64,000 nt of DNA from an uncultured Chloroflexia bacterium (GTDB lineage: Bacteria; Chloroflexota; Limnocylindria; Limnocylindrales; CSP1-4), in contig CAVVJT010000010.1 of NCBI GenBank assembly GCA_963748625.1, positions 224,001 to 288,000 on the forward strand, given 5' to 3'. Shown here in pieces: positions 1-64,000 of the stretch. A program made the position numbers and the translations under genes. The notes beneath the pieces were generated by a model that saw nothing but the letters and a program-made list of their open reading frames with translations, searched no databases and was not told the origin of the DNA. Every line of letters begins with the position of its first letter. Position 1 is the stretch's first letter.

Positions 1-1
1 C

Positions 2-94
2 AAGGTCCCGATCCCCCTCGGTGATCTCGAGTCGTCCACCCCGGTCTGCAACGGCTGCACGGCCGCGCACATCTTCCGCGCGGACGAGGACTAG
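2..94 (+). CDS. 3' end of a hypothetical protein (partial, CxxC motif)
   Basis: Open frame KVPIPLGDLESSTPVCNGCTAAHIFRADED* with GC-rich codon usage, running in from the window edge. Confidence 0.55.
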   Translation, partial: KVPIPLGDLESSTPVCNGCTAAHIFRADED

Positions 95-129
95 CACCGG
101 ACACGCCGCGACGCGGCGAAGGGTGCGGT

Positions 130-162
130 GAGGCGCCAGCGAGGCAGCCTGTAAGCCGAGTT
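130..162. repeat. 33-bp direct repeat of the rnpB 3' end (att-like site)
   Basis: gaggcgccagcgaggcagcctgtaagccgagtt is identical to 3929-3961. Confidence 0.9.
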
Positions 163-455
163 GCTCCCGACGCCACGCTTGAGCGTGGAGCGGACCCGTC
201 CCGTGAGCGTGAGCCCGTCTATTCCGTCTACGCAGATCGAGCCCAACCGTATGCAGAAACGTATGCAACTCTGAGCACCCCCGGACGCTGCCGCTCCGAG
301 CTCTCCGGCCAGGGCCGGGATCGCCGTCGGCCCGCGGAGCCGTCCCGCGTGACGAGTGTCAGACGTCAATCGCGGATGCTGTGACCGTTGGCGCCTCATC
401 CGTCACCTCACCCGCGACCCCGAGCCCGCGCCACCGCCGGCAGCCGGGCGGTGGC

Positions 456-1007
456 CTACCCGACCGCCGACTCCCAGCGATCGCCCCACGACTGGAACTC
501 GGCGTTGATGACGCTCGAGTCCCATCCGCCCCCTCCGGCCGCTCCGACGATGTCCAACAGTTCCTTTGCCGCAATGCGGCTGTACCGGGCCATCGGAAGC
601 GCATCGAGGAGATGCGCGGCGTAGTCCAACGCTTCCTGGGTGAAGAACCCGCTGTCAAGGACCCGGTCCCAGTAGTCCAGGAACCAGTAGTGATCCCAGC
701 TATCCCAGTCCTGCACTCTCGCGGGCTCGCCCGACTGAGCGTAATCGACGATGCGCCGCGCTTCCCATACATCCGATACGCCCGCCATGATGCCCATGGT
801 CGCCCCAAGGGAGTCGCCGTCTATCCGGAAGACAGCACTCCCCTTCGGGGGGGGCCAGCCTGGTGCCCAGTCGACCGAGGTCACATCACGGAGGTCGACC
901 CACCGTTCGCTCTGGAGATCGATGGCCCGATAGTTGGTGACGACGAGGTTGCCGGTGGACTTGCCGATCTCCTCGCCTGGATCGAGCGGAAACTCCCCGA
1001 CCTTCAT
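456..1007 (-). CDS. Hypothetical protein (islet)
   Basis: 183-aa ORF with globular composition; start overlaps the upstream stop (ATGA). Confidence 0.6.
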   Translation of the reverse strand: MKVGEFPLDPGEEIGKSTGNLVVTNYRAIDLQSERWVDLRDVTSVDWAPGWPPPKGSAVFRIDGDSLGATMGIMAGVSDVWEARRIVDYAQSGEPARVQDWDSWDHYWFLDYWDRVLDSGFFTQEALDYAAHLLDALPMARYSRIAAKELLDIVGAAGGGGWDSSVINAEFQSWGDRWESAVG

Positions 1008-1174
1008 CGTCGACGGGAGGCTGCGGGCTGAGGAGCCCCTTCCGAGATGTCGAACTGCGAAGTCGGCCGGTCAACCAGATCTGGTATGGCAGCGGTATCG
1101 GCCGTGACCGTCCCTCCGCTATCCATGACGAGGCGGTACCGAAACATGTCGTCGATGCTGAATGGTCTCGACAT
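1004..1174 (-). CDS. Small hypothetical protein (56 aa, MSRPFSIDDMFRYRL...)
   Basis: Strong RBS GGGAGGGG before the ATG; stop is translationally coupled to the next ORF. Confidence 0.4.
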   Translation of the reverse strand: MSRPFSIDDMFRYRLVMDSGGTVTADTAAIPDLVDRPTSQFDISEGAPQPAASRRR

Positions 1175-1313
1175 CAATCACCCCTCCCGGTTTGTGTCTG
1201 ACTGGCACGCACCGTGGGCCGAAGGGGACGAACACACCAAAAGGCGGACAGGCCGCGCTGGGCGAAGTCTCGGTGCCCGACCCTCAGAAGTGCCCTGCGC
1301 CAGCTGAACTAGC

Positions 1314-1571
1314 TCAGTAGGGCAGTAGAACGCGTTGCCGTTCATCCTCCAGCCGTGCATACCAGCTGGAGGCGTCATTCTGTGTCGCGAGGCCATCTAC
1401 CAGTTTCAACCGCGTCCCGGACATCCGAATCCCAACGGAGTAGGGGCCAGGGTGTTCCCCGATGTCGCCGGCGTCGAGGGTCGCGCTGCTGAGGCAGACC
1501 GGATGGAACCAGTAGCTGTGAAACTCGATTCGGGGCGGACCGTCCTCGCGCCCGCAACTGATGCAGCTCAC
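1314..1571 (-). CDS. Small protein with possible Zn-binding motif (CxxC...HxxC)
   Basis: RBS AGGAGG upstream of GTG; MSCISCG...FHPVC. Confidence 0.55.
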   Translation of the reverse strand: MSCISCGREDGPPRIEFHSYWFHPVCLSSATLDAGDIGEHPGPYSVGIRMSGTRLKLVDGLATQNDASSWYARLEDERQRVLLPY

Positions 1572-1804
1572 TTTGCCTCCTCCTTTGCGGGGACGAGCGC
1601 CAATGTCCTGGACGAACTGCAGACAGCCACTCAGGCTGTCGATCTAGCGGCGAGCCCCGTGCGTTGCCTTGACCGGGGACGTTTCACCAGCATACGGGAC
1701 GCGAGAGGCTCGCCGCAGGGCGCCTCGTGGAAAGGTCGCCGCCTCAACTTGAGGGCTGAAGGTGGGTCCGGACACATAGGCGACATTGGCCGGCGCCGCG
1801 GGGC

Positions 1805-2788
1805 TCACGTTCGCGCCGACACGACTGCAGCCGGCGACCGCACCAGGGAGACCAGGAGCACCGAGACCATCACCGGGACGACCAGCCACGCGCCGAACCG
1901 AAGGCCGCCGCCCGCGTTGCCCGCGAGCGCGGGCAAGCCGTAAAGCAGAGTCCCAGACCACACTAGGGAGGCGACTGCGGCAAGGGCGGCGATTGCCATG
2001 CCGCGCCGCCGGCGCCATCGCACCGAGGCGGCGCCCGCGATCAAGAGCAGTGCCAAGCCGATGGAGAGACCCCCGAAGACCACGTACTGCGGGTCATTCG
2101 GACTCGCGACGATGAGGGCGATACCTGCGAGTCCGGGCAGGCACGCCTCGAACAGGAGTAGCCATACGGTGCTCTCCACGCGCCAACTCTCACCGGCAGA
2201 CGCGGAGCGAAACAGTGGCAGGAGTGCCGGGACGAGCAGGAGCCCTACGATCGGCGGAACCTGGCCGAGGGCGATCGCCCCGACGAGGACTAGTACGAGG
2301 CCGAGGGCAACCAGACCACGCACGCTCAGCGGCAGGCGAGACTGCGAGCGTGACCCTGGCCTCGGGGCATTCCATTGCGCAGTAGCCGGTCGCGCTCCAT
2401 ACCTGTCACCGTCCGTCCGCGGGGTCCCCCGATGGCCCTCGTCACGCCACCTCGCACGCTGGTGATCGCGGCCTGCATCCTGCCCGCCGGCTCCCGGTGG
2501 GCCGGTGGGCTCGGGCCTCGGCGGAGCGGCGGCGGCCCCAGACCCGCCGCGTTCGGCCTGACGGCGGGCTTCGATGAGCAGGTCCCGGTCGTACGCCGTA
2601 CGTTTGGCAGGGTCACGCAGGATGGTGATGATCGCGTTCAGCTCGGCGGACGACTTCGTGCGGCGGTGCGTGTCGCGAGGGTCCTGGTTGAGATCGGGGT
2701 GAATGAGGCGAATCCGCTCGCGATACGCCAGTTCGATCTCTTCGATCGATGCACCGGGCGAGACCCCGAGGATCGCGTAGTAGTCCAA
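1805..2788 (-). CDS. J-domain (DnaJ-like) membrane protein
   Basis: N-terminal DYYAILGV...HPD motif, Pro/Gly linker, several C-terminal hydrophobic helices. Confidence 0.8.
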   Translation of the reverse strand: MDYYAILGVSPGASIEEIELAYRERIRLIHPDLNQDPRDTHRRTKSSAELNAIITILRDPAKRTAYDRDLLIEARRQAERGGSGAAAAPPRPEPTGPPGAGGQDAGRDHQRARWRDEGHRGTPRTDGDRYGARPATAQWNAPRPGSRSQSRLPLSVRGLVALGLVLVLVGAIALGQVPPIVGLLLVPALLPLFRSASAGESWRVESTVWLLLFEACLPGLAGIALIVASPNDPQYVVFGGLSIGLALLLIAGAASVRWRRRRGMAIAALAAVASLVWSGTLLYGLPALAGNAGGGLRFGAWLVVPVMVSVLLVSLVRSPAAVVSART

Positions 2789-2999
2789 GCTCCCGCATCC
2801 GCTCCGTGCAATCCGGCGGCCGGATCGAGCATCGACGAAGGGGCGGGGAGCAGTCCCATTCGCCGGTGACTATACGACTAGTCCCGTTGGGCTTGAGCGC
2901 AGATCCGACGGCTCCGCGGGAGGCCAGCCGGCGGCAAGACTACGAGTTGGCGGCGTACCCTGCGTGGCACCAGCGCCGATCGGAGGATGGACGACAGCC

Positions 3000-3227
3000 A
3001 TGGGTCTCTCGGAGGGGATCACCGGACACTGGATCAAGTTGGTCGGACGCGAGCCGACCGATCCCGAGCAACTGGATCTCCTGACGCTCGTCCAAACGAA
3101 CGGCGAGGCCCGGGTCCTGACATGCCTCTCCGGCTACTTGGAGCTCCGCCCTAGGGAGCGGCCCGGCACGGTCGGCGCCCAGGAGTTGATGGCGTTCCTC
3201 AGCCTGTGCGCAGACGTGGTGCTCTGA
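3000..3227 (+). CDS. Small hypothetical protein (islet)
   Basis: 75-aa ORF with GGAGG upstream; no recognised motif. Confidence 0.35.
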   Translation: MGLSEGITGHWIKLVGREPTDPEQLDLLTLVQTNGEARVLTCLSGYLELRPRERPGTVGAQELMAFLSLCADVVL

Positions 3228-3612
3228 GCCTTCACGCAGTCGAGTCGCTGGCGCTCGATCGGCGGACCGAGACTCCATCGAGGCCAACACCCGTGGCAGC
3301 GCAGGAGCCTCATACCGCTCGGGTGCCTGCGGTCGCGGTGGAGATCGAAGAGCATCCGGCCGAACAGCTGCCGCTCCCCCTCCATGCAGAACCAGCCTGG
3401 GTTCTGACCTGCGACGACGAAACGCTCAGTCCGGGTCATCGACTCCACGTCGCCAGGCCACGGCTCACGCACGCCCAACGGCAGCCGGGTGCCGGTTTCG
3501 GTGTCGAACAGGATGCGGAGGCCGGCCAGGACCAACTCCTCGACGCGCGCGGACGCGCGCGTCGGTCGCGCTCGAAGGCCTCGAGGTCGGGGTCGATCAC
3601 CGGTTCCGACAT
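3134..3612 (-). pseudogene. Frameshifted gene fragment
   Basis: AGGAGG plus ATG at 3612 (MSEPVIDPDLEAFER); reading continues in another frame (VEELVLAGLRILFD...). Confidence 0.3.
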
Positions 3613-3933
3613 CGGACCTCCTGGCTCAGCTCGTGAATGCGCGCCTGCACCGGGCCCAGACTAGTTGTCAAGCTGGCGGGCCGTACCGCATACCGGTAAG
3701 CACGCTGCGAGGCTGTGACCGGCAGCGGCGGGCCCGTGCGACCTCACTCGGCGATCCCCCGCCAACTCCTCAGATTCTAACTTGCGGGCCCACGAGGGCA
3801 GCCGACGAGGTGTCGGGAGTCGCCGACTGCTCCTACCGGACCTCGACGAGGTCGCCACCTAGTCCCCAACCGTACGCGGGCCCTCCGAGCGAAGCCGCCA
3901 GGGGGCCATTTCACGCACGAAATTATGGGAGGC

Positions 3934-4284
3934 GCCAGCGAGGCAGCCTGTAAGCCGAGTTCTGTATCACGACCTTGCGGTCGCGATGACGGTCATCCAT
4001 CTGAGGCCGCCGGTTGCCCGACGGCTCATGCAGCCGACCCGAGGGCTGGGCAGCGCACCTCTCCCCCCGGCGAACCGGGGTTGCGCCCTCCTATTTGGCC
4101 TTGCTCCGGGTGGAGTTTGCCGCGTTTCACTCCGGCACCCGAGGGGCCGGCATCGTCACTGTGGCACTGGTCCTCGCCTCACGGCGGACGGGCGTTACCC
4201 GCCACCCTGCGCTGGGGAGCTCGGACTTTCCTCAGGCCGCCCGGTTGCCCGGCCGACCCGCGACCATCCGGCCGCCTCGCTGGC
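3934..4284 (-). ncRNA. rnpB: RNase P RNA
   Basis: Conserved GAGGAAAGUCC, CAGUGCCACAG, GAGCAAGGCCAAAUAG and ACAGAACUCGGCUUA motifs; P1 pairing gccagcgaggcggcc/ggctgcctcgctggc; TACACT -10 box at 4291-4296. Confidence 0.97.
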
Positions 4285-4329
4285 TCGTGAAGTGTAGGCG
4301 CGACCGGGTAATCCCGGGCGACAACCGGT

Positions 4330-4761
4330 TCAGGGCGTCACGAACACCAGGGTCTCGCCGCCCTCCGTGGTCAGGCGCAGGTTGCCGGTGCCCGTATCGA
4401 TCTCGAACCGGGGGCTCCCTTCGACCACGCCGAGCAGGGCCGCCTCCTGACTCGCGACGGCCCCAGCGCAGGGCACGGGCTGGAGCTGCTCGGAGTCGAG
4501 CAGGATGCGATTGCCGTCGAGGTGGTATGTGCCGCCGCCGCTCTGGCAACCCGTGTGCACCGTGAACCGGCCGTCCGTCCCGAAGCTCACGCCGATGACC
4601 CCGTCGGGGTCGACCGCCGGCGCGGTCCCCACCTGGACGATCTTCCACGGCCTGTCCACGAGGACGTCGCTCGTGGTGAGGCATCCGGCTACGACCAGCA
4701 CACAGGCAACGAGGCCTGCAGCGAGGCCCGCAGGGCCTGCGGGACGCCCGGGAGCCCTCAC
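4330..4761 (-). CDS. META-domain (HslJ-like) lipoprotein
   Basis: Lipobox VAGC; pattern W...F..DG.F...TGC....G.Y...C; GTGA overlap with the upstream gene. Confidence 0.75.
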   Translation of the reverse strand: MRAPGRPAGPAGLAAGLVACVLVVAGCLTTSDVLVDRPWKIVQVGTAPAVDPDGVIGVSFGTDGRFTVHTGCQSGGGTYHLDGNRILLDSEQLQPVPCAGAVASQEAALLGVVEGSPRFEIDTGTGNLRLTTEGGETLVFVTP

Positions 4762-5396
4762 CCCACCAGTTCCCGCACCGCCGCAGCGACCGCATGGCCC
4801 AGCGCGGCGTGTCCTGCCGGGGGGAGATGCACCCCGTCCGCTGGATCCACAGTCGCGACGGTGGCGGCATCGAGGAACCCGACGCCGCGCATCGCGGCGA
4901 CCGTGGCGTACAGGCGCGCCATCGCCAGGCCCTTGGCCCGCGCCTCGCCGAAGCCCCACAGCTCCGAGCGCTCGGTCACCTCACCGGGTGGAGGCGGCGC
5001 CACGAGCAGCACCTTGGGCGCACCGCCGCCGATGCCCGCCCCGGAGCGCAGCACGACCTCCACGAGGGTCCGCACGCCGGACGCGATCTCGGCCGCCGTC
5101 CGTCCGAAGATGGTCTTCGTGTCGTTGGTGCCCAGCATCAGCACGACGACCTCCACCGGGGCGTGGGTCTCGAGGCAGGGCCCGAGGTAGTCGAGCCCGT
5201 TCCGGCCGGGGAGGTACGGGTCGTCCCAGATGGTCGTGCGCCCGTTCAGCCCCTCCTCGATCACCTGGTGGGCCGGGCCGAGCGCGGCGGCCAGCACGCC
5301 GGGCCACCGGACCGCGCGGTCGAAGCGCCCGCCCGTGATCGACGAGCAGTCGAAGCCGTGGGTGTTCGAGTCGCCGTAACAGAGCACGACTGCCAT
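4758..5396 (-). CDS. SGNH/GDSL hydrolase
   Basis: GDSNT, GLNG, GTND and DGVH blocks. Confidence 0.92.
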   Translation of the reverse strand: MAVVLCYGDSNTHGFDCSSITGGRFDRAVRWPGVLAAALGPAHQVIEEGLNGRTTIWDDPYLPGRNGLDYLGPCLETHAPVEVVVLMLGTNDTKTIFGRTAAEIASGVRTLVEVVLRSGAGIGGGAPKVLLVAPPPPGEVTERSELWGFGEARAKGLAMARLYATVAAMRGVGFLDAATVATVDPADGVHLPPAGHAALGHAVAAAVRELVG

Positions 5397-5408
5397 CGAG
5401 CCGACCTC

Positions 5409-5891
5409 CTACTCCGCTGGTGCGGTGCGCCTGATGCGGGCGACCCGCGCCGGACCACCGGCCGCGACGCGGTCGAGCGCCTCGTTCGCCAGCCGGTCCG
5501 CCGTCGAGTTCTGCTCGCGGGGCACGTGGGTCGCCGACCAGCGCGTGAAGCCGGCGAGCATCGCCTTCGCCTCCGCGTGGAGCGGCTGCAGCTTTGCGTC
5601 CTTGACCCGCCAGCGGCCGTGGAGCTGCTCCACGATCAGCTTGGAGTCCAGGTACATGTCCACGACCTCGGCGCCCAACCGCTGCGCGAGCTTGAGCGCC
5701 TCGACCACGCCGGTCCACTCGGCCACGTTGTTGGTCTGGTGGCCAAGCGCCTGTGAGATGGTGGCGTCGGGCGGCGCAGAGGGATGGCGCGCATCGGCAC
5801 GGGACCCGTCGATGAGCGCGGCACCCAGCGACGCCGGCCCGGGATTGCCCCGGGCCGCGCCATCGGTGCGGATGACCAGGTGCGGGATCAC
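5409..5891 (-). CDS. rnhA: Ribonuclease HI family protein
   Basis: DGAARGNPG, TNNVAE, DSKLIVEQ, HVPREQNSTAD. Confidence 0.9.
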   Translation of the reverse strand: MIPHLVIRTDGAARGNPGPASLGAALIDGSRADARHPSAPPDATISQALGHQTNNVAEWTGVVEALKLAQRLGAEVVDMYLDSKLIVEQLHGRWRVKDAKLQPLHAEAKAMLAGFTRWSATHVPREQNSTADRLANEALDRVAAGGPARVARIRRTAPAE

Positions 5892-5935
5892 CGGGAGCGG
5901 AACCCCCTCGGACCCCGCTCCCCCACCCTGCGCGC

Positions 5936-6637
5936 TCAGACCCTGCGGCCCGTGATCGCCCGGGAGACCTCGAGGATCGCCTGGGTGATGTGGATGTCGC
6001 GCGGGCACGCGTCAACGCAGTTGAAGATCGTCCGGCAGCGCCAGACGCCGTCCTTGTCGGCCAGGATCTCCAGCCGCTCCTCGGCGTGGTCGTCGCGGGT
6101 GTCGAAGATGAACCGGTGTGCAGCCACGATCGCCGCCGGACCCACGTACTCGGGCCTGGCCCAGAACGAGGGGCAGGACGTCGTGCATGCGGCGCACAGG
6201 ATGCACTTGGTGGTGTCGTCGTAGCGGGCCCGGTCCTCCGCGGACTGCCGCCGTTCCCGCGTGGGCGGGTCGGCATCGGCCTGGAGGTACGGCTGGACGC
6301 TCCGGAACTTCGCGAAGAAGCCCTCCATGTCCACCACCAGGTCCTTCATCACCGGGAGGCCGGCGAGCGGCGCCACGGTGATGCGCTTGCCGCCCAGCTG
6401 GTTGACCCGGATCTTGCAGGCCAGGCGGTTGCGCCCGTTGATGCGCATGGCGTCGGAGCCGCACACCCCGTGGGCGCAGGACCGGCGGAACGTGAGTGTT
6501 CCGTCCTGCTCGTACTTGACCTTGTGGAGGAGGTCCAGGACGCGGTCCATCGGGCTCGCGTCAACCTGGTAGGTCTCCTCGTGGGGCTTCTGGTCGCGCT
6601 CGGGGTCGTAGCGGAGGATCCGCAGCTCGATCTGCAT
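5936..6637 (-). CDS. sdhB: Succinate dehydrogenase iron-sulfur subunit
   Basis: RSCAHGVCGSD, CILCAACTTSCP, CRTIFNCVDACP. Confidence 0.97.
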   Translation of the reverse strand: MQIELRILRYDPERDQKPHEETYQVDASPMDRVLDLLHKVKYEQDGTLTFRRSCAHGVCGSDAMRINGRNRLACKIRVNQLGGKRITVAPLAGLPVMKDLVVDMEGFFAKFRSVQPYLQADADPPTRERRQSAEDRARYDDTTKCILCAACTTSCPSFWARPEYVGPAAIVAAHRFIFDTRDDHAEERLEILADKDGVWRCRTIFNCVDACPRDIHITQAILEVSRAITGRRV

Positions 6638-6653
6638 CGTCGTCTCCCCCGCC

Positions 6654-8402
6654 CTAGTAGACACGCGGCTTGGGCTGGAACTTGGTGATGGTCACCGGCT
6701 TGTAGGCCAGCTCCACACCACCGTCCGCACCCGGCGTCGCGAGTGAATGGGACAGGAAGTTGACATCGTCGCGCTCGGGGAAGTCCTCGCGGCTGTGCGC
6801 CCCGCGGCTCTCCTTGCGGTCGATGCAGGCGGCGACCATCGTCTGGGCGCAGTCGAGGAGGTAGCCCACCTCGCGCGCCTCGAGGATGTCCGTGTTGAAG
6901 GTGGTCCCCTTGTCGTCCACGCTGACGCTCCGGTAGCGCTCGCGCAGCTCGTCCACCTTGACGCGGGCGCGCTCCAGGCCCTCCGCGGTCCGGTAGACGC
7001 CGGCGTCGTCCATCATCACGTCGGCCAGCTCCGTGCGGATGGCCTCCTTGCGCTCGCCCTTCGGGCGACTCCGGAGCGCGTCGAGCTCGGCGCGGACCGG
7101 GTCGGCGGCCGACTCGGCCACATCCGGCAGGTCCACGCCCTTGATGTCCCTCACCATCTGGCGGCCTGAGCGCCGTCCGAACACCAGCAGGTCCACCAGC
7201 GAGTTCGTCCCCAGGCGGTTGGCGCCATGGACGGACACGCAGGCCGCCTCGCCCGCCGCGTACAGGCCCGGGATCACGGTGTTCGCCGCGTCACGGGTGG
7301 CCTGGGCGTTGAGGTTCGTCGGGATGCCGCCCATCGCGTAGTGCGCCGTAGGCTGGATCGGAATGGGATCCGTGTAGGGCTCGATCCCCTGGTACACCCG
7401 GACGAAGTCCGTGATGTCGGGCAGCTTCTCGTCGATCTTCTTGCGGCCGAGATGGCGCAGGTCCAGGTACACGTAGTCCTTGCCGTCGATGCCACGGCCG
7501 GCCCGGATCTCCTGGTGGATCGCCCGGCTGACCATGTCGCGCGGCGCCAGCTCCATGAGCTTGGGAGCGTAGCGCTCCATGAACCGGAAGCCGTCGTTGT
7601 CGAGCAGGTACGCGCCCTCGCCTCGGGCGGCCTCGGACAGCAGGATCCCGATGCCCACGATGCCGGTGGGATGGAACTGGTAGAACTCCATGTCCTGCAT
7701 CGGCACGCCGTGGCGGTACGCCAGTGACACGCCGTCGCCGGTGAGGCTCCAGGCGTTCGAGGTGACGCGGAACATCCGCCCGAAGCCACCGGTCGCCAGG
7801 AGGACCGCCTTGGAGCGCAGGGTCACCAGCTCGCCGTCGGCGATGCGGTAGGCCACGACGCCCGCGGCGCGCCCGCCCTCGCCCAGCTCGCCACCCTCGG
7901 TGACGAGGTCCACGACGTGGTACTCGTCGTAGAACTTGACGCCGTACTTCACGCACTGCTGGTACAGCGTCTGGAGGATCATGTGGCCGGTGCGGTCCGC
8001 TGCGAAGCAGGCCCGCATGACCGGACCCTCACCATAGTTGCGGGTATGCCCGCCGAACCGGCGCTGGTCGATCTTGCCGTCGGGGGTCCGGTTGAACGGG
8101 AGCCCCATGTGCTCCAGCTCGATCACCGTCTCGATGGCCTCGCGGGCGAGCACCTCCGCCGCGTCCTGGTCGACCAGGTAGTCGCCACCCTTGATGGTGT
8201 CGAACATGTGCCACTCCCAGTGGTCCTCCTCCTGGTTTCCGAGGGCGGCACAGACACCGCCCTGGGCGGCGCCGGTATGGGAGCGGGTGGGATAGAGCTT
8301 CGTCAGGACGGCGCTGTCCACGCCGGCCTTCGCCAGCTCGAGGGCGGCCCAGAGGCCGGCGCCACCGGCGCCGACGACCAGGGCGTCGTGGTCCTTGATC
8401 AT
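6654..8402 (-). CDS. sdhA: Succinate dehydrogenase flavoprotein subunit
   Basis: GAGGAG, RSHTGAAQGG, QFHPT, HGANRLGTNSL, ESRGAH. Confidence 0.97.
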   Translation of the reverse strand: MIKDHDALVVGAGGAGLWAALELAKAGVDSAVLTKLYPTRSHTGAAQGGVCAALGNQEEDHWEWHMFDTIKGGDYLVDQDAAEVLAREAIETVIELEHMGLPFNRTPDGKIDQRRFGGHTRNYGEGPVMRACFAADRTGHMILQTLYQQCVKYGVKFYDEYHVVDLVTEGGELGEGGRAAGVVAYRIADGELVTLRSKAVLLATGGFGRMFRVTSNAWSLTGDGVSLAYRHGVPMQDMEFYQFHPTGIVGIGILLSEAARGEGAYLLDNDGFRFMERYAPKLMELAPRDMVSRAIHQEIRAGRGIDGKDYVYLDLRHLGRKKIDEKLPDITDFVRVYQGIEPYTDPIPIQPTAHYAMGGIPTNLNAQATRDAANTVIPGLYAAGEAACVSVHGANRLGTNSLVDLLVFGRRSGRQMVRDIKGVDLPDVAESAADPVRAELDALRSRPKGERKEAIRTELADVMMDDAGVYRTAEGLERARVKVDELRERYRSVSVDDKGTTFNTDILEAREVGYLLDCAQTMVAACIDRKESRGAHSREDFPERDDVNFLSHSLATPGADGGVELAYKPVTITKFQPKPRVY

Positions 8403-8797
8403 GCGGGCACCTGCGGGAACGGCAGCGTGAAGACGACCATCGAGCCCATCGCCAGGAGCAGCAGGCCGACGAGATACAGGAGCATGGTGAGGGCGGTCCG
8501 GAGGCCGCCGCTGGTGTAGTCGCCGATCACCGTGCGGACGCCCATGAAGGCGTGGAACAGCACGAGCATCAGCATGAGCCAGTCGATGGTCCGCTGGGCC
8601 ATGCTCGCCCAGCGCACCGTGACCCACTGGGCGTCCTGGTAGGCGGGGTCGAACACGAAGTGGACGACGGTGTAGTGGGCCAGCGCGAGCACGAACAGCC
8701 CGATGCCGGAGAGCCGGATCAGGTACCAGATCGCGAGCTCCCAGCCGCTGCCCTGGGGGCGCGCCCGGCCGGCGCGGGTGACGCGGAAGGTACTCAT
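8399..8797 (-). CDS. sdhD: Succinate dehydrogenase membrane anchor
   Basis: Three TM helices; H...G.RTVIGDY motif; operon position. Confidence 0.88.
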   Translation of the reverse strand: MSTFRVTRAGRARPQGSGWELAIWYLIRLSGIGLFVLALAHYTVVHFVFDPAYQDAQWVTVRWASMAQRTIDWLMLMLVLFHAFMGVRTVIGDYTSGGLRTALTMLLYLVGLLLLAMGSMVVFTLPFPQVPA

Positions 8798-9180
8798 GAG
8801 CCGAACCTGAAGGGGGGCTCCATCCCGAAGGCGGGAGCCATGATCTGGATGAGGATCGGCAGGCCGATCACGACGAACAGGACCCAGTTGAGGTACCACA
8901 TCTGCTTGTGGTAGCGGGTCATCGCGGGCCAGAAGTCCATGATGATGATCCGCAGGCCGTTGAGCGCGTGGTACAGCAGGGCCGCGCCCAGGAGCGACTC
9001 AACGACCCGTCCGAACGGGCTGGCGTAGATCACCAGGACGTCGTTGTACAGGTCGGGGGCCGCGCCCACGAGCCAGATGTCCAGGACGTGGAGCAGGATG
9101 AACGCCCAGATGGCGACACCCGAGATGCGGTGGAACGCCCATGCAAGCATTCCCTCGCTGCCCCGATACCGCAGGAGCAT
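8794..9180 (-). CDS. sdhC: Succinate dehydrogenase cytochrome b subunit
   Basis: HRISG and HALNGLRII motifs. Confidence 0.92.
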   Translation of the reverse strand: MLLRYRGSEGMLAWAFHRISGVAIWAFILLHVLDIWLVGAAPDLYNDVLVIYASPFGRVVESLLGAALLYHALNGLRIIIMDFWPAMTRYHKQMWYLNWVLFVVIGLPILIQIMAPAFGMEPPFRFGS

Positions 9181-9234
9181 GGAGCCTCCGTTCCTCCGGC
9201 CCGCGTGCGCGGGTCGCCTGTGGTGGTCCGGCTC

Positions 9235-10239
9235 TCAGCCGAGCCGCGCGATGATGGCGTCAGCGAATTCCCGGGTACCTGCGGGGCCGCCGAGGTCGTA
9301 GGTGGTCGCCTTGCCCTCCGCGATGACCTCCCGCAGGGCGGTTTCCACGCGGACGGCGGCCTCCTGCTCGCCAAGGTGGCGGAGCATCAGCACGCCCGAG
9401 AGGAGCAGCGCCGTGGGATTGGCCTTGTTCTGGCCGGCGTACTTGGGCGCCGAACCGTGCACCGGCTCGAAGACGGACGCGTCGGTGCCGATATTGGCGC
9501 CCGGGGCGACGCCCAGGCCGCCGACGAGGCCCGCGCACAGGTCGCTCACGATGTCGCCGTACAGGTTGGGCAGGACCATCACGTCGTACAGCTCTGGCTT
9601 CTGCACCAGCTGCATGCACATGTTGTCGACGATGCGGTCCTCGAACTCGACGCGGCCCTCGTAGTCGGCAGCGACGGTCCGGCAGCTCTCCAGGAACAGG
9701 CCGTCCGAGAGCTTCATGATGTTGGCCTTGTGGACCGCGGTCACCTTCTTGCGGTCGTTCGCAACCGCGTACTCGAAGGCGAAGCGGGCGATCCGCTCGG
9801 AGGCGGCGCGCGTGATGATCTTGATGCTCTCGGCGGCGTCCTTGCCCACCATGTGCTCGATGCCGGCGTAGAGGTCTTCCGTGTTCTCGCGCACGATCAC
9901 GAGATCCACGTCCTCGTAGCGGGTCACGAGCCCCTTGATCGACCGCGCTGGGCGGAGGTTCGCGTACAGGCCCAGCACCTGGCGGAGGGTCACGTTGACG
10001 CTGCGGAAGCCCGATCCGACCGGCGTGGTGATGGGACCCTTGAGGGCCACCTTGTTGCGCCGGATGGACTCGAGCACGTGGTCCGGGAGCGGCGTCCCGT
10101 ACTGGGCCATGACGCCTTCACCGGCGTCTTGGACCTCCCACTCGAACGCGACGCCCGAGGCGTCCAGGACACGACGGGTCGCGTCGGCGAGCTCCGGCCC
10201 GATGCCGTCGCCGGGGATGAGGGTGACTCGGTAAGGCAT
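9235..10239 (-). CDS. icd: Isocitrate/isopropylmalate dehydrogenase family, probably NAD-dependent isocitrate dehydrogenase
   Basis: [39 protein letters not shown]; TCA-cycle gene context. Confidence 0.88.
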
Positions 10240-10475
10240 GGGGCCATTCTACGCGCGACCTTTGGCCCCGGATGGGCAGGACGGCCCCACTTCCGTGCGT
10301 GCCGGACGGCGTGCCAAGGGGGGCCATCCGGCCATACCGGCGCCCTGTCCGGGAGCGCATAAGGAGGTTGTCCATGCCGCTCGGGCATGCGCCGCGGGGG
10401 TGGCCATCGGTCCGTTCGCGTCGCCGCGTCCCAATTCCGCGCGCGTTGCCGCACCCGTGCACGAGGGAACGGTTG

Positions 10476-11279
10476 ATGCTCCGATTGCGCGCCCCGCTGG
10501 GGCTCCTTCTCGCCGCCACGCTTGTCGCCGCCTGCGGTGGGAGCTCGACCCCTGCAGCCACGTCCAGCAGTGGGGGTGGCACGGCCGCCACCGTGGCGCC
10601 GGCCGCCACCGACGGCTCGGGCGGTGGCTCGAGCGGATCCACGGGCGGCGAGATCGATCTCGGCGGCGCGGTGTCCGCGCTCGAGGACCTGGACAACTTC
10701 GCCTTCCGGATGGAGATGAAGGCGACCGGCAGCTCAGAGTTCATCATGGTCCCCAAGGAGGGCGCCCTCGTCATGGAGGGCACCGTGATCCTCAAGCCCG
10801 AGGCCGCGGTGGACATCACGATGACCACCATCGAGAACGGGGCGAGCCCGGCCGCGCTGGGGGTCCGGATCGTGGACGGGATGAGCTACGTGAACATGGG
10901 GGGCGAGCAGTGGATGGGCTCGCCAGTAGAGGACATGGAGAAGGAGATCGCCTCCTACCGGCCCGAGACCCTGCTGGGCGGGTTCTCGAGCGTCAGCGGC
11001 CTGACCGCGGTGGGCGACGAGGACAAGAACGGCGTCGCGACCACGCACTATCGGGGCGAGGACACGACGGGGATGGCCAGCATGTTCGGGCTCCCGGACG
11101 GCGCCTGGGTCACCGACGTCTGGATCGCGAAGGACGGCGGCTTCGTGGTATCGGAGAGCGTCACGGCGTCGGCGAAGGCAGGCGATGCCGATGGGACCTT
11201 CACGATGACCATCGACCTGACGCAGGCGAACGATCCCTCCCTCACGGTTGAGAAGCCCGACAACGTGATGGAGCTCTAG
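10476..11279 (+). CDS. Lipoprotein (LppX/LprG-like beta-rich fold possible)
   Basis: Lipobox LVAAC, Ser/Gly linker, NGVATTHY and VWIAKDG patterns. Confidence 0.7.
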   Translation: MLRLRAPLGLLLAATLVAACGGSSTPAATSSSGGGTAATVAPAATDGSGGGSSGSTGGEIDLGGAVSALEDLDNFAFRMEMKATGSSEFIMVPKEGALVMEGTVILKPEAAVDITMTTIENGASPAALGVRIVDGMSYVNMGGEQWMGSPVEDMEKEIASYRPETLLGGFSSVSGLTAVGDEDKNGVATTHYRGEDTTGMASMFGLPDGAWVTDVWIAKDGGFVVSESVTASAKAGDADGTFTMTIDLTQANDPSLTVEKPDNVMEL

Positions 11280-11457
11280 CCAGCGCAGCGCTGCTGACAC
11301 CCTCGCTGCCCGAACGCCGGCGGTCCGCCCGCCGGCGTTCCCATGGCGGGCCGGTCGGCTTGCCGCCAGGGCGGCCACAAGGTCCGGGGCATCTCGCGCC
11401 CGCGGGCTATGATCGGGTTCTCGCCATCGCCTGCCCTCCGGAGGTCTCGCCCGTCGC

Positions 11458-12638
<1,181 letters not shown>

Positions 12639-12642
<4 letters not shown>

Positions 12643-13523
12643 GCATCCTGATCGGACGCGACACGCGTCTCGTCGTCCAGGGCATCACCGGGCGCGAGGG
12701 CGAGTTCCACAGCCGGGCGATGCTGGAGTACGGCACGCCGCTCGTCGCGGGCGTGACCCCGGGCAAGGGCGGCCAGTCCGCGATCGACGGCCGTGTCCGC
12801 GTGTTCAACACCGTCGCCGAGGCCGTGGCCCAGACCGGCGCCAACACGTCCTGCATCTTCGTCCCCGCGGGCGGTGCACCGGATGCCGTGCTGGAGTCGG
12901 TGGCCGCAGGGATCAGGACGATCTTCTGCATCACCGAGGGCATTCCCGCCCTGGACATGATCCCGGTGGTCGAGGAGGTCCGCCGGGCGGGCGCCCGGCT
13001 GATCGGCCCCAACTGCCCCGGCGCAACGAGCCCCGGGCGTGCCAAGGTCGGCATCATCCCGGGCTCCATCCACCGCGAGGGTCGCGTGGGCGTCGTGTCG
13101 CGCTCGGGCACCCTGACCTACGAGGCGGTCCAGGCGATGACCGACGCCGGCCTCGGCCAGTCCACGTGCGTGGGCATCGGCGGCGATCCGGTGATCGGGA
13201 CCCAGCACATCGACGTCCTCAAGCTGTTCGCCGAGGACCCCGAGACCGAAGCCCTCGTGCTGATCGGCGAGATCGGAGGGTCGGCGGAGGAGGAGGCTGC
13301 CGCCTGGGCGGCCGAGCACATGGCCGACATTCCCAGGGTCGCATTCATCGCCGGCCGAACCGCCCCCGAGGGGAAGCGGATGGGCCACGCGGGCGCGATC
13401 ATCTCCGGCGGCAAGGGCACGGCGGCGTCCAAGGTGACCGCGCTCGAGGCAGCGGGGTTCCGCGTCGCCGCCTCGCCGACGGAGCTCCCCGCGCTCCTGC
13501 GCGAGGCGGGCTACAAGGGCTAG
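12639..13523 (+). CDS. sucD: Succinyl-CoA ligase alpha subunit
   Basis: QGITG, GPNCPG, SRSGTL, MGHAGA. Confidence 0.97.
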
Positions 13524-13622
13524 TTCCCGCGCGGGCTCGGGCGTGATTACAATGGCGCGCCACGAGCCCGCGAGACCCAGGGTTGCGCGGCCAGGGGAAG
13601 GAGGAGCGGCGCTTCGGCGCCT

Positions 13623-14093
13623 ATGGGCAGTCTGATGGACCTCGTTGCGGGTGACGCCCGCGACATCGTCCTCGCGCTCGCGATCGACGACGTGACGGCC
13701 TTTGACGACCGCGACCGGTTCGTCGCCCACCTGCCGCTCGGCGGTGGCCTGGACCCCACGTGGCTCGATCTCTTCTCCGAGGCCGTGCGCTCCGTGACCG
13801 AGAGCCCCGATCCGGCCGACTTCCTCGATGCGCGCACGGAGCTCGACGGTGCCCGCGCGTCCGTGGAGCGGATCATCGACCGGGTCGACGCTGAATGGAT
13901 CGAGTCGGTGGGCCAGGTGCCTGACGACCTGCTCGGACCGCTCGCCGGCCGCTGGATCGAGCTGCTCGAGGAGGAGCTCGGGCTCCTGCCGCGCGAGGAG
14001 AAGCCCTGGATCCGGGACCTCGCCGGGCGCATCGTGGCGTTCTCGCGCGATGCAGCCGATGCGCGCGACGTCGTCTTCGCCTGGGCGTTCTAG
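13623..14093 (+). CDS. Hypothetical acidic protein
   Basis: 156-aa ORF with typical codon bias. Confidence 0.7.
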   Translation: MGSLMDLVAGDARDIVLALAIDDVTAFDDRDRFVAHLPLGGGLDPTWLDLFSEAVRSVTESPDPADFLDARTELDGARASVERIIDRVDAEWIESVGQVPDDLLGPLAGRWIELLEEELGLLPREEKPWIRDLAGRIVAFSRDAADARDVVFAWAF

Positions 14094-14173
14094 CGCGACA
14101 ACCGGCCGAGCGGCCTGCGGAAACCGAGAGATCGGCCCTGCTCGCGGCCGTTCCCGCGCGGCACGCTTGGGGC

Positions 14174-14848
14174 ATGACGACAGCCGCCCCCCTCCCCGCC
14201 CCCGCCGGCGACCCGTCGACCGGCCTGCCCGAGCCGACCCGCCCGCCCGACCCGGGTGCCCAGGCGTTCTTCAAGGTCCTGAACCGGTGGTTCATGGTGC
14301 CAGCGGTGCGCTCGGGACTCGGCGCGTGGGTGTCATGTCCGCTGGGCGGGTACATGGTGCTGCTGCGGGTGCGCGGCCGGAAGAGCGGCCTCGTCCGCGA
14401 GACGCCGCTCAACTACGTGATCCGGGACGGATCCGTGTGGGTGGCCGCGGGCTTCGGGCCCAAGACGGAGTGGTACCGCAACCTGCTCGCCGATCCCGAC
14501 GTGGAGATCGTGCTGCCGGGACGCGCGCCAATGGCCGCTACCGCGACCGAGATCCTGGCGCCTGCCGTCCGCGGGCGCGTGCTGCCGGCCATCATCCGGT
14601 CCACCATCGGACCGTCGCTCGCGGCCGGGCTCAACCCGCTCTCCGCCACCGACGAGGCCATCGCCGAGGAGATGGCCTGGGTGCCGCTGATCCGGCTCAC
14701 GCCCGTTGACGGCGTGATCGAGGCAGGCGGCGACGACCCCGGTGGGCGTGCCTGGATCTGGCGTCAGGCGCTAGCGATCGGCGCGACACTGGTTGTTGTC
14801 CGGCTCCTCGGCCGGGTCGCAGGAGGCGTCCTGCGCGCGGTCCGCTAG
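14174..14848 (+). CDS. Deazaflavin (F420)-dependent nitroreductase family protein
   Basis: GRKSG..RETPL and WYRNLLADP motifs. Confidence 0.85.
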   Translation: MTTAAPLPAPAGDPSTGLPEPTRPPDPGAQAFFKVLNRWFMVPAVRSGLGAWVSCPLGGYMVLLRVRGRKSGLVRETPLNYVIRDGSVWVAAGFGPKTEWYRNLLADPDVEIVLPGRAPMAATATEILAPAVRGRVLPAIIRSTIGPSLAAGLNPLSATDEAIAEEMAWVPLIRLTPVDGVIEAGGDDPGGRAWIWRQALAIGATLVVVRLLGRVAGGVLRAVR

Positions 14849-14896
14849 CGGGACGGCCGGGCCCCGCACGTGGATCGCGGGCCGGTGCCGCGTGCC

Positions 14897-15373
14897 TCAG
14901 TAGCCGAGCGAGGCCCAGCTCGGACCCCCCGGCGCCTCGATCAGCTCGACGAGGACCCCCTGGCAGCTGCGTGGGTGGAGGAAGGCCACCGGTCCCTCCG
15001 CCCCCTTGCGGGCGACGGTGTCGATCAGCTCGATGCCGTCGAGCTCGAACCGCATCAGCGCCTCGCTGATGTTGGCCACCTCGAAGCAGACGTGGTGGAA
15101 ACCCTCGCCCTTCTTCTCCAGGAAGCGGGCGACGCCGGTCGTGTCGTCAGTGGGCATGACCAGCTCCACCTTGACCTCGCCGACCGGCAGGAAGGCGATC
15201 GTGACGCGGTCGAACTCGATCGGGAGCACCAGCTCCACGGGAAGCCCGAGGGTGTCGCGCCAGAAGCCGAGCGCGGTATCGAGGTCACGGACGATGATCG
15301 CGACGTGATGGACCTTGCCGATCTTGCGGATCAGCTCCGGGACGCGACCGACGGAGGCAGTGGGATCGCTCAT
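14897..15373 (-). CDS. mce: Methylmalonyl-CoA epimerase
   Basis: HHVAI, GEGFHHVCF, FLHP...GVLVEL (VOC fold); operon context. Confidence 0.9.
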   Translation of the reverse strand: MSDPTASVGRVPELIRKIGKVHHVAIIVRDLDTALGFWRDTLGLPVELVLPIEFDRVTIAFLPVGEVKVELVMPTDDTTGVARFLEKKGEGFHHVCFEVANISEALMRFELDGIELIDTVARKGAEGPVAFLHPRSCQGVLVELIEAPGGPSWASLGY

Positions 15374-15387
15374 CAGGATGCTCCTCG

Positions 15388-17082
15388 TCAGACAGTGATC
15401 AGCTCGCGGTGGACGCCCCAGACGGAGCGCAGGCGGTCCGCGATCTCGCCGACCGTGGCATACGCGGCGACTGCTTCGATGACCGGCGCCATGAGGTTGC
15501 CGTCGCCCCGCGCGGCATCCTCGAGACGGCCCATGGCTGCCTCCCACGCCGCGGCGTCGCGGCCGGCGCGGACCCTGCGCAGGCTCTCCACCTGGAGCCG
15601 CTCCCCCTCCGGATCGATGCGCAGGAGCGGCGGCCGGGCAGCCTCCCCCTCGTCCCGGAACTTGTTGACGCCCACGACCACCTTGTCCCCCCGCTCGATC
15701 TCGCGCTGCACGCGATACGCGGACTCCTGGATCTGGCGCTGCTGGAAGCCGCCCTCGATGGCTGCGAGCGTTCCACCCATCGCGTCGATCTCGGCCAGGT
15801 ACGCGGTCGCCGCGGCCTCCAGCTCGTCCGTGAGCGACTCCACGAACCAGGATCCAGCGAGCGGGTCGGGCGTCTCGGTGACGCCTGCCTCGTGGGCGAT
15901 GATCTGCTGGGTCCGCAGGGCGAGGCGTGCCGACTCGACCGTCGGCAGGGCCAGGGCCTCATCCCGCGAGTTCGTGTGCAGGCTCTGCGTGCCCCCAAGG
16001 ACGGCCGCCAGCGCCTGCAGCGTGGTCCGGACGACGTTGTTGTCGATGGACTGGGCAGTCAGCGAGGAGCCTGCCGTCTGCGTGTGGAAGCGGCACATCA
16101 TGGACTTCGGGTTCTTCGCACCGAACCGCTCACGCATGATCCGGGCCCACATCCGGCGTGCCGCCCGGAACTTGGCCACCTCCTCGAACAGCTCCGACCA
16201 GGCGGCGAAGAAGAACGACAGCCGCGGCGCGAACTCGTCCACGTCCAGACCGCGGGCGAGCGCGGCCTCCACGTAGGCAATGCCGTCGGCCAGGGTGAAC
16301 GCAAGCTCCTGGGCCGCTGTCGCCCCGGCCTCCCGCATGTGGTAGCCGGAGATGCTGATGGTGTTCCACTTGGGCAGCTCGCGGCTGGCGAACTCGAAGA
16401 CGTCGGTCACCAGGCGCATCGACTGGCGGGGCGGATAGATCCAGGTGCCCCGGGCGACGTACTCCTTGAGGATGTCGTTCTGGGTCGTGCCGCTGACCGC
16501 GGAACGCGGTACCCCCTGCTTCTCTGCTGCGGCCACGTACATCGCAAGCAGGATGGGCGCCGTGGCATTGATGGTCATCGATGTGCTGACCTTGCCCAGT
16601 GGGATCCCTGCGAACAGGGTCTCCATGTCGGCCAGTGACGAGACCGGCACACCCACCCGGCCAACCTCGCCCTCTGCCTCCGGAGCGTCGGAGTCGTAGC
16701 CCATCTGCGTGGGCAGGTCGAAGGCGACGGAGAGGCCGGTCTGCCCCTGCTCGAGCAGGTAGCGGAAGCGCGCATTGGTCTCAGCGGCGGTCGCGAACCC
16801 CGCGTACTGGCGCATGGTCCAGAACCGCGAGCGGTACATCGTCGCCTGCACGCCACGCGTGAAGGGGTACTCGCCGGGCAGGCCGATGCTGGCATCGACG
16901 TCGCGGCCCGCAAGGTCCGCGGCGGTGTAGACGTCGTTGACGGGGATCTCCGACGTGGTCACGAATTCCTCGCGACGCTCGGCCGACGCAGCCACCGCCT
17001 TCGCCCGCGTCGTGGAGCGCCAGCGCTCCACGGCCGCTTCCGGCACCGCGTCGTCGCCCGACACCTTGTCCGCGTCGCTCAC
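15388..17082 (-). CDS. Methylmalonyl-CoA mutase, substrate-binding (large) subunit
   Basis: [31 protein letters not shown]; no B12-binding domain (split type). Confidence 0.93.
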
Positions 17083-17093
17083 CAGGACCTCCG

Positions 17094-17770
17094 CTAGCTG
17101 ATGACCACGAGCAGGTCACCGATCTCGATATTGACCCCGACGGCCACCCCCACGCGCTCAATCGTGCCATCCCTCGGCGCCCTGAGCTCGTTCTGCATCT
17201 TCATGGCCTCGACCACCAGGAGCTGCTGGCCTGCTTCGACCTGGTCGCCAGGCTTCACCGACACCGCCACCACCTTGCCCGGGATGATGGCCTTGATCTG
17301 CAGCGGCCCCGCATGGCCTACCACCCCACGGCCTCGGGTCGCACGTTCCCGCAGCGCCGCGATGCGCTCGGACTCCGTGTCGACCGGGACGCGGAACCCG
17401 CCGACCAGGACCTCCCGTACCCGGGTCCCCCCTTCCCCGACCGTCTCAGCCTCAAGCACCACCCGGGTGGTCGCGCCGCCCGCCTTGAGCAGATGCCGAC
17501 CACCGCCGAGCGGGTGGAGCGCGACGTCTGCCTGCTCGCCGTCAACGATCACCTGTCTTTGCGCAAGGACAGCGGCGGCATCCTCGGACGCTGGGTGCAT
17601 GGCAGCCCCGCCGAGCAGGCCCGTGCCGACGGTCGGATTGGTCATCCGCAACGGCTCGGGAGCTGGCGCAATGCGGAGCTCCTCGCCGCCGCCGACGGCA
17701 TCGGCCAGGCGGACGCGGACGGACCTCGGGTCAACGGGTGCAGCGGCCCGGCTCTCCGGCGCGGGTCTGG

Positions 17771-17783
<13 letters not shown>
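17094..17783 (-). CDS. Biotin carboxyl carrier protein
   Basis: EAMKMQNE biotinylation motif. Confidence 0.9.
17555..17570. promoter_or_regulatory. parS-like palindrome copy 1 (gtctttgcgcaaggac)
   Basis: 16-bp near-palindrome, one of four related copies near parAB. Confidence 0.6.
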
Positions 17784-19345
<1,562 letters not shown>

Positions 19346-19365
19346 CGGTGGCTCCCCGGCAGGTC

Positions 19366-19381
19366 GTCTTTACGCAAAGAC
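19366..19381. promoter_or_regulatory. parS-like palindrome copy 2 (gtctttacgcaaagac)
   Basis: Intergenic; identical to 20980-20995. Confidence 0.65.
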
Positions 19382-19393
19382 AGGAGGCCGTGG

Positions 19394-20947
19394 TCAGAGC
19401 GGGATGTTGCCATGCTTCTTCCGGGGATTCGTGTCCTGCTTGTCGGCCAGCACCTCGAGTGCGCGGATGATCCGTGGCCGGGTCTCGCGCGGAAGGATGA
19501 CCTCGTCGATGTAACCGCGCGCCGCAGCGATGTACGGATTGGAGAACTCCTCCTCGTACGCCGCGACCAGGCGCTTGCGCTCCTCAACGGGATCCGCGGC
19601 GTCGGAGATGGCGTCGCGGAAGATGATGTTGACCGCGCCCTCTGCACCCATGACCGCGATCTCCGCCGTGGGCCATGCGAAGTTCATGTCACCGCGAATG
19701 TGCTTGCTGCTCATGACGTCATACGCGCCGCCGTACGCCTTGCGCGTGATGACGGTGACCTTCGGGACGGTGGCCTCGCAATAGGCGTAGAGCAGCTTCG
19801 CGCCGTGCTTGATGATTCCGCCGAGCTCCTGTGCGACGCCCGGCAGGAACCCCGGAACGTCCACGAAGGTCACGATCGGGACATTGAAGGCATCGCACGT
19901 CCGGACGAAACGCGCAGCCTTGACCGACGCGTCGATGTCCAGCGCGCCGGCAAGCACCGCCGGCTGCTGCGCAACGATTCCCACCGAGCGCCCGCCAAGG
20001 CGCGCGAAGCCGATGAGGATGTTGGCGCCCCATGCCGGCTGGATCTCGAAGAAGTCGCCGTCATCCACGATCCGTCGCAGGACGTCATGCATGTCGTACG
20101 GCTTCTGCGGCTCATCGGGCACGACCGCGTCCAGCTCCGCGTCCATCCGGTCCGCGGGGTCGGACGTCGCGACCATCGGCGGATCGGCGAGATTGTTCTG
20201 GGGCAGATGGGCGAGGAGTCGGCGCACATGCTCCATCGCCTCTGCCTCGTCATGGGCTGCGAGGTGGGCGACGCCCGTACGTCCGGTGTGGACCCCCGCA
20301 CCACCCAGTGACTCGGCGTCCACATCCTCGTGGGTCACGGCCTTCACGACATTCGGTCCGGTGACGAACATGTAGCTCGTGCCCTGCACCATCACGGTGA
20401 AGTCCGTCATGACGGGCGAGTACACGGCCCCACCTGCGCACGGTCCAAGAATCACCGAGATCTGCGGCACGACGCCCGACGCGAGGACATTGCGCAGGAA
20501 GATCTCGGCGTACCCGCCGAGCGAAGCGACACCCTCCTGGATTCGGGCGCCGCCGGAGTCGTTGAGGCCGATGACCGGAGCGCCCACCTTCATCGCAAGA
20601 TCCATCACCTTGCAGATCTTCTCGGCGTACGCCTCTGAGAGCGATCCGCCGAAGACCGTGAAGTCCTGGCTGAAGACGAAGACGAGCCGGCCGTCAACCG
20701 TCCCATGGCCGGTGATGACGCCGTCGCCGAGGAAGTGCTGCCGGTCAAGGCCGAAGGCTGTGACGCGATGGGTGACAAACGCATCCATCTCGACGAACGA
20801 CCCTGGATCGAGAAGGAGATCGAGACGTTCGCGCGCCGTCAGCTTTCCCCATCCGTGCTGCCGTTCGACTCGAACCGGTCCCCCGCCCTGGAGGGCCTCG
20901 GCCCGCAGCCGCTCGAGGCGCGCGATCCGTTCCGCGTTCGTCGTCAC
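19394..20947 (-). CDS. pccB: Acyl-CoA (propionyl-CoA) carboxylase carboxyltransferase subunit
   Basis: [33 protein letters not shown]. Confidence 0.93.
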
Positions 20948-20979
20948 GTGCGGCGCTCCTTCGGGCCATCGGGCAGTCC

Positions 20980-20995
20980 GTCTTTACGCAAAGAC
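20980..20995. promoter_or_regulatory. parS-like palindrome copy 3 (gtctttacgcaaagac)
   Basis: Intergenic, upstream of parA. Confidence 0.65.
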
Positions 20996-21104
20996 GTGGG
21001 GACTGCGCAGATCATAGGCCTCGGAGCGCGCGACTGCGGGCGCCATCGTGTGAGTGGGGTGTTTCCGGCGGGTTGCCAGACTGCCAACCTTGCGTGCGCG
21101 TGGG

Positions 21105-21152
21105 CGTGGATATCCACAGAACGGTGCACAAGTCCCCTCGGATGTGGACAAC
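21105..21152. promoter_or_regulatory. Cluster of DnaA-box-like 9-mers
   Basis: atatccaca, tgtggacaa (reverse complement TTGTCCACA), ggtgcacaa and cgtggatat upstream of parA. Confidence 0.5.
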
Positions 21153-21237
21153 CTCGGACGCGGATCATCGCGGCGCGGTAGCATGCGACGAACTCCAGTC
21201 GCCATTCCGGTGGCCATACCAGCGCTCATCCGAGGTG

Positions 21238-22014
21238 ATGCCCTTGACGCACGTGATCGCGATCGCCAACCAGAAGGGTGGCGTCGGCAAGACGACGACC
21301 GCCATCAACCTGGCGGGCGCACTCGCCGAGACGGGCCTGCGCGTCCTGCTTGTGGACATGGATCCGCAGGCGAATCTCACGGCGGGCGTCGGCATCAACC
21401 TCAACACGATCCAGCGCTCGATGGCCGATGTGCTCGCGGACGGCCGCTGCACCCTGGAGGAGGCCATCCTTCCCACCGAGACCGCGGGCATCGACGTCGC
21501 GCCCGCCCACATCGACCTGGCCAGTACGGAGGGCGAGCTCTTCACGGCGCTCGGACGCGAGGCGATCCTCCGGGAGGCGATGCGCGACACGATCGACTCG
21601 TACGACTACGTCCTGATCGACTGCCCGCCCAACCTCGGGCTGCTGACGGTGAACGGGCTCGTGTCCGCGGACAGCGTCATCATCCCGGTCCAGACGCAGT
21701 TCTACGCCATGAAGGGCCTGAACAACCTGGTGAAGGTCATCAACGCGATCCGGCTCAAGCTCAATCGCGACCTGCGCGTCCTGGGCCTGCTGCCCACCTT
21801 CTTCGACGGACGCACCAACCTCGCCAAGGACATGCTCGATGAGCTGCGCGTCGTCGGCGACCATCACGTCTTCAGCACGATCATCCGCACATCCGTGAAG
21901 CTCGGCGAGGCTCCCCTCGCCGGTCGACCCATCACCGCCTACGCGAGCGGCTCAGAGGCCGCTCGTACGTATCGCGAGCTCGCCAGGGAGGTGATCGATC
22001 TTGGCCAGGCCTGA
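21238..22014 (+). CDS. parA: ParA/Soj family ATPase
   Basis: [28 protein letters not shown] motifs. Confidence 0.95.
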
Positions 22015-23026
22015 CTTCCGCGCCGCAGCCGCTCGCCGGCTATCGGAGGAGAAGGAGCTACCGCCCGCGATCGTCAGCCTCCTCTCGCCCGACTCGACCC
22101 ACCGCTCCACCGGCGTCAAGGTGATCCCCGTCGAGCGCATCGACTCCAATCCTGAGCAGCCGCGCCTCGCATTCGACGAGGCCACGCTCGAGGAGCTCGC
22201 TTCGAGCATCCGCGAGCATGGAGTACTTCAGCCGATCCTCGTCCGACCCGTCGATGGCGGACGCTACCAGTTGATCGCCGGCGAGCGACGCTGGCGCGCC
22301 AGCAAACTCGCCAGCATGCGAACCATCCCGGCGCTGGTCGAGGACATCGACGACGAGACCGCCATGGAGATCTCGATCATCGAGAACCTCCAGCGCGAGG
22401 ACATCTCCCCTCTCGATGAGGCGGCGATGTACGACCGGATGATCCGCGACCACGGGTACAGCATCCGCAAGCTTGCCGAGAAGCTCGGCAAGGACAAGGG
22501 CTACCTCGAGAACCGCCTGCGGCTGGCCGACGCGCCGCCCGAGGTTCGTGAACTCGTGTCTTTGCGCAAGGACACCCTGTCCCACGCCTACGAGCTCATG
22601 AAGGTCGAGGACCCCAAGAAGCGCCGCCGCCTGGCCGAACAGGTCGGCCGGGGCGAGCTCTCGCTGGTCAAGCTCCGGGAGCGGATCGAGGGCAGACGCA
22701 CCCGGGAGGCCCAGGAGGTCGACGAGCAGATCGAGGCGGCAGCGAAGGCAGATCCGGTCGCCGCCGTCGCGCCCTCACCTGCAGCCGAGGCCGGCTGGAC
22801 GCAGCACACCGCCCCGGCCGATGACGTGAAGGACGACAGCCTCTACGTTGCCAAGCAGCAGCTCAATGAGGCGGTCGAGGAGATGCTCGAGGTGATCCGC
22901 AACCCTGAGCTGCTCTCGACGATCGGGAACGTGGACCGCACGAACCTGGCCAAGTACCTCACGATCGCGAAGCTCCGCCTGGAGAACGCGATCGCCGTGG
23001 TCCGCAGCGGGGATCCAGACCGCTAG
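22001..23026 (+). CDS. parB: ParB/Spo0J family CTPase
   Basis: [27 protein letters not shown] and HTH region. Confidence 0.93.
22558..22573. promoter_or_regulatory. parS-like palindrome copy 4, inside parB
   Basis: gtgtctttgcgcaaggacac encodes VSLRKDT; 16-bp core identical to copy 1. Confidence 0.6.
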
Positions 23027-23054
23027 GGAGCCCCCTCCCCCGCCCTTGCACGAC

Positions 23055-23081
23055 GAAGCCGGCGCCCATCGCGCCGGCTTC
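23055..23081. terminator. Hairpin between convergent genes
   Basis: gaagccggcgc-ccatc-gcgccggcttc. Confidence 0.55.
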
Positions 23082-23127
23082 GCTGCTGCTGTGGGGGCTG
23101 GCCGGGGTCCCGGCCGGACACCCGGTC

Positions 23128-23706
23128 CTATGGGCGGCCGCCCGACCGCTCGGCCTTCTTCGCTGCGGCCTTGGCCTTGGCCGCCTCGGACTTCGCCTTA
23201 CCCTCGGCCTTCTTGGCGGCCGCCTGCTCCTTGCCGGTGGCCTTCGCCTCATCGGGAGTCACGCCGCAGGCTTCCGGGGTGACCGTGGCCGGGTCGAAGG
23301 TCGCGGGATCCTCGATGTCCATCCGGGCGACGCAGGACACGAACTGTCCGTGGTTCTTGAAGCCCTCGGGCGTCTCGGCCTTGGCGGCGGAGGACACGAT
23401 CGCCCCGTGGGTGCCTGCCGGGTCGTCCGCATCCTCGTCGACATCGGGTGCCTCAGGGGCCTCAGGGGCCTCAGGGGCTTCAGAGGCCTCCGGGGCCTCG
23501 GGGGTGGCACCCTCATTGGCATCCTCGTCCCCGTCGTCCTCGGCGGGCGGGGTGGACGGATCGCCCGAGGACTCCTCCTGCGCCGGGGTCGGGGGTGCCG
23601 CGGTCGGCGAGAGGCTCGGGCCGGCCGCGAAGACCGCGCCAGCGGAGATTGCCAGGACGGCAAGTGCGATGCCCAGGCCGCGGAAGCGGCGGAGAAGATC
23701 GGTCAT
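23128..23706 (-). CDS. Secreted low-complexity hypothetical protein
   Basis: Signal peptide, APE repeats, NHGQFVS motif, Lys/Ala-rich tail. Confidence 0.7.
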   Translation of the reverse strand: MTDLLRRFRGLGIALAVLAISAGAVFAAGPSLSPTAAPPTPAQEESSGDPSTPPAEDDGDEDANEGATPEAPEASEAPEAPEAPEAPDVDEDADDPAGTHGAIVSSAAKAETPEGFKNHGQFVSCVARMDIEDPATFDPATVTPEACGVTPDEAKATGKEQAAAKKAEGKAKSEAAKAKAAAKKAERSGGRP

Positions 23707-23848
23707 GGGGGTGGGACCTCAGGTTCGTTCGTGGCGTTCATAGAGCATAACGATCGCCCACACGAAGCCGTTAGGGGTACATGGGTCCGGGGCGACCGAC
23801 CCGGCAGGGCTATGCGGGCGCGCACCACCCGCCGTGCGGGTCGACCGG

Positions 23849-24835
23849 TCAGGTGCCGATCGGGGTCCCGGAGGCGGCCCCCAGCGCCCCGAGCCAGGCC
23901 ACCGCCAGCAGTCCCAGGCCCACGGCCTGCACCTCGAACGCGGCCTCCCTCCAGCCCGTGCTATGGCGTGTGGCAGCCCTGGCCGTCAGGACCGCACCAC
24001 CCAGGGTGACGACGCTCGCACCCGCGACCGCCAGGACCCACCCGTCGGGAGCACCCACCGCGAAGGCGGTCCCGACAGCGAGCGCAGCGACCACGAGGTG
24101 CAGGCACACGACCAGCAGCCCGGCACGCCTCGGGCCGAGCGCGACCGCGATGGAGGTGTCATCGGCGTCCTTGTCCCGCTCCATGTCCACCAGTGCGTTG
24201 GAGATCGCCAGGGCGGTGCCGGCATTCGCCGCAGCCGGGATCACCACCAGGAACATGCCCGGCAGCTCCCCGGTTGCGCCGAACCAGCCGTAGACCGGCA
24301 GGAGCGGGATGCCCACCGCGAACGGCAGCCACGACAGCGTCGTCCCCTTGGCCCGCAGGTCGTACCAGACGCCGATCGCCAGCCCGAAGACGGCAAGGGC
24401 CGCGAGGGCCGGGGAGAACGCGAGCGCGATCGCCACGCCGGCTCCCGCCGCCCCGATCACAACAAGCCGCGCTTGCGCGGGGGTCACGATGCCCGCCGGG
24501 ATCGGCTTGCCCGGCTTGCGCCCGGCGTCCTCGGGGGCGTCCACGAGGTCGTTGAGGGCACCGATCGCGAACTGGATGAGCGTCATCGACGCGCCGAGGG
24601 CAAGGGCCACCGGTGCTTGGGCACCGGCCAGGATCGCGACGAACGCGACCACGATGCCATCAAGGACGGACGGGAACGGGTGGACCAGCCGCGCCGCGAT
24701 CTCGAGGGAGGAGTGAGCCGGCGCCTCCGGATCGCCGCGGGCCCCCGCGGGCTCGGGGGCGTCGTCCGGGCCGGGGACGTAGAGGGGATCCGCCGCCCCG
24801 AGCGCCAGACCGCGCGGATCGGGCGGCTCAGACGT
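23849..24835 (-). CDS. UbiA prenyltransferase family protein (start uncertain)
   Basis: NDLVDAPED, KPIPAG and NALVDMERD Asp-rich motifs; RLVHPFP lies upstream of the first GTG at 24652. Confidence 0.8.
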   Translation of the reverse strand, partial: TSEPPDPRGLALGAADPLYVPGPDDAPEPAGARGDPEAPAHSSLEIAARLVHPFPSVLDGIVVAFVAILAGAQAPVALALGASMTLIQFAIGALNDLVDAPEDAGRKPGKPIPAGIVTPAQARLVVIGAAGAGVAIALAFSPALAALAVFGLAIGVWYDLRAKGTTLSWLPFAVGIPLLPVYGWFGATGELPGMFLVVIPAAANAGTALAISNALVDMERDKDADDTSIAVALGPRRAGLLVVCLHLVVAALAVGTAFAVGAPDGWVLAVAGASVVTLGGAVLTARAATRHSTGWREAAFEVQAVGLGLLAVAWLGALGAASGTPIGT

Positions 24836-25193
24836 AGACGAGCTCGTGGAAGTTGGCCACGAGGTACTCGATCAGCCGGTCGCGGCCGTCGGTGACCTGT
24901 GAGCGGATCCCTGGCACGAGGGCCCAGAGCGCCACCGCAGGCACCATCAGGCGCCCCTGGGCATCACGCCCGACCGTGGCGGGCGGGCCGCCGCCGGAAG
25001 CGAACACGCGTTCGAATTCACGCTCGTTGAGCCTGGCAGCGCGGCAGAAATCCTCGACGACACGGCTCACGCCGCGGCGGATCGCGACGTCGCGCATCAT
25101 CTCGGCCGCCCAGGTGTCGATCTGGGCGTCGGTCTGCTCGGCAAGGCGGGCGCGGTACTCGGTGGCGTCGGCTGAGAGGCCGGTGGCTCCCAC
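24828..25193 (-). CDS. Hypothetical protein
   Basis: AGGAG RBS plus GTG; good codon bias. Confidence 0.7.
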   Translation of the reverse strand: MGATGLSADATEYRARLAEQTDAQIDTWAAEMMRDVAIRRGVSRVVEDFCRAARLNEREFERVFASGGGPPATVGRDAQGRLMVPAVALWALVPGIRSQVTDGRDRLIEYLVANFHELVYV

Positions 25194-25268
25194 GGGTTCT
25201 CCTGGGTGTGCGGTGTAGTGCCTGCAGGATGCCATACCCGGGGTGCCTCCCGTGGCCTCATCGCCCGC

Positions 25269-26015
25269 TCAGCGCTGGGAGCCGGCCGCATCCCCCTGCC
25301 CGAGCTCCGGTCGGGCGCCCTCAGGCCAGTCGTTGAAGAACTCCGTGAGCCAGCGCCCGAACGGCCCGGGGCGCCCGGGATCGGGGAAGTCGGCGACGAG
25401 GTGCAGCAGGGCGTCCGTCGTCCGGGCCGTGAGCTCATCCACCGACTCGCGGGTAGGCCGTCCAGCAGCGGGGATGGGCTCGCCGATGCGCACCCGGATC
25501 CGACGGCGGAACCCGAGCCAGCTGGTGCCGTTGATCGCGACCGGGACCACGGGAACGCCCCCGCGCAGCGCGAAGTAGGCCGTGCCGTCGGCAAGCGGTG
25601 CGAGCTCCCGCTCGCCGCGGTGGATCCTCCCCTCCCCCATGATCAGCATCGCCCAGCCCGAGTCGAGCACGCGTTCGACGCGCCGGGTGGTCGCAAGCAG
25701 GTCCGTCTTGGCCGGCCGGTACGGGATGCCGAAGCCGGCCCACGTGATCAGGCGGTTGCGGGCGCCCACGGACATGTCGTCCTCCTTGGGGCCGAACATG
25801 GCCAGCTTGGGGCGCGCCGGCATCACCGCGAGGAGCACGAGCGGATCGGTCCAGTTGAGGTGGTTGGCGCAGTAGATGACCGGTCGCTTCGCGAGATGCT
25901 CCTTGCCCTCCACGCGGATGTCGAACAGCACGCCCAGGACAAGCTTGAGGAACGCGCGCATGAGACGGACCCGGTTGGGCCGGTAGACCGGTGCATCGAC
26001 CAGGGGCTGGACCAC
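25269..26015 (-). CDS. Lysophospholipid acyltransferase (PlsC-like)
   Basis: NHLNWTD (HxxxxD), EGRI, VPVVPVAI. Confidence 0.88.
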   Translation of the reverse strand: MVQPLVDAPVYRPNRVRLMRAFLKLVLGVLFDIRVEGKEHLAKRPVIYCANHLNWTDPLVLLAVMPARPKLAMFGPKEDDMSVGARNRLITWAGFGIPYRPAKTDLLATTRRVERVLDSGWAMLIMGEGRIHRGERELAPLADGTAYFALRGGVPVVPVAINGTSWLGFRRRIRVRIGEPIPAAGRPTRESVDELTARTTDALLHLVADFPDPGRPGPFGRWLTEFFNDWPEGARPELGQGDAAGSQR

Positions 26016-26031
26016 GTCGTCGGCCTCCGGC

Positions 26032-26697
26032 TCAGGCGGGCAGCCGGTCCGGGTGGAGATCGGCGAGCCGCGCAAGGACGACGTCGGCGAGGTCGTAGGC
26101 GTTACCAGCGGGGGGCACGCTCGGGTTGGGTACCAGCACGACGGTCATGCCGGCCGCCTTGCCGGCCCGCACACCGTTGAGCGAGTCCTCCACGACAAGA
26201 CACCGGGCCGGGTCAGCGCCGAGCGCGTCCGCGGCACGCAGGTAGACGTCCGGGGCGGGCTTGCCCATGGGGACCTCGTCGCTCGACACGACGGCGCCCA
26301 GGACATCGCCCAGCCTGAGCGCCTCCACGGCGGCGTCGATCACCGCCCTGTGGGAGGACGACGCGATCGCGACTGGGAGCTCGAGCGCCACCCTCCGGAC
26401 CTGGTCCGGGGCGTCGCCGATCACGGGCGGCGCTGACCGCCGGTAGCAGCCGACCACCCCGGCGACGATCTCGTCGAGGATCACCTCCACGGGCACGTCG
26501 GGGAGGTCCAGGCGACGCTGCATGATTGCCGCCCACTCGAGCGAGTTGCCGCCCATGACCGACGCCTGGTCGTCATGGCCCCACGTCCGCCCGTGGCGCG
26601 CGGCGAAGGCGACCCGCACCTCCTGCCACCACGGCTCGGTGTCCACGAGCACGCCGTCCAGGTCGAACAGCACCGCATCGAACTGGCTCAGGCGCAT
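26032..26697 (-). CDS. HAD family phosphatase
   Basis: DLDGVLVDTE, KPAPD, VEDSLNG. Confidence 0.92.
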   Translation of the reverse strand: MRLSQFDAVLFDLDGVLVDTEPWWQEVRVAFAARHGRTWGHDDQASVMGGNSLEWAAIMQRRLDLPDVPVEVILDEIVAGVVGCYRRSAPPVIGDAPDQVRRVALELPVAIASSSHRAVIDAAVEALRLGDVLGAVVSSDEVPMGKPAPDVYLRAADALGADPARCLVVEDSLNGVRAGKAAGMTVVLVPNPSVPPAGNAYDLADVVLARLADLHPDRLPA

Positions 26698-26871
26698 GCG
26701 TGGCTCCCGGTTGCCGCGGCCGAGGCTGGCCGCGAATCACTGTGCTCAGGCTAGCGGATACCCACCGCTGCGGGCCGGTGGGCCGGACGATTGCTGACGT
26801 TCGTCCAGTCCGGGGACCGGCGCAGTGACCGATGATTGGGGTGCCCCGGTCTCGCGGGGCAGGAGGTGGCA

Positions 26872-27861
26872 GTGGTGCGCGTCAACCGGGGGCTGTTTGG
26901 CTGGGGCGTCTTCTTCATCGTCGCGGGCCTCGTGCCCCTTGCGGTGCGCAACGGCGCGGTGCCCGCATCGGCCCTCGACGGTGTCTTCGGGCTATGGCCC
27001 CTGATCCTGGTTGGCGTCGGCCTTGGCCTGCTCCTCGCGGACACGAGGGCGGCGATCCTGGGCGGACTCGTGGTGGCGGTCACGTGCGGTCTGATAGCCG
27101 GCTCACTCCTTGCCGGCGCGACCGGCTTCGGCGCGATCACGGGTGCCTGCGGCATCGGCGGGACATCCGACGCGGGCACGCCGTTCCCCAGCCAGTCCGG
27201 CTCCTTCGCCGGGCCGGCGGAGGTGCGCCTCGACGTGCGCTGTGGCTCGGTGGAGGCCGTGACCACCACCGGCGCCGGCTGGTCACTCTCGGGCACGGCC
27301 GGTCCGGGGCTGGAGCCGGAGGTCGAGGCCGATGGCACCGGCCTGCGGGTGAGCGCCCATGACTCCGGGGGAGTCGTGGTCGGCGGCGAGGCAGCCCGGT
27401 GGATGCTCGAACTGCCCGACGCGGTTCCGCTGGCGCTGCGGCTCGACGTGGACGCCGGTGCTGGCGACCTCGCGCTCGATCGGGCGCAGGTCACGAGCCT
27501 GGCTGTGCATGTCAATGCGGGCGATGGCCGCGTGGGCCTGTGGGAGGCTGAAGCGCTGCGATCGCTTGAGGCATCCGTGAACGCAGGTGCCCTGACGCTC
27601 GACCTGCCGGCGGCGCCGTTCCGGGGACGGATATCGGTGAACGCCGGCTCGGCGGAGGTCTGCCTGCCCGCTGGAACCGCCCTCCGGGTCAGTGCCGGCA
27701 ACGTGTCCCTGGGCTCCACGAACCTCGGCTCGCGCGGTCTCGTCGAGCAGGGCTCCACGTGGACAACCACGGGCTTCTCGGAGGCTGCGGTGCAGGTGGA
27801 GCTCGATGTCTCGGTCAACGTGGGCAGCTTCGTCCTGAACCCGGAGACCGGCTGTGGGTGA
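26872..27861 (+). CDS. LiaF/LiaG-like envelope-stress membrane protein
   Basis: N-terminal TMs (LWPLILVGVG) and repeated VNAG beta motifs; adjacent to a PspC-domain gene. Confidence 0.65.
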   Translation: MVRVNRGLFGWGVFFIVAGLVPLAVRNGAVPASALDGVFGLWPLILVGVGLGLLLADTRAAILGGLVVAVTCGLIAGSLLAGATGFGAITGACGIGGTSDAGTPFPSQSGSFAGPAEVRLDVRCGSVEAVTTTGAGWSLSGTAGPGLEPEVEADGTGLRVSAHDSGGVVVGGEAARWMLELPDAVPLALRLDVDAGAGDLALDRAQVTSLAVHVNAGDGRVGLWEAEALRSLEASVNAGALTLDLPAAPFRGRISVNAGSAEVCLPAGTALRVSAGNVSLGSTNLGSRGLVEQGSTWTTTGFSEAAVQVELDVSVNVGSFVLNPETGCG

Positions 27862-28444
27862 CCGGCTCTACCGCTCCCCCACCGACCGCGTGATCGCCGG
27901 CGTCGCGGGCGGCATCGCCGTCTGGATCAGGATCGACCCGTCCCTCGTCCGGATCGCGTGGGTGCTGGCCGCGATCCTGTCGCTGGGCATCTTCGCGCTG
28001 ATCTACATCGTCATGATGATCGTGGTGCCGCTGCCGCCGGCCGGATGGGTCCCCCCGCAGCCGCAGCGGGCGACGCCTGGCGGCGACCCCGTCCCAGGCT
28101 GGGGGCAAGGGGCGCCCACGGGTGGGTATCCCCAGGCGTCCGGCCCGGGCCATATGGCGCCCGGCGGGACGAGCCCGGGCCAGGGGGCCGGCCCGGGCCC
28201 TGCGGCGCCCGGCGGGACGAGCCCGGGCCCTGCGGCGGGGCCGGCCTGGCCCACCCAGCCCACGGGTGTCACCACGGGCGCCCGGGGCGCCCGCATGGCC
28301 GGGGGCGCGCTGCTGGTCCTGCTCGGCCTCTGGCTGCTGGCGGGCCAGTACCTCAACCTCGACTGGAACATGTTGTGGCCATTGCTCGTCATGGGCACGG
28401 GCGCGGTGCTCATCGTGGCAGCGCTCAGGCGACGCGGCGGCTGA
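27854..28444 (+). CDS. PspC domain protein
   Basis: RLYRSPTDRVIAGVAGG...IDPSLVR. Confidence 0.88.
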   Translation: MGDRLYRSPTDRVIAGVAGGIAVWIRIDPSLVRIAWVLAAILSLGIFALIYIVMMIVVPLPPAGWVPPQPQRATPGGDPVPGWGQGAPTGGYPQASGPGHMAPGGTSPGQGAGPGPAAPGGTSPGPAAGPAWPTQPTGVTTGARGARMAGGALLVLLGLWLLAGQYLNLDWNMLWPLLVMGTGAVLIVAALRRRGG

Positions 28445-28497
28445 CACCTGGCGGTGGCGACGGCGCCACCCGATCACCGGCTGAAAGGAAGATCCAC

Positions 28498-28980
28498 ATG
28501 CGTTCTGGCGCGCTCCACTTCGCTCCGCTCGTTCCACTTGCCCTCGTGGCGGTTCTTGCCGGCGCCTGCACGGCACCCGGGGCTCCCTCACCTGCAGCGG
28601 ACACGGCAGCGCCTGCCAGCGCCCCCGCGACCGTCAGCCCTACCCGGCCCACCGAGGCCATGCCCTCCCTCAAGCCGGTCCCGGCCACCAGCGAGCCGGT
28701 CACGGGCGAGGTCCCACCGGCGGTGATGGCGTCCGCGCGCGCCGAGCTGGCCAAGGAGGTCGGCGTGGAGGCCGCGGCGAACGCAACCGTCGTCAAGGCG
28801 GAGGCGGTCGACTGGCCCGACGGATCCCTTGGCTGCCCGCAGCCGGGCATGATGTACCCGCAGGTGATCACACCCGGCTACCAGGTCGTCTTCGAGGTTG
28901 ACGGCAAGCAGTACGACATGCACGCCTCCGCGAGCGGTGGTGCGTTCCTGTGCGAGTCCGGGCGACCGCTCGGGGGCTGA
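28498..28980 (+). CDS. Conserved lipoprotein
   Basis: Lipobox LAGAC; WPDGSLGCPQPGMMYPQVITPGY. Confidence 0.75.
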   Translation: MRSGALHFAPLVPLALVAVLAGACTAPGAPSPAADTAAPASAPATVSPTRPTEAMPSLKPVPATSEPVTGEVPPAVMASARAELAKEVGVEAAANATVVKAEAVDWPDGSLGCPQPGMMYPQVITPGYQVVFEVDGKQYDMHASASGGAFLCESGRPLGG

Positions 28981-29050
28981 CGGCGGACGCGGGGGCTGAC
29001 GGCGGACGCGCGCGCACCCGCCAGGTATCGAGAAGGCTGGGACGAATCAC

Positions 29051-29080
29051 GAAGGCCGGGGCCCGAGGGCCCCGGCCTTC
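29051..29080. terminator. Hairpin between convergent genes
   Basis: gaaggccggggccc-ga-gggccccggccttc. Confidence 0.65.
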
Positions 29081-29102
29081 GCCGTTCTGGACTGAGCGGA
29101 GC

Positions 29103-32100
29103 TCAGGTGGGGTTGGCGACCAGCTGGATGGTCTCACGGCCCCGCGGGGCGGCGCCGTAGTAGTCGCCGCGATTGGCGTTGGTCACGAGCAGGAGGCCGA
29201 TCTCCGACGGGTTCGCGTCGTACGTGTAGGACGTGCTCCAGTCGGTGATCCCCAGGGTCCCGATCCCACCGGGCAGGATGTCGCCGTTGAGGTTCAGGTC
29301 GTCGCCGTACCAGGCCGTGACGGCGTAGCGCTCGGCCATCGGGGCGACCTCGATCCCGTACACGGCGTCCGTGAGGGCGTAGTCGCGGAAATACCAGTCG
29401 TACGCCTCGACGTCCATGGTGATCGGGCTGCCGTAGTCGGCCGTGGTCATCCCGATCTGCGAGCCGCAGAAGTACAGGATGGTGTTCGGGTCATTGGTGG
29501 AGTTGTCGGCCCACCACATCACGCTGACGTCGTCGGCTGCGACGTCGTAGACATAGGTCGCCAGCCGGGCATCGCTGAGCGAGCCGGACACGGTGCCGGT
29601 GAACACGACGTACTCGGGCGCCGCGTCGCCCTCGGTGTCGAGGTAGAGGTCGTACTCACCCGGGACAGCCGCGAAGGTGCGGCGATCCCACTCTGTGATG
29701 GCCACGCCGTAGAGGAAGTCGTCGCTGACGTCGCAGTAGTTGCCCTCCCAGGTCTGGACACCGACCGACTTGATGTCGATGACCGGGCTGTTCATGCCGG
29801 GCCGTGAGGCCGGCTTGTCCGGGCTGGTGGCGACGAGCGAGTAGAAGTCGACGGCGCCGACGCCGGCGCCGCTGTTCTTGAGGTCGACCTCAGTGCCGGG
29901 GACGAAGGTGGTCCCGTCGAGTGAGGCGACATCACCGGCCTGCCGCGGCAGGACATGCCAGGCCACGTGCGCCGGATCGGCGTCGTCGCCCGAGTAGCCC
30001 TTGCGGTCGAACTTGATGTAGCCGTCGTACTCGAGCAGGTCGAGCGGGGCCGGGTCGAGGGCCAGATCGTTGCCGTTCATCGTCCAGGGGCGCAGCTTCT
30101 CGGCATCGACCTTGAGCTTGACGTCGAAGGACTTGGTCTGGCCCGCCTTGAGCGTGATCTCGCTCGGGGCGGTGACGCTCACGGCGCCGTTGGACTTGTC
30201 GTTGCTGTACCGGAACGTCGGCTTGATCTTGAAGGTGAGGGTCTTCTTGGAGTAGTTCTTGATCTTGAGCGTCTTGGTGTAGGACTTGTCCTTCTGCCCG
30301 TCCACGAACCCGAACGACAGCGAGCCGCTCTGGCCCGAGGCGTCCCAGATCGCGATCGGGGACGCCAGCGCGCGGTTGACGCGCAGCTCGCCCCCGCCGA
30401 TGCGGGTGATCGGGGCCCTGACGCCCGGCTGCAGGGCGTTGTCGGTGTAGGTGTCCATCTCGGCGGTGTTCATGAGCACGGCCTTGATCTCGAGGCCACT
30501 GCGGCGCGGGAAGGCGCTCTTGATCATCGCTGCGGCGCCGGTGACCATCGGCGCGGCGCCGGAGGTGCCGCCGAAGGCCTGGGTGGCGGTGCCACCGCCG
30601 GAGACGGCGGAGACCGATGCGCCGGGGGCGCCGATCTCGGGCTTGATGCGGTTCGTGATGGACGGACCGCGGCTGGAGGTGCCGGCCATGCCGCCGACAA
30701 GGTTGACGGTGGTGCTGCTGTTGACGCTGACGGTGACCGTCGCGGGCAGGGTGAGCTGGGCCTTGATGGCCGAGCTGAGCGTCTGCTGGATCACGAGCGT
30801 CGGGACGAACGTGTCGCCACCGCCGTAGCGAGAACGACACCGCGTCGCCGGGGGCGACGAGGCCGATCAGGACGCCGATCGCACCTGCCTTGGCGGCGCG
30901 ATCGGTCTTCTCCGACACCGCACACGTGCCGCGGTCAACAAGGGCGACCTTGCCGGTGAGCGCGCCCGGTGCCGGATAGGTGACGTCAGCCGCGCAGCCG
31001 GTGCCACCGACATAGACGACGTCCCCAGCGAAGCCGGCGCCGACCGGGGCCCAGTCCACGCTCTCGACGTTCTTGTAGGTGCCCGCGATCGCCGCCGGGG
31101 CGGAGATGACGAGCGGGAACTTCTTGGCACTGGGGACCTGGGTCTGCGCGACCGACAGGGCGCTGGGCGCCGAGGCCGGGGTGCCCGCGATGTACGGCTT
31201 GTTGGCGCCGTTGCCGGCGGAGGCGATGGTCAGGATGCCGGCGAACTTGGTGGCCCGCTCGACGGCCATGGACAGGTCGTCGTTGTAGGGGTCGCCGTAG
31301 TCGCTGCCGAGCGACATGTGGATGATGTCCACGTGGTCGGACATGCTGGCGTCGCCGTTGGGATCGAGCGCCCAGTCCATCGCGTTCATGAGCGCGATGC
31401 CGGAGCATGACGTCGAGACGCTGGAGCAGACCTTGACCGCGAACAGGTTCGCGCGCGGGGCCATGCCCTTGGCGCCGCCGATGATGTCGGCGACGTGGGT
31501 GCCATGGCCGCCGTCGGTGCCGTAGGCGATGCCGAGGTCGGTGCCGGAGTCCGGCGAGTCGATCGGGTCGGGATCAGGCGCCTCGTCACCAGCGGGCCAG
31601 ACCTCGCCGGTGAAGTCGTAGCCGCCCTTGATCCGGGAGGTCGGGAACAGCCCGTCGAGGGTGGTGTTGCGGGTGTCGTCCGTACCGGCGCCGTAGGCGG
31701 CCTTGAAGGCGGCCTCGGTGCCGGCCCCACCCAGTGCGGCGTGCGTGTAGTCCGCGCCGCTGTCCAGGATGGCGATGTCCACGCCCTGGCCCTTCCAGCC
31801 CTTGTTCTGGACCACCTTGCCGCCCACGTACGGGACGGTCTCGGAGAGGTCGAGCGTGTAGTCCCTGACGGGGATGATCGCGACGACGTCGCGGCTCTTG
31901 GCGAGCTTGTTGAGGGTCTTGACGTCAGCCTTGAGCATGACGACGTTCGAGGCCTTGCCGGTGCGGCCGAGGACCGTGACGTCCTTGTCGATCGCCTTGG
32001 CCTGCGCGATGACGCGGGCCTGCTGCGAGCGCGCGGTGCCGTAGGCGTCCTTCTGGGCGTTGATGCCGCGCCCGGCCTGGAGGACGGCCGGCGGAGCGGA

Positions 32101-32337
32101 CAGGCGCACGATGACGCGCTGCGGGCCTCGAGCCTCGCGAAGGCCCTGGACCTTGGTCTTGGACCATTCCATCTGGTCTGCGGTGCGGGTGACGGGCTCG
32201 TCGATCCGGAGCGCCTTCACCCAGTCGGGTGCCTCTGTTGCGGGCCGCTCGTTGGGGCCGGCAGCGACCACCGTCCCGGGCAGGAGGGCAGCGAGCAGGG
32301 CCCCCGTCACGAACAGGCCGGGCCATCTTCGATCCAT
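29103..32337 (-). pseudogene. Secreted S8 (Vpr-like) subtilase with PA domain, frameshifted near 30828
   Basis: Asp (ILDSG) and His (HGTHVA) lie in one frame, Ser (GTSGAAP) in another; one extra base at ...SFS|YGGGD; may be a sequencing error. Confidence 0.8.
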
Positions 32338-32607
32338 GCAGTCTCCTCCGTGTCGGCGTCGCGTGTCGGTCTGGGGATCCCGAGCAGGCGGGCGCACATC
32401 TCCTGGCATGCGGCCCGACGACCACACGCCTTCCGGCCACCGTACTCCGGCGGACGGAGATTGATGAGGGAAGTATGAACCCACAATACGGTCTGGGACG
32501 ACCGTGCTGCATTACATTCCCCCGAACAGTTCGACGTCCACCCCTGTGGCGCCTGCCGGATCCGGCCACTCGCCTACACTGCTCCCACGAACCACGGAGG
32601 ACGTCCC

Positions 32608-33270
32608 ATGCAGCTCCCGTTCCACAAGCCCACGATGCCCGCGGCGGGTGATCTCCTGCCCGGCCGCGCCGACCCGATCGTCGATCCCGGCGACCATTTC
32701 GTGAATGGGCGACCGCTCGCGGGCCCCTACCCCGACGGCTACGAGATCGCCGACGTGGGCATGGGCTGCTACTGGGGTGCCGAGAAGAAGTTCTGGAGCC
32801 TGCCCGGCGTCTGGGTCACGATGGTGGGCTTCCAGGGAGGCGCCACGCCCAACCCCACGTACCGCGAGACCTGCACCGGGAAGACCGCCCACGCCGAGGT
32901 GGTGCGGATCGTGTTCGATCCGGCCGTGATCTCGTACGAGCGGATCCTCAAGACGTTCTGGGAGTCGCACGACCCCACCCAGGGCTTCCGCCAGGGCAAC
33001 GACATCGGCACCCAGTACCGGTCGGCCATCTTCACCCACGGCGATGCGCAGCTCGCGGCCGCCGAGGCGTCGAGGGCGGTGTACGGGGGAGTGCTTGCCA
33101 AGGCCGGTTTCGGTCCCATCACGACGGAGATCGCTCCTGCGGGACCGTTCTTCTTCGCCGAGGAGTACCACCAGCAGTACCTGGCCAAGAACCCGGGCGG
33201 CTACGACTGCCACACCTCCACGGGCATCGCGTGCCCGATCGGGCTCGGGGTCGCGACCGCGTCCGAGTAG
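32608..33270 (+). CDS. msrA: Peptide-methionine (S)-S-oxide reductase
   Basis: [32 protein letters not shown]. Confidence 0.96.
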
Positions 33271-33624
33271 GGTGTTCGGCCCCCAATGCCCGGCGGATAC
33301 CCCTGCGTGCCCGTGCCGCTGATCGGAAGCGGCATCACCGGGCGTCGCCCACGACGGCTGCTGCCGTGCGCACCCGGCGCGCACACGGAGCGGTGACGTC
33401 GCGGGATGTGCGCCCCGGGCTCCGCCCGTGCGCTCCGCCAGGGTCCCGAGGGCACGACCTGCGCACCAGCCGCGCATCGAGCGCTCCGGCCGCACCGTGT
33501 GGCCGTCCGGCGCGCAGCCGGACGGAGACAGGACCCGGACGGCGCCAGGACCCGGAGCGGCGGTCCGCAAGCCGCCAGCGACCGGCGAATCGGGACACTA
33601 GACTCCCGCCAGCCCGGGATGTCT

Positions 33625-33873
33625 CTAGGCGCGGTAGCGCCACTCCCCGGACTCATCGCGCGGCCCACGGAAGATACGGAGCATCCAGACGGTGCCGACG
33701 ACCCAGAGCGCGGCAGCAACCGCAACGGTCGTCGCGCCAACACCCGAGGACGGGTCGGGAGCGCCCATGGACGATGGCGCTGTGAGGACCAGCAGGACGA
33801 CGATAGCCAACGATACGAACGGGATCGAGAGGATGACCCTCGTCGGCCAGTAGGCGCGTGTCCGGTGCTTCAT
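33625..33873 (-). CDS. Small two-TM membrane protein
   Basis: Two hydrophobic helices and a WRYR tail. Confidence 0.55.
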   Translation of the reverse strand: MKHRTRAYWPTRVILSIPFVSLAIVVLLVLTAPSSMGAPDPSSGVGATTVAVAAALWVVGTVWMLRIFRGPRDESGEWRYRA

Positions 33874-33921
33874 GGCACGCATCGTACGTTCATGGCGCAA
33901 GGGCCACCGGACCTGCCGTGT

Positions 33922-33967
33922 CGGCTACGACTGCCACGCGGCGACCGGGATCGCGTGCCCCACCGGG
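33922..33967 (+). repeat. Diverged duplicate of the msrA 3' end
   Basis: Encodes GYDCHAATGIACPTG versus msr[16 protein letters not shown]; 724-bp offset. Confidence 0.8.
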
Positions 33968-34276
33968 TGGGCCTCACGGCCGACGAGCCGGGCATCGCGG
34001 CCGCCGGGCCGGGCGTCGCACCGCTGCCAGATGTGCGCCACCCCCGGCCCTCGGCGTGCATCGCAAGCACACTCCCGAGCCCCGCCTGTCGTCCTCGTGC
34101 ATCGCAGGCGCGACGGCGACAGCATGCAGGGCCCATTCCGGCCTGCGACGTGTCGGCGGCGTGCACGGCATGCAAGTGGGGAGCCGGACAGCCCGCGAAG
34201 TGTGCATCGCATGCACGAGCGCGCCTCGCGGGCCGGGGCGGCGCCAGGCTGCCCGGCCGTCTGCTGCGAGGCTCAG

Positions 34277-34834
34277 CTACCCGGCGCGCGCAGCGGCGAC
34301 CACCTCGCGCACGATCCACGCCTGCTCGCGGGCGTCGTCGAGGGCACGGTGGGTGTGGGGAAGGTCAACCGGATAGCGCTCGAGCATGCGCAGGCGCGAG
34401 GTGGCCGCCCACCGGCCTACCTCGTGGAGATGGCGGCCCATGTACAGCGCCTTCAGATCGAGTGCGGAGTGGCCGAACGGGTTGCGCCCCAGGTGGCGCC
34501 ACAGCAGATCGGCGACGAACATCCAGTCGAACGGGGCGTTGAGGGCGACGAACACCGGCCTCGACCCATCTGGCACCACGGTGGCGAGCCAGCGCTCGAG
34601 CGCCCGGGCCGCCTCGGCCGGCTCCAGGCCGTCCCGTTCCAGGTCCGCCTGCTCAAGGCCGTGGATGCGCTGCGCTCGCTCGTCCCAGGCACGGGTCGGG
34701 TCGGGGCGCAGGAGCAGCTCGATCCCGGTGTCCGGGTCGTCGACCAGGCAGGCGCCGACCGCCAGGAGGCTGCCGGTGGCCGGCACGGGGCCGGACGTCT
34801 CGGTGTCAACGCTGATCCAGGTCTCTGCGGTCAT
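34277..34834 (-). CDS. DEDD-type 3'-5' exonuclease
   Basis: DTETSG, NAPFDW, HRALDDA. Confidence 0.9.
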   Translation of the reverse strand: MTAETWISVDTETSGPVPATGSLLAVGACLVDDPDTGIELLLRPDPTRAWDERAQRIHGLEQADLERDGLEPAEAARALERWLATVVPDGSRPVFVALNAPFDWMFVADLLWRHLGRNPFGHSALDLKALYMGRHLHEVGRWAATSRLRMLERYPVDLPHTHRALDDAREQAWIVREVVAAARAG

Positions 34835-34914
34835 CGGCCCATCCTGCGGTCGTTAGGACCGGATACTAGCGGTGGTGTGCCGACGGGGGCCACGGACGTA
34901 GCGAGGGCTAGGCG

Positions 34915-36240
34915 ATGGAGCAGGATCAGGCGGGACCGGACGCGCTGGCGGGCATCGTGGCATCGGCCAGGCGGCTGGGCGTGGAGATCGACGAGGCGGA
35001 GGCCGCGGAATGGGTGGCGGCACTCGCTCGCGAGCAGGCCGGCGGCGACATCGTGGTTGACGTGGACAGCGGTATCTACGGGCACCGGGTGTCGATGCTC
35101 GACTTCACCCCCCGCGATCTTGCGCGCTTCCGGGCCATCGGCGAGGTCGTGGGCTTCGAGGACCGGCCGCCCGAGTTCCTGACGGCGCTGGCGCTCTCAG
35201 GCTCCGCGGCGCAGGGCAAGGTCCAGGCCTACCCGGGTGACTGCGACTTCTTCGAGCGGATCCACATCACCGCACCCACCCGGTCGGACGCATGCGCCAT
35301 CCTCGCCCGGGAGATGCGGGCCAAGGCGCTGGCCACCCGCGTCGGTCGCGGCTGGCGGCTGTGGGAGGTCAAGTTCGGCAGCTACCCCTTCGACGGCGAG
35401 CGCGCGGGCCGGGCGGTCAAGGCCGGCGGGGCCATCAGCTGGACGGCCGACGAGGTCGCAACGGGCGCGATCGTGGTGCTGCGCGACGGCGAGCCCGTGA
35501 CGCTCACCTGGGACGAGGTCGCAGCCGAGCCCGGCTGGTGCAAGCTGGACTGGATCGTCACCGACCCGGTCCGCCTCGGCCTCGCGAACGCATCGAACAT
35601 GCTGGACATCACCTGGGAGGCGCCCGACGGGAGCATCACGGCCCTCGACGGCTTCGTGGACCCCTACTTCCAGGAGGTCTACCTCGAGGCGGAGTCGCTG
35701 CCCCTGTTCACCCGGCTCGTCAAGGAGCTGTCGGCCGACTCCGTCGACGAGTACGTGCGCCAGCTCGAGCACGAGGTGGTGAAGTACTCCACGAAGGATC
35801 TGAACTGGGGCAAGGTCGCCCGGCGGCTCTACAACATCTTCCGGCTGACCGGTCGCTACGCGGAGGCCGCCTACCTGCGCGAGCTGTTCGACGAGCCCAC
35901 CACGATCCTCTACCAGGTCGCGGCGCACATCCGGACGCTCGACGAGGCGGACCGGCCCGGGGCCGAGTTCGACGTGGACCTGATGGTGCACCAGACCGAT
36001 GATCTGATCATGGCCGCCATCGGGGCGCTCGAGGGTCAGGGTGAGGCGGAGATGGTGCGCCGCCTGCTGGCCGTCCGGGACAACCTCCAGGCGCGGCGCG
36101 GCGCGGGCAGCCGGTCCGCCGACGTGGACGACGTGAAGCACCGCGCCCTGGTGGCGGTCAACGAGTACTTCGAGCGGCGCCTGTTCGACGTCCCGACCAT
36201 CAAGGCCTACGTTGAAGGGCTCGTGGCCCTGGACGCCTGA
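34915..36240 (+). CDS. Uncharacterised protein with Pol-beta nucleotidyltransferase motif
   Basis: LSGS-x11-DCD motif, a later KLD, and a helical C-terminal half. Confidence 0.7.
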   Translation: MEQDQAGPDALAGIVASARRLGVEIDEAEAAEWVAALAREQAGGDIVVDVDSGIYGHRVSMLDFTPRDLARFRAIGEVVGFEDRPPEFLTALALSGSAAQGKVQAYPGDCDFFERIHITAPTRSDACAILAREMRAKALATRVGRGWRLWEVKFGSYPFDGERAGRAVKAGGAISWTADEVATGAIVVLRDGEPVTLTWDEVAAEPGWCKLDWIVTDPVRLGLANASNMLDITWEAPDGSITALDGFVDPYFQEVYLEAESLPLFTRLVKELSADSVDEYVRQLEHEVVKYSTKDLNWGKVARRLYNIFRLTGRYAEAAYLRELFDEPTTILYQVAAHIRTLDEADRPGAEFDVDLMVHQTDDLIMAAIGALEGQGEAEMVRRLLAVRDNLQARRGAGSRSADVDDVKHRALVAVNEYFERRLFDVPTIKAYVEGLVALDA

Positions 36241-36266
36241 GGGCCGCCCGGCGGGAGCCAACGCGA

Positions 36267-36298
36267 ACGGCCCCGCTCCGGTCAGGGAGCGGGGCCGT
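36267..36298. terminator. Hairpin between convergent genes
   Basis: acggccccgctcc-ggtcag-ggagcggggccgt. Confidence 0.6.
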
Positions 36299-36322
36299 CT
36301 GTGCGGAGCGTCAGCGCCTGGG

Positions 36323-36721
36323 TCAGGCCGTGGGCGTCATCCCGAACGCGGCCTTGACGTCGGCCGAGTTGAGGTAGATGAGGATGATGCCGGGCATGAG
36401 CATCATCGCGATACCGATGCCGCTGCCCGGGTACTGGACCATCCAGAGGAACGCCTCGAAGACGGCGATGCCGGCCACGATGGCGGCGGCCAGCCAGGCC
36501 CACCGCTGGAGCGTCCAGAGGCCGAAGCCGACGAGCAGCCACAGCACGCCGGAGAGCATGGCCAGCCAGCCCCACAGGCCGACACTTTCGAATGCGGGCA
36601 CGTCGCCGAGCATCTTGAACCAGTCGAAGCCCAGCAGGCGCAGGCCGAGGAACAGCCAGGCAAAGCCGGCCATAACGACGAAGAAGCCGAGGACGGAGAC
36701 AAGGATGGGCGGGTTCTTCAT
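36323..36721 (-). CDS. Four-TM membrane protein
   Basis: GAGGAGG RBS; GLWTLQRWAW; YLNSADVKAAF. Confidence 0.8.
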   Translation of the reverse strand: MKNPPILVSVLGFFVVMAGFAWLFLGLRLLGFDWFKMLGDVPAFESVGLWGWLAMLSGVLWLLVGFGLWTLQRWAWLAAAIVAGIAVFEAFLWMVQYPGSGIGIAMMLMPGIILIYLNSADVKAAFGMTPTA

Positions 36722-36885
36722 GGGCGTGAACCTCCTCAGGTCGTGGATGGCGCCGCTGGCAGCGGCGTTGTCGCCTTATAGGAGCCCGCGCGCAACGGCA
36801 GCGCCTCACCCGGTCGGGATGATGCTGTCGTGTCGGTATGGGTCTGCAATAGGAGGGTCATCGACTCGTAACGGGGCCACCTCTG

Positions 36886-37215
36886 ATGCTCGTCACCGCG
36901 CATGAGGGCCTGCGCCGGCTGACCCTCGGGGACACGAGTCTCCTGGATGCCGAGGCGATCGCCGCGCGTCCGACTCCGCAGCTGGCGGGGCGGACGGCGG
37001 CGCTGGTGCGCATCGCAGCGCTCGTTGCCGTCGATGCCCCGGCGTCCGCGTACCGGTCCCCGGTCGCCGCGGCCCAGCGCACTGGCGCGCGCGACGACGA
37101 CATGCTGGCACTCCTGGTCTTGCTGGCCGATGTCGTGGGATCCGCGCGGGTCATCTCGGCGGCGCCGAGGATTGCCCTGGCGATCGGCTACGATGCCGAG
37201 GCCGCCCTGGAGTAG
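36886..37215 (+). CDS. Carboxymuconolactone decarboxylase family protein
   Basis: RTAALVRIAALVAVDA..ASY and VGSARVISAA patterns. Confidence 0.65.
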   Translation: MLVTAHEGLRRLTLGDTSLLDAEAIAARPTPQLAGRTAALVRIAALVAVDAPASAYRSPVAAAQRTGARDDDMLALLVLLADVVGSARVISAAPRIALAIGYDAEAALE

Positions 37216-37302
37216 GACCGGCGGGTATGCTGGCGCGTGATGGGTTCGCCTGTCCCATGATCGAGCAACTGGCCCATCATCCGCAGCCCGAGGGACCACC
37301 GC

Positions 37303-39595
37303 TTGGCCGCGCCACACGAGGGCCGCCGGCCGCACGCTCCGGCCTGGTCATCGCCCGCCACCAGCCTGCTGCCGCCCGCCCCATCCCCCACGTCCGTGCG
37401 CAGGGACCGGCTGGTCGCCCTGCTCGCCGATCCAGCGGCGCCGGCGATCACCGCCCTCATCGCGCCGCCGGGATATGGCAAGACCACGCTGCTCGCCGAC
37501 TGGGCCGCCCGTGAGGCCAGGCCAGTCGCATGGATCACCCTCACGGAGCTCGACAACGATCCCGTCCGCCTGCTGACCTACCTCGTTGCCGCCTACCGTG
37601 CGCACGGTCCCGTGGACGTCGGCCCGGCGGGGCGGTTCCCATCAGGGTCTGAGCGGATGCTCGCCGGGCCACTGCCACGTCTCCTCGCCAGCCTGTCCGC
37701 GTGGACCCGCCCGGCGATCCTCGTGCTGGACGACGTCCACAGGCTCGTGGACCAGAGCGTCCTCGATCTGCTGAGCGTGCTGCTCGACCGTCTCCCAAAC
37801 GGCTTTCGGGTGGCCCTTGCCGGGCGTTCCAGTCCCGACCTCCCGTTCGCGAGGCTCCGGGCCCAGCGCATGCTGCAGGAATTCGGAACCGCCGACCTCG
37901 CCCTCGACGAGGCCGAGGCCATCGAGCTCGTGCGACGCACCGGGGCGGTGCTGCCTGCGGACGTCGTCCGGGAGCTCGCCATCCGCACCGAGGGTTGGGC
38001 CGCGGGCCTCTACCTCGCCGTGATCGGCCGGACCGAGGCCGACGTCCCGATGGCATCCGGCTGGGCGCCCGGCTCCGACCGCTACATTGCCGAGTACCTG
38101 CGTGCGGAGGTCGGGCGCACCCTGGCGCAGGATGACCTGGACTTCCTCCGCCGGACCGCCATCCTTGAGACGGTCACGCCTGGGGCCGCGCTCGCCATCA
38201 CGGGACTCGACCACCCGGACGACCGCCTGGAGCGGCTCGCTGCCGCCAACCTGCTGATCGCTCCCGTTTCCGGAGGGCCGGTCGCCTACCGCTATCACAA
38301 CGTCCTACGCGAGTACCTGCGAGCAGACCTGGACCGGCGGGAACCCGCTGCAGCCGCCGCCGTCCACGCCCAGGCGGCCGCCTACTACGCGACCAACGGC
38401 ATGCACGAGCCCGCGATCGAGCATGCGCTCGCAAGCCACGACCTCGATGCGGCGGCCCGGTACCTTGCCGCGGCGATGCTGCCGCTGTACCAGGGGGGCC
38501 AGGCGACGCTGCTGATGCGGTGGCTGGACCGCTTCTCCGTGCGCGATCTCGAACGCTCGCCGATGCTTGCCGCGTCCGGTGCCTGGCTCCACCTGCTCGA
38601 AGGCAGCGCCGACCGCGCCGACCTCCTCGGTGACATCGTCGAGCGCACCGATCCCGCCACGCTCGGCCGCGATGCGGAGACCTTCCGACCGCTGCAGGCC
38701 ATCGTGCGCGCGACCCTCGGGCGCCATGGCTTCGCAGACTTCATGGCGTCGGCAGCCAAGGTGTACTCGGACAGCCGCGCTCCCGGCCAGTGGCGGGCGA
38801 TCGGAGCGCTGGAGCTGGGTATTGGACGCCTCAGCGAGCCGGACCCGGACCTCGAGGCCGCCGAAGCGCTGCTGGCCGACGCGACGGCGATCGCGCCCTC
38901 CACCTCGGCCGGTGTCCACATGATGGTGGCGGCCCTGCGCGCCGTCATCCGCCTGCGACAGGGCGACATCGGGGCCGCAGGCTCGTTCGTGAACGAGGGT
39001 CGAGCAGCGCACGCCAGCTTCGAGGGGACACCAACGGTCACCTCGCTCATCGTGCATGCGGTCGATGCGCGGGTCCGCGGAGCGCAGCGGGGACATCGGC
39101 GGCGCCCGCGAGGCACTTGTTCGTGCACAGCTGGTACGGCCGCTCGCAACCTACGTGTCGCCATGGTTGTCCGTGCCCGCGCTGCTCGAGCTCACCCGGG
39201 CGTATCTCGCGGTATCGGACCCGGCGGGCGCCCAGACGGCGCTTCGCCATGCCGAGGACATCGTCCGCCGGCGGCCGGGCCTGGGCGGGCTCATCGACCA
39301 TCTCCTGGTGCTCCGACGCATGCTCCTCGATGCCAACGACGTGCTGGCCGGCTCCTCGACGCTGACCATGGCCGAGCTGCGGGTGCTGCCGCTGCTGCCC
39401 ACGTACCTCTCCTTCGAGGAGATCGGCCTGCGGCTGGGCGTGTCGCGCAACACGGTGAAGACGCATGCCATGTCGATCTACGGCAAGCTCTGGGCCTCCT
39501 CCCGGGGCGAAGCCGTCGAGCGCGCCGTGGAGCTGGGCCTGCTGGAGCCGTACCCGGTGCTCGTGCGCCGTGAGTACGGCGGCAGTGGGAACTGA
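37303..39595 (+). pseudogene. MalT-like LuxR family regulator, frameshifted near 39076
   Basis: APPGYGKTT, LDDVH, TEGWAAG, YRYH; the LuxR HTH (LTMAELRVL...NTVKTH...IYGKL) is in a shifted frame. Confidence 0.8.
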
Positions 39596-40020
39596 CGGAC
39601 CAGACGTTTCGTTCTCGCCCCTCACGGTCGTCCTCACCGTGACGCTCCGGGCGTCGCTGCCGGGCCTCGGCGCCGGTTCCTCAGGCGGGGATCACGATCA
39701 GATTCGCAATCCTGAGGATCCCTGAGGCGGCCGCCGCCTCGCTGATGGGACCCGTGGCGGCCATCGCCGTCCGCTTGCGCTCAACGGCTTGGGGCGCGAT
39801 GTCCGCGTGCCAGCCCGCCTTCTGAGGCGGCGACGCGCGGGTCCGATACACAACCCACGCCCGGCTCTAGCGGACGCTGCACCCCAGCGGCCGCATGACA
39901 CGCCGTCATGACACCGGGCCGCGGGGGGCGCCTACTACGGGTACAGCATTGGCCGGAGTCTCACCCGGCGGTGGTCGCCAGGCCCCGCTTCCCCGGATGC
40001 CCCGTGCACGGGAGAACGCC

Positions 40021-40467
40021 ATGGCCATCGACCAGGTCGACCGGACCGTCACCACCACCCAGCAGCCTGTGGTCGCCACCACCCAGCAGCCTGTGGTCAC
40101 GGCCGGGGAGACGGTGCGGACCGACAGCCGGCGCACCACCACGTCGGGTCCCGGCGGCGCCGAGATGGCCCGCCGCATCGTGGTCCTCGTCTTCGGGCTC
40201 ATCCAGATCGTCATCGGGGCGCGCATCGTCCTGCTGCTCCTGCTCGACGCGCGGGAGGCCAACGCCCTCGTGTCCGCGATCCTCACCGTCAGCGAGGTGC
40301 TCGTGGCGCCGTTCGAGGGGATCCTGCGAACGGACTCGCTCAACGCGGCGGGCTCCGTCCTCGACGTCACCGCCCTCGTGGCCCTCGTCGGCTGGACGAT
40401 CCTCGAGCTGGTCGTGCTCTGGGTGATCAGCGTCTTCCGGCGCCGGTCGGCCACCGCGGCCATCTGA
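40021..40467 (+). CDS. YggT-like membrane protein
   Basis: TM helices with LVAPFEGI motif. Confidence 0.65.
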   Translation: MAIDQVDRTVTTTQQPVVATTQQPVVTAGETVRTDSRRTTTSGPGGAEMARRIVVLVFGLIQIVIGARIVLLLLLDAREANALVSAILTVSEVLVAPFEGILRTDSLNAAGSVLDVTALVALVGWTILELVVLWVISVFRRRSATAAI

Positions 40468-40557
40468 CCACCACGCGCCGCCCACGGCGGACGCGGGGTC
40501 GTCCGCCCCTCCACGCGGCCCGTCACGGACGGGCGCGCCACGAAAGGACCACCCCGC

Positions 40558-40824
40558 ATGGGAATCATCGCCTGGATCGTGCTCGGCGCAATCGCCGGGT
40601 TCATCGCCAACCTCATCATGGGCTCGCGTGACGGCCTGCTCATGATGATCGTCCTGGGCATCGTCGGCGCCGTCGTCGGCGGCTTCATCGCCGGCAACCT
40701 GCTCGGCATCGCCGATGTCACCGGCTTCAACCTCACCAGCCTCCTGGTCGCGGTGTTCGGCGCCGTCGTCGTCATCGCCGTCGCCCGGCTCGTCATGGGC
40801 CGCGGCGTGAGCAGGACCGCCTGA
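40558..40824 (+). CDS. GlsB/YeaQ/YmgE stress-response membrane protein
   Basis: IIAWIVLGAIAGFIA...LGIVGAVVGG. Confidence 0.88.
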   Translation: MGIIAWIVLGAIAGFIANLIMGSRDGLLMMIVLGIVGAVVGGFIAGNLLGIADVTGFNLTSLLVAVFGAVVVIAVARLVMGRGVSRTA

Positions 40825-40868
40825 TGGCCGAGGTCAATCGCATTTCGAATACCTGGAGGAGTCAGCCA

Positions 40869-41504
40869 ATGCGACGAGTCGTGGCGATCGTCGGCGCGCT
40901 CGCGCTGCTGCTCAGCCTGGCCGGCATGTCGCTGGCCACCGTGCCGACGACGAGTCCGTACGACTGGCAGGGCAACGGCTACCCGAACGCGAGCTGCGAC
41001 GCGGATAGCACGACCGCCCTGTGGATCTGGACCGGGGACAGCCCGCTGAGCCTGACGATCAACGGTCACGAGCAGACCGGCTCGTGGACGCAGATGGGCA
41101 ACGGGTCCTGGCACTTCACGATCACCATCGACGAGTTCAACTACCCGCCGATCACCGCTTCAATCACCTACACGGGTATGGTCGGCACGCTGACACTGTC
41201 GCACTGCGACGATGTCGTTCAGCCGTCCGTGGCGCCGTCCTCGAGCGTCGCGCCGTCCGTGGCGCCGTCCTCGAGCGTCGCGCCGTCCGTGGCGCTCGAG
41301 ATCACGCCGACCCCGGCACCGAGTAGTTCCGTTGAGGCTGCAACCGGCACGCCGCGGGTAACCCCACCCCCGACCGACATGATCGGTTCCGATCAGCCGA
41401 CGCCGAGCAACACCGGCTGGCGGATCGTCCTCATCGGCCTTGCCGCGCTGGCCCTCTCGGTCCTCGCGTTCGCCAAGCCGTGGCGATCGAGCCGGAGGCG
41501 GTAA
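40869..41504 (+). CDS. Secreted protein with C-terminal anchor
   Basis: Signal peptide, PSVAPSSS repeats, then TPPPTD, a TM helix and a basic tail. Confidence 0.7.
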   Translation: MRRVVAIVGALALLLSLAGMSLATVPTTSPYDWQGNGYPNASCDADSTTALWIWTGDSPLSLTINGHEQTGSWTQMGNGSWHFTITIDEFNYPPITASITYTGMVGTLTLSHCDDVVQPSVAPSSSVAPSVAPSSSVAPSVALEITPTPAPSSSVEAATGTPRVTPPPTDMIGSDQPTPSNTGWRIVLIGLAALALSVLAFAKPWRSSRRR

Positions 41505-41679
41505 CCATTCGCCGTCCCTGAGCGAGCATGGGACCGGGGCGCAAGATGCGCCCCGGTCTCGTCATGTCAGGCGCAGACCAACGCGATCACGGTTGGCCAG
41601 CACGTCATCGCGAGTGCCGTCAACCCACGTGCGATCCCTCGGGGTCGCAGCTCCCGTTCTCCAGCAGCAGGGTAAACAG

Positions 41680-41708
41680 AAGCCCCCTCGGGATACCCGA
41701 AGGGGCTT
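41680..41708 (-). terminator. Terminator hairpin after tRNA-Asn
   Basis: aagccccctcgggatacccgaaggggctt, followed by a T-rich tail on the minus strand. Confidence 0.6.
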
Positions 41709-41724
41709 GTTCGTGCGAGGAGAG

Positions 41725-41800
41725 TGGCTCCGGCGGTAGGACTCGAACCTACGACATGGTGATTAACAGTCACCCGCTCTACCAACTGAGCTACGCCGGA
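41725..41800 (-). tRNA. tRNA-Asn (GTT)
   Basis: TCCGGCGTAGCTCAGTTGGTAGAGC...CTGTTAA...GGTTCGAGTCC...CCA; 76 nt. Confidence 0.97.
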
Positions 41801-41962
41801 ACGGGGAAACCCGGGGACCGAGTCCGCGGACCTCGAAGCGCCGTTTCGCGGTGCCGCGCGAGAGAATAGCAGGGGTTCGGCCGGTTGCGCGACCTCCGGT
41901 TGCGCGACCTTCCGGTGCCCGAGACGTTGCGGGAGCCGGCCGGTCGCTGTGCCCGTGACCAT

Positions 41963-42114
41963 CCTCTCGCCCAGCGGGCGCTACGTGCGGAATTCCGCAC
42001 GTTCTAGCCGGCCGGCGGGAGGTTCGGCCAGGAAACGGGCGGACGCGGCCGGTTCTGCCCGCTAAACGGTCGGACTGCGCGGGATCCTGCACACAGGGCC
42101 CGCTGGGCGGGAGG
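41963..42114. mobile_element. 152-bp MITE/REPIN-like element, copy 1
   Basis: 17-bp terminal inverted repeats cctctcgcccagcgggc / gcccgctgggcgggagg; homologous to 46863-47014. Confidence 0.65.
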
Positions 42115-42236
42115 AGGAGCGCCACGCCTGGCGCGGGGAGGAGGCGCCGGACGTGCCGACGCCCGGCGCATTGGCCGGGCGTCGGGTGACAGGTCGACGG
42201 CGCCAACCCTCTCGGGTGGCACCGGCCACGAGTGGT

Positions 42237-43232
42237 CTAGAAGACCCGGTAGGCGATCTCCGCCGGGGCCAGGAGGAGCTCCTTGATCTCCTCGTCGACC
42301 TTCAGCAGCGAGATGTGGGCGCCCGCCATCTCAAGCGAGGTGCAGTACTCGCCGACATAGCTGCGGAACACGGTGATGCCCTTGGCCGCGAGCTCCTTGT
42401 GCGCCCGCCCGTAGAGCAGGTACAGCTCGCTGATCGGGGTCCCGCCGAGGCCGTTGACCATCAGCGCGACCTCGTCGCCGGACTCGAACGGGAGGTCGGG
42501 GACGATCGCGTCGAGCAGCAGGTCCACGATCTCGTTCGCCGACATGATCTTCGTGCGCTGGCGGCCCGGCTCGCCGTGGATGCCGATGCCGACCTCCATC
42601 TCGTCGTCCGCGATCTCGAACAGCGGCGTGCCGCGCTTGGGCGGGGTGCAGCTGGACAGGGCAACGCCCATGGTCCGGACGTTGGCGATGACCTTCTCGC
42701 CGACGCGGACGCACTCCTCCAGTGAGCCGCCCTTGTCCGCCATCGCGGCCGCGGCCTTGATGACGAAGAAGTTGCCGGCGACGCCGCGACGCCCGACGGT
42801 CCACGTGGAGTCCTTCACGGCCACGTCGTCGTTGACGAGCAGGTAGCCGATCCTCTGGCCCTCCATCTCCTGGATCTCTTTCGCCATCTCCCACGCGGTG
42901 CGATCGCCCGTGTAGTTGTTGACGATGTAGAGGACGCCCGCGGGGGTGTCCATGAGCTTGGAGGTCTCGGTCACGAACTCCACGGGCGGACCCGCGAAGA
43001 CGTCGCCGGGGCACGCGGCATCGAGCATGCCGGGACCCACGATCATGGTGTGCGCCGGCTCATGGCCGGACCCGGAGCCCTGGATGATCGAGACGCGGTC
43101 GGCCTTGGGCATGTCCGCGCGGTAGATCAGGTTGTACTTGGGCTCGTACTTGAGCGTGCCACCGCTCGCCAGCGTGACGCCCTCGAGGAACTCGGGGACG
43201 AACTGGCCGGGATCATTGACGAACATCTTCAC
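42237..43232 (-). CDS. dhaK: Dihydroxyacetone kinase family, DhaK subunit
   Basis: GSGHEPAH, NYTGD, GRRGVAG, GIHGEPG. Confidence 0.9.
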   Translation of the reverse strand: MKMFVNDPGQFVPEFLEGVTLASGGTLKYEPKYNLIYRADMPKADRVSIIQGSGSGHEPAHTMIVGPGMLDAACPGDVFAGPPVEFVTETSKLMDTPAGVLYIVNNYTGDRTAWEMAKEIQEMEGQRIGYLLVNDDVAVKDSTWTVGRRGVAGNFFVIKAAAAMADKGGSLEECVRVGEKVIANVRTMGVALSSCTPPKRGTPLFEIADDEMEVGIGIHGEPGRQRTKIMSANEIVDLLLDAIVPDLPFESGDEVALMVNGLGGTPISELYLLYGRAHKELAAKGITVFRSYVGEYCTSLEMAGAHISLLKVDEEIKELLLAPAEIAYRVF

Positions 43233-43251
43233 CAGTGCAGCTCCCTTTCGT

Positions 43252-43911
43252 TTACGCCGTTGCGTACTGCTCCCGCCAGGCCGCCGCGATGGCCTGCAGG
43301 ATGACTCCGATGGCGGTGGCGCCGGCGTCCACCGAATCCCGGCTCCTGTCGCCCGTGTACGCGGCCCGGCCGCGCAGCGCGAGCATGCCCTTGGTGTCCT
43401 CCGCCGCCTTGACCGCGACGTCGGCCGCCAGCTGGATCGCCGCCACGCCGTGGTCGGAGGCCGTGGCCGGGTCGGCGAGGCTCGCCTCCAGGCTGTCGGT
43501 CGCCGGCGCGAGCGCGTCGAGCAGGGTCTTGTCGCCGAGCGAGGCACCGCCGCGGGCCATGATCCCCGCGATGGCGGCCCGCAGGCACTCGATGAGCAGC
43601 TCGGGCGTGAGGTCCTTGTCGCCGGCGGTTGCGGCGGCCCGCAGGAACGCGGTGCCCCACATCGGACCACTCACGCCGCCGACCTTGGCGGCCAGCGTCA
43701 TGCCGATCTTCTTGAACACGACTCCGGCGTTCGGGCGGTCCCAGCTGTCATAGTCCGCCAGGACGACCTCCCAGCCGCTCTTGAGCGAGAACCCGAAGTC
43801 ACCGTCGCCGGCGATCGAGTCGAGTTGGGCGAAGTACTCGGTGTTCTCGACAATCGTCGCGGCCATCGTCTTGATGACCAGGTCCAGGTCTTCGAGGGAT
43901 GAGCGTGCCAT
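43252..43911 (-). CDS. dhaL: Dihydroxyacetone kinase family, DhaL subunit
   Basis: LDSIAGDGDFG, GDKTLLDAL, GRAAY, DAGA. Confidence 0.9.
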   Translation of the reverse strand: MARSSLEDLDLVIKTMAATIVENTEYFAQLDSIAGDGDFGFSLKSGWEVVLADYDSWDRPNAGVVFKKIGMTLAAKVGGVSGPMWGTAFLRAAATAGDKDLTPELLIECLRAAIAGIMARGGASLGDKTLLDALAPATDSLEASLADPATASDHGVAAIQLAADVAVKAAEDTKGMLALRGRAAYTGDRSRDSVDAGATAIGVILQAIAAAWREQYATA

Positions 43912-43953
43912 CCCCGCCTCCTCTCGAGGGAAGTTCCCTCCTGCCGCGGGCGG

Positions 43954-44727
43954 CTACGAGGCCAGCGTGGCCTCGAGATCCGCAAGCGTGATGAAGTCGC
44001 CCGGCGTGGCTGTTCCGCGGTTCGCAATGACGCGAGCCCGCTCGCCGTCCGGGTCTCCCAGGGACGTCACAACCAGCGTCGCCTCGCTGTTGTCCTCCTC
44101 TTCCGTGTAGCCATTGACGGTCATCAGGCAGCGGAGCCCGGCACCGGTGGCGGCGAGCAGGCCGTTGCGGGAGTCCTCGACCACGAGCACCTCGGACGTG
44201 GAGGCGCCGAGCCGCTCGAGCGCGAGGAGGTAGATGGCGGGATCGGGCTTCTTCTTCGGCACGACATCGCCCGCGAGGAACACGTCGAACCGGCCGGCGC
44301 GCTCTTTGCCGACGGCGAACTCGAGAATCGCCCGGACGGACGCCTCGGCGGAGGTCGACGCGATGCCGAGCTGCCAGCCGGCGTCCTGGGCGTCGGAGAT
44401 GATCCGGCGGATGCCGGGCCGTGGCGGCAGCTTCCCATCGGCGACCATCTCGGTGTAGAGCGCGGTCTTGCGCTTGTGCCACTTGGCGACCTCGGCCGCC
44501 AGGGCCTCAGGGTCGTCGGGGAGGCCGGCCGCGCGGATGGTCTCGGGCGTCAGCATCGACGCCATCCGCTCCTTGCCGCCACCGATGGCGAGCTTGCGGC
44601 CGTACTCCTCCTCGGTCCAGCGCCAGGGCAGCCCGAACTCCTCGAACGTCTGGTTGAACGACGGCAGGTGCCCGTACCGCTCGGTGTCCGCGAGGACGCC
44701 ATCACAGTCGAAGACGAGGGCGGGCAT
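43954..44727 (-). CDS. HAD-IA hydrolase, CbbY-like
   Basis: FDCDGVLADTERYGH, GGKERM, KKPDPAIY. Confidence 0.88.
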   Translation of the reverse strand: MPALVFDCDGVLADTERYGHLPSFNQTFEEFGLPWRWTEEEYGRKLAIGGGKERMASMLTPETIRAAGLPDDPEALAAEVAKWHKRKTALYTEMVADGKLPPRPGIRRIISDAQDAGWQLGIASTSAEASVRAILEFAVGKERAGRFDVFLAGDVVPKKKPDPAIYLLALERLGASTSEVLVVEDSRNGLLAATGAGLRCLMTVNGYTEEEDNSEATLVVTSLGDPDGERARVIANRGTATPGDFITLADLEATLAS

Positions 44728-44731
44728 CGGA

Positions 44732-45583
44732 CTACCAGGCCTTGCCAACGCTGCCGAACATCCGGATGTGGTCCTCGGCCATCGCCTTGACGGCGGCGCG
44801 CTGGACCTTCATCTGGCTCGGCGGGTCGTACTTGCCCGGGTTCTCGCTCAGGAAGTCGTAACCCGACTTCATGAACGCGACCTTGAGCGCGGTCGAGATG
44901 TTGACCTTCGCACAGCCGCGTGCGATGAGATCGGCGAACTGGTCGGCCGACATGCCCGTGCCCCCGTGCAGGGCGACCGGGATGCCGGTGGCCTCCACGA
45001 TGTCGGTGACGCGGTGGTTGTCGAGCGTCGGCGTGGTCTTGTAGGTTCCGTGGGCGTTGCCGATGGCGGGCGCGAAGATGTCCACGCCCGTCGCCTTGAC
45101 GAAGTCGACCACGGTCTGCAACGACTGGACGTGCTGCGCCTCGTCGCCGGTCATCTCCTCGGTGCGCTTGAAGCCCTCGATCTCGCCTTCCACGAGGGCG
45201 CCGTAGCGGCGGGCCTCGGCGACGACCTCGATGCACTGGGCCTGGTTCTCCTCCACGGAGAGCTTCGATGCGTCGAACAGGACGGAGTTCCAGCCGGCGT
45301 CGAGGCAGCGGCTGATCAGCATGCGGTCCGGGCAGTGGTCGAGGTGGAGGGCGACGGGCACGGTGATGTGCTTCGTCATCGAGGCCCACATCGCGTACAT
45401 CGTGTCCACGCCCGTCAGCTCGACGTGCTTGGGCGATGTCTGGACGATGAGCGGCGCGCGCAGCTCCTCGGCGGCGGCGAGGACCGCCTCCATGGTGAGG
45501 TCGTTGATGACATTGATGGCCGCGACCCCGTAGCGTTCCGCGAACGCGCGCGTGAGGATCTCCTGGGTCGGGACTACCGGCAC
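44732..45583 (-). CDS. Class II fructose/tagatose-bisphosphate aldolase
   Basis: HLDH, EGEI, GNAHG, LHGGTG, KVNIST. Confidence 0.92.
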   Translation of the reverse strand: MPVVPTQEILTRAFAERYGVAAINVINDLTMEAVLAAAEELRAPLIVQTSPKHVELTGVDTMYAMWASMTKHITVPVALHLDHCPDRMLISRCLDAGWNSVLFDASKLSVEENQAQCIEVVAEARRYGALVEGEIEGFKRTEEMTGDEAQHVQSLQTVVDFVKATGVDIFAPAIGNAHGTYKTTPTLDNHRVTDIVEATGIPVALHGGTGMSADQFADLIARGCAKVNISTALKVAFMKSGYDFLSENPGKYDPPSQMKVQRAAVKAMAEDHIRMFGSVGKAW

Positions 45584-45584
45584 G

Positions 45585-46577
45585 TCATACCTCCGATCCG
45601 GGACGCATAGGAATGGCGGTCGCCTCCTCTGCGAGGAAGCGCGCGTTGCCCTCGTCGACCACCAGCACGTCTACGGCCCCGGTCCGCAGCACGCCCAGGA
45701 TCGCCCTCGGCTTCTCGGCCCCGCTGGCGACCACGACGACGGTGTCGATTGCATGGAGCTCGTCAAGCCCGAGGCTCACAAGGCGGCCGGTCTCCGGGGA
45801 GTCCACGTTCCGGCCGGATTCGTCGACGTAGTGGCCGAGCACGTCCCCCACGGCCCCCTCGCTCCGCAGGCGCCGGATCTCCTCCACGGAGAAGCAGCCC
45901 GAGCGGACCATCGTGGCGCCGTCGTCCGTGCCACCCACGCCGACGAGTGCGACGTCTGCGGCGGCGGCCAGCCGCAGCGTGTCAGCGATCGCCTGCTGGC
46001 GCAGCAACTGGTCGCGCATCGCCTCGCTCTCGACGAAGGCGGGCGCATAGAGCTCCACGGCCTGCCCGCCGCAGCGGTCGGCGAGGCGTCGGGCGATCTC
46101 GTTGGGGTTCGTGGGCGAGTCGGCTCGCGGCGAGCTGCCCATGGCGCTCACGAACCGGGCCCGGATGTGCCGTCGGGGGCCGAAGAAGCGTGCGACCTCC
46201 GCGGTGTCCCGCCCGTGGCTCACCGCGACCACGACGCCGTCATCGAGCCTCCGCCCCAGCCAGGCGCCGGCGGCCTGGGCGACCACCTCGCGCTGTGCCT
46301 GGGGGTCCGGCCGCTCGGGCGCGACGATCACCTCGGCCAGGCCGTAGGCCTCGCGGATCTTCTGCTCCAGGTCCACGTGCAGCCACGGCGGGGTGGAGAT
46401 CCGGATGTCCACGACCCCCACAGCCCGGGCCCGATCCAGCAGCCGCTGGACCTTGGGGCGCGACAGGCCGAACTGGCGTGCCAGCAACTGCTGCGTCAGG
46501 CCGTCCTCGTAGTAGCCGATGGAGAGGCGGGCCAAGAGCTCGTACTCGTCGCGATCCAGGTCGTCCAGCGAGGGCAT
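45585..46577 (-). CDS. SorC/DeoR family sugar-binding transcriptional regulator
   Basis: YYEDGLTQ...SRPKVQRLL HTH, GAVGDVLG, LVVDE. Confidence 0.9.
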   Translation of the reverse strand: MPSLDDLDRDEYELLARLSIGYYEDGLTQQLLARQFGLSRPKVQRLLDRARAVGVVDIRISTPPWLHVDLEQKIREAYGLAEVIVAPERPDPQAQREVVAQAAGAWLGRRLDDGVVVAVSHGRDTAEVARFFGPRRHIRARFVSAMGSSPRADSPTNPNEIARRLADRCGGQAVELYAPAFVESEAMRDQLLRQQAIADTLRLAAAADVALVGVGGTDDGATMVRSGCFSVEEIRRLRSEGAVGDVLGHYVDESGRNVDSPETGRLVSLGLDELHAIDTVVVVASGAEKPRAILGVLRTGAVDVLVVDEGNARFLAEEATAIPMRPGSEV

Positions 46578-46667
46578 CGGGCCGTGGCTCTCCAAGGACT
46601 GTGAGCAAATGCCCACCGATGAGCAGGTGTGCACCGCGAATGATGCGCCGTCTCGGGAGGACCTGCA

Positions 46668-46823
46668 AGCGGGTACGTGGCGCGCTCGAGCGGGTACGTG
46701 GCGCGCTCGAGCGGGTACGTGGCGCGCTCGAGCGGGTACGTGGCGCGCTCGAGCGGGTACGTGGCGCGCTCGAGCGGGTACGTGGCGCGCTCGAGCGGGT
46801 ACGTGGCGCGCTCGAGCGGGTAC
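46668..46823. repeat. 21-bp perfect tandem repeat, about 7.4 copies
   Basis: Unit agcgggtacgtggcgcgctcg with no spacers. Confidence 0.95.
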
Positions 46824-46862
46824 CGGCCGCCTCGGGACCGGCCGCCTCGAGTCCGTTGCCCT

Positions 46863-47014
46863 CCTCCCGCCCGGCGGGCCTTGCGCGCGGAAGTCCGCAC
46901 GTTTGTGCCGCCTGGCGGGAGGCTCGGCCCGAAAACCGGCGAACGGGGCCCGTCCCGCCCGCTCGGCGGCTGGGCTGCGCAGAATCCTGCACGCAGTGCC
47001 CGCTGGGCGAGAGG
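46863..47014. mobile_element. 152-bp MITE/REPIN-like element, copy 2
   Basis: Terminal repeats cctcccgcccggcgggc / gcccgctgggcgagagg; colinear with copy 1 at a 4900-bp offset. Confidence 0.65.
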
Positions 47015-47169
47015 CGGCCGCGGCAACTGGCGGGTAGTCGGCTTGGCAGGGCCGGTCCTCGTCCGGGCAGGGCCGGTCCTCGTCCGGGCACCGCCGGGCT
47101 GGTGGCGCCGACCACGGTCCGGGCACCGCCGAGCGTGCACCAGGCCCTGCTCACCCTAGACTGCGTGTC

Positions 47170-48021
47170 ATGACCATCATCACCGCAGACGCACTGCGCG
47201 ACCTGCTCGACGACCCCCGCCTCCGCCTCTTCGACGTCCGCTGGTGGCTGACTGATCTCCCCCGCGGCCGGCGTGACTACGAAGCCGGCCACGTCCCGGG
47301 CGCCCGCTGGGTGGACCTGGATACGGTCCTCACCGCGCCCAACGGACCGGGTCGGCACCCGCTCCCCTCCCCGACCACGTTTGCGGCCTCGATGCGGGCG
47401 CTCGGGATCACGGACGAGGCGCTCGTCGTGGTCTACGACGACGCGGGCGGCACGATCGCCGCGCGCTTGTGGTGGATGCTCGACAACCTCGGGCACCGCG
47501 ATGTGCGGGTGCTCGACGGCGGGTTCCCGGCCTGGGTGGCGGCCGGCGGCCCGGTGAGCACCGACGAGCCCACCCCCAACCCGGCAGGACCCGGGACGCT
47601 CAGCCTCGCCCCGGCGTGGTCACGGGTGGTGGACCTCGCGTGGATGGTGGACCACCTGGGCACGGACGGCGTCACCGTCATCGACGCCCGCGCACCGGAG
47701 CGGTACCGGGGCGCCATCGAACCCGTCGACTCCAAGCCCGGGCACATCCCCACGGCCCTGAGCCGGCCGACCTCTGGGACTCTGCAGGCAGATGGCACGC
47801 TGCTGCCGCCCACCGTGCTCCGGGAGCGCTTCGAGAGCCTGGGCGACACGGTGATCACCAGCTGCGGCTCCGGCGTCACGGCGTGCCACAACGCGCTCGT
47901 GATACGAGTGCTCGGCCTGCCCGACCCCCTGCTGTACGAGGGCTCCTACAGCGACTGGTCGGGCAGCGGGATGCCGGTGGCGACGGGCGACGCGCCGGGC
48001 GCCTGGCCGGACACGCACTGA
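47170..48021 (+). CDS. Sulfurtransferase (tandem rhodanese, SseA-like)
   Basis: GHVPGA, GRHPLP, CGSGVTAC, YEGSYSDW. Confidence 0.92.
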   Translation: MTIITADALRDLLDDPRLRLFDVRWWLTDLPRGRRDYEAGHVPGARWVDLDTVLTAPNGPGRHPLPSPTTFAASMRALGITDEALVVVYDDAGGTIAARLWWMLDNLGHRDVRVLDGGFPAWVAAGGPVSTDEPTPNPAGPGTLSLAPAWSRVVDLAWMVDHLGTDGVTVIDARAPERYRGAIEPVDSKPGHIPTALSRPTSGTLQADGTLLPPTVLRERFESLGDTVITSCGSGVTACHNALVIRVLGLPDPLLYEGSYSDWSGSGMPVATGDAPGAWPDTH

Positions 48022-48100
48022 CCGCGGGTCCCTGGCGTCGGCGCCTGCGCCGTCGGCTTACGCGGGCGCGGGCTCTGCCGTCGGCCTGCGCGGGCGCGGC

Positions 48101-48421
48101 CTATGCCGTCGCGGACCGCCCAGCCCGGGCACGCACCACGAGGGCCTGCGCGCCGGCGGCGAGGAGGGCCGCCGCGAACCCGATCGCGAGGTCGCCGATG
48201 AGGGCCACCTGGAACCCGAACAACTCGATCTCGGGCCCCACGACCAACCCGAGCTTGTGGCCGATCACGTAGAAGACACCGAAGGCTGCCCCGAACGGCA
48301 GCAGGTACGCGGCCCATGTGCGCGGACCGCCCGTCCGCGCCACGAGGCGCACGGCGATCACGGCCAGCAGGACGGAGAAGGCCAGGAACATGAACAGGAT
48401 GGCAAATGCTTGCGGCGGCAT
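48101..48421 (-). CDS. Small membrane protein
   Basis: Three hydrophobic segments. Confidence 0.65.
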   Translation of the reverse strand: MPPQAFAILFMFLAFSVLLAVIAVRLVARTGGPRTWAAYLLPFGAAFGVFYVIGHKLGLVVGPEIELFGFQVALIGDLAIGFAAALLAAGAQALVVRARAGRSATA

Positions 48422-48878
48422 GTCGGGATCGTACCGGGAGCAGCCGATCCAGGCGCCGAGGAGCTCGTGTCCCGATCACGGTTCGCCCGCGGGTTGCGGA
48501 CGGCCCCACGGGACGTCCTCGGCCGCGTCCTCGCCGCCCCGTGGGCGGACACGCCTCCATCACCCCAACCCACGCCTCCATCCCCCAGCCATGGGGCGAA
48601 ACGGGCCGGGGCCCACAGGGATCAACCCACGGATCGACAGTCTGGGCGTCCAGCCCAGCGTGGAGCCCCTCGTTCGCCCCATACCTGGGGCGCCGCCGGG
48701 GCCGGCAGGGGCGCCGCCAGGGCGCGGCAGTGGCGCGACCGGGCGCCGCCGGGCGCCACCGGGGCGACTCCGGAGCGCTGCCGGGCGCACCGAACGCCAC
48801 CGGGGCGCCGCCGGGCGCCACCGGGCGGCGTACCACCGCCGCGGAAAGGCATCCACCAGGCATTGGCGGGACGAGGTG

Positions 48879-51137
48879 CTAGGACCGACCGCGCACCTTC
48901 GCCGAGGCAACGCTCTTGAGGCCCGCCCCGTCCACTGCCTTCACGTAGTAGTAGGCTCCGCGCCGGGTGACAATCCTGATCCGCGATCTCGTCGTGCTGG
49001 CGACGGGCCTCGAGCGGCCCACGCGGTAGATCAGGTACTTCACGACACGGACGTTGTCCGACGACGCTGCCCAGTCGAAGCTCACGCGCCTCCCGGACCG
49101 TGACACCCTGTGGAAGTGGCGCGGCCTGGTCGGCGCGGCCTGGTCGGCGGGCGTCCGGATCTCGACCGGCACCGCCGCCCCGACATTGCCGGCCACGTCG
49201 CGCGCCGCGACCGTATAGGCGTACGAGGTCGCCGGCATCCGGCCGGGATCACTCACGGAGAGACCGCTCGTCGAGGCGATGAGCACGCCGTTGCGCGTGA
49301 CGTCGTAGCCGGTCACCCCGACGTCGTCCACCGCCTCATCCCACGAGAGCCTGACGCTGGTGACGGTGGCGCTTCCGAAGACGTTCCCGGGCGCACTCGG
49401 GGCGACGACATCCCCCTCGCCACCGGAGCCGGGGTCAGGGCTCGGGGCGGGTGACGCGCTGGGATCCGGAGTCGGGGCCTGCCCAGGCGTCACCACCGTG
49501 ATCGAGGCAGCGGGCCCCAGGTTGCCCGACGTGTCCTTCGCGGTGACCGTGTACGTGTAGCTGGTGCCCTCCGCCACGCTGCCGTCGAGGTAGCCGGTGG
49601 CGCCACGGTCCAGCGATGCGATCTGGGCCCCGTTGCGGTTGACGAGGTACGTGTCGATCGCGGTGTTGTCGGTGGCGGCGCTCCAGGTGAGCTGGACGCC
49701 CGAGCTGCCGCTCATGCCGGCCGCCAGGTTGCCGGGTGCCGTGGGGGCGATGCCCTCGCGAACGCGCACCGACACCCCGGCCGACGCCACCGACAGGACG
49801 GAGAACGAGATCGATGAGACGGGGTCGGTCATCGTGCGACCCACGACGAGCGCCGCATCGGCCAGGCCGGAGCTGCTCGTCGGGGTGGCATCAAGGAGCC
49901 GGCTCTGGCGGGGATCCGTCCCGGTGGCGGTGACCAGCGCGATCCGGATCGACACGCCCACGGTGACCGGGGAGCCGGCGCTGTACGTGTCGAAGGTGCC
50001 GTACGGCGTGCGGATGTCGAGATCGAAGTAGGTGCCGTCCCCGCGGGGCACGCGCACCAGCTTCACGCCCGACGGGCCGAAGTACGGAGCGATGGTGTAC
50101 GTGTTGCCCGGCGCCCCCACGACCTTCTCCGCATCGGCGAGCAGGCCCATGTCCACGAGACCCATCCCGTGGTTGTGGCGCAGCGCGTTGTTGCCCATCG
50201 TGCTGAACGGGTCGGCGTAGTAGTCCACCTCGCAGTTGGAGGGGCTGGCGATCATGACGGGCGCGCTGCCGCTCACGCAGCGCAGGCCGTTCGCATGGCC
50301 CAGGCCGAAGTTGTGGCCCAGCTCGTGGGTGAGGACCTGGACGCTGTCGGTGCCGTTGATGTACGACCACGTGCCGCCCACGTAGGCGACCCCGGCGAAC
50401 CCGCAGTCGCTGAGGCCCGGCCACATGAACATGATGTTGGTGTAGGCGCTGAGGTTCACCCCGGCGGCCGTCGCCTTCGCGGTGGCCTGGTCGTGATAGG
50501 TCGTGCGCCACTTGGTCGAGCAGCTCGTGGACGTGGCGTCGATCGTGTACCAGCCGAAGACGTCGGCGTCGAACGTGAGCCCGCCCTTCGCCTCCTCCTC
50601 GAAGAAGTCCTTCACGCTTGCCGTGCCCGTCTCCACCTGCTCGAGGATCCGGGCCTTGGTCCACGGCTGCGTCTTGAGGTCGCTGAAGTTGACGAGCACC
50701 ACGGCGAGCTTGCGGGTGGCGCCCACGCTCAGCGTGCTGAGATCCCCCGCGCCGCCGTCGAGGGTGGTCCCGTCGCTGGTCTCCGCCGCCCAGGCACCCT
50801 TCGAGGTCGCCTTGTCGAGGATACGGATGCCCTGGCCGCGCCCGGTGCCCGCGACACGGAGGAAACCGTTCACGCGCGTCCCGGTCAGCTCTACCCGCGA
50901 GCCTGCGAGATCGAGTGCGTCACCCCGCTCGAACTCCACCGGCGTGGTCCGTGCGCGGCTGCGCAGCGTATAGGCGTAGGTGTCCGTGCCCTCGACCTGC
51001 TCGAGCGTGTCGACGTAGGCGACCTCGAGGATCCCGGAGCGCTGCTCCTGCGCGACACCACCGGGTGCGGCTGCGCTCACGGGCGCCACGACGGCGGCCG
51101 CCAGGAGCATGCCGGCAAGGACCTGGAGGAGGCGCAT
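48879..51137 (-). CDS. Secreted zinc metalloprotease (M11/M6-like) with fibronectin III domains
   Basis: HELGHNFGLGH; three W..A.D.V....Y FN3 repeats; signal peptide. Confidence 0.85.
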   Translation of the reverse strand: MRLLQVLAGMLLAAAVVAPVSAAAPGGVAQEQRSGILEVAYVDTLEQVEGTDTYAYTLRSRARTTPVEFERGDALDLAGSRVELTGTRVNGFLRVAGTGRGQGIRILDKATSKGAWAAETSDGTTLDGGAGDLSTLSVGATRKLAVVLVNFSDLKTQPWTKARILEQVETGTASVKDFFEEEAKGGLTFDADVFGWYTIDATSTSCSTKWRTTYHDQATAKATAAGVNLSAYTNIMFMWPGLSDCGFAGVAYVGGTWSYINGTDSVQVLTHELGHNFGLGHANGLRCVSGSAPVMIASPSNCEVDYYADPFSTMGNNALRHNHGMGLVDMGLLADAEKVVGAPGNTYTIAPYFGPSGVKLVRVPRGDGTYFDLDIRTPYGTFDTYSAGSPVTVGVSIRIALVTATGTDPRQSRLLDATPTSSSGLADAALVVGRTMTDPVSSISFSVLSVASAGVSVRVREGIAPTAPGNLAAGMSGSSGVQLTWSAATDNTAIDTYLVNRNGAQIASLDRGATGYLDGSVAEGTSYTYTVTAKDTSGNLGPAASITVVTPGQAPTPDPSASPAPSPDPGSGGEGDVVAPSAPGNVFGSATVTSVRLSWDEAVDDVGVTGYDVTRNGVLIASTSGLSVSDPGRMPATSYAYTVAARDVAGNVGAAVPVEIRTPADQAAPTRPRHFHRVSRSGRRVSFDWAASSDNVRVVKYLIYRVGRSRPVASTTRSRIRIVTRRGAYYYVKAVDGAGLKSVASAKVRGRS

Positions 51138-51363
51138 CTGTCTCCGCGCGACTGCTGACCAATGGACACAACGGTGTGCAGTCGAAGCGTCGGCGATACG
51201 CCTGCACGGGAACACGGGACGGCAGTGCCCCCACGCGGCAGCCGATGGTCCTACCGGGGCCTGTGCAATGCGGCGCACATGGTTGCGGCGCAGCCGATCC
51301 GGCTGCGCCGCGGTCTCCTGGCGGTCGGCGTCACCGCCGCCCGCATGATCGGTTCAGGCGGGT

Positions 51364-51774
51364 TCAGGCGCCCTGCTGCTCCCCACTCACGGCGTCCTTG
51401 GCGGACTCGGCGGCATCAGCGACGGTCTCGCTGGCGGCATCCGCGGCATCCGAAGCGGTCTCGGCGGCGGTGCCGGCGGCATCTGCGACGGTGTCGAGCG
51501 CGTCGTTGGCCGCGTCCACCGCGGCCTCACGGCGGCCCGCGGCCGCACTCTCGACACGTGCCTTGACGTCTGCGATCTGCGCGTCCATGCGGGACTGCAT
51601 CTCGGCGACGGCGCTCTCGACGCGCGAGCCGAGCTGGTCCAGGTCACGCTGTGACAGGTCGGAACGGACGCTCTCGTACGCCTGGCGCAGGTCCTTGCCG
51701 GACTGGCCCGCGTACACGACCGCTCCGATGGCCCCGATGACGACGCCCGACAGCAGGCCGACGACGAACTTCAT
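51364..51774 (-). CDS. YtxH-like protein
   Basis: FVVGLLSG..IG....YAGQSGKDLR followed by an Ala-rich helix. Confidence 0.75.
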   Translation of the reverse strand: MKFVVGLLSGVVIGAIGAVVYAGQSGKDLRQAYESVRSDLSQRDLDQLGSRVESAVAEMQSRMDAQIADVKARVESAAAGRREAAVDAANDALDTVADAAGTAAETASDAADAASETVADAAESAKDAVSGEQQGA

Positions 51775-51826
51775 GACTGGTACCTCCCCGTTCGTGGACA
51801 GTGCGGACGCGCTTGGATGTCGCCAA

Positions 51827-53755
51827 CTACTCCAGGTAGTCCTTGAGCTTGCGACTGCGCGACGGATGCCGCAGCTTGCGCAGCGCCTTCGCCTCGATCT
51901 GGCGGATCCGCTCGCGGGTGACATTGAACTCCTTGCCCACCTCTTCCAAGGTCCGAGCGCGGCCATCCTCCAGGCCGAAGCGCAGTTGGAGGACCCGCCG
52001 CTCCCGCCCCGTCAGGGAGTCGAGCACGGCTTCGACCTGCTCCTTGAGCAGCTGGTGGCTGGCGGCTTCGGCCGGGGCGAGGGCGCCTCGGTCCTCGATG
52101 AAGTCACCGAGGTGCGAGTCCTCCTCCTCACCGATCGGCGTCTCGAGCGAGACCGGCTCCTGCGAGACCTTCATGATCTCACGGACCTTCTCGGGCGTGA
52201 CGACGACGACGATCTCGGCCTCCTTCTCCTTCTTCTTGGGCGGCTCGATATCGATGTCCCGGCCGACCTCCTTGACGTTGAACCCGTCCTCCGGAAGGCC
52301 GGCGAAGTCCACCTTCGAGCGGTCGGCCAGCTGGAGGAGGACGCCCGGCGTCTTGTCGCCACGCACCTCGAAGGACACGATGTTGTCGCGCCCGCCGACG
52401 GCCGTGAAGATGCGGGTCGTGTTGTCCGGCCCCAGGGTCATCGCAAGGGCGATCTCCTCCACCGTGGGCTCGCGGCCCAGGTCCTGGAGGAGCTGGCGCG
52501 ACACGCGGATCAGGCGGTTGATCGTCTCGACCATGTGGACCGGGATCCGGATGGTCCGGGCCTGGTCCGCGATGGCGCGGGTGATCGCCTGGCGGATCCA
52601 CCACGTCGCGTAGGTGGAGAACTTGAAGCCCTTCTCGAAGTCGAACTTCTCCACCGCCCGGATGAGACCGATGTTCCCCTCCTGGATCAGGTCCAGGAAG
52701 CTCATGCCGCGCCCGATGTACTTCTTGGCGATGGACACGACGAGGCGCAGGTTGGCCGAGGTGAGCTGCTCGCGGGCGTCACGGCCGATCTTGACCACGT
52801 CGCCCTTGCGGTCGCGCATCTTGGTCTGGGGCGGGACCTCGGGGTCAAAGCCCATGCGGCGCAGCAGGTCGGCATCGTTGCCGGCCTCGATCCAGCGCTG
52901 GAGCGCCGGGTAGGCGACCTCGTCGCGCGTCCAGTCGTAGATGGCGCGCAGGCCGGGGTTGTCGCGCGAGTCGAGATCCCCGTTGTGGACCGAGAGATAG
53001 GACCAGTCGAGAATCTCGTTGAACGCTGCCGCTGTCGGCGCCTCGTTGTAGGCTGCCAGCTTCTCCTTGGCCTGCTTGAGCAGCGCCTTGGTACCGTCGG
53101 ACTGGGCGTCCTTGGCCAGCTTGGTGTACGCGATCTCGGGTCCCGGAACGAGCAGGTCGCTCGCGCCGTCGGCGGCCAGGGCATCCGCCACCATCTGGTG
53201 GGTCTCGGGACCGAAGGGCAGCCGGTGCTGCGACTTCGCGGTGCGGGTCTTGCGCTCCGTCTCGTGGAGGGTCCACTCGTGCAGCGAGACGATCGCCTTC
53301 CACGGCTCCACGATGATCTGCTCGCCCAGCTCGATCGCCTTGGCGAGGACGACCTCCTCCTCCGCGGTGAGCAGCGCGACCTTGCCGATCTCCTTGAGGT
53401 ACATCCGGACCGGGTCGTCGATCCCGATCATGTCCGCGGAGAGCGCCTCCAGCTCCTCCGTGGACGGCTCCTCCACCTCGGCGGCGTTGAGCTTGGGCGG
53501 GGCGTCCTCGGTTGGCACCGGGACGCCCTCGATGGCCTCCTCGGTCACGATCTCCAGGGAGAGCTCCGGCTCCTCGGGCAGGAGGTCGATGTCGTCCTCG
53601 TCGTCCTCGTCGTCGGACGGCGCTGCCGGCTGCACGGCCACCGCGGCGGGCGCAGCCTTCCTGCCCGACCGGCGGGCGGGCTTCGGAGCGGCCGGGGCCC
53701 CGACTGCCTCCTCGGCCTCGACTGCCTCCGGGGCGATGTCGGTCTCGTCGGTCAT
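51827..53755 (-). CDS. rpoD: Primary RNA polymerase sigma-70 factor with region-3 insertion
   Basis: [46 protein letters not shown]; downstream of dnaG. Confidence 0.95.
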
Positions 53756-53819
53756 AGGGTCGAGGTCCTCCCGGGTGGCTGGAACGGCGCTGGGACGCAT
53801 GGAGCGGGTCATGTGGGGG

Positions 53820-55766
53820 TCACGCCGTAGCCGCCCCGGCACGGGTGAGAAGGCGGGTCTGGTCACGCCGGCGGTCAAGCGACCGGCGCTGCTCGTTGAG
53901 GAGCCGGCGCTCGAGCATGAGGCGGTCAACCGACTCGGCGTCACCGTCGCGCTCGGCCTCTGCGGTGGCGTCGCGGTTGAAGCCGCTGCGCTCCTGCCAC
54001 TCCACGTCGTCCAGCTCGAGCATGAGACGCTCGATCTCGTACTTGAGCGAGCGGTCGCCGAGATCGCGCGGATTGGGTCCGGGCCGGCTCACGAGGGCCT
54101 GGCCGAGGGCCCGGCTCTCCTCGTCGAGCCCGTCGAGCACCGCCGTGAGCGAGAAGGCCGGCCGGACCCCGTGATCGTCCCGGGTCCGGGCGATCACCAC
54201 GGCGCGGTAGAGCTCACGGGCCACCTGGGACGGCAGGCGATCGGGTCCGAGGCCGTCGAGGACGGCGTCATGCGTCTCGGGCACGAGCAGCACGAGCCGC
54301 AGGAGCTCCTGCTCCGTGCGTGAGACGCCGCGCAGGATGTCGGCCACGGGCAGCGCGTCGGGCGCCCTCGTGACGGCCTCAGCGGTGAAGCGGTCGCGAC
54401 CGTCCTGACCGCCGCGGCGGTCGTCGCCGGCCGGGCGCCGGTGGAGCGCCTCGAGCAGGGTCCGCTCCTCCACTCCGCTGACCTGGTGGACACGGGCGAG
54501 GTAGCCGTCACGCATCACCGGGTTGGGCAGGTTGCGGATGATCGGCAGGACGGCATCGACGAAGCGGGCGCGGCCGCCTGGCGCGCGCAGGTCGTGGACG
54601 CGGGCGTGGACGTCGATGAGGTAGTCGATGATCGGCTGCGCGGTCCGGACCTCCTCGCGCCAGCGGTCCGGCTCGTCCCGGATCACCTCGTCGGGGTCCC
54701 GGCCCTCGGGAAGGCGGACCACGCGCACGTCGTCGAGCTCCACGCCCGAGTCGTCCGGGGCCAGCTGGCGGATCAGCTCCTCGAGCGCGGTGGCGCCGAA
54801 GGTGCCCGCCTTCTGGCCCGCAGCGTCGACGTCGTAGGCGAGCGCGATCCGCTTGCCGTACCGGGTGATCAGGGCGACCTGCTGCGGCGTGAGCGCCGTA
54901 CCGAGGCTGGCGACCACGTTCTCGAAGCCCGCCTGGTGGGCCATCAGCGCGTCGGTGTAGCCCTCGACGATCACCGCCTGGCCGGTCTTGCGGATGGCGC
55001 TCTTGGCGCGGTCGACCAGGTACAGCGTGCGGCTCTTGTCGAACAGCGGCGTGGCCGGTGAGTTGAGGTACTTGGGGCCGCGATCCCGGCCGTCCTCGGT
55101 TGGCCCCTCCTTGCCCAGGATCCGGCCGCCCAGGCCCACCGGGTGCCCGTTGGCGTCGCGGATCGGGAAGATCACCCGCTCACGGAAGCGGTCGTACACG
55201 CCTCCCCCACGCTGGCGCGGGCTGGCCAGGCCGACCTCGAGCAGCTCGTCGGGGCGGACCTGCCGCTTGGAGGCGAGCTGGCGGGCGAGCGAGTCCCAGC
55301 CGCCCGGCGCCCAACCGAGCTGGTGCTTCTCGATGGTGGCGTCCGTGAAGCCGCGGTCCTTGAGGTACGCGAGGGCGGCCTCGCCCTGCTTCGACTTGGT
55401 CAGGACCGCGTGGTAGAAGGCGATCGCGGCCTCCATCACGTCGCGCAGGCGGGCGGCGCGGGCATCCTCGCGCTTGGTCCGCTCGTCGATCTCCACCCCG
55501 GCCCGCGCGGCCAGCGCCTTGAGCGCCTCGGGGAAGGCGACCTGGTCGCGCTCCATGACGAACGTGAAGATGTCGCCGTGGAGGCCGCAGCCGAAGCAGT
55601 GCCACGTGTCGCGCACAGGGGTCACGACGAAGGACGGCGTCTTCTCGCCGTGGAACGGGCACAGCCCCTTGAGGGTGGTGCCGGCCTTCTTCAGCTGGAC
55701 CGTCTCCCCGACCACGTCAGCGACCGGTAGGCGACCCTTGATCTCGGCGACAACGCCGACCGCCAA
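53820..55766 (-). CDS. dnaG: DNA primase
   Basis: CPFH...CFGC zinc finger, KYLNS, VEGYTD, DVDAAG; GGAGGAG RBS before TTG. Confidence 0.96.
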
Positions 55767-55818
55767 GCGCGCTCCTCCCCGAATTCCCTGGGCTCGTACC
55801 GGCGGAAATGACGACGGA

Positions 55819-55925
55819 CCTGTCAAGTCTTGACAGGCCTCGCCAGCGATCGAGAGTACCCCCGGTCACCGGTTCCGGCAAGGAACCACGGGCGTTGTCA
55901 AGTGCCGTGTCAAGAGGCTGTCAAG
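55819..55925. promoter_or_regulatory. Five TGTCAAG/CTTGACA motifs upstream of dnaG-rpoD
   Basis: Copies at 55821, 55829 (inverted), 55896, 55908 and 55919. Confidence 0.55.
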
Positions 55926-55986
55926 AGCCATCTCCCCGGTGGGCGGCGGCGGGGCTGACCGCTGGCGCAGCACGCTCAGGGTGGTG

Positions 55987-56070
55987 CGGCACGCGCGCCG
56001 GTGGCGCGGCCCGCGCGCCGGTGGCGCGGCACGCGCGCCGGTGGCGCGGCCCGCGCGCCGGTGGCGCGGC
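55987..56070. repeat. 20-bp GC-rich tandem repeat, about 4 copies
   Basis: Unit cggc(a/c)cgcgcgccggtggcg. Confidence 0.8.
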
Positions 56071-56315
56071 ACCGGCACCCAAGCCCTGCGCACGGTCCAG
56101 GAGGGGGCCGTTTCGGCGCGTCGTGAGCGTCCCGTGGGTGCGACAGCCGAGGTTTGCTCCGCAGCGCGTGCGTGCGCCGTCCCGATTCGGCCCCCACGTA
56201 GGCCGTGTTGCGATCCATCGGTCGCGAGATCCCCTCCCCGTCCATGGGGAAGCATGGCCAGGACGTGGGCTTCCCCGCCCCGGGGAGGAGGCCGGGTCGG
56301 GGAAGCCCCCCGTCG

Positions 56316-57983
56316 TCAGGGTGGCGCGGGCTGGGTCGTGAGCCACTGGTGGGCGGCCAGGACATCGAGCCGCCCGGATCCGTACGCGTTGTCCGCGCCG
56401 GCAGGACCCAGGTCGATTGCGGAGGCCTCCAGGGCCGCTGCCTGTTGGGCAACGGTGAGGCCCGGGTGCGCCCCCAGGAGCAACGCGAGGGCGCCGGAGA
56501 CATGGGGGGCGGCCATCGATGTGCCGCTTGCGGTCTGGTAGAGCCCATATCGGTCCGCCGAGCGGATCCCGACACCCGGTGCAACCAGCTCCGGATAGGT
56601 CGTCGACGGCTCGCCACAGGCTGACGGGCCACGGCTCGACGTGGGGTCGACGACATCGGCTCCATTCACGGCGCCGACTGCCAGCGCCTCGGGGAGGTTG
56701 GCCGGACTCACACTCGTGCCCGCGGACGGGCCTTGGTTGCCAGCGGCGAAGACCGGCAGGATGCCGGCTGCCAGGACGGCCTGGAGGTCCGGCTGGAACT
56801 CCAGGCTGCAGCCGATGGTGCCCGACGCCCAGGAGCTGTTGAGCACGTCAGGGGCGTCATCCGTCCCGGGATCCCCGTCCGGGTCCAGGATCCACTGGAA
56901 CGCGAGGTGGATTGCGGTTGTGGTGGCCGCACCTGCGTCGTTGAAGATCTTCGCTGCGATCCAGGTCGCCCCCGGGGCCATGCCGATGGTGGTGCCGCCT
57001 GCGTCCCCTCCGACGATGACGCCCATGGTCGCCGTGCCATGGCCGGTCATGTCGACGGGCAGGTCGGGATGCTGGCCATACGGGTCAAACCAGGAGTTGG
57101 CCCCGCCTCGCCAGCGGGACGCAAGGTCCGGATGGTAGGCGTCGACGCCGGAGTCGAGGCTTGCGACCACGACGCCCTGGCCGGTGTATCCGGACGACCA
57201 CATCGCGGGTGCGTTGACGGCGGCGATGTTAGCCTCGGGCGGGCCGAGGGGCGTCGGCGTCGGCGTGGGTGCGATGGTCGGCGTGGGCGTCGGCGTTGGC
57301 GTGGGTGCGATGGTCGGCGTGGGCGTCGGGGTGGGCGTTGGCGTTGGCGTGGGTGCGATGGTCGGCGTCGGGGTGGGTTTGGGCGATCGCGTCGGCCGGG
57401 GGGTTGCGGTCGGGCGGGGCGTTGCGGTCGGGCGTGGCGTGGCGGTCGGCCGGGGGGTTGCGGTCGGGCGTGGCGTGGCCTTGGCCCGGGCCCTCACGGC
57501 AGGTCGTGCAACCGGCGTCGGCTCGGTACCCCACAGCGGCACGACGCCGGCGTCATCGCTCAGCACGGCGGCCACATCCGGGCGCCCCGCGATGGCGCGG
57601 ATCACGGGTTCCGACGCGGTCACCGAGACCGCGTTGACCACCCACAGGGGAACCACACGAGCGACGCGCCCCCGCGCCCGTTCGCCTGCGAGGACGTCCA
57701 GGAGCTGCGCCTGTGCGGTGGCAGCATGGTCGCGGAGGGCCCGCTGCACGCCTCGCAGCGCCGCACGCCGACCCACCCGCGGAACGCGGCTGAGGTCCGC
57801 CTGCGAGCGCAGCATAACCACCACGGTGCGCATCCCCGCCGGCGTGCCGTCGGGGAGCGACACGCCGGCGGGACTCCCGATGCGCGGGACGCTGGTCCGT
57901 TCCGAGGCCGCACTGCCGGTCGCGCCCGGAGGGGCTATGGCCAGCAGCGCCACGATCAGGACGGCGACGGGGACCCTGCGCAT
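56316..57983 (-). CDS. Secreted S8 serine peptidase with Pro/Thr repeat linker
   Basis: [22 protein letters not shown]; PTATPR and PT repeats. Confidence 0.9.
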
Positions 57984-57993
57984 CGGTTTGACC

Positions 57994-58566
57994 TCAGCTC
58001 TGTGCTGCGACCGGCTCGAGCCGGATCGCGTCGATGACGACGGAGACCGGTACGCCCGCCTGCACGAGCCCACCCGAGTTCGGGAACAGGAGGAAGTAGC
58101 TCGCGCCGTCGGCCAGCTCGAGCTTGTGCGCGCGCGGCTGGGGTGCCCGAAGGACGGCCCCGTTGGCGGTGAGCAGCTCGGGCAGGGTGGCCGCGTCGTG
58201 CAGGATGTGGTCGGCCTTGTTCTTGTCGAGGACGGTGAAGCGGAGGTCCACGAGTCCCCCGTCGGCGGTCACCGCCACGAGGTTCACGCGGATCCCGTAC
58301 TCCGCCTCCATCTCGCCTTCGGACACGACGCGCGCGTCTGCGGCGTTCCGCGCGAAGAGGTCGGTGAACTCCGCGGTCCATGTGATCGCGGCGGTCACCA
58401 TGACCGGCAGGACGACGGCTCCAGCGAGTGCCGCCAGCCACGGCCGCACCCGGAGTCGTGCCCGTCGGCGCTCCGCCGGCTCCGGTGAAGCCGGCGCGGG
58501 ATCCTGGGCCTCCGGTACCGCGGCCGGGAGGCCGCGGTCCAGCTCGGTTCGATCGATGGTTGTCAT
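57994..58566 (-). CDS. Membrane-anchored hypothetical protein of the cupredoxin cluster
   Basis: One TM helix, then [21 protein letters not shown]...FPNSGG. Confidence 0.75.
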
Positions 58567-58570
58567 GGCG

Positions 58571-61500
58571 TCAGGGCAGGTCGAACGCGTCGACGTCGAG
58601 GTTGCCGGCGGTCAGGCCCTTGGCGGTCCCGTCGAAGTAGACCGTCCAGGTCCCGCCGTTGAGGTAGACGACGTCCTCGTCCTGGACGGCGCCCAGGCCG
58701 GGCACCGTCGTGTCAGCGCTGTACGAGAGGTAGATGTGTGTGGCGTCGACCCGGACGAGGCCGTCCACGTTGGCCGTGGACCACCCCAGCGCCGAGGCGT
58801 CGTGCACGCGGGCGTAGACGCTGCCGTTCCAGCTGTAGATGTCGGCGTCGTCGCCGCCACCCGTGACGCCCGGCGGGATGTCGGTGTCGTCGGTCGAGAA
58901 GTAGAGCGTCCCGCCGGCGATGGTGATCGCGTCGAGGTCGGTCCCCGCGAGACCGTTGGCGCTCCCGTCGAAGTAGAGCGACCAGGTGCCGGCGTTGAAG
59001 TAGACGACGTCCTCGTCGGCGACGGTGCCCACGCCGGGAACCGCCACGTTTCCGTTGAAGGAGACATAGAAGTGGGTGGCGTCGACCTGGTCGAACCCGT
59101 CGACGTTGGCGCCCGTCGGCAGCGAGTACGGTGCCGCGGTGGCGTCGATGGTGCGGCCGAAGACCGACCCATCCCAGAGGTAGATGTCGGCGTCGTCCGC
59201 CGTTCCGGCGACGCCGGGCGGGTTCGTGCCGCCGGAGGTCGAGAAGTAGAGCGGGGTGATGACCGTGTAGACCTGGCCGACGAACGGCAGGCCCGCGGTC
59301 GGCAGGGCGTTCCCTGCGACGTCCTTGATCCCGGTCGCCGAGGTGAGGTTCAGGCCGAGGGTGCCGCCGTTGGAGCCGGTCGAGGCCGTCACGGTGCGCG
59401 TGGAGCCAGTTCCGGTGACCGACGAGATGGAAGCGCCCGACAGGCCGCCCCCGCCCACGAGGGTGAAGTTGCCGCTCGTGACCCCGGTCACGGTCTCCGA
59501 GAACGTCACGAGGAACGAGACGCTCGCCGCGGAGGTGGGACTGGGATCGACCCGGTCGATGCTGCCGATGGTCGGCGGCGTCTTCTCGATCACGAGGGTG
59601 GTCGTGCTCGCAGCGCCCCAGTTGCCGGCAGCGTCCTTGCCGCGGACGTGGATGGTGTGGTTGCCCACGCTGAGGAGGTTGATCGTCGTCAGCGGGATGT
59701 CGGCGTAGACCGCCTCCGTGGCAGCGTTGAAGACGCTGTCGGAGGCAACGAACACGAAGCCCGTGCCGGTGGCGCCGACGGTGTCGATGAACCCCTCGCC
59801 CGCGGCGATGGCGCTGTTGCCCGATGCGGTGTCGTCGATCGTGGCCGTGACGCGGACCGACGGATTGCTGCTGGTCACGCCGAGCGAGCCGCCGTTGGGG
59901 TTCGGGGTGGCAGTGACGCCGGTCGTCGTCGGACCGGTCGCGTCGGAGGCCAGGGTGATCGTGACGAACGGGCCCCAGTTGCCGGCGGCGTCGAGTGCGC
60001 GCACGGACACCACGCCGGACTGTCCGGCAGGGATGGTGGCCGTGATGGCGGCGACGGTCGCGACGTGGTTGAGCGTCATGCCGATCCCGGTGCCGGGGGC
60101 CCCGGTCGCGCCGACGAAGTACTCGGCGGCGACAACGTTGCTGTTCCCGGTGGTGACGTCGCTGGCCGTGCCGGCGAGCGCCACGGGGACGCTGCCGTCG
60201 GACGAGCTGGGGGTCAGCGTCAGGCCGCTCACGGTGGGCCCGGCCATGTCCAGGGTGATCGTCGTGGCGGCGAACGATCCCCAGTTCCCGAGGGCGTCGC
60301 GGCCGCGCACGTACACCGTGTGCGTCCCCGAGGTCCAGGCGCTGGTGTCGATCTCGCCCGAGTTCGTGGTGACCGCCTCGGCCACCTCGTCGAACGCCAG
60401 GTCGGCGGCCGTCATCGGCAGCGCCGTGCCCGAGTCGACCTTGTACTGCGCGGCGTCGATGGTCGTGCCGCCGGTCGCCGCGTCGTCCACGGTCGCCGTC
60501 AGCGTGTAGGTGCCCGGCCCTGCCGGCGTCAGGGTGACGCCGCTCGTGACCGGGCCCGCCGTGTCCGTGCCGGAGGCCGTGCCGGCCGCATCCACGAGGG
60601 CCAGCATCCCGCCGATGCCGTAGACGGAACCGACGTTGACGTTGCTGTTGTTGAGCAGCATTGCCGCGTCATAGATCGGGTACTTGGTCGAGGTCGTGGC
60701 CGACACCGGGACGGCGGCGAGGACGTCGGCGGTCTGGCCCGGAGCCAGGGTGTCGGCGACCATCGTCCGCGGCGCCGGCAGGAGGCTGCCATCGGTCGCC
60801 AGCATCCGCTGGGGCAGGCCGAGCGCGCCAATCGAGTGGTGCAGGATCCCCGCGTTCACATACCTCAGGAGCAGGGAGTTCCCGCCCGTGGTCGTGATCG
60901 AGGAAGCCGTCGACGAGTAGGCCGCGCCGTTGACGAGGAACCACTTCGGGGCGAAGGCGCGGAGGTCGAACGTCCAGGGCGTCGCGCTGCCGTTCAGGGC
61001 CGGATCGATCTCGCCCAGCACGACGAGGGCCTCATCGTCGAAGGCGGTGGACGCGGCCGCATAGGCCTGCATGGGGGCGCCGACCGGCCTGACGACCAGG
61101 GCGCCGTAGAGGCCCATGGCCACCTGGTACTCGGAGCCCGGGATCAGCCCCGCCTCGTAGAGGTAGGTGCCCGGATCGTCCGCTGTGAACGTGTACACCT
61201 TCGTGCCGCCGCCGGCGGTCGCGCCCGTGATGTCGGACGCGATCGCCTGGCCGCCGAACTGGATCGAGGTCGGGCGTGACAGCGTGTTGTGGAGCGTGAT
61301 CGTGACCTGGTCGCCCTCGTCGGCGACCAGGACCGGTCCCGGAGCCTTGGCGGGGAGGGACGCCGACGGGGCGAATCCCCAGATCGTCGCCGTTCCGCCG
61401 CCGGGCAGCGAGACCGTCCCGGTCTTTGCCCACAGGTCGCAGGCGACCGTGGTGCCGCTGTCGACACAGGCCGGGTTCGGGCCGGGATCGATCGGCCCGG

Positions 61501-61603
61501 CGGCCGCGGCGATTCCCGGGACGAGCAGCGCCGCGAGGGCGAGCGCCGACCCGAGGGCCGCCGAGGAAAGGATGCTGCGCTTCATCGTACGTTCCGATCG
61601 CAT
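58571..61603 (-). CDS. Secreted cupredoxin-domain protein (copper ligands degenerate) with Ig-like repeats
   Basis: PGPVLVADEGD, PGTYLYE, MGLYG; DAAGNW repeats; acidic C-terminal repeats. Confidence 0.85.
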   Translation of the reverse strand: MRSERTMKRSILSSAALGSALALAALLVPGIAAAAGPIDPGPNPACVDSGTTVACDLWAKTGTVSLPGGGTATIWGFAPSASLPAKAPGPVLVADEGDQVTITLHNTLSRPTSIQFGGQAIASDITGATAGGGTKVYTFTADDPGTYLYEAGLIPGSEYQVAMGLYGALVVRPVGAPMQAYAAASTAFDDEALVVLGEIDPALNGSATPWTFDLRAFAPKWFLVNGAAYSSTASSITTTGGNSLLLRYVNAGILHHSIGALGLPQRMLATDGSLLPAPRTMVADTLAPGQTADVLAAVPVSATTSTKYPIYDAAMLLNNSNVNVGSVYGIGGMLALVDAAGTASGTDTAGPVTSGVTLTPAGPGTYTLTATVDDAATGGTTIDAAQYKVDSGTALPMTAADLAFDEVAEAVTTNSGEIDTSAWTSGTHTVYVRGRDALGNWGSFAATTITLDMAGPTVSGLTLTPSSSDGSVPVALAGTASDVTTGNSNVVAAEYFVGATGAPGTGIGMTLNHVATVAAITATIPAGQSGVVSVRALDAAGNWGPFVTITLASDATGPTTTGVTATPNPNGGSLGVTSSNPSVRVTATIDDTASGNSAIAAGEGFIDTVGATGTGFVFVASDSVFNAATEAVYADIPLTTINLLSVGNHTIHVRGKDAAGNWGAASTTTLVIEKTPPTIGSIDRVDPSPTSAASVSFLVTFSETVTGVTSGNFTLVGGGGLSGASISSVTGTGSTRTVTASTGSNGGTLGLNLTSATGIKDVAGNALPTAGLPFVGQVYTVITPLYFSTSGGTNPPGVAGTADDADIYLWDGSVFGRTIDATAAPYSLPTGANVDGFDQVDATHFYVSFNGNVAVPGVGTVADEDVVYFNAGTWSLYFDGSANGLAGTDLDAITIAGGTLYFSTDDTDIPPGVTGGGDDADIYSWNGSVYARVHDASALGWSTANVDGLVRVDATHIYLSYSADTTVPGLGAVQDEDVVYLNGGTWTVYFDGTAKGLTAGNLDVDAFDLP

Positions 61604-61623
61604 GGTCGTTCCCCTACCTCTCA

Positions 61624-63030
61624 TCACGGACAGGTGTTGGGCAGGGGCGGATCGACCCTCGTGTAGGTGATCGGCCCGGTCATGTTCACGCCCCACGACG
61701 TGAGCTGGTAGAGCGCGTGGTTGTGGGCGATGATGTAGAACTCGCCGCACTCGTTGAGGGTCTGGACGCCCGGTGGCATCGCCTCCTGGACGCCCAGGTA
61801 CGGGCTGCCGCCGTAGAACATCCCGATCGTGAGGTTCTGCAGGTCGGGCTCGGTGGCCGGGACCGTGTTGGATGGCGAGTAGCCCTCGGCGTCGCGCCAG
61901 TCGAAGAGGACGTCCCAGGTCTGTCCCGGCCCGATGTTGACGGCGAACTTGTCGAACGACAGGTCCTCGGCCGCAGCGCCCTCGAGCGGCGCGCCGTCGC
62001 GCCCGATCACCTTGCCGTTGTTGCCGTGAGGGTGGAACGGGAAGTCCATGCTGCCCACGCTCAGGTAGCGGTCCACGGCCGGCAGCGGGTTGGAGGTGGC
62101 GTCATACGGGAGGATCGGGGCCAGCGACCCGTAGGGCTGGCTGGGCAGCCACGACGCGAAGTTGTCCGCGATGCTGTCGGGGAACCCCCGCCCGTTGATC
62201 AGCCAGTACCGCGGGTGGTACGTGTTCATGTTGAACGCGTTCCCCTTGAGGACCCTGGCGTTGAGGTAGGGGTCGATCTCCGAGAGCAGCACGAGGAACT
62301 CCGATGACTGGGTGGCCGTCGGCGCCTTGAACTGGGAGTCGGCCCGGTTGTAGACAAAGGTGTCACCCATCGCCGGGCGGACGATCAGGGCTCCGAAGAG
62401 TCCCATCCGCACCTGGACCTGGGGGCTGGCGTAGGGACTCGGGGTCCCACTCGACTTCTGGCCGCCTCCGCTCTCGTACAGGAAGGTGCCGGGCTCATCC
62501 GCGACGAAGCTGTAGGTCACGGTCCCGCCGCCGGGCTGGGCCGCCTGGGCGAGCGAGGTCATCGTCGTCCCGCTGAACTGCGGCTGTGACGGCACGCCGT
62601 TCGCGGTGACGTTCTCCTGGCCCGGGAACACGATGGACACGGCCGGCGCGTTCTTGGGGGACGTGGCCGTGAATGTGTTCTTCAAGATCACGGTCACCGT
62701 GTCTCCCTCGTGGACGCACAGGACCGGCCCGGGATGCTGGAACGGCTTGTTGCCCTCGGAGAAGCCCCACATGTACGCGGTGGTGCCGTCCGGCAGGTTG
62801 ATGTACCCCGAGCGCGTCGTCAGGTTGAAGGTCGGGTTGGGGCCGCCTTCCGTGCACACGATGCCGATGGCATTGCTGCCCTCGGTCGCGGCCGTCACGG
62901 GCCGCGCGGCGGGCGGCGACAGCAGCACCCCGAAGACCAGGATGGGCGAGACCAGCAGCGCCAGCCAGCGGCGGGCGCGTGGGCGCGTGGACCGTTGCAT
63001 CGTCATCACTCCGCTCATCACCGCACTCAC
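61624..63030 (-). CDS. Secreted two-domain cupredoxin protein with HxH motifs only in domain 2
   Basis: PGPVLCVHEGD, MGLFG, FHPHG, AHNH; start uncertain (63000-63030). Confidence 0.85.
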   Translation of the reverse strand: MSAVMSGVMTMQRSTRPRARRWLALLVSPILVFGVLLSPPAARPVTAATEGSNAIGIVCTEGGPNPTFNLTTRSGYINLPDGTTAYMWGFSEGNKPFQHPGPVLCVHEGDTVTVILKNTFTATSPKNAPAVSIVFPGQENVTANGVPSQPQFSGTTMTSLAQAAQPGGGTVTYSFVADEPGTFLYESGGGQKSSGTPSPYASPQVQVRMGLFGALIVRPAMGDTFVYNRADSQFKAPTATQSSEFLVLLSEIDPYLNARVLKGNAFNMNTYHPRYWLINGRGFPDSIADNFASWLPSQPYGSLAPILPYDATSNPLPAVDRYLSVGSMDFPFHPHGNNGKVIGRDGAPLEGAAAEDLSFDKFAVNIGPGQTWDVLFDWRDAEGYSPSNTVPATEPDLQNLTIGMFYGGSPYLGVQEAMPPGVQTLNECGEFYIIAHNHALYQLTSWGVNMTGPITYTRVDPPLPNTCP

Positions 63031-63998
63031 GCCGGGTCGTCCGGGTGCTGGTTGGGGTAGGCCTGCGCCGGGAGCGTCCCGGCCGGGTACACATGCACCT
63101 CCGTCCGCTGGCCTCCGCCGTCCCCCACGAGGTTGTCGCCACGCGTGTAGGCGCGGTTGTAGAGCACGTAGGTGTCGTAGCCGTTGCCGCTCGAACCGGA
63201 GCCACCGCTGAAGGCCGGGGCCGTGAGGATGACGTCGAAGCTCTCGCCGGCGCCGAAGGAGAGGGTGTTGGTGCCATAGCTCGTACTGGCACCGCCGCGT
63301 CCCCGCATCCGCGTGGCATCCCGCCCGACGACCTTCATCTTGATGCCCTCGATGGTCATCGCCGCCTCCATGAACCCGAGGTTCGCGAAGCGGAGGAGGA
63401 CCCGCTCGCCGGCATTGGCCGAGACGAGCGCCGAGTTGGGCTGGGCGGCCAGGTCGGGACGGCCCGAGGGGTAGGCCAGGTCCCAGTTGGCGTCCCGATC
63501 CGGGTACACGTTGAAGTTCCGGTTGGAGGGCGTCGGATTGTCGCCCTGCCGGGCGACGGAGCCGTTTGGCAGGAGCGTGTCCGGGTAGACCCGGCCGTTG
63601 AGGAGGCTGAAGTCGGCCCGGTAGTCGCTCCACTCCGGCAGCTGGATGTGGGCGTCCGCCCAGTGGGAGTCGCCCCACACCTCGGACAGGAACATCGCGT
63701 ACTCGCGGTCGAAGCCCGTTGAGCCGTCGCCATCGTTGTACGCGTACTTCCCACTGGGGTAGAGGGACGTGTTGCCGTCCTGCGCCGGCCGCACGAACAC
63801 GATGCCGGTCATCCCCATGTGCACGTGCTCCGTGTCCTCCACGTGGCAGTGGAACATGTAGGTGCCGGGGTCACGGGAGACGTACACGTAGGTGAACGTC
63901 TGGCCCTGCGGGATCGAGACCGAGCCGGTGGGCTCGCCGTCGAAGAACGGGATGACGTTCTTGAAGCCGTGCCAGTGGACGGTGTGCTCGTCGAACAG
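63027..63998 (-). CDS. Multicopper-oxidase-domain protein with type-1 Cu site in domain 1 (5' partial)
   Basis: HTVHWHG and FHCHVEDTEHVHMGM; runs off the window edge. Confidence 0.88.
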   Translation of the reverse strand: MFDEHTVHWHGFKNVIPFFDGEPTGSVSIPQGQTFTYVYVSRDPGTYMFHCHVEDTEHVHMGMTGIVFVRPAQDGNTSLYPSGKYAYNDGDGSTGFDREYAMFLSEVWGDSHWADAHIQLPEWSDYRADFSLLNGRVYPDTLLPNGSVARQGDNPTPSNRNFNVYPDRDANWDLAYPSGRPDLAAQPNSALVSANAGERVLLRFANLGFMEAAMTIEGIKMKVVGRDATRMRGRGGASTSYGTNTLSFGAGESFDVILTAPAFSGGSGSSGNGYDTYVLYNRAYTRGDNLVGDGGGQRTEVHVYPAGTLPAQAYPNQHPDDPA

Positions 63999-64000
63999 GT

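Follow-up and report, generated by a model that had tools for sequence, protein, structure and literature searches.

Among described multicopper oxidases (MCOs), the closest counterparts of the proteins considered here are the type-C two-domain enzymes, in which each chain has two cupredoxin domains with the type-1 (T1) copper in domain 1 and carries all eight histidines of the trinuclear cluster, four per domain (the second motif pair is visible in 3G5W). Examples are the blue copper oxidase of Nitrosomonas europaea (PDB 3G5W) and the metagenomic mgLAC (PDB 2ZWN); both are homotrimers in which three identical chains give three centres. NirK binds its type-2 copper through three histidines, of which domain 1 provides two and domain 2 of the neighbour the third, and has an Asp/His catalytic pair. 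The Bacillus Mnx complex consists of MnxG with MnxE/F. In Mnx, and in fungal laccase-like enzymes with a small POXA3-type subunit (PMC10443355), an MCO works with nearby-encoded products; however, the MCO chain there is itself whole, its partners are not paralogues of it, and no cluster ligands are known to be divided between subunits. Nmar_1354 of Nitrosopumilus maritimus (PDB 9CCK) is described as a two-domain MCO forming an alpha-alpha-alpha' heterotrimer; its chains derive from one gene, the sole difference between them being an extra cupredoxin domain in some, and each has the full ligand set, with clusters at the unit interfaces. Six-domain MCOs (ceruloplasmin, hephaestin and bacterial MnxG-type proteins) are, according to PMC3600357, rings of six cupredoxin domains from a triplicated two-domain unit with at most one trinuclear centre; in ceruloplasmin and its bacterial six-domain counterparts, the T1 site adjoining the cluster belongs to the second domain of its unit. 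As far as found, every MCO described in the literature, whether of two, three or six domains, has its eight cluster histidines on one polypeptide.

At one edge of the window (the whole 64,000-nt stretch of DNA that was analysed, from an uncultured Chloroflexia bacterium), three genes, A, B and C, encode proteins with two cupredoxin domains per chain, all matched by Pfam Cu-oxidase families. No single polypeptide here holds the eight predicted cluster histidines: A has four, B has four and C has none, and the set is complete only across A and B. While A shares with the type-C enzymes its two cupredoxin domains, a T1 site in domain 1 and the HxxHxH and HCHx5Hx4M motifs, the two HxH pairs of domain 2 are absent from A and are found on B instead. 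Because the halves lie on different gene products and the third paralogue is without ligands, at most one centre could form per ring. The A-B-C set has the domain count of the six-domain MCOs and, going by PMC3600357, would show the same reduction to one centre; domain 1 of A (A-d1) with domain 2 of B (B-d2) is the only pair predicted to be capable of giving eight histidines, in keeping with at most one trinuclear centre per six domains. Unlike those single chains, A, B and C are encoded by three genes, each with a stop and a signal peptide of its own. Their T1 site is in the first domain of the unit, as expected from a type-C origin, an indication that the same outcome was reached independently. 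Nmar_1354 is reported as a two-domain MCO trimer with non-identical chains, and its structure ranks with the best fold matches for both A and B. No description of a split three-subunit MCO was found in the searchable literature.

Gene layout and copper ligands

A, B and C are all encoded on the minus strand, at the coordinates given by the sequence-only reading (Table 1), and the contig extends past the window edge, so that the full gene A could be read. It starts with ATG, with GAGGGAG ahead of the start. The stop of A and the GTG start of B overlap as GTGA, and the following gaps are 20 nt between B and C, 4 nt between C and a small gene, D, and about 10 nt between D and a gene for an S8 serine protease with a Pro/Thr-rich linker, whose likely start is 10 nt after the D stop.

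Table 1. Features of the A-B-C locus, in window coordinates
Feature	Position	Strand	Length or match
Gene A	63027..64000 in window, full gene 63027-64427	-	466 aa
Gene B	61624..63030	-	468 aa
Gene C	58571-61603	-	1010 aa
Gene C, N-terminal part: Sec-type signal and two cupredoxin domains	60569..61603	-	
Gene C, middle part: Ig-like repeats	59267..60568	-	
Gene C, C-terminal part: two copies of ~112 aa repeat	58571..59266	-	
Gene D	57994..58566	-	190 aa
S8 serine protease, subtilisin-like, conserved last gene of module	56316..57983	-	Peptidase_S8, E 3e-45

The part of A beyond the window edge comprises a twin-arginine (Tat) signal (TRRQLL) and the first half of domain 1. The sequence-only reading had allowed for further HxH motifs there; none is present, the only histidines being H80 and H116. 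For the rest, the motifs of all three genes are as that reading described them. Domain 1 of A contains HTVHWHG (H148, H151, H153) and HCH..EH..MGM (H193, C194, H195, H201, M206), which provide a predicted full type-1 site (H148, C194, H201 and M206) and four predicted cluster histidines (H151, H153, H193 and H195). Its domain 2 is without ligands, having AAMTIEG and YVLYNR at the motif positions and T358/E360 and Y423/R425 in the columns that match the HxH pairs. B, which carries a Sec-type signal, is the mirror image of A: domain 1 is stripped (SIVFPG and FLYES) and domain 2 has HPH (H333, H335) and HNH (H436, H438) without the T1 Cys. The cupredoxin domains of C read SIQFGG, YLYEA, HHSIG and IYDA at the motif positions, lacking both HxH pairs, all eight cluster histidines and the T1 Cys. 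The Ig-like repeats that follow in C have weak Big_13 and Y_Y_Y matches, below or close to the Pfam cut-offs, and its C-terminal repeat (YFST..DDADIY.W.G...) had no family match in Pfam.

The three proteins are paralogues, each with two cupredoxin domains. Profile-profile comparison joined A with B (probability 99.8%, E 7e-29) and B with C (100%, E 1e-55); the stripped motifs occupy the same alignment columns as the paralogue's ligand motifs, and neither B nor C has a Cys at the type-1 position in the profile alignments. The sequence-only reading had drawn its comparison with the SLAC-type (type-B) small laccases, but both alignment and fold indicate that the nearest solved relatives are the type-C enzymes 3G5W and 2ZWN, which have T1 in domain 1. 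A, with Pfam matches to Cu-oxidase_2/_3/Cu-oxidase, aligns through its domain 1 motifs residue for residue with domain 1 of 3G5W (E 8e-16) and 2ZWN, and its paired HxH/HCH motifs are by these alignments of the MCO type. The NCBIfam model Cu_nitrite_red gave 24.8-34.7 bits against a cut-off of 296. Structure models of A and B resemble, across both domains, the structures of two-domain MCOs and of NirK. For A (pLDDT 75.7) the best match was 3g5w_A (Z 23.1, rmsd 3.4 over 269 residues), with a Z of 22.9 for 2zwn_B; for B (pLDDT 83.5) the top Foldseek matches were 9cck, 4kns, 2zwn (TM 0.71 on target) and 3g5w (TM 0.66). Domain 2 of B on its own had no sequence match among solved structures, and the equivalence of its ligands therefore rests on transitive profile alignments together with fold. 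By the A-B profile alignment and that of A with 2ZWN domain 2, H333-x-H335 of B falls on the HSH of 2ZWN domain 2.

Conservation, gene order and distribution

The ligand split was followed through 80 related loci, which together with the window represent clade 1, and through a sister clade (clade 2) that is only 35-40% identical. In clade 1, H148, H151, H153, H193, C194, H195 and H201 of A occur in 81/81 rows; H333 and H335 of B in 79/79, H436 in 76/79 and H438 in 77/79, the other rows being gaps; and C has no invariant His or Cys (74 rows). In clade 2, the same seven residues of A' and M206 are present in 68/68 rows and the four B' histidines in 56/56, while no HxH was found in 47 rows of C'. 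The type-1 site including M206 is invariant in both clades (81/81 and 68/68 rows), and the split is invariant over about 150 A-type and 135 B-type sequences. The ligand-free domains are still conserved, with mean pairwise identities of 0.675 for domain 2 of A and 0.671 for domain 1 of B, compared with 0.748 for A-d1 and 0.686 for B-d2.

Gene order is conserved as well. Among clade-1 loci with sufficient contig room, B directly follows A in 74/75 and C follows in 69/71; the exceptions are L027, in which B is frameshifted, and, for C, L027 again and L081, where the C matches are split. In clade 2, B' follows in 54/54 loci with room and C' in 39/39. A random sample of 301 Chloroflexota genomes contained A in 9 and B in 10, with all ten A copies adjoining B on the same strand; the tenth B-carrying genome has a fragmented A beside a B-like gene. 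Homologues of A without B were found neither in the loci with room of either clade nor in these 301 genomes. The expectation that ligand loss and gene order would be conserved across genomes was borne out in both clades, and the complementary ligand sets on A-d1 and B-d2, beside a ligand-free C, held in every comparative test. Among 39 longer homologues of A there was no natural A-B, B-C or A-B-C fusion.

A quick IQ-TREE analysis (72 rows) grouped A, B and C of the two clades by gene, (A1,A2) with support of 100, (B1,B2) with 96 and (C1,C2) with 96, and separated B+C from A with 100, which places triplication and ligand split before the divergence of the two clades. One-genome-per-species contigs contained at least 576 relatives, and metagenome contigs at least 519. 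The module spans Chloroflexota, Actinomycetota, Myxococcota and Pseudomonadota, in hundreds of species, and its cultured carriers include Nocardioides, Cryobacterium, Phycicoccus, Xylanimonas and Actinotalea.

Counted over all 80 loci, whatever their contig room, D lies downstream of C in 60 and the S8 protease is present in 59; the protease also occurs in the sister clade. In D, a single membrane helix is predicted beside a conserved beta-rich domain of ~110 aa, and the protein has no conserved His, Cys or Met. Just upstream of A, a giant secreted beta-helix protein, U, is encoded. U-like and A-like parts share one open frame in 10/52 clade-2 loci with a U match, and U-A fusions also occur among database proteins of 2000-2300 aa. 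These gene arrangements link the predicted enzyme with U. The C-terminal module of C (Cc[405-629]) matches inside the ORF spans of U and S8 in actinobacterial relatives (L020, L007 and others). Signal types differ between chains and clades: in clade 1, A has a Tat signal in 76/80 loci versus Sec-type signals for B and C, and A' of clade 2 is Sec-type.

Proposed assembly and competing explanations

We consider it probable, although well short of certain, that one secreted MCO is assembled from A, B and C as its subunits, an obligate heterotrimer that would follow the trimer plan of two-domain MCOs with three different chains. In this assembly A-d1 would supply the sole type-1 copper together with H151, H153, H193 and H195, and B-d2 would supply H333, H335, H436 and H438, so that the four histidines from each would form a single trinuclear O2-reducing cluster at the A-d1/B-d2 interface. 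The electron path would run from the substrate to T1, cross the H193-C194-H195 bridge into the cluster and end at O2. C would close the ring, leaving the B-d1/C-d2 and C-d1/A-d2 interfaces copper-free, and the result would be in effect an unfused ceruloplasmin-like ring. The Ig-like repeats and C-terminal module of C, itself a putative copper-free tether, may attach the enzyme to the cell surface or to U. The same module also includes D, the small membrane protein, and the S8 protease. A stoichiometry other than 1:1:1 is conceivable. Some observations speak against the assembly: the 39 longer homologues of A include no natural A-B or B-C fusion, C is less conserved than its two paralogues and in some loci stands apart from B, and the use of Tat for A versus Sec for B and C in clade 1 suggests that the chains are exported separately, so that assembly and copper uptake would have to take place outside the cytoplasm.

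A different reading concerns the role of C. In it, A and B form the catalytic pair and C, a copper-free surface or adhesin-like pseudo-enzyme, stays outside a ring whose third place is taken by a second A or B, or A and B form a dimer or larger assembly. Such an arrangement would fit the lower mean pairwise identity of C (0.53, versus 0.67-0.75 for A and B), its large non-oxidase parts, and the 0.7-2.1 kb of other ORFs that separate it from B in 12/80 loci. We nevertheless think it unlikely, given the near-constant position of C after B where contigs have room, the retention of both its cupredoxin domains since before the clades split, and the unpaired half-sites that an A-A-B or A-B-B ring would leave. 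It is also conceivable that A works alone, as a homotrimer or fixed on U, either in blue-copper electron transfer or as an enzyme whose four domain 1 histidines form an incomplete, NirK-like or binuclear centre, and that B and C are non-catalytic binding or structural paralogues. In favour of this, A shows the highest conservation among the three proteins, carries a Tat signal of its own in clade 1 and is fused to U in some relatives with no B in the same chain, and NirK structures score almost as well against its fold (Z 21-22.6) as two-domain MCOs do (Z 22.9-23.1). Yet a single-His pattern would be expected of NirK, whereas the paired HxH and HCH motifs of A are identical to those of 3G5W; the invariance of the B-d2 histidines over two clades is hard to explain for a non-catalytic B, and A was never found without B in either clade or in the Chloroflexota sample. 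Activity of A by itself thus seems quite improbable.

The loss of all ligands from four of the six domains, in a module rich in surface-type domains, could even indicate that there is no oxidase at all and that the proteins form a copper-binding or sequestering surface layer or are decayed relics with a structural function on U. This we regard as very improbable, since a complete T1 site and exactly eight cluster histidines have been kept without exception over deep divergence, a signature of selection on catalysis beyond structure alone. As to the evolution and use of the proposed A-B-C heterotrimer, a broader suggestion seems about as likely as not, namely that it is a living, unfused equivalent of the intermediate postulated between two-domain trimers and six-domain MCOs, arising independently from a type-C ancestor and mounted on U through C or the fusion to A as an extracellular oxidation machine. 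Possible uses of a machine on U would be the oxidation of metal ions or the cross-linking of surface matrix.

Significance for multicopper oxidases

Members of the module are at present annotated as ordinary 'multicopper oxidase domain-containing proteins', and expression of single genes would therefore wrongly score them as inactive. Because cultured carriers exist, the idea of a split enzyme is directly testable. If correct, a catalytic centre that forms only where two different paralogous subunits meet would represent a new quaternary logic for MCOs. It would also offer a natural test case of how a homo-oligomer becomes an obligate hetero-oligomer through complementary loss, and a concrete model of how two-domain trimers gave rise to ceruloplasmin-type proteins.

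Gene models and surroundings of the module

The region 56.3-64.0 kb of the window has a G+C content of ~70% and holds a co-directional run of minus-strand genes, among them three neighbouring two-domain genes resembling multicopper oxidases (MCOs), here called A, B and C (Table). Beyond the window edge, A encodes the first half of its cupredoxin domain 1, preceded by a twin-arginine signal (TRRQLL). A sequence-only reading had proposed an ABC heterotrimer in which domain 1 of A and domain 2 of B jointly hold eight cluster histidines, with the reservation that the missing 5' part of A might supply the other HxH motifs; there is no HxH there, so that it does not. Against NCBIfam and Pfam, A, B, C, D and U gave only generic matches (MCO, S8 and beta-helix) and no specific family.

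Table. Gene models of the module and adjoining features (window coordinates).
Feature	Position	Strand	Description
U	upstream of A		giant secreted protein with SdrD-B, TIG and right-handed beta-helix parts
A	63027-64427	minus	466 aa; ATG after GAGGGAG; extends past window edge
B	61624-63030	minus	GTG start overlapping A stop as GTGA
C	58571-61603	minus	start 20 nt past B stop; GAGG-type site before start
D	downstream of C	minus	190 aa, membrane-anchored; start 4 nt after C
S8 protease	downstream, after D	minus	subtilisin-like protease
S8 linker	~57200-57500	minus	long Pro/Thr-rich linker between pro-region and catalytic domain
dnaG and sigma-70	51827-55826	minus	primase (668 aa) and principal sigma-70 factor (705 aa), adjoining the module

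Beyond its cupredoxin domains, C carries Ig-like repeats and a C-terminal module of ~112 aa that is present twice. The latter also occurs inside the ORF spans of U and S8 in actinobacterial loci, and together these parts suggest a common anchoring device. A role of D as a copper chaperone was ruled out, as no His, Met or Cys is conserved in 61 rows. In the locus L002 (1982-10883; window-equivalent 64481 onward, outside the window), U is split over two frames, the part matching residues 1-775 of its relatives being in frame -3 and the remainder in frame -1. The coding sequence between them contains a 30-bp repeat and a 216-bp tandem repeat of 4.7 copies with 99% identity; the change of frame is either genuine or the result of misassembly in the repeat.

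The module is present as a single copy in this genome, and A was found in none of 24 congeneric and none of 16 same-order genomes. Since it is absent from the 24 congeneric genomes, the position beside dnaG and the sigma factor gene suggests that the module was inserted next to a conserved housekeeping locus.

Copper ligands and predicted folds

All of the motifs that the sequence-only reading had quoted for A, B and C were recovered in the translated proteins. Cu-oxidase families of Pfam were matched in each of the three, and profile-profile comparison (A versus B, 99.8%, E 7e-29; B versus C, 100%, E 1e-55) shows them, as judged from these alignments, to be paralogues. In the same comparisons, HTVHWHG of A aligned with SIVFPG of B and SIQFGG of C, MFHCHV of A with FLYESG of B and YLYEAG of C, and FPFHPHG of B with AAMTIEG of A and HHSIGAL of C.

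With a profile built from 75 A-type sequences, the best solved relatives of A were 3G5W (E 8e-16) and 2ZWN, both of them type-C two-domain MCOs. The A-profile placed HTLHWHG on HTIHWHG and YHCHVEDVEHVHMGM on YHCHVNVNEHVTMRGM of a solved type-C MCO; from this alignment, the predicted type-1 (T1) copper ligands of A domain 1 are H148, C194, H201 and M206, and the predicted cluster ligands are H151, H153, H193 and H195. The domain 2 motif IHAMHSHG of 2ZWN aligned with the ligand-free EAAMTIEG of A, and this stretch of A with FPFHPHG of B, so that H333-x-H335 of B would be the domain 2 HxH. The equivalence is transitive, because B domain 2 alone gave no match up to E 10 among the sequences of solved structures. 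H436-N-H438 of B falls at the place of HDH in 3G5W domain 2.

Other residues were considered as candidate ligands or contacts. H116, H255 and H260 of A were rejected as hidden extra ligands although they are invariant in A: neither H116 nor H260 is kept in the sister clade described below (clade 2), and the column aligned with H255 is mostly His in B too, and in C of clade 2, making H255 a family-wide histidine. The pair A-R425/C-E150, considered as a sign of charge contact between A domain 2 and C domain 1, changes together between the clades, yet it was dropped because E150 sits in the Cys-equivalent column and B-E186 behaves alike.

AlphaFold models of A (pLDDT 75.7) and B (pLDDT 83.5) matched two-domain trimeric copper enzymes across both domains. 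The A model superposed on 3g5w_A with an rmsd of 3.4 over 269 residues (Z 23.1); 2zwn_B followed at Z 22.9 and NirK entries at Z 21-22.6. The top Foldseek matches of the B model were 9cck, 4kns, 2zwn (TM 0.71 on target) and 3g5w. The models thus support a two-domain copper-enzyme fold for A and B. In both monomer models pLDDT falls below 50 in stretches that are invariant or nearly invariant, residues 159-167 of A, directly after H151-W-H153, and residues 439-450 of B, directly after H436-N-H438. This is no more than a hint that these loops may become ordered only in a complex.

Gene order and ligand division across genomes

Comparisons were performed on a total of 80 + 80 best-scoring loci, from window-like loci (clade 1) and from clade 2, and on 301 Chloroflexota genomes. 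Of 8000 candidates scored, 3951 proteins belonged to the A family at E up to 0.001. Its best match outside the genome studied here was 90% identical and labelled Acidimicrobiales, and its members carry no source names other than "multicopper oxidase domain-containing protein" or "FtsP/CotA-like". Scanning one genome for each species yielded at least 599 matching stretches, of which at least 576 encode relatives. The best 80 of these were kept; they belong to Chloroflexota, Actinomycetota, Myxococcota and Pseudomonadota, and include the cultured Actinomycetota Nocardioides, Cryobacterium, Xylanimonas, Actinotalea and Phycicoccus.

The order U-A-B-C-D-S8 recurred among these best 80 of at least 576, confirming the expectation that gene order is kept across genomes. 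Where at least 1.5 kb of sequence was available, B followed A in 74 of 75 loci, and C came next in 69/71 loci with room, the misses being L027 in both counts and L081, where the C hits are split. L027 was ruled out as an A without B, as its B and C are broken by frameshifts. Counted regardless of room, U was upstream in 75/80 loci, with D in 60/80 and S8 in 59/80. Twelve loci (L056:12705-14828 and 11 others) have a B-C gap of 0.7-2.1 kb holding extra ORFs whose products are built of repetitive, carboxypeptidase-regulatory-like beta-sandwich repeats, with no MCO paralogue among them.

The seven His/Cys ligands of A were present in 81/81 rows, and M206 was invariant in the 75-row alignment. In B, H333 and H335 were present in 79/79 rows, H436 in 76/79 and H438 in 77/79, the remainder being gaps; C had no invariant His or Cys among 74 rows. 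Alignments A2-A4 were restricted to near-full-length matches without stops, each with the window's own protein added (74 of 76 rows for A, with L027 and L063 left out, 70 for B and 65 for C). The ligand-free domains stay conserved, with mean pairwise identities of 0.675 (A domain 2) and 0.671 (B domain 1); the values for A domain 1, B domain 2 and both C domains were 0.748, 0.686 and 0.53. The pairwise distances of the three proteins are correlated with one another (r 0.65-0.73), in keeping with the expectation for joint inheritance.

An even draw of 301 Chloroflexota genomes, searched with an A threshold of E up to 1e-60, contained A in 9 genomes (10 copies) and B in 10, a patchy distribution. 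The sequence-only reading would have been undermined if A homologues often occurred without B; all 10 A copies in these genomes adjoin a co-oriented B gene lying ~80-160 bp downstream. The tenth B-bearing genome, G321, might be taken for a B without A, but A-like pieces in several frames lie directly beside its B-like gene. In this stretch (G321:C2:401510-404264) the A-like gene is in fragments and the B-like gene is interrupted by three in-frame TGA codons; the stretch is either a decaying module copy or the product of an error-rich assembly. No A without B and no B without A was thus found in the 301 genomes. The genome G041 (Ardenticatenaceae) carries two distant A-B pairs (G041:C1:212993-215729 and G041:C1:4212284-4214925).

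No A-B fusions were present among 39 longer A homologues. Many A homologues of 2000-2300 aa consist of a U-like body (SdrD-B, beta-helix, cadherin-like) with an A-like two-domain MCO at the end that is 32-39% identical to A. An alignment of three such C-terminal parts was used as the query for a metagenome scan, which matched at least 600 stretches encoding at least 519 relatives. Among the best 80 of these (clade 2), B' followed A' in 54/54 and C' came next in 39/39 loci with room, and S8 was also downstream in many. U' and A' shared one open frame in 10 of the 52 loci with a U hit (L084, L088, L093, L127, L128, L132, L134, L139, L143 and L161), so the oxidase is there tied physically to the giant secreted protein. 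P0124, a database protein of 1845 aa (71% identity), is more likely a read-through gene call than a true U-A fusion, because the A Tat signal is retained mid-protein. In two further proteins of ~820 aa, P0135 and P0138, the A-like MCO is accompanied in the precomputed Pfam listing by PF22778, and in one of them also by PF01569 (PAP2); these may be a further setting in which the A family is fused.

After removal of rows below length cut-offs or with stops, A' retained H148, H151, H153, H193, C194, H195, H201 and M206 in 68/68 rows and B' retained H333, H335, H436 and H438 in 56/56, with a His at column 330 completing HxxHxH; no HxH was found in 47 rows of C'. The ligand split is identical in the two clades. 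A quick IQ-TREE run on 72 rows, 12 drawn at random from each group, for which the careful search is unfinished, grouped sequences by subunit (A1+A2 100, B1+B2 96, C1+C2 96, B+C against A 100), so triplication and ligand division probably predate the separation of the clades.

A putative split oxidase

A-B-C is a genuine and ancient feature under strong conservation, best explained as a putative split, obligately heteromeric MCO. In two-domain MCO trimers, as described for 9CCK, the cluster lies where domain 1 of one chain meets domain 2 of its neighbour. On that basis, only B domain 2 against A domain 1 would give a complete centre. Closing the ring would pair A domain 2 with C domain 1 and C domain 2 with B domain 1, and the domains in these remaining pairings would be exactly the four that lost ligands. 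This would yield six domains arranged in a ring that has a single T1 site and a single trinuclear centre.

Export bears on how such a complex could form. The canonical S/T-R-R-x-F-L-K motif occurs in A at 76/80 clade 1 loci, compared with 20/78 B sequences by a loose pattern and 5/73 C sequences; the signals of B and C look Sec-type, with more hydrophobic cores. Unfused A' of clade 2 is likewise Sec-type (5/63 with a twin-arginine-like motif). The signals thus predict separate export of A, B and C, so that the complex would have to assemble, and its interface cluster be loaded, outside the cytoplasm, which is a complication for the putative complex and no contradiction.

Six-domain proteins, as described in PMC3600357, arise by triplication of a two-domain unit and keep at most one trinuclear centre; A-B-C would reach the same end state without fusion and from a type-C unit. 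Nmar_1354 (9CCK) is described as an alpha-alpha-alpha' trimer from one gene with complete ligand sets, whereas the ligands of A-B-C are divided over genes. Fungal laccase-like heterodimers contain a small non-MCO subunit, according to PMC10443355, and the literature also mentions a Mn-oxidase "multicopper oxidase complex". The full-text-searchable literature, with subscription journals and supplements outside it, contained no description of a divided trinuclear site, and the names heteromeric, heterotrimeric and split MCO do not occur in it. If the reading is true, the split, heteromeric MCO would be a new variation on a known enzyme type.
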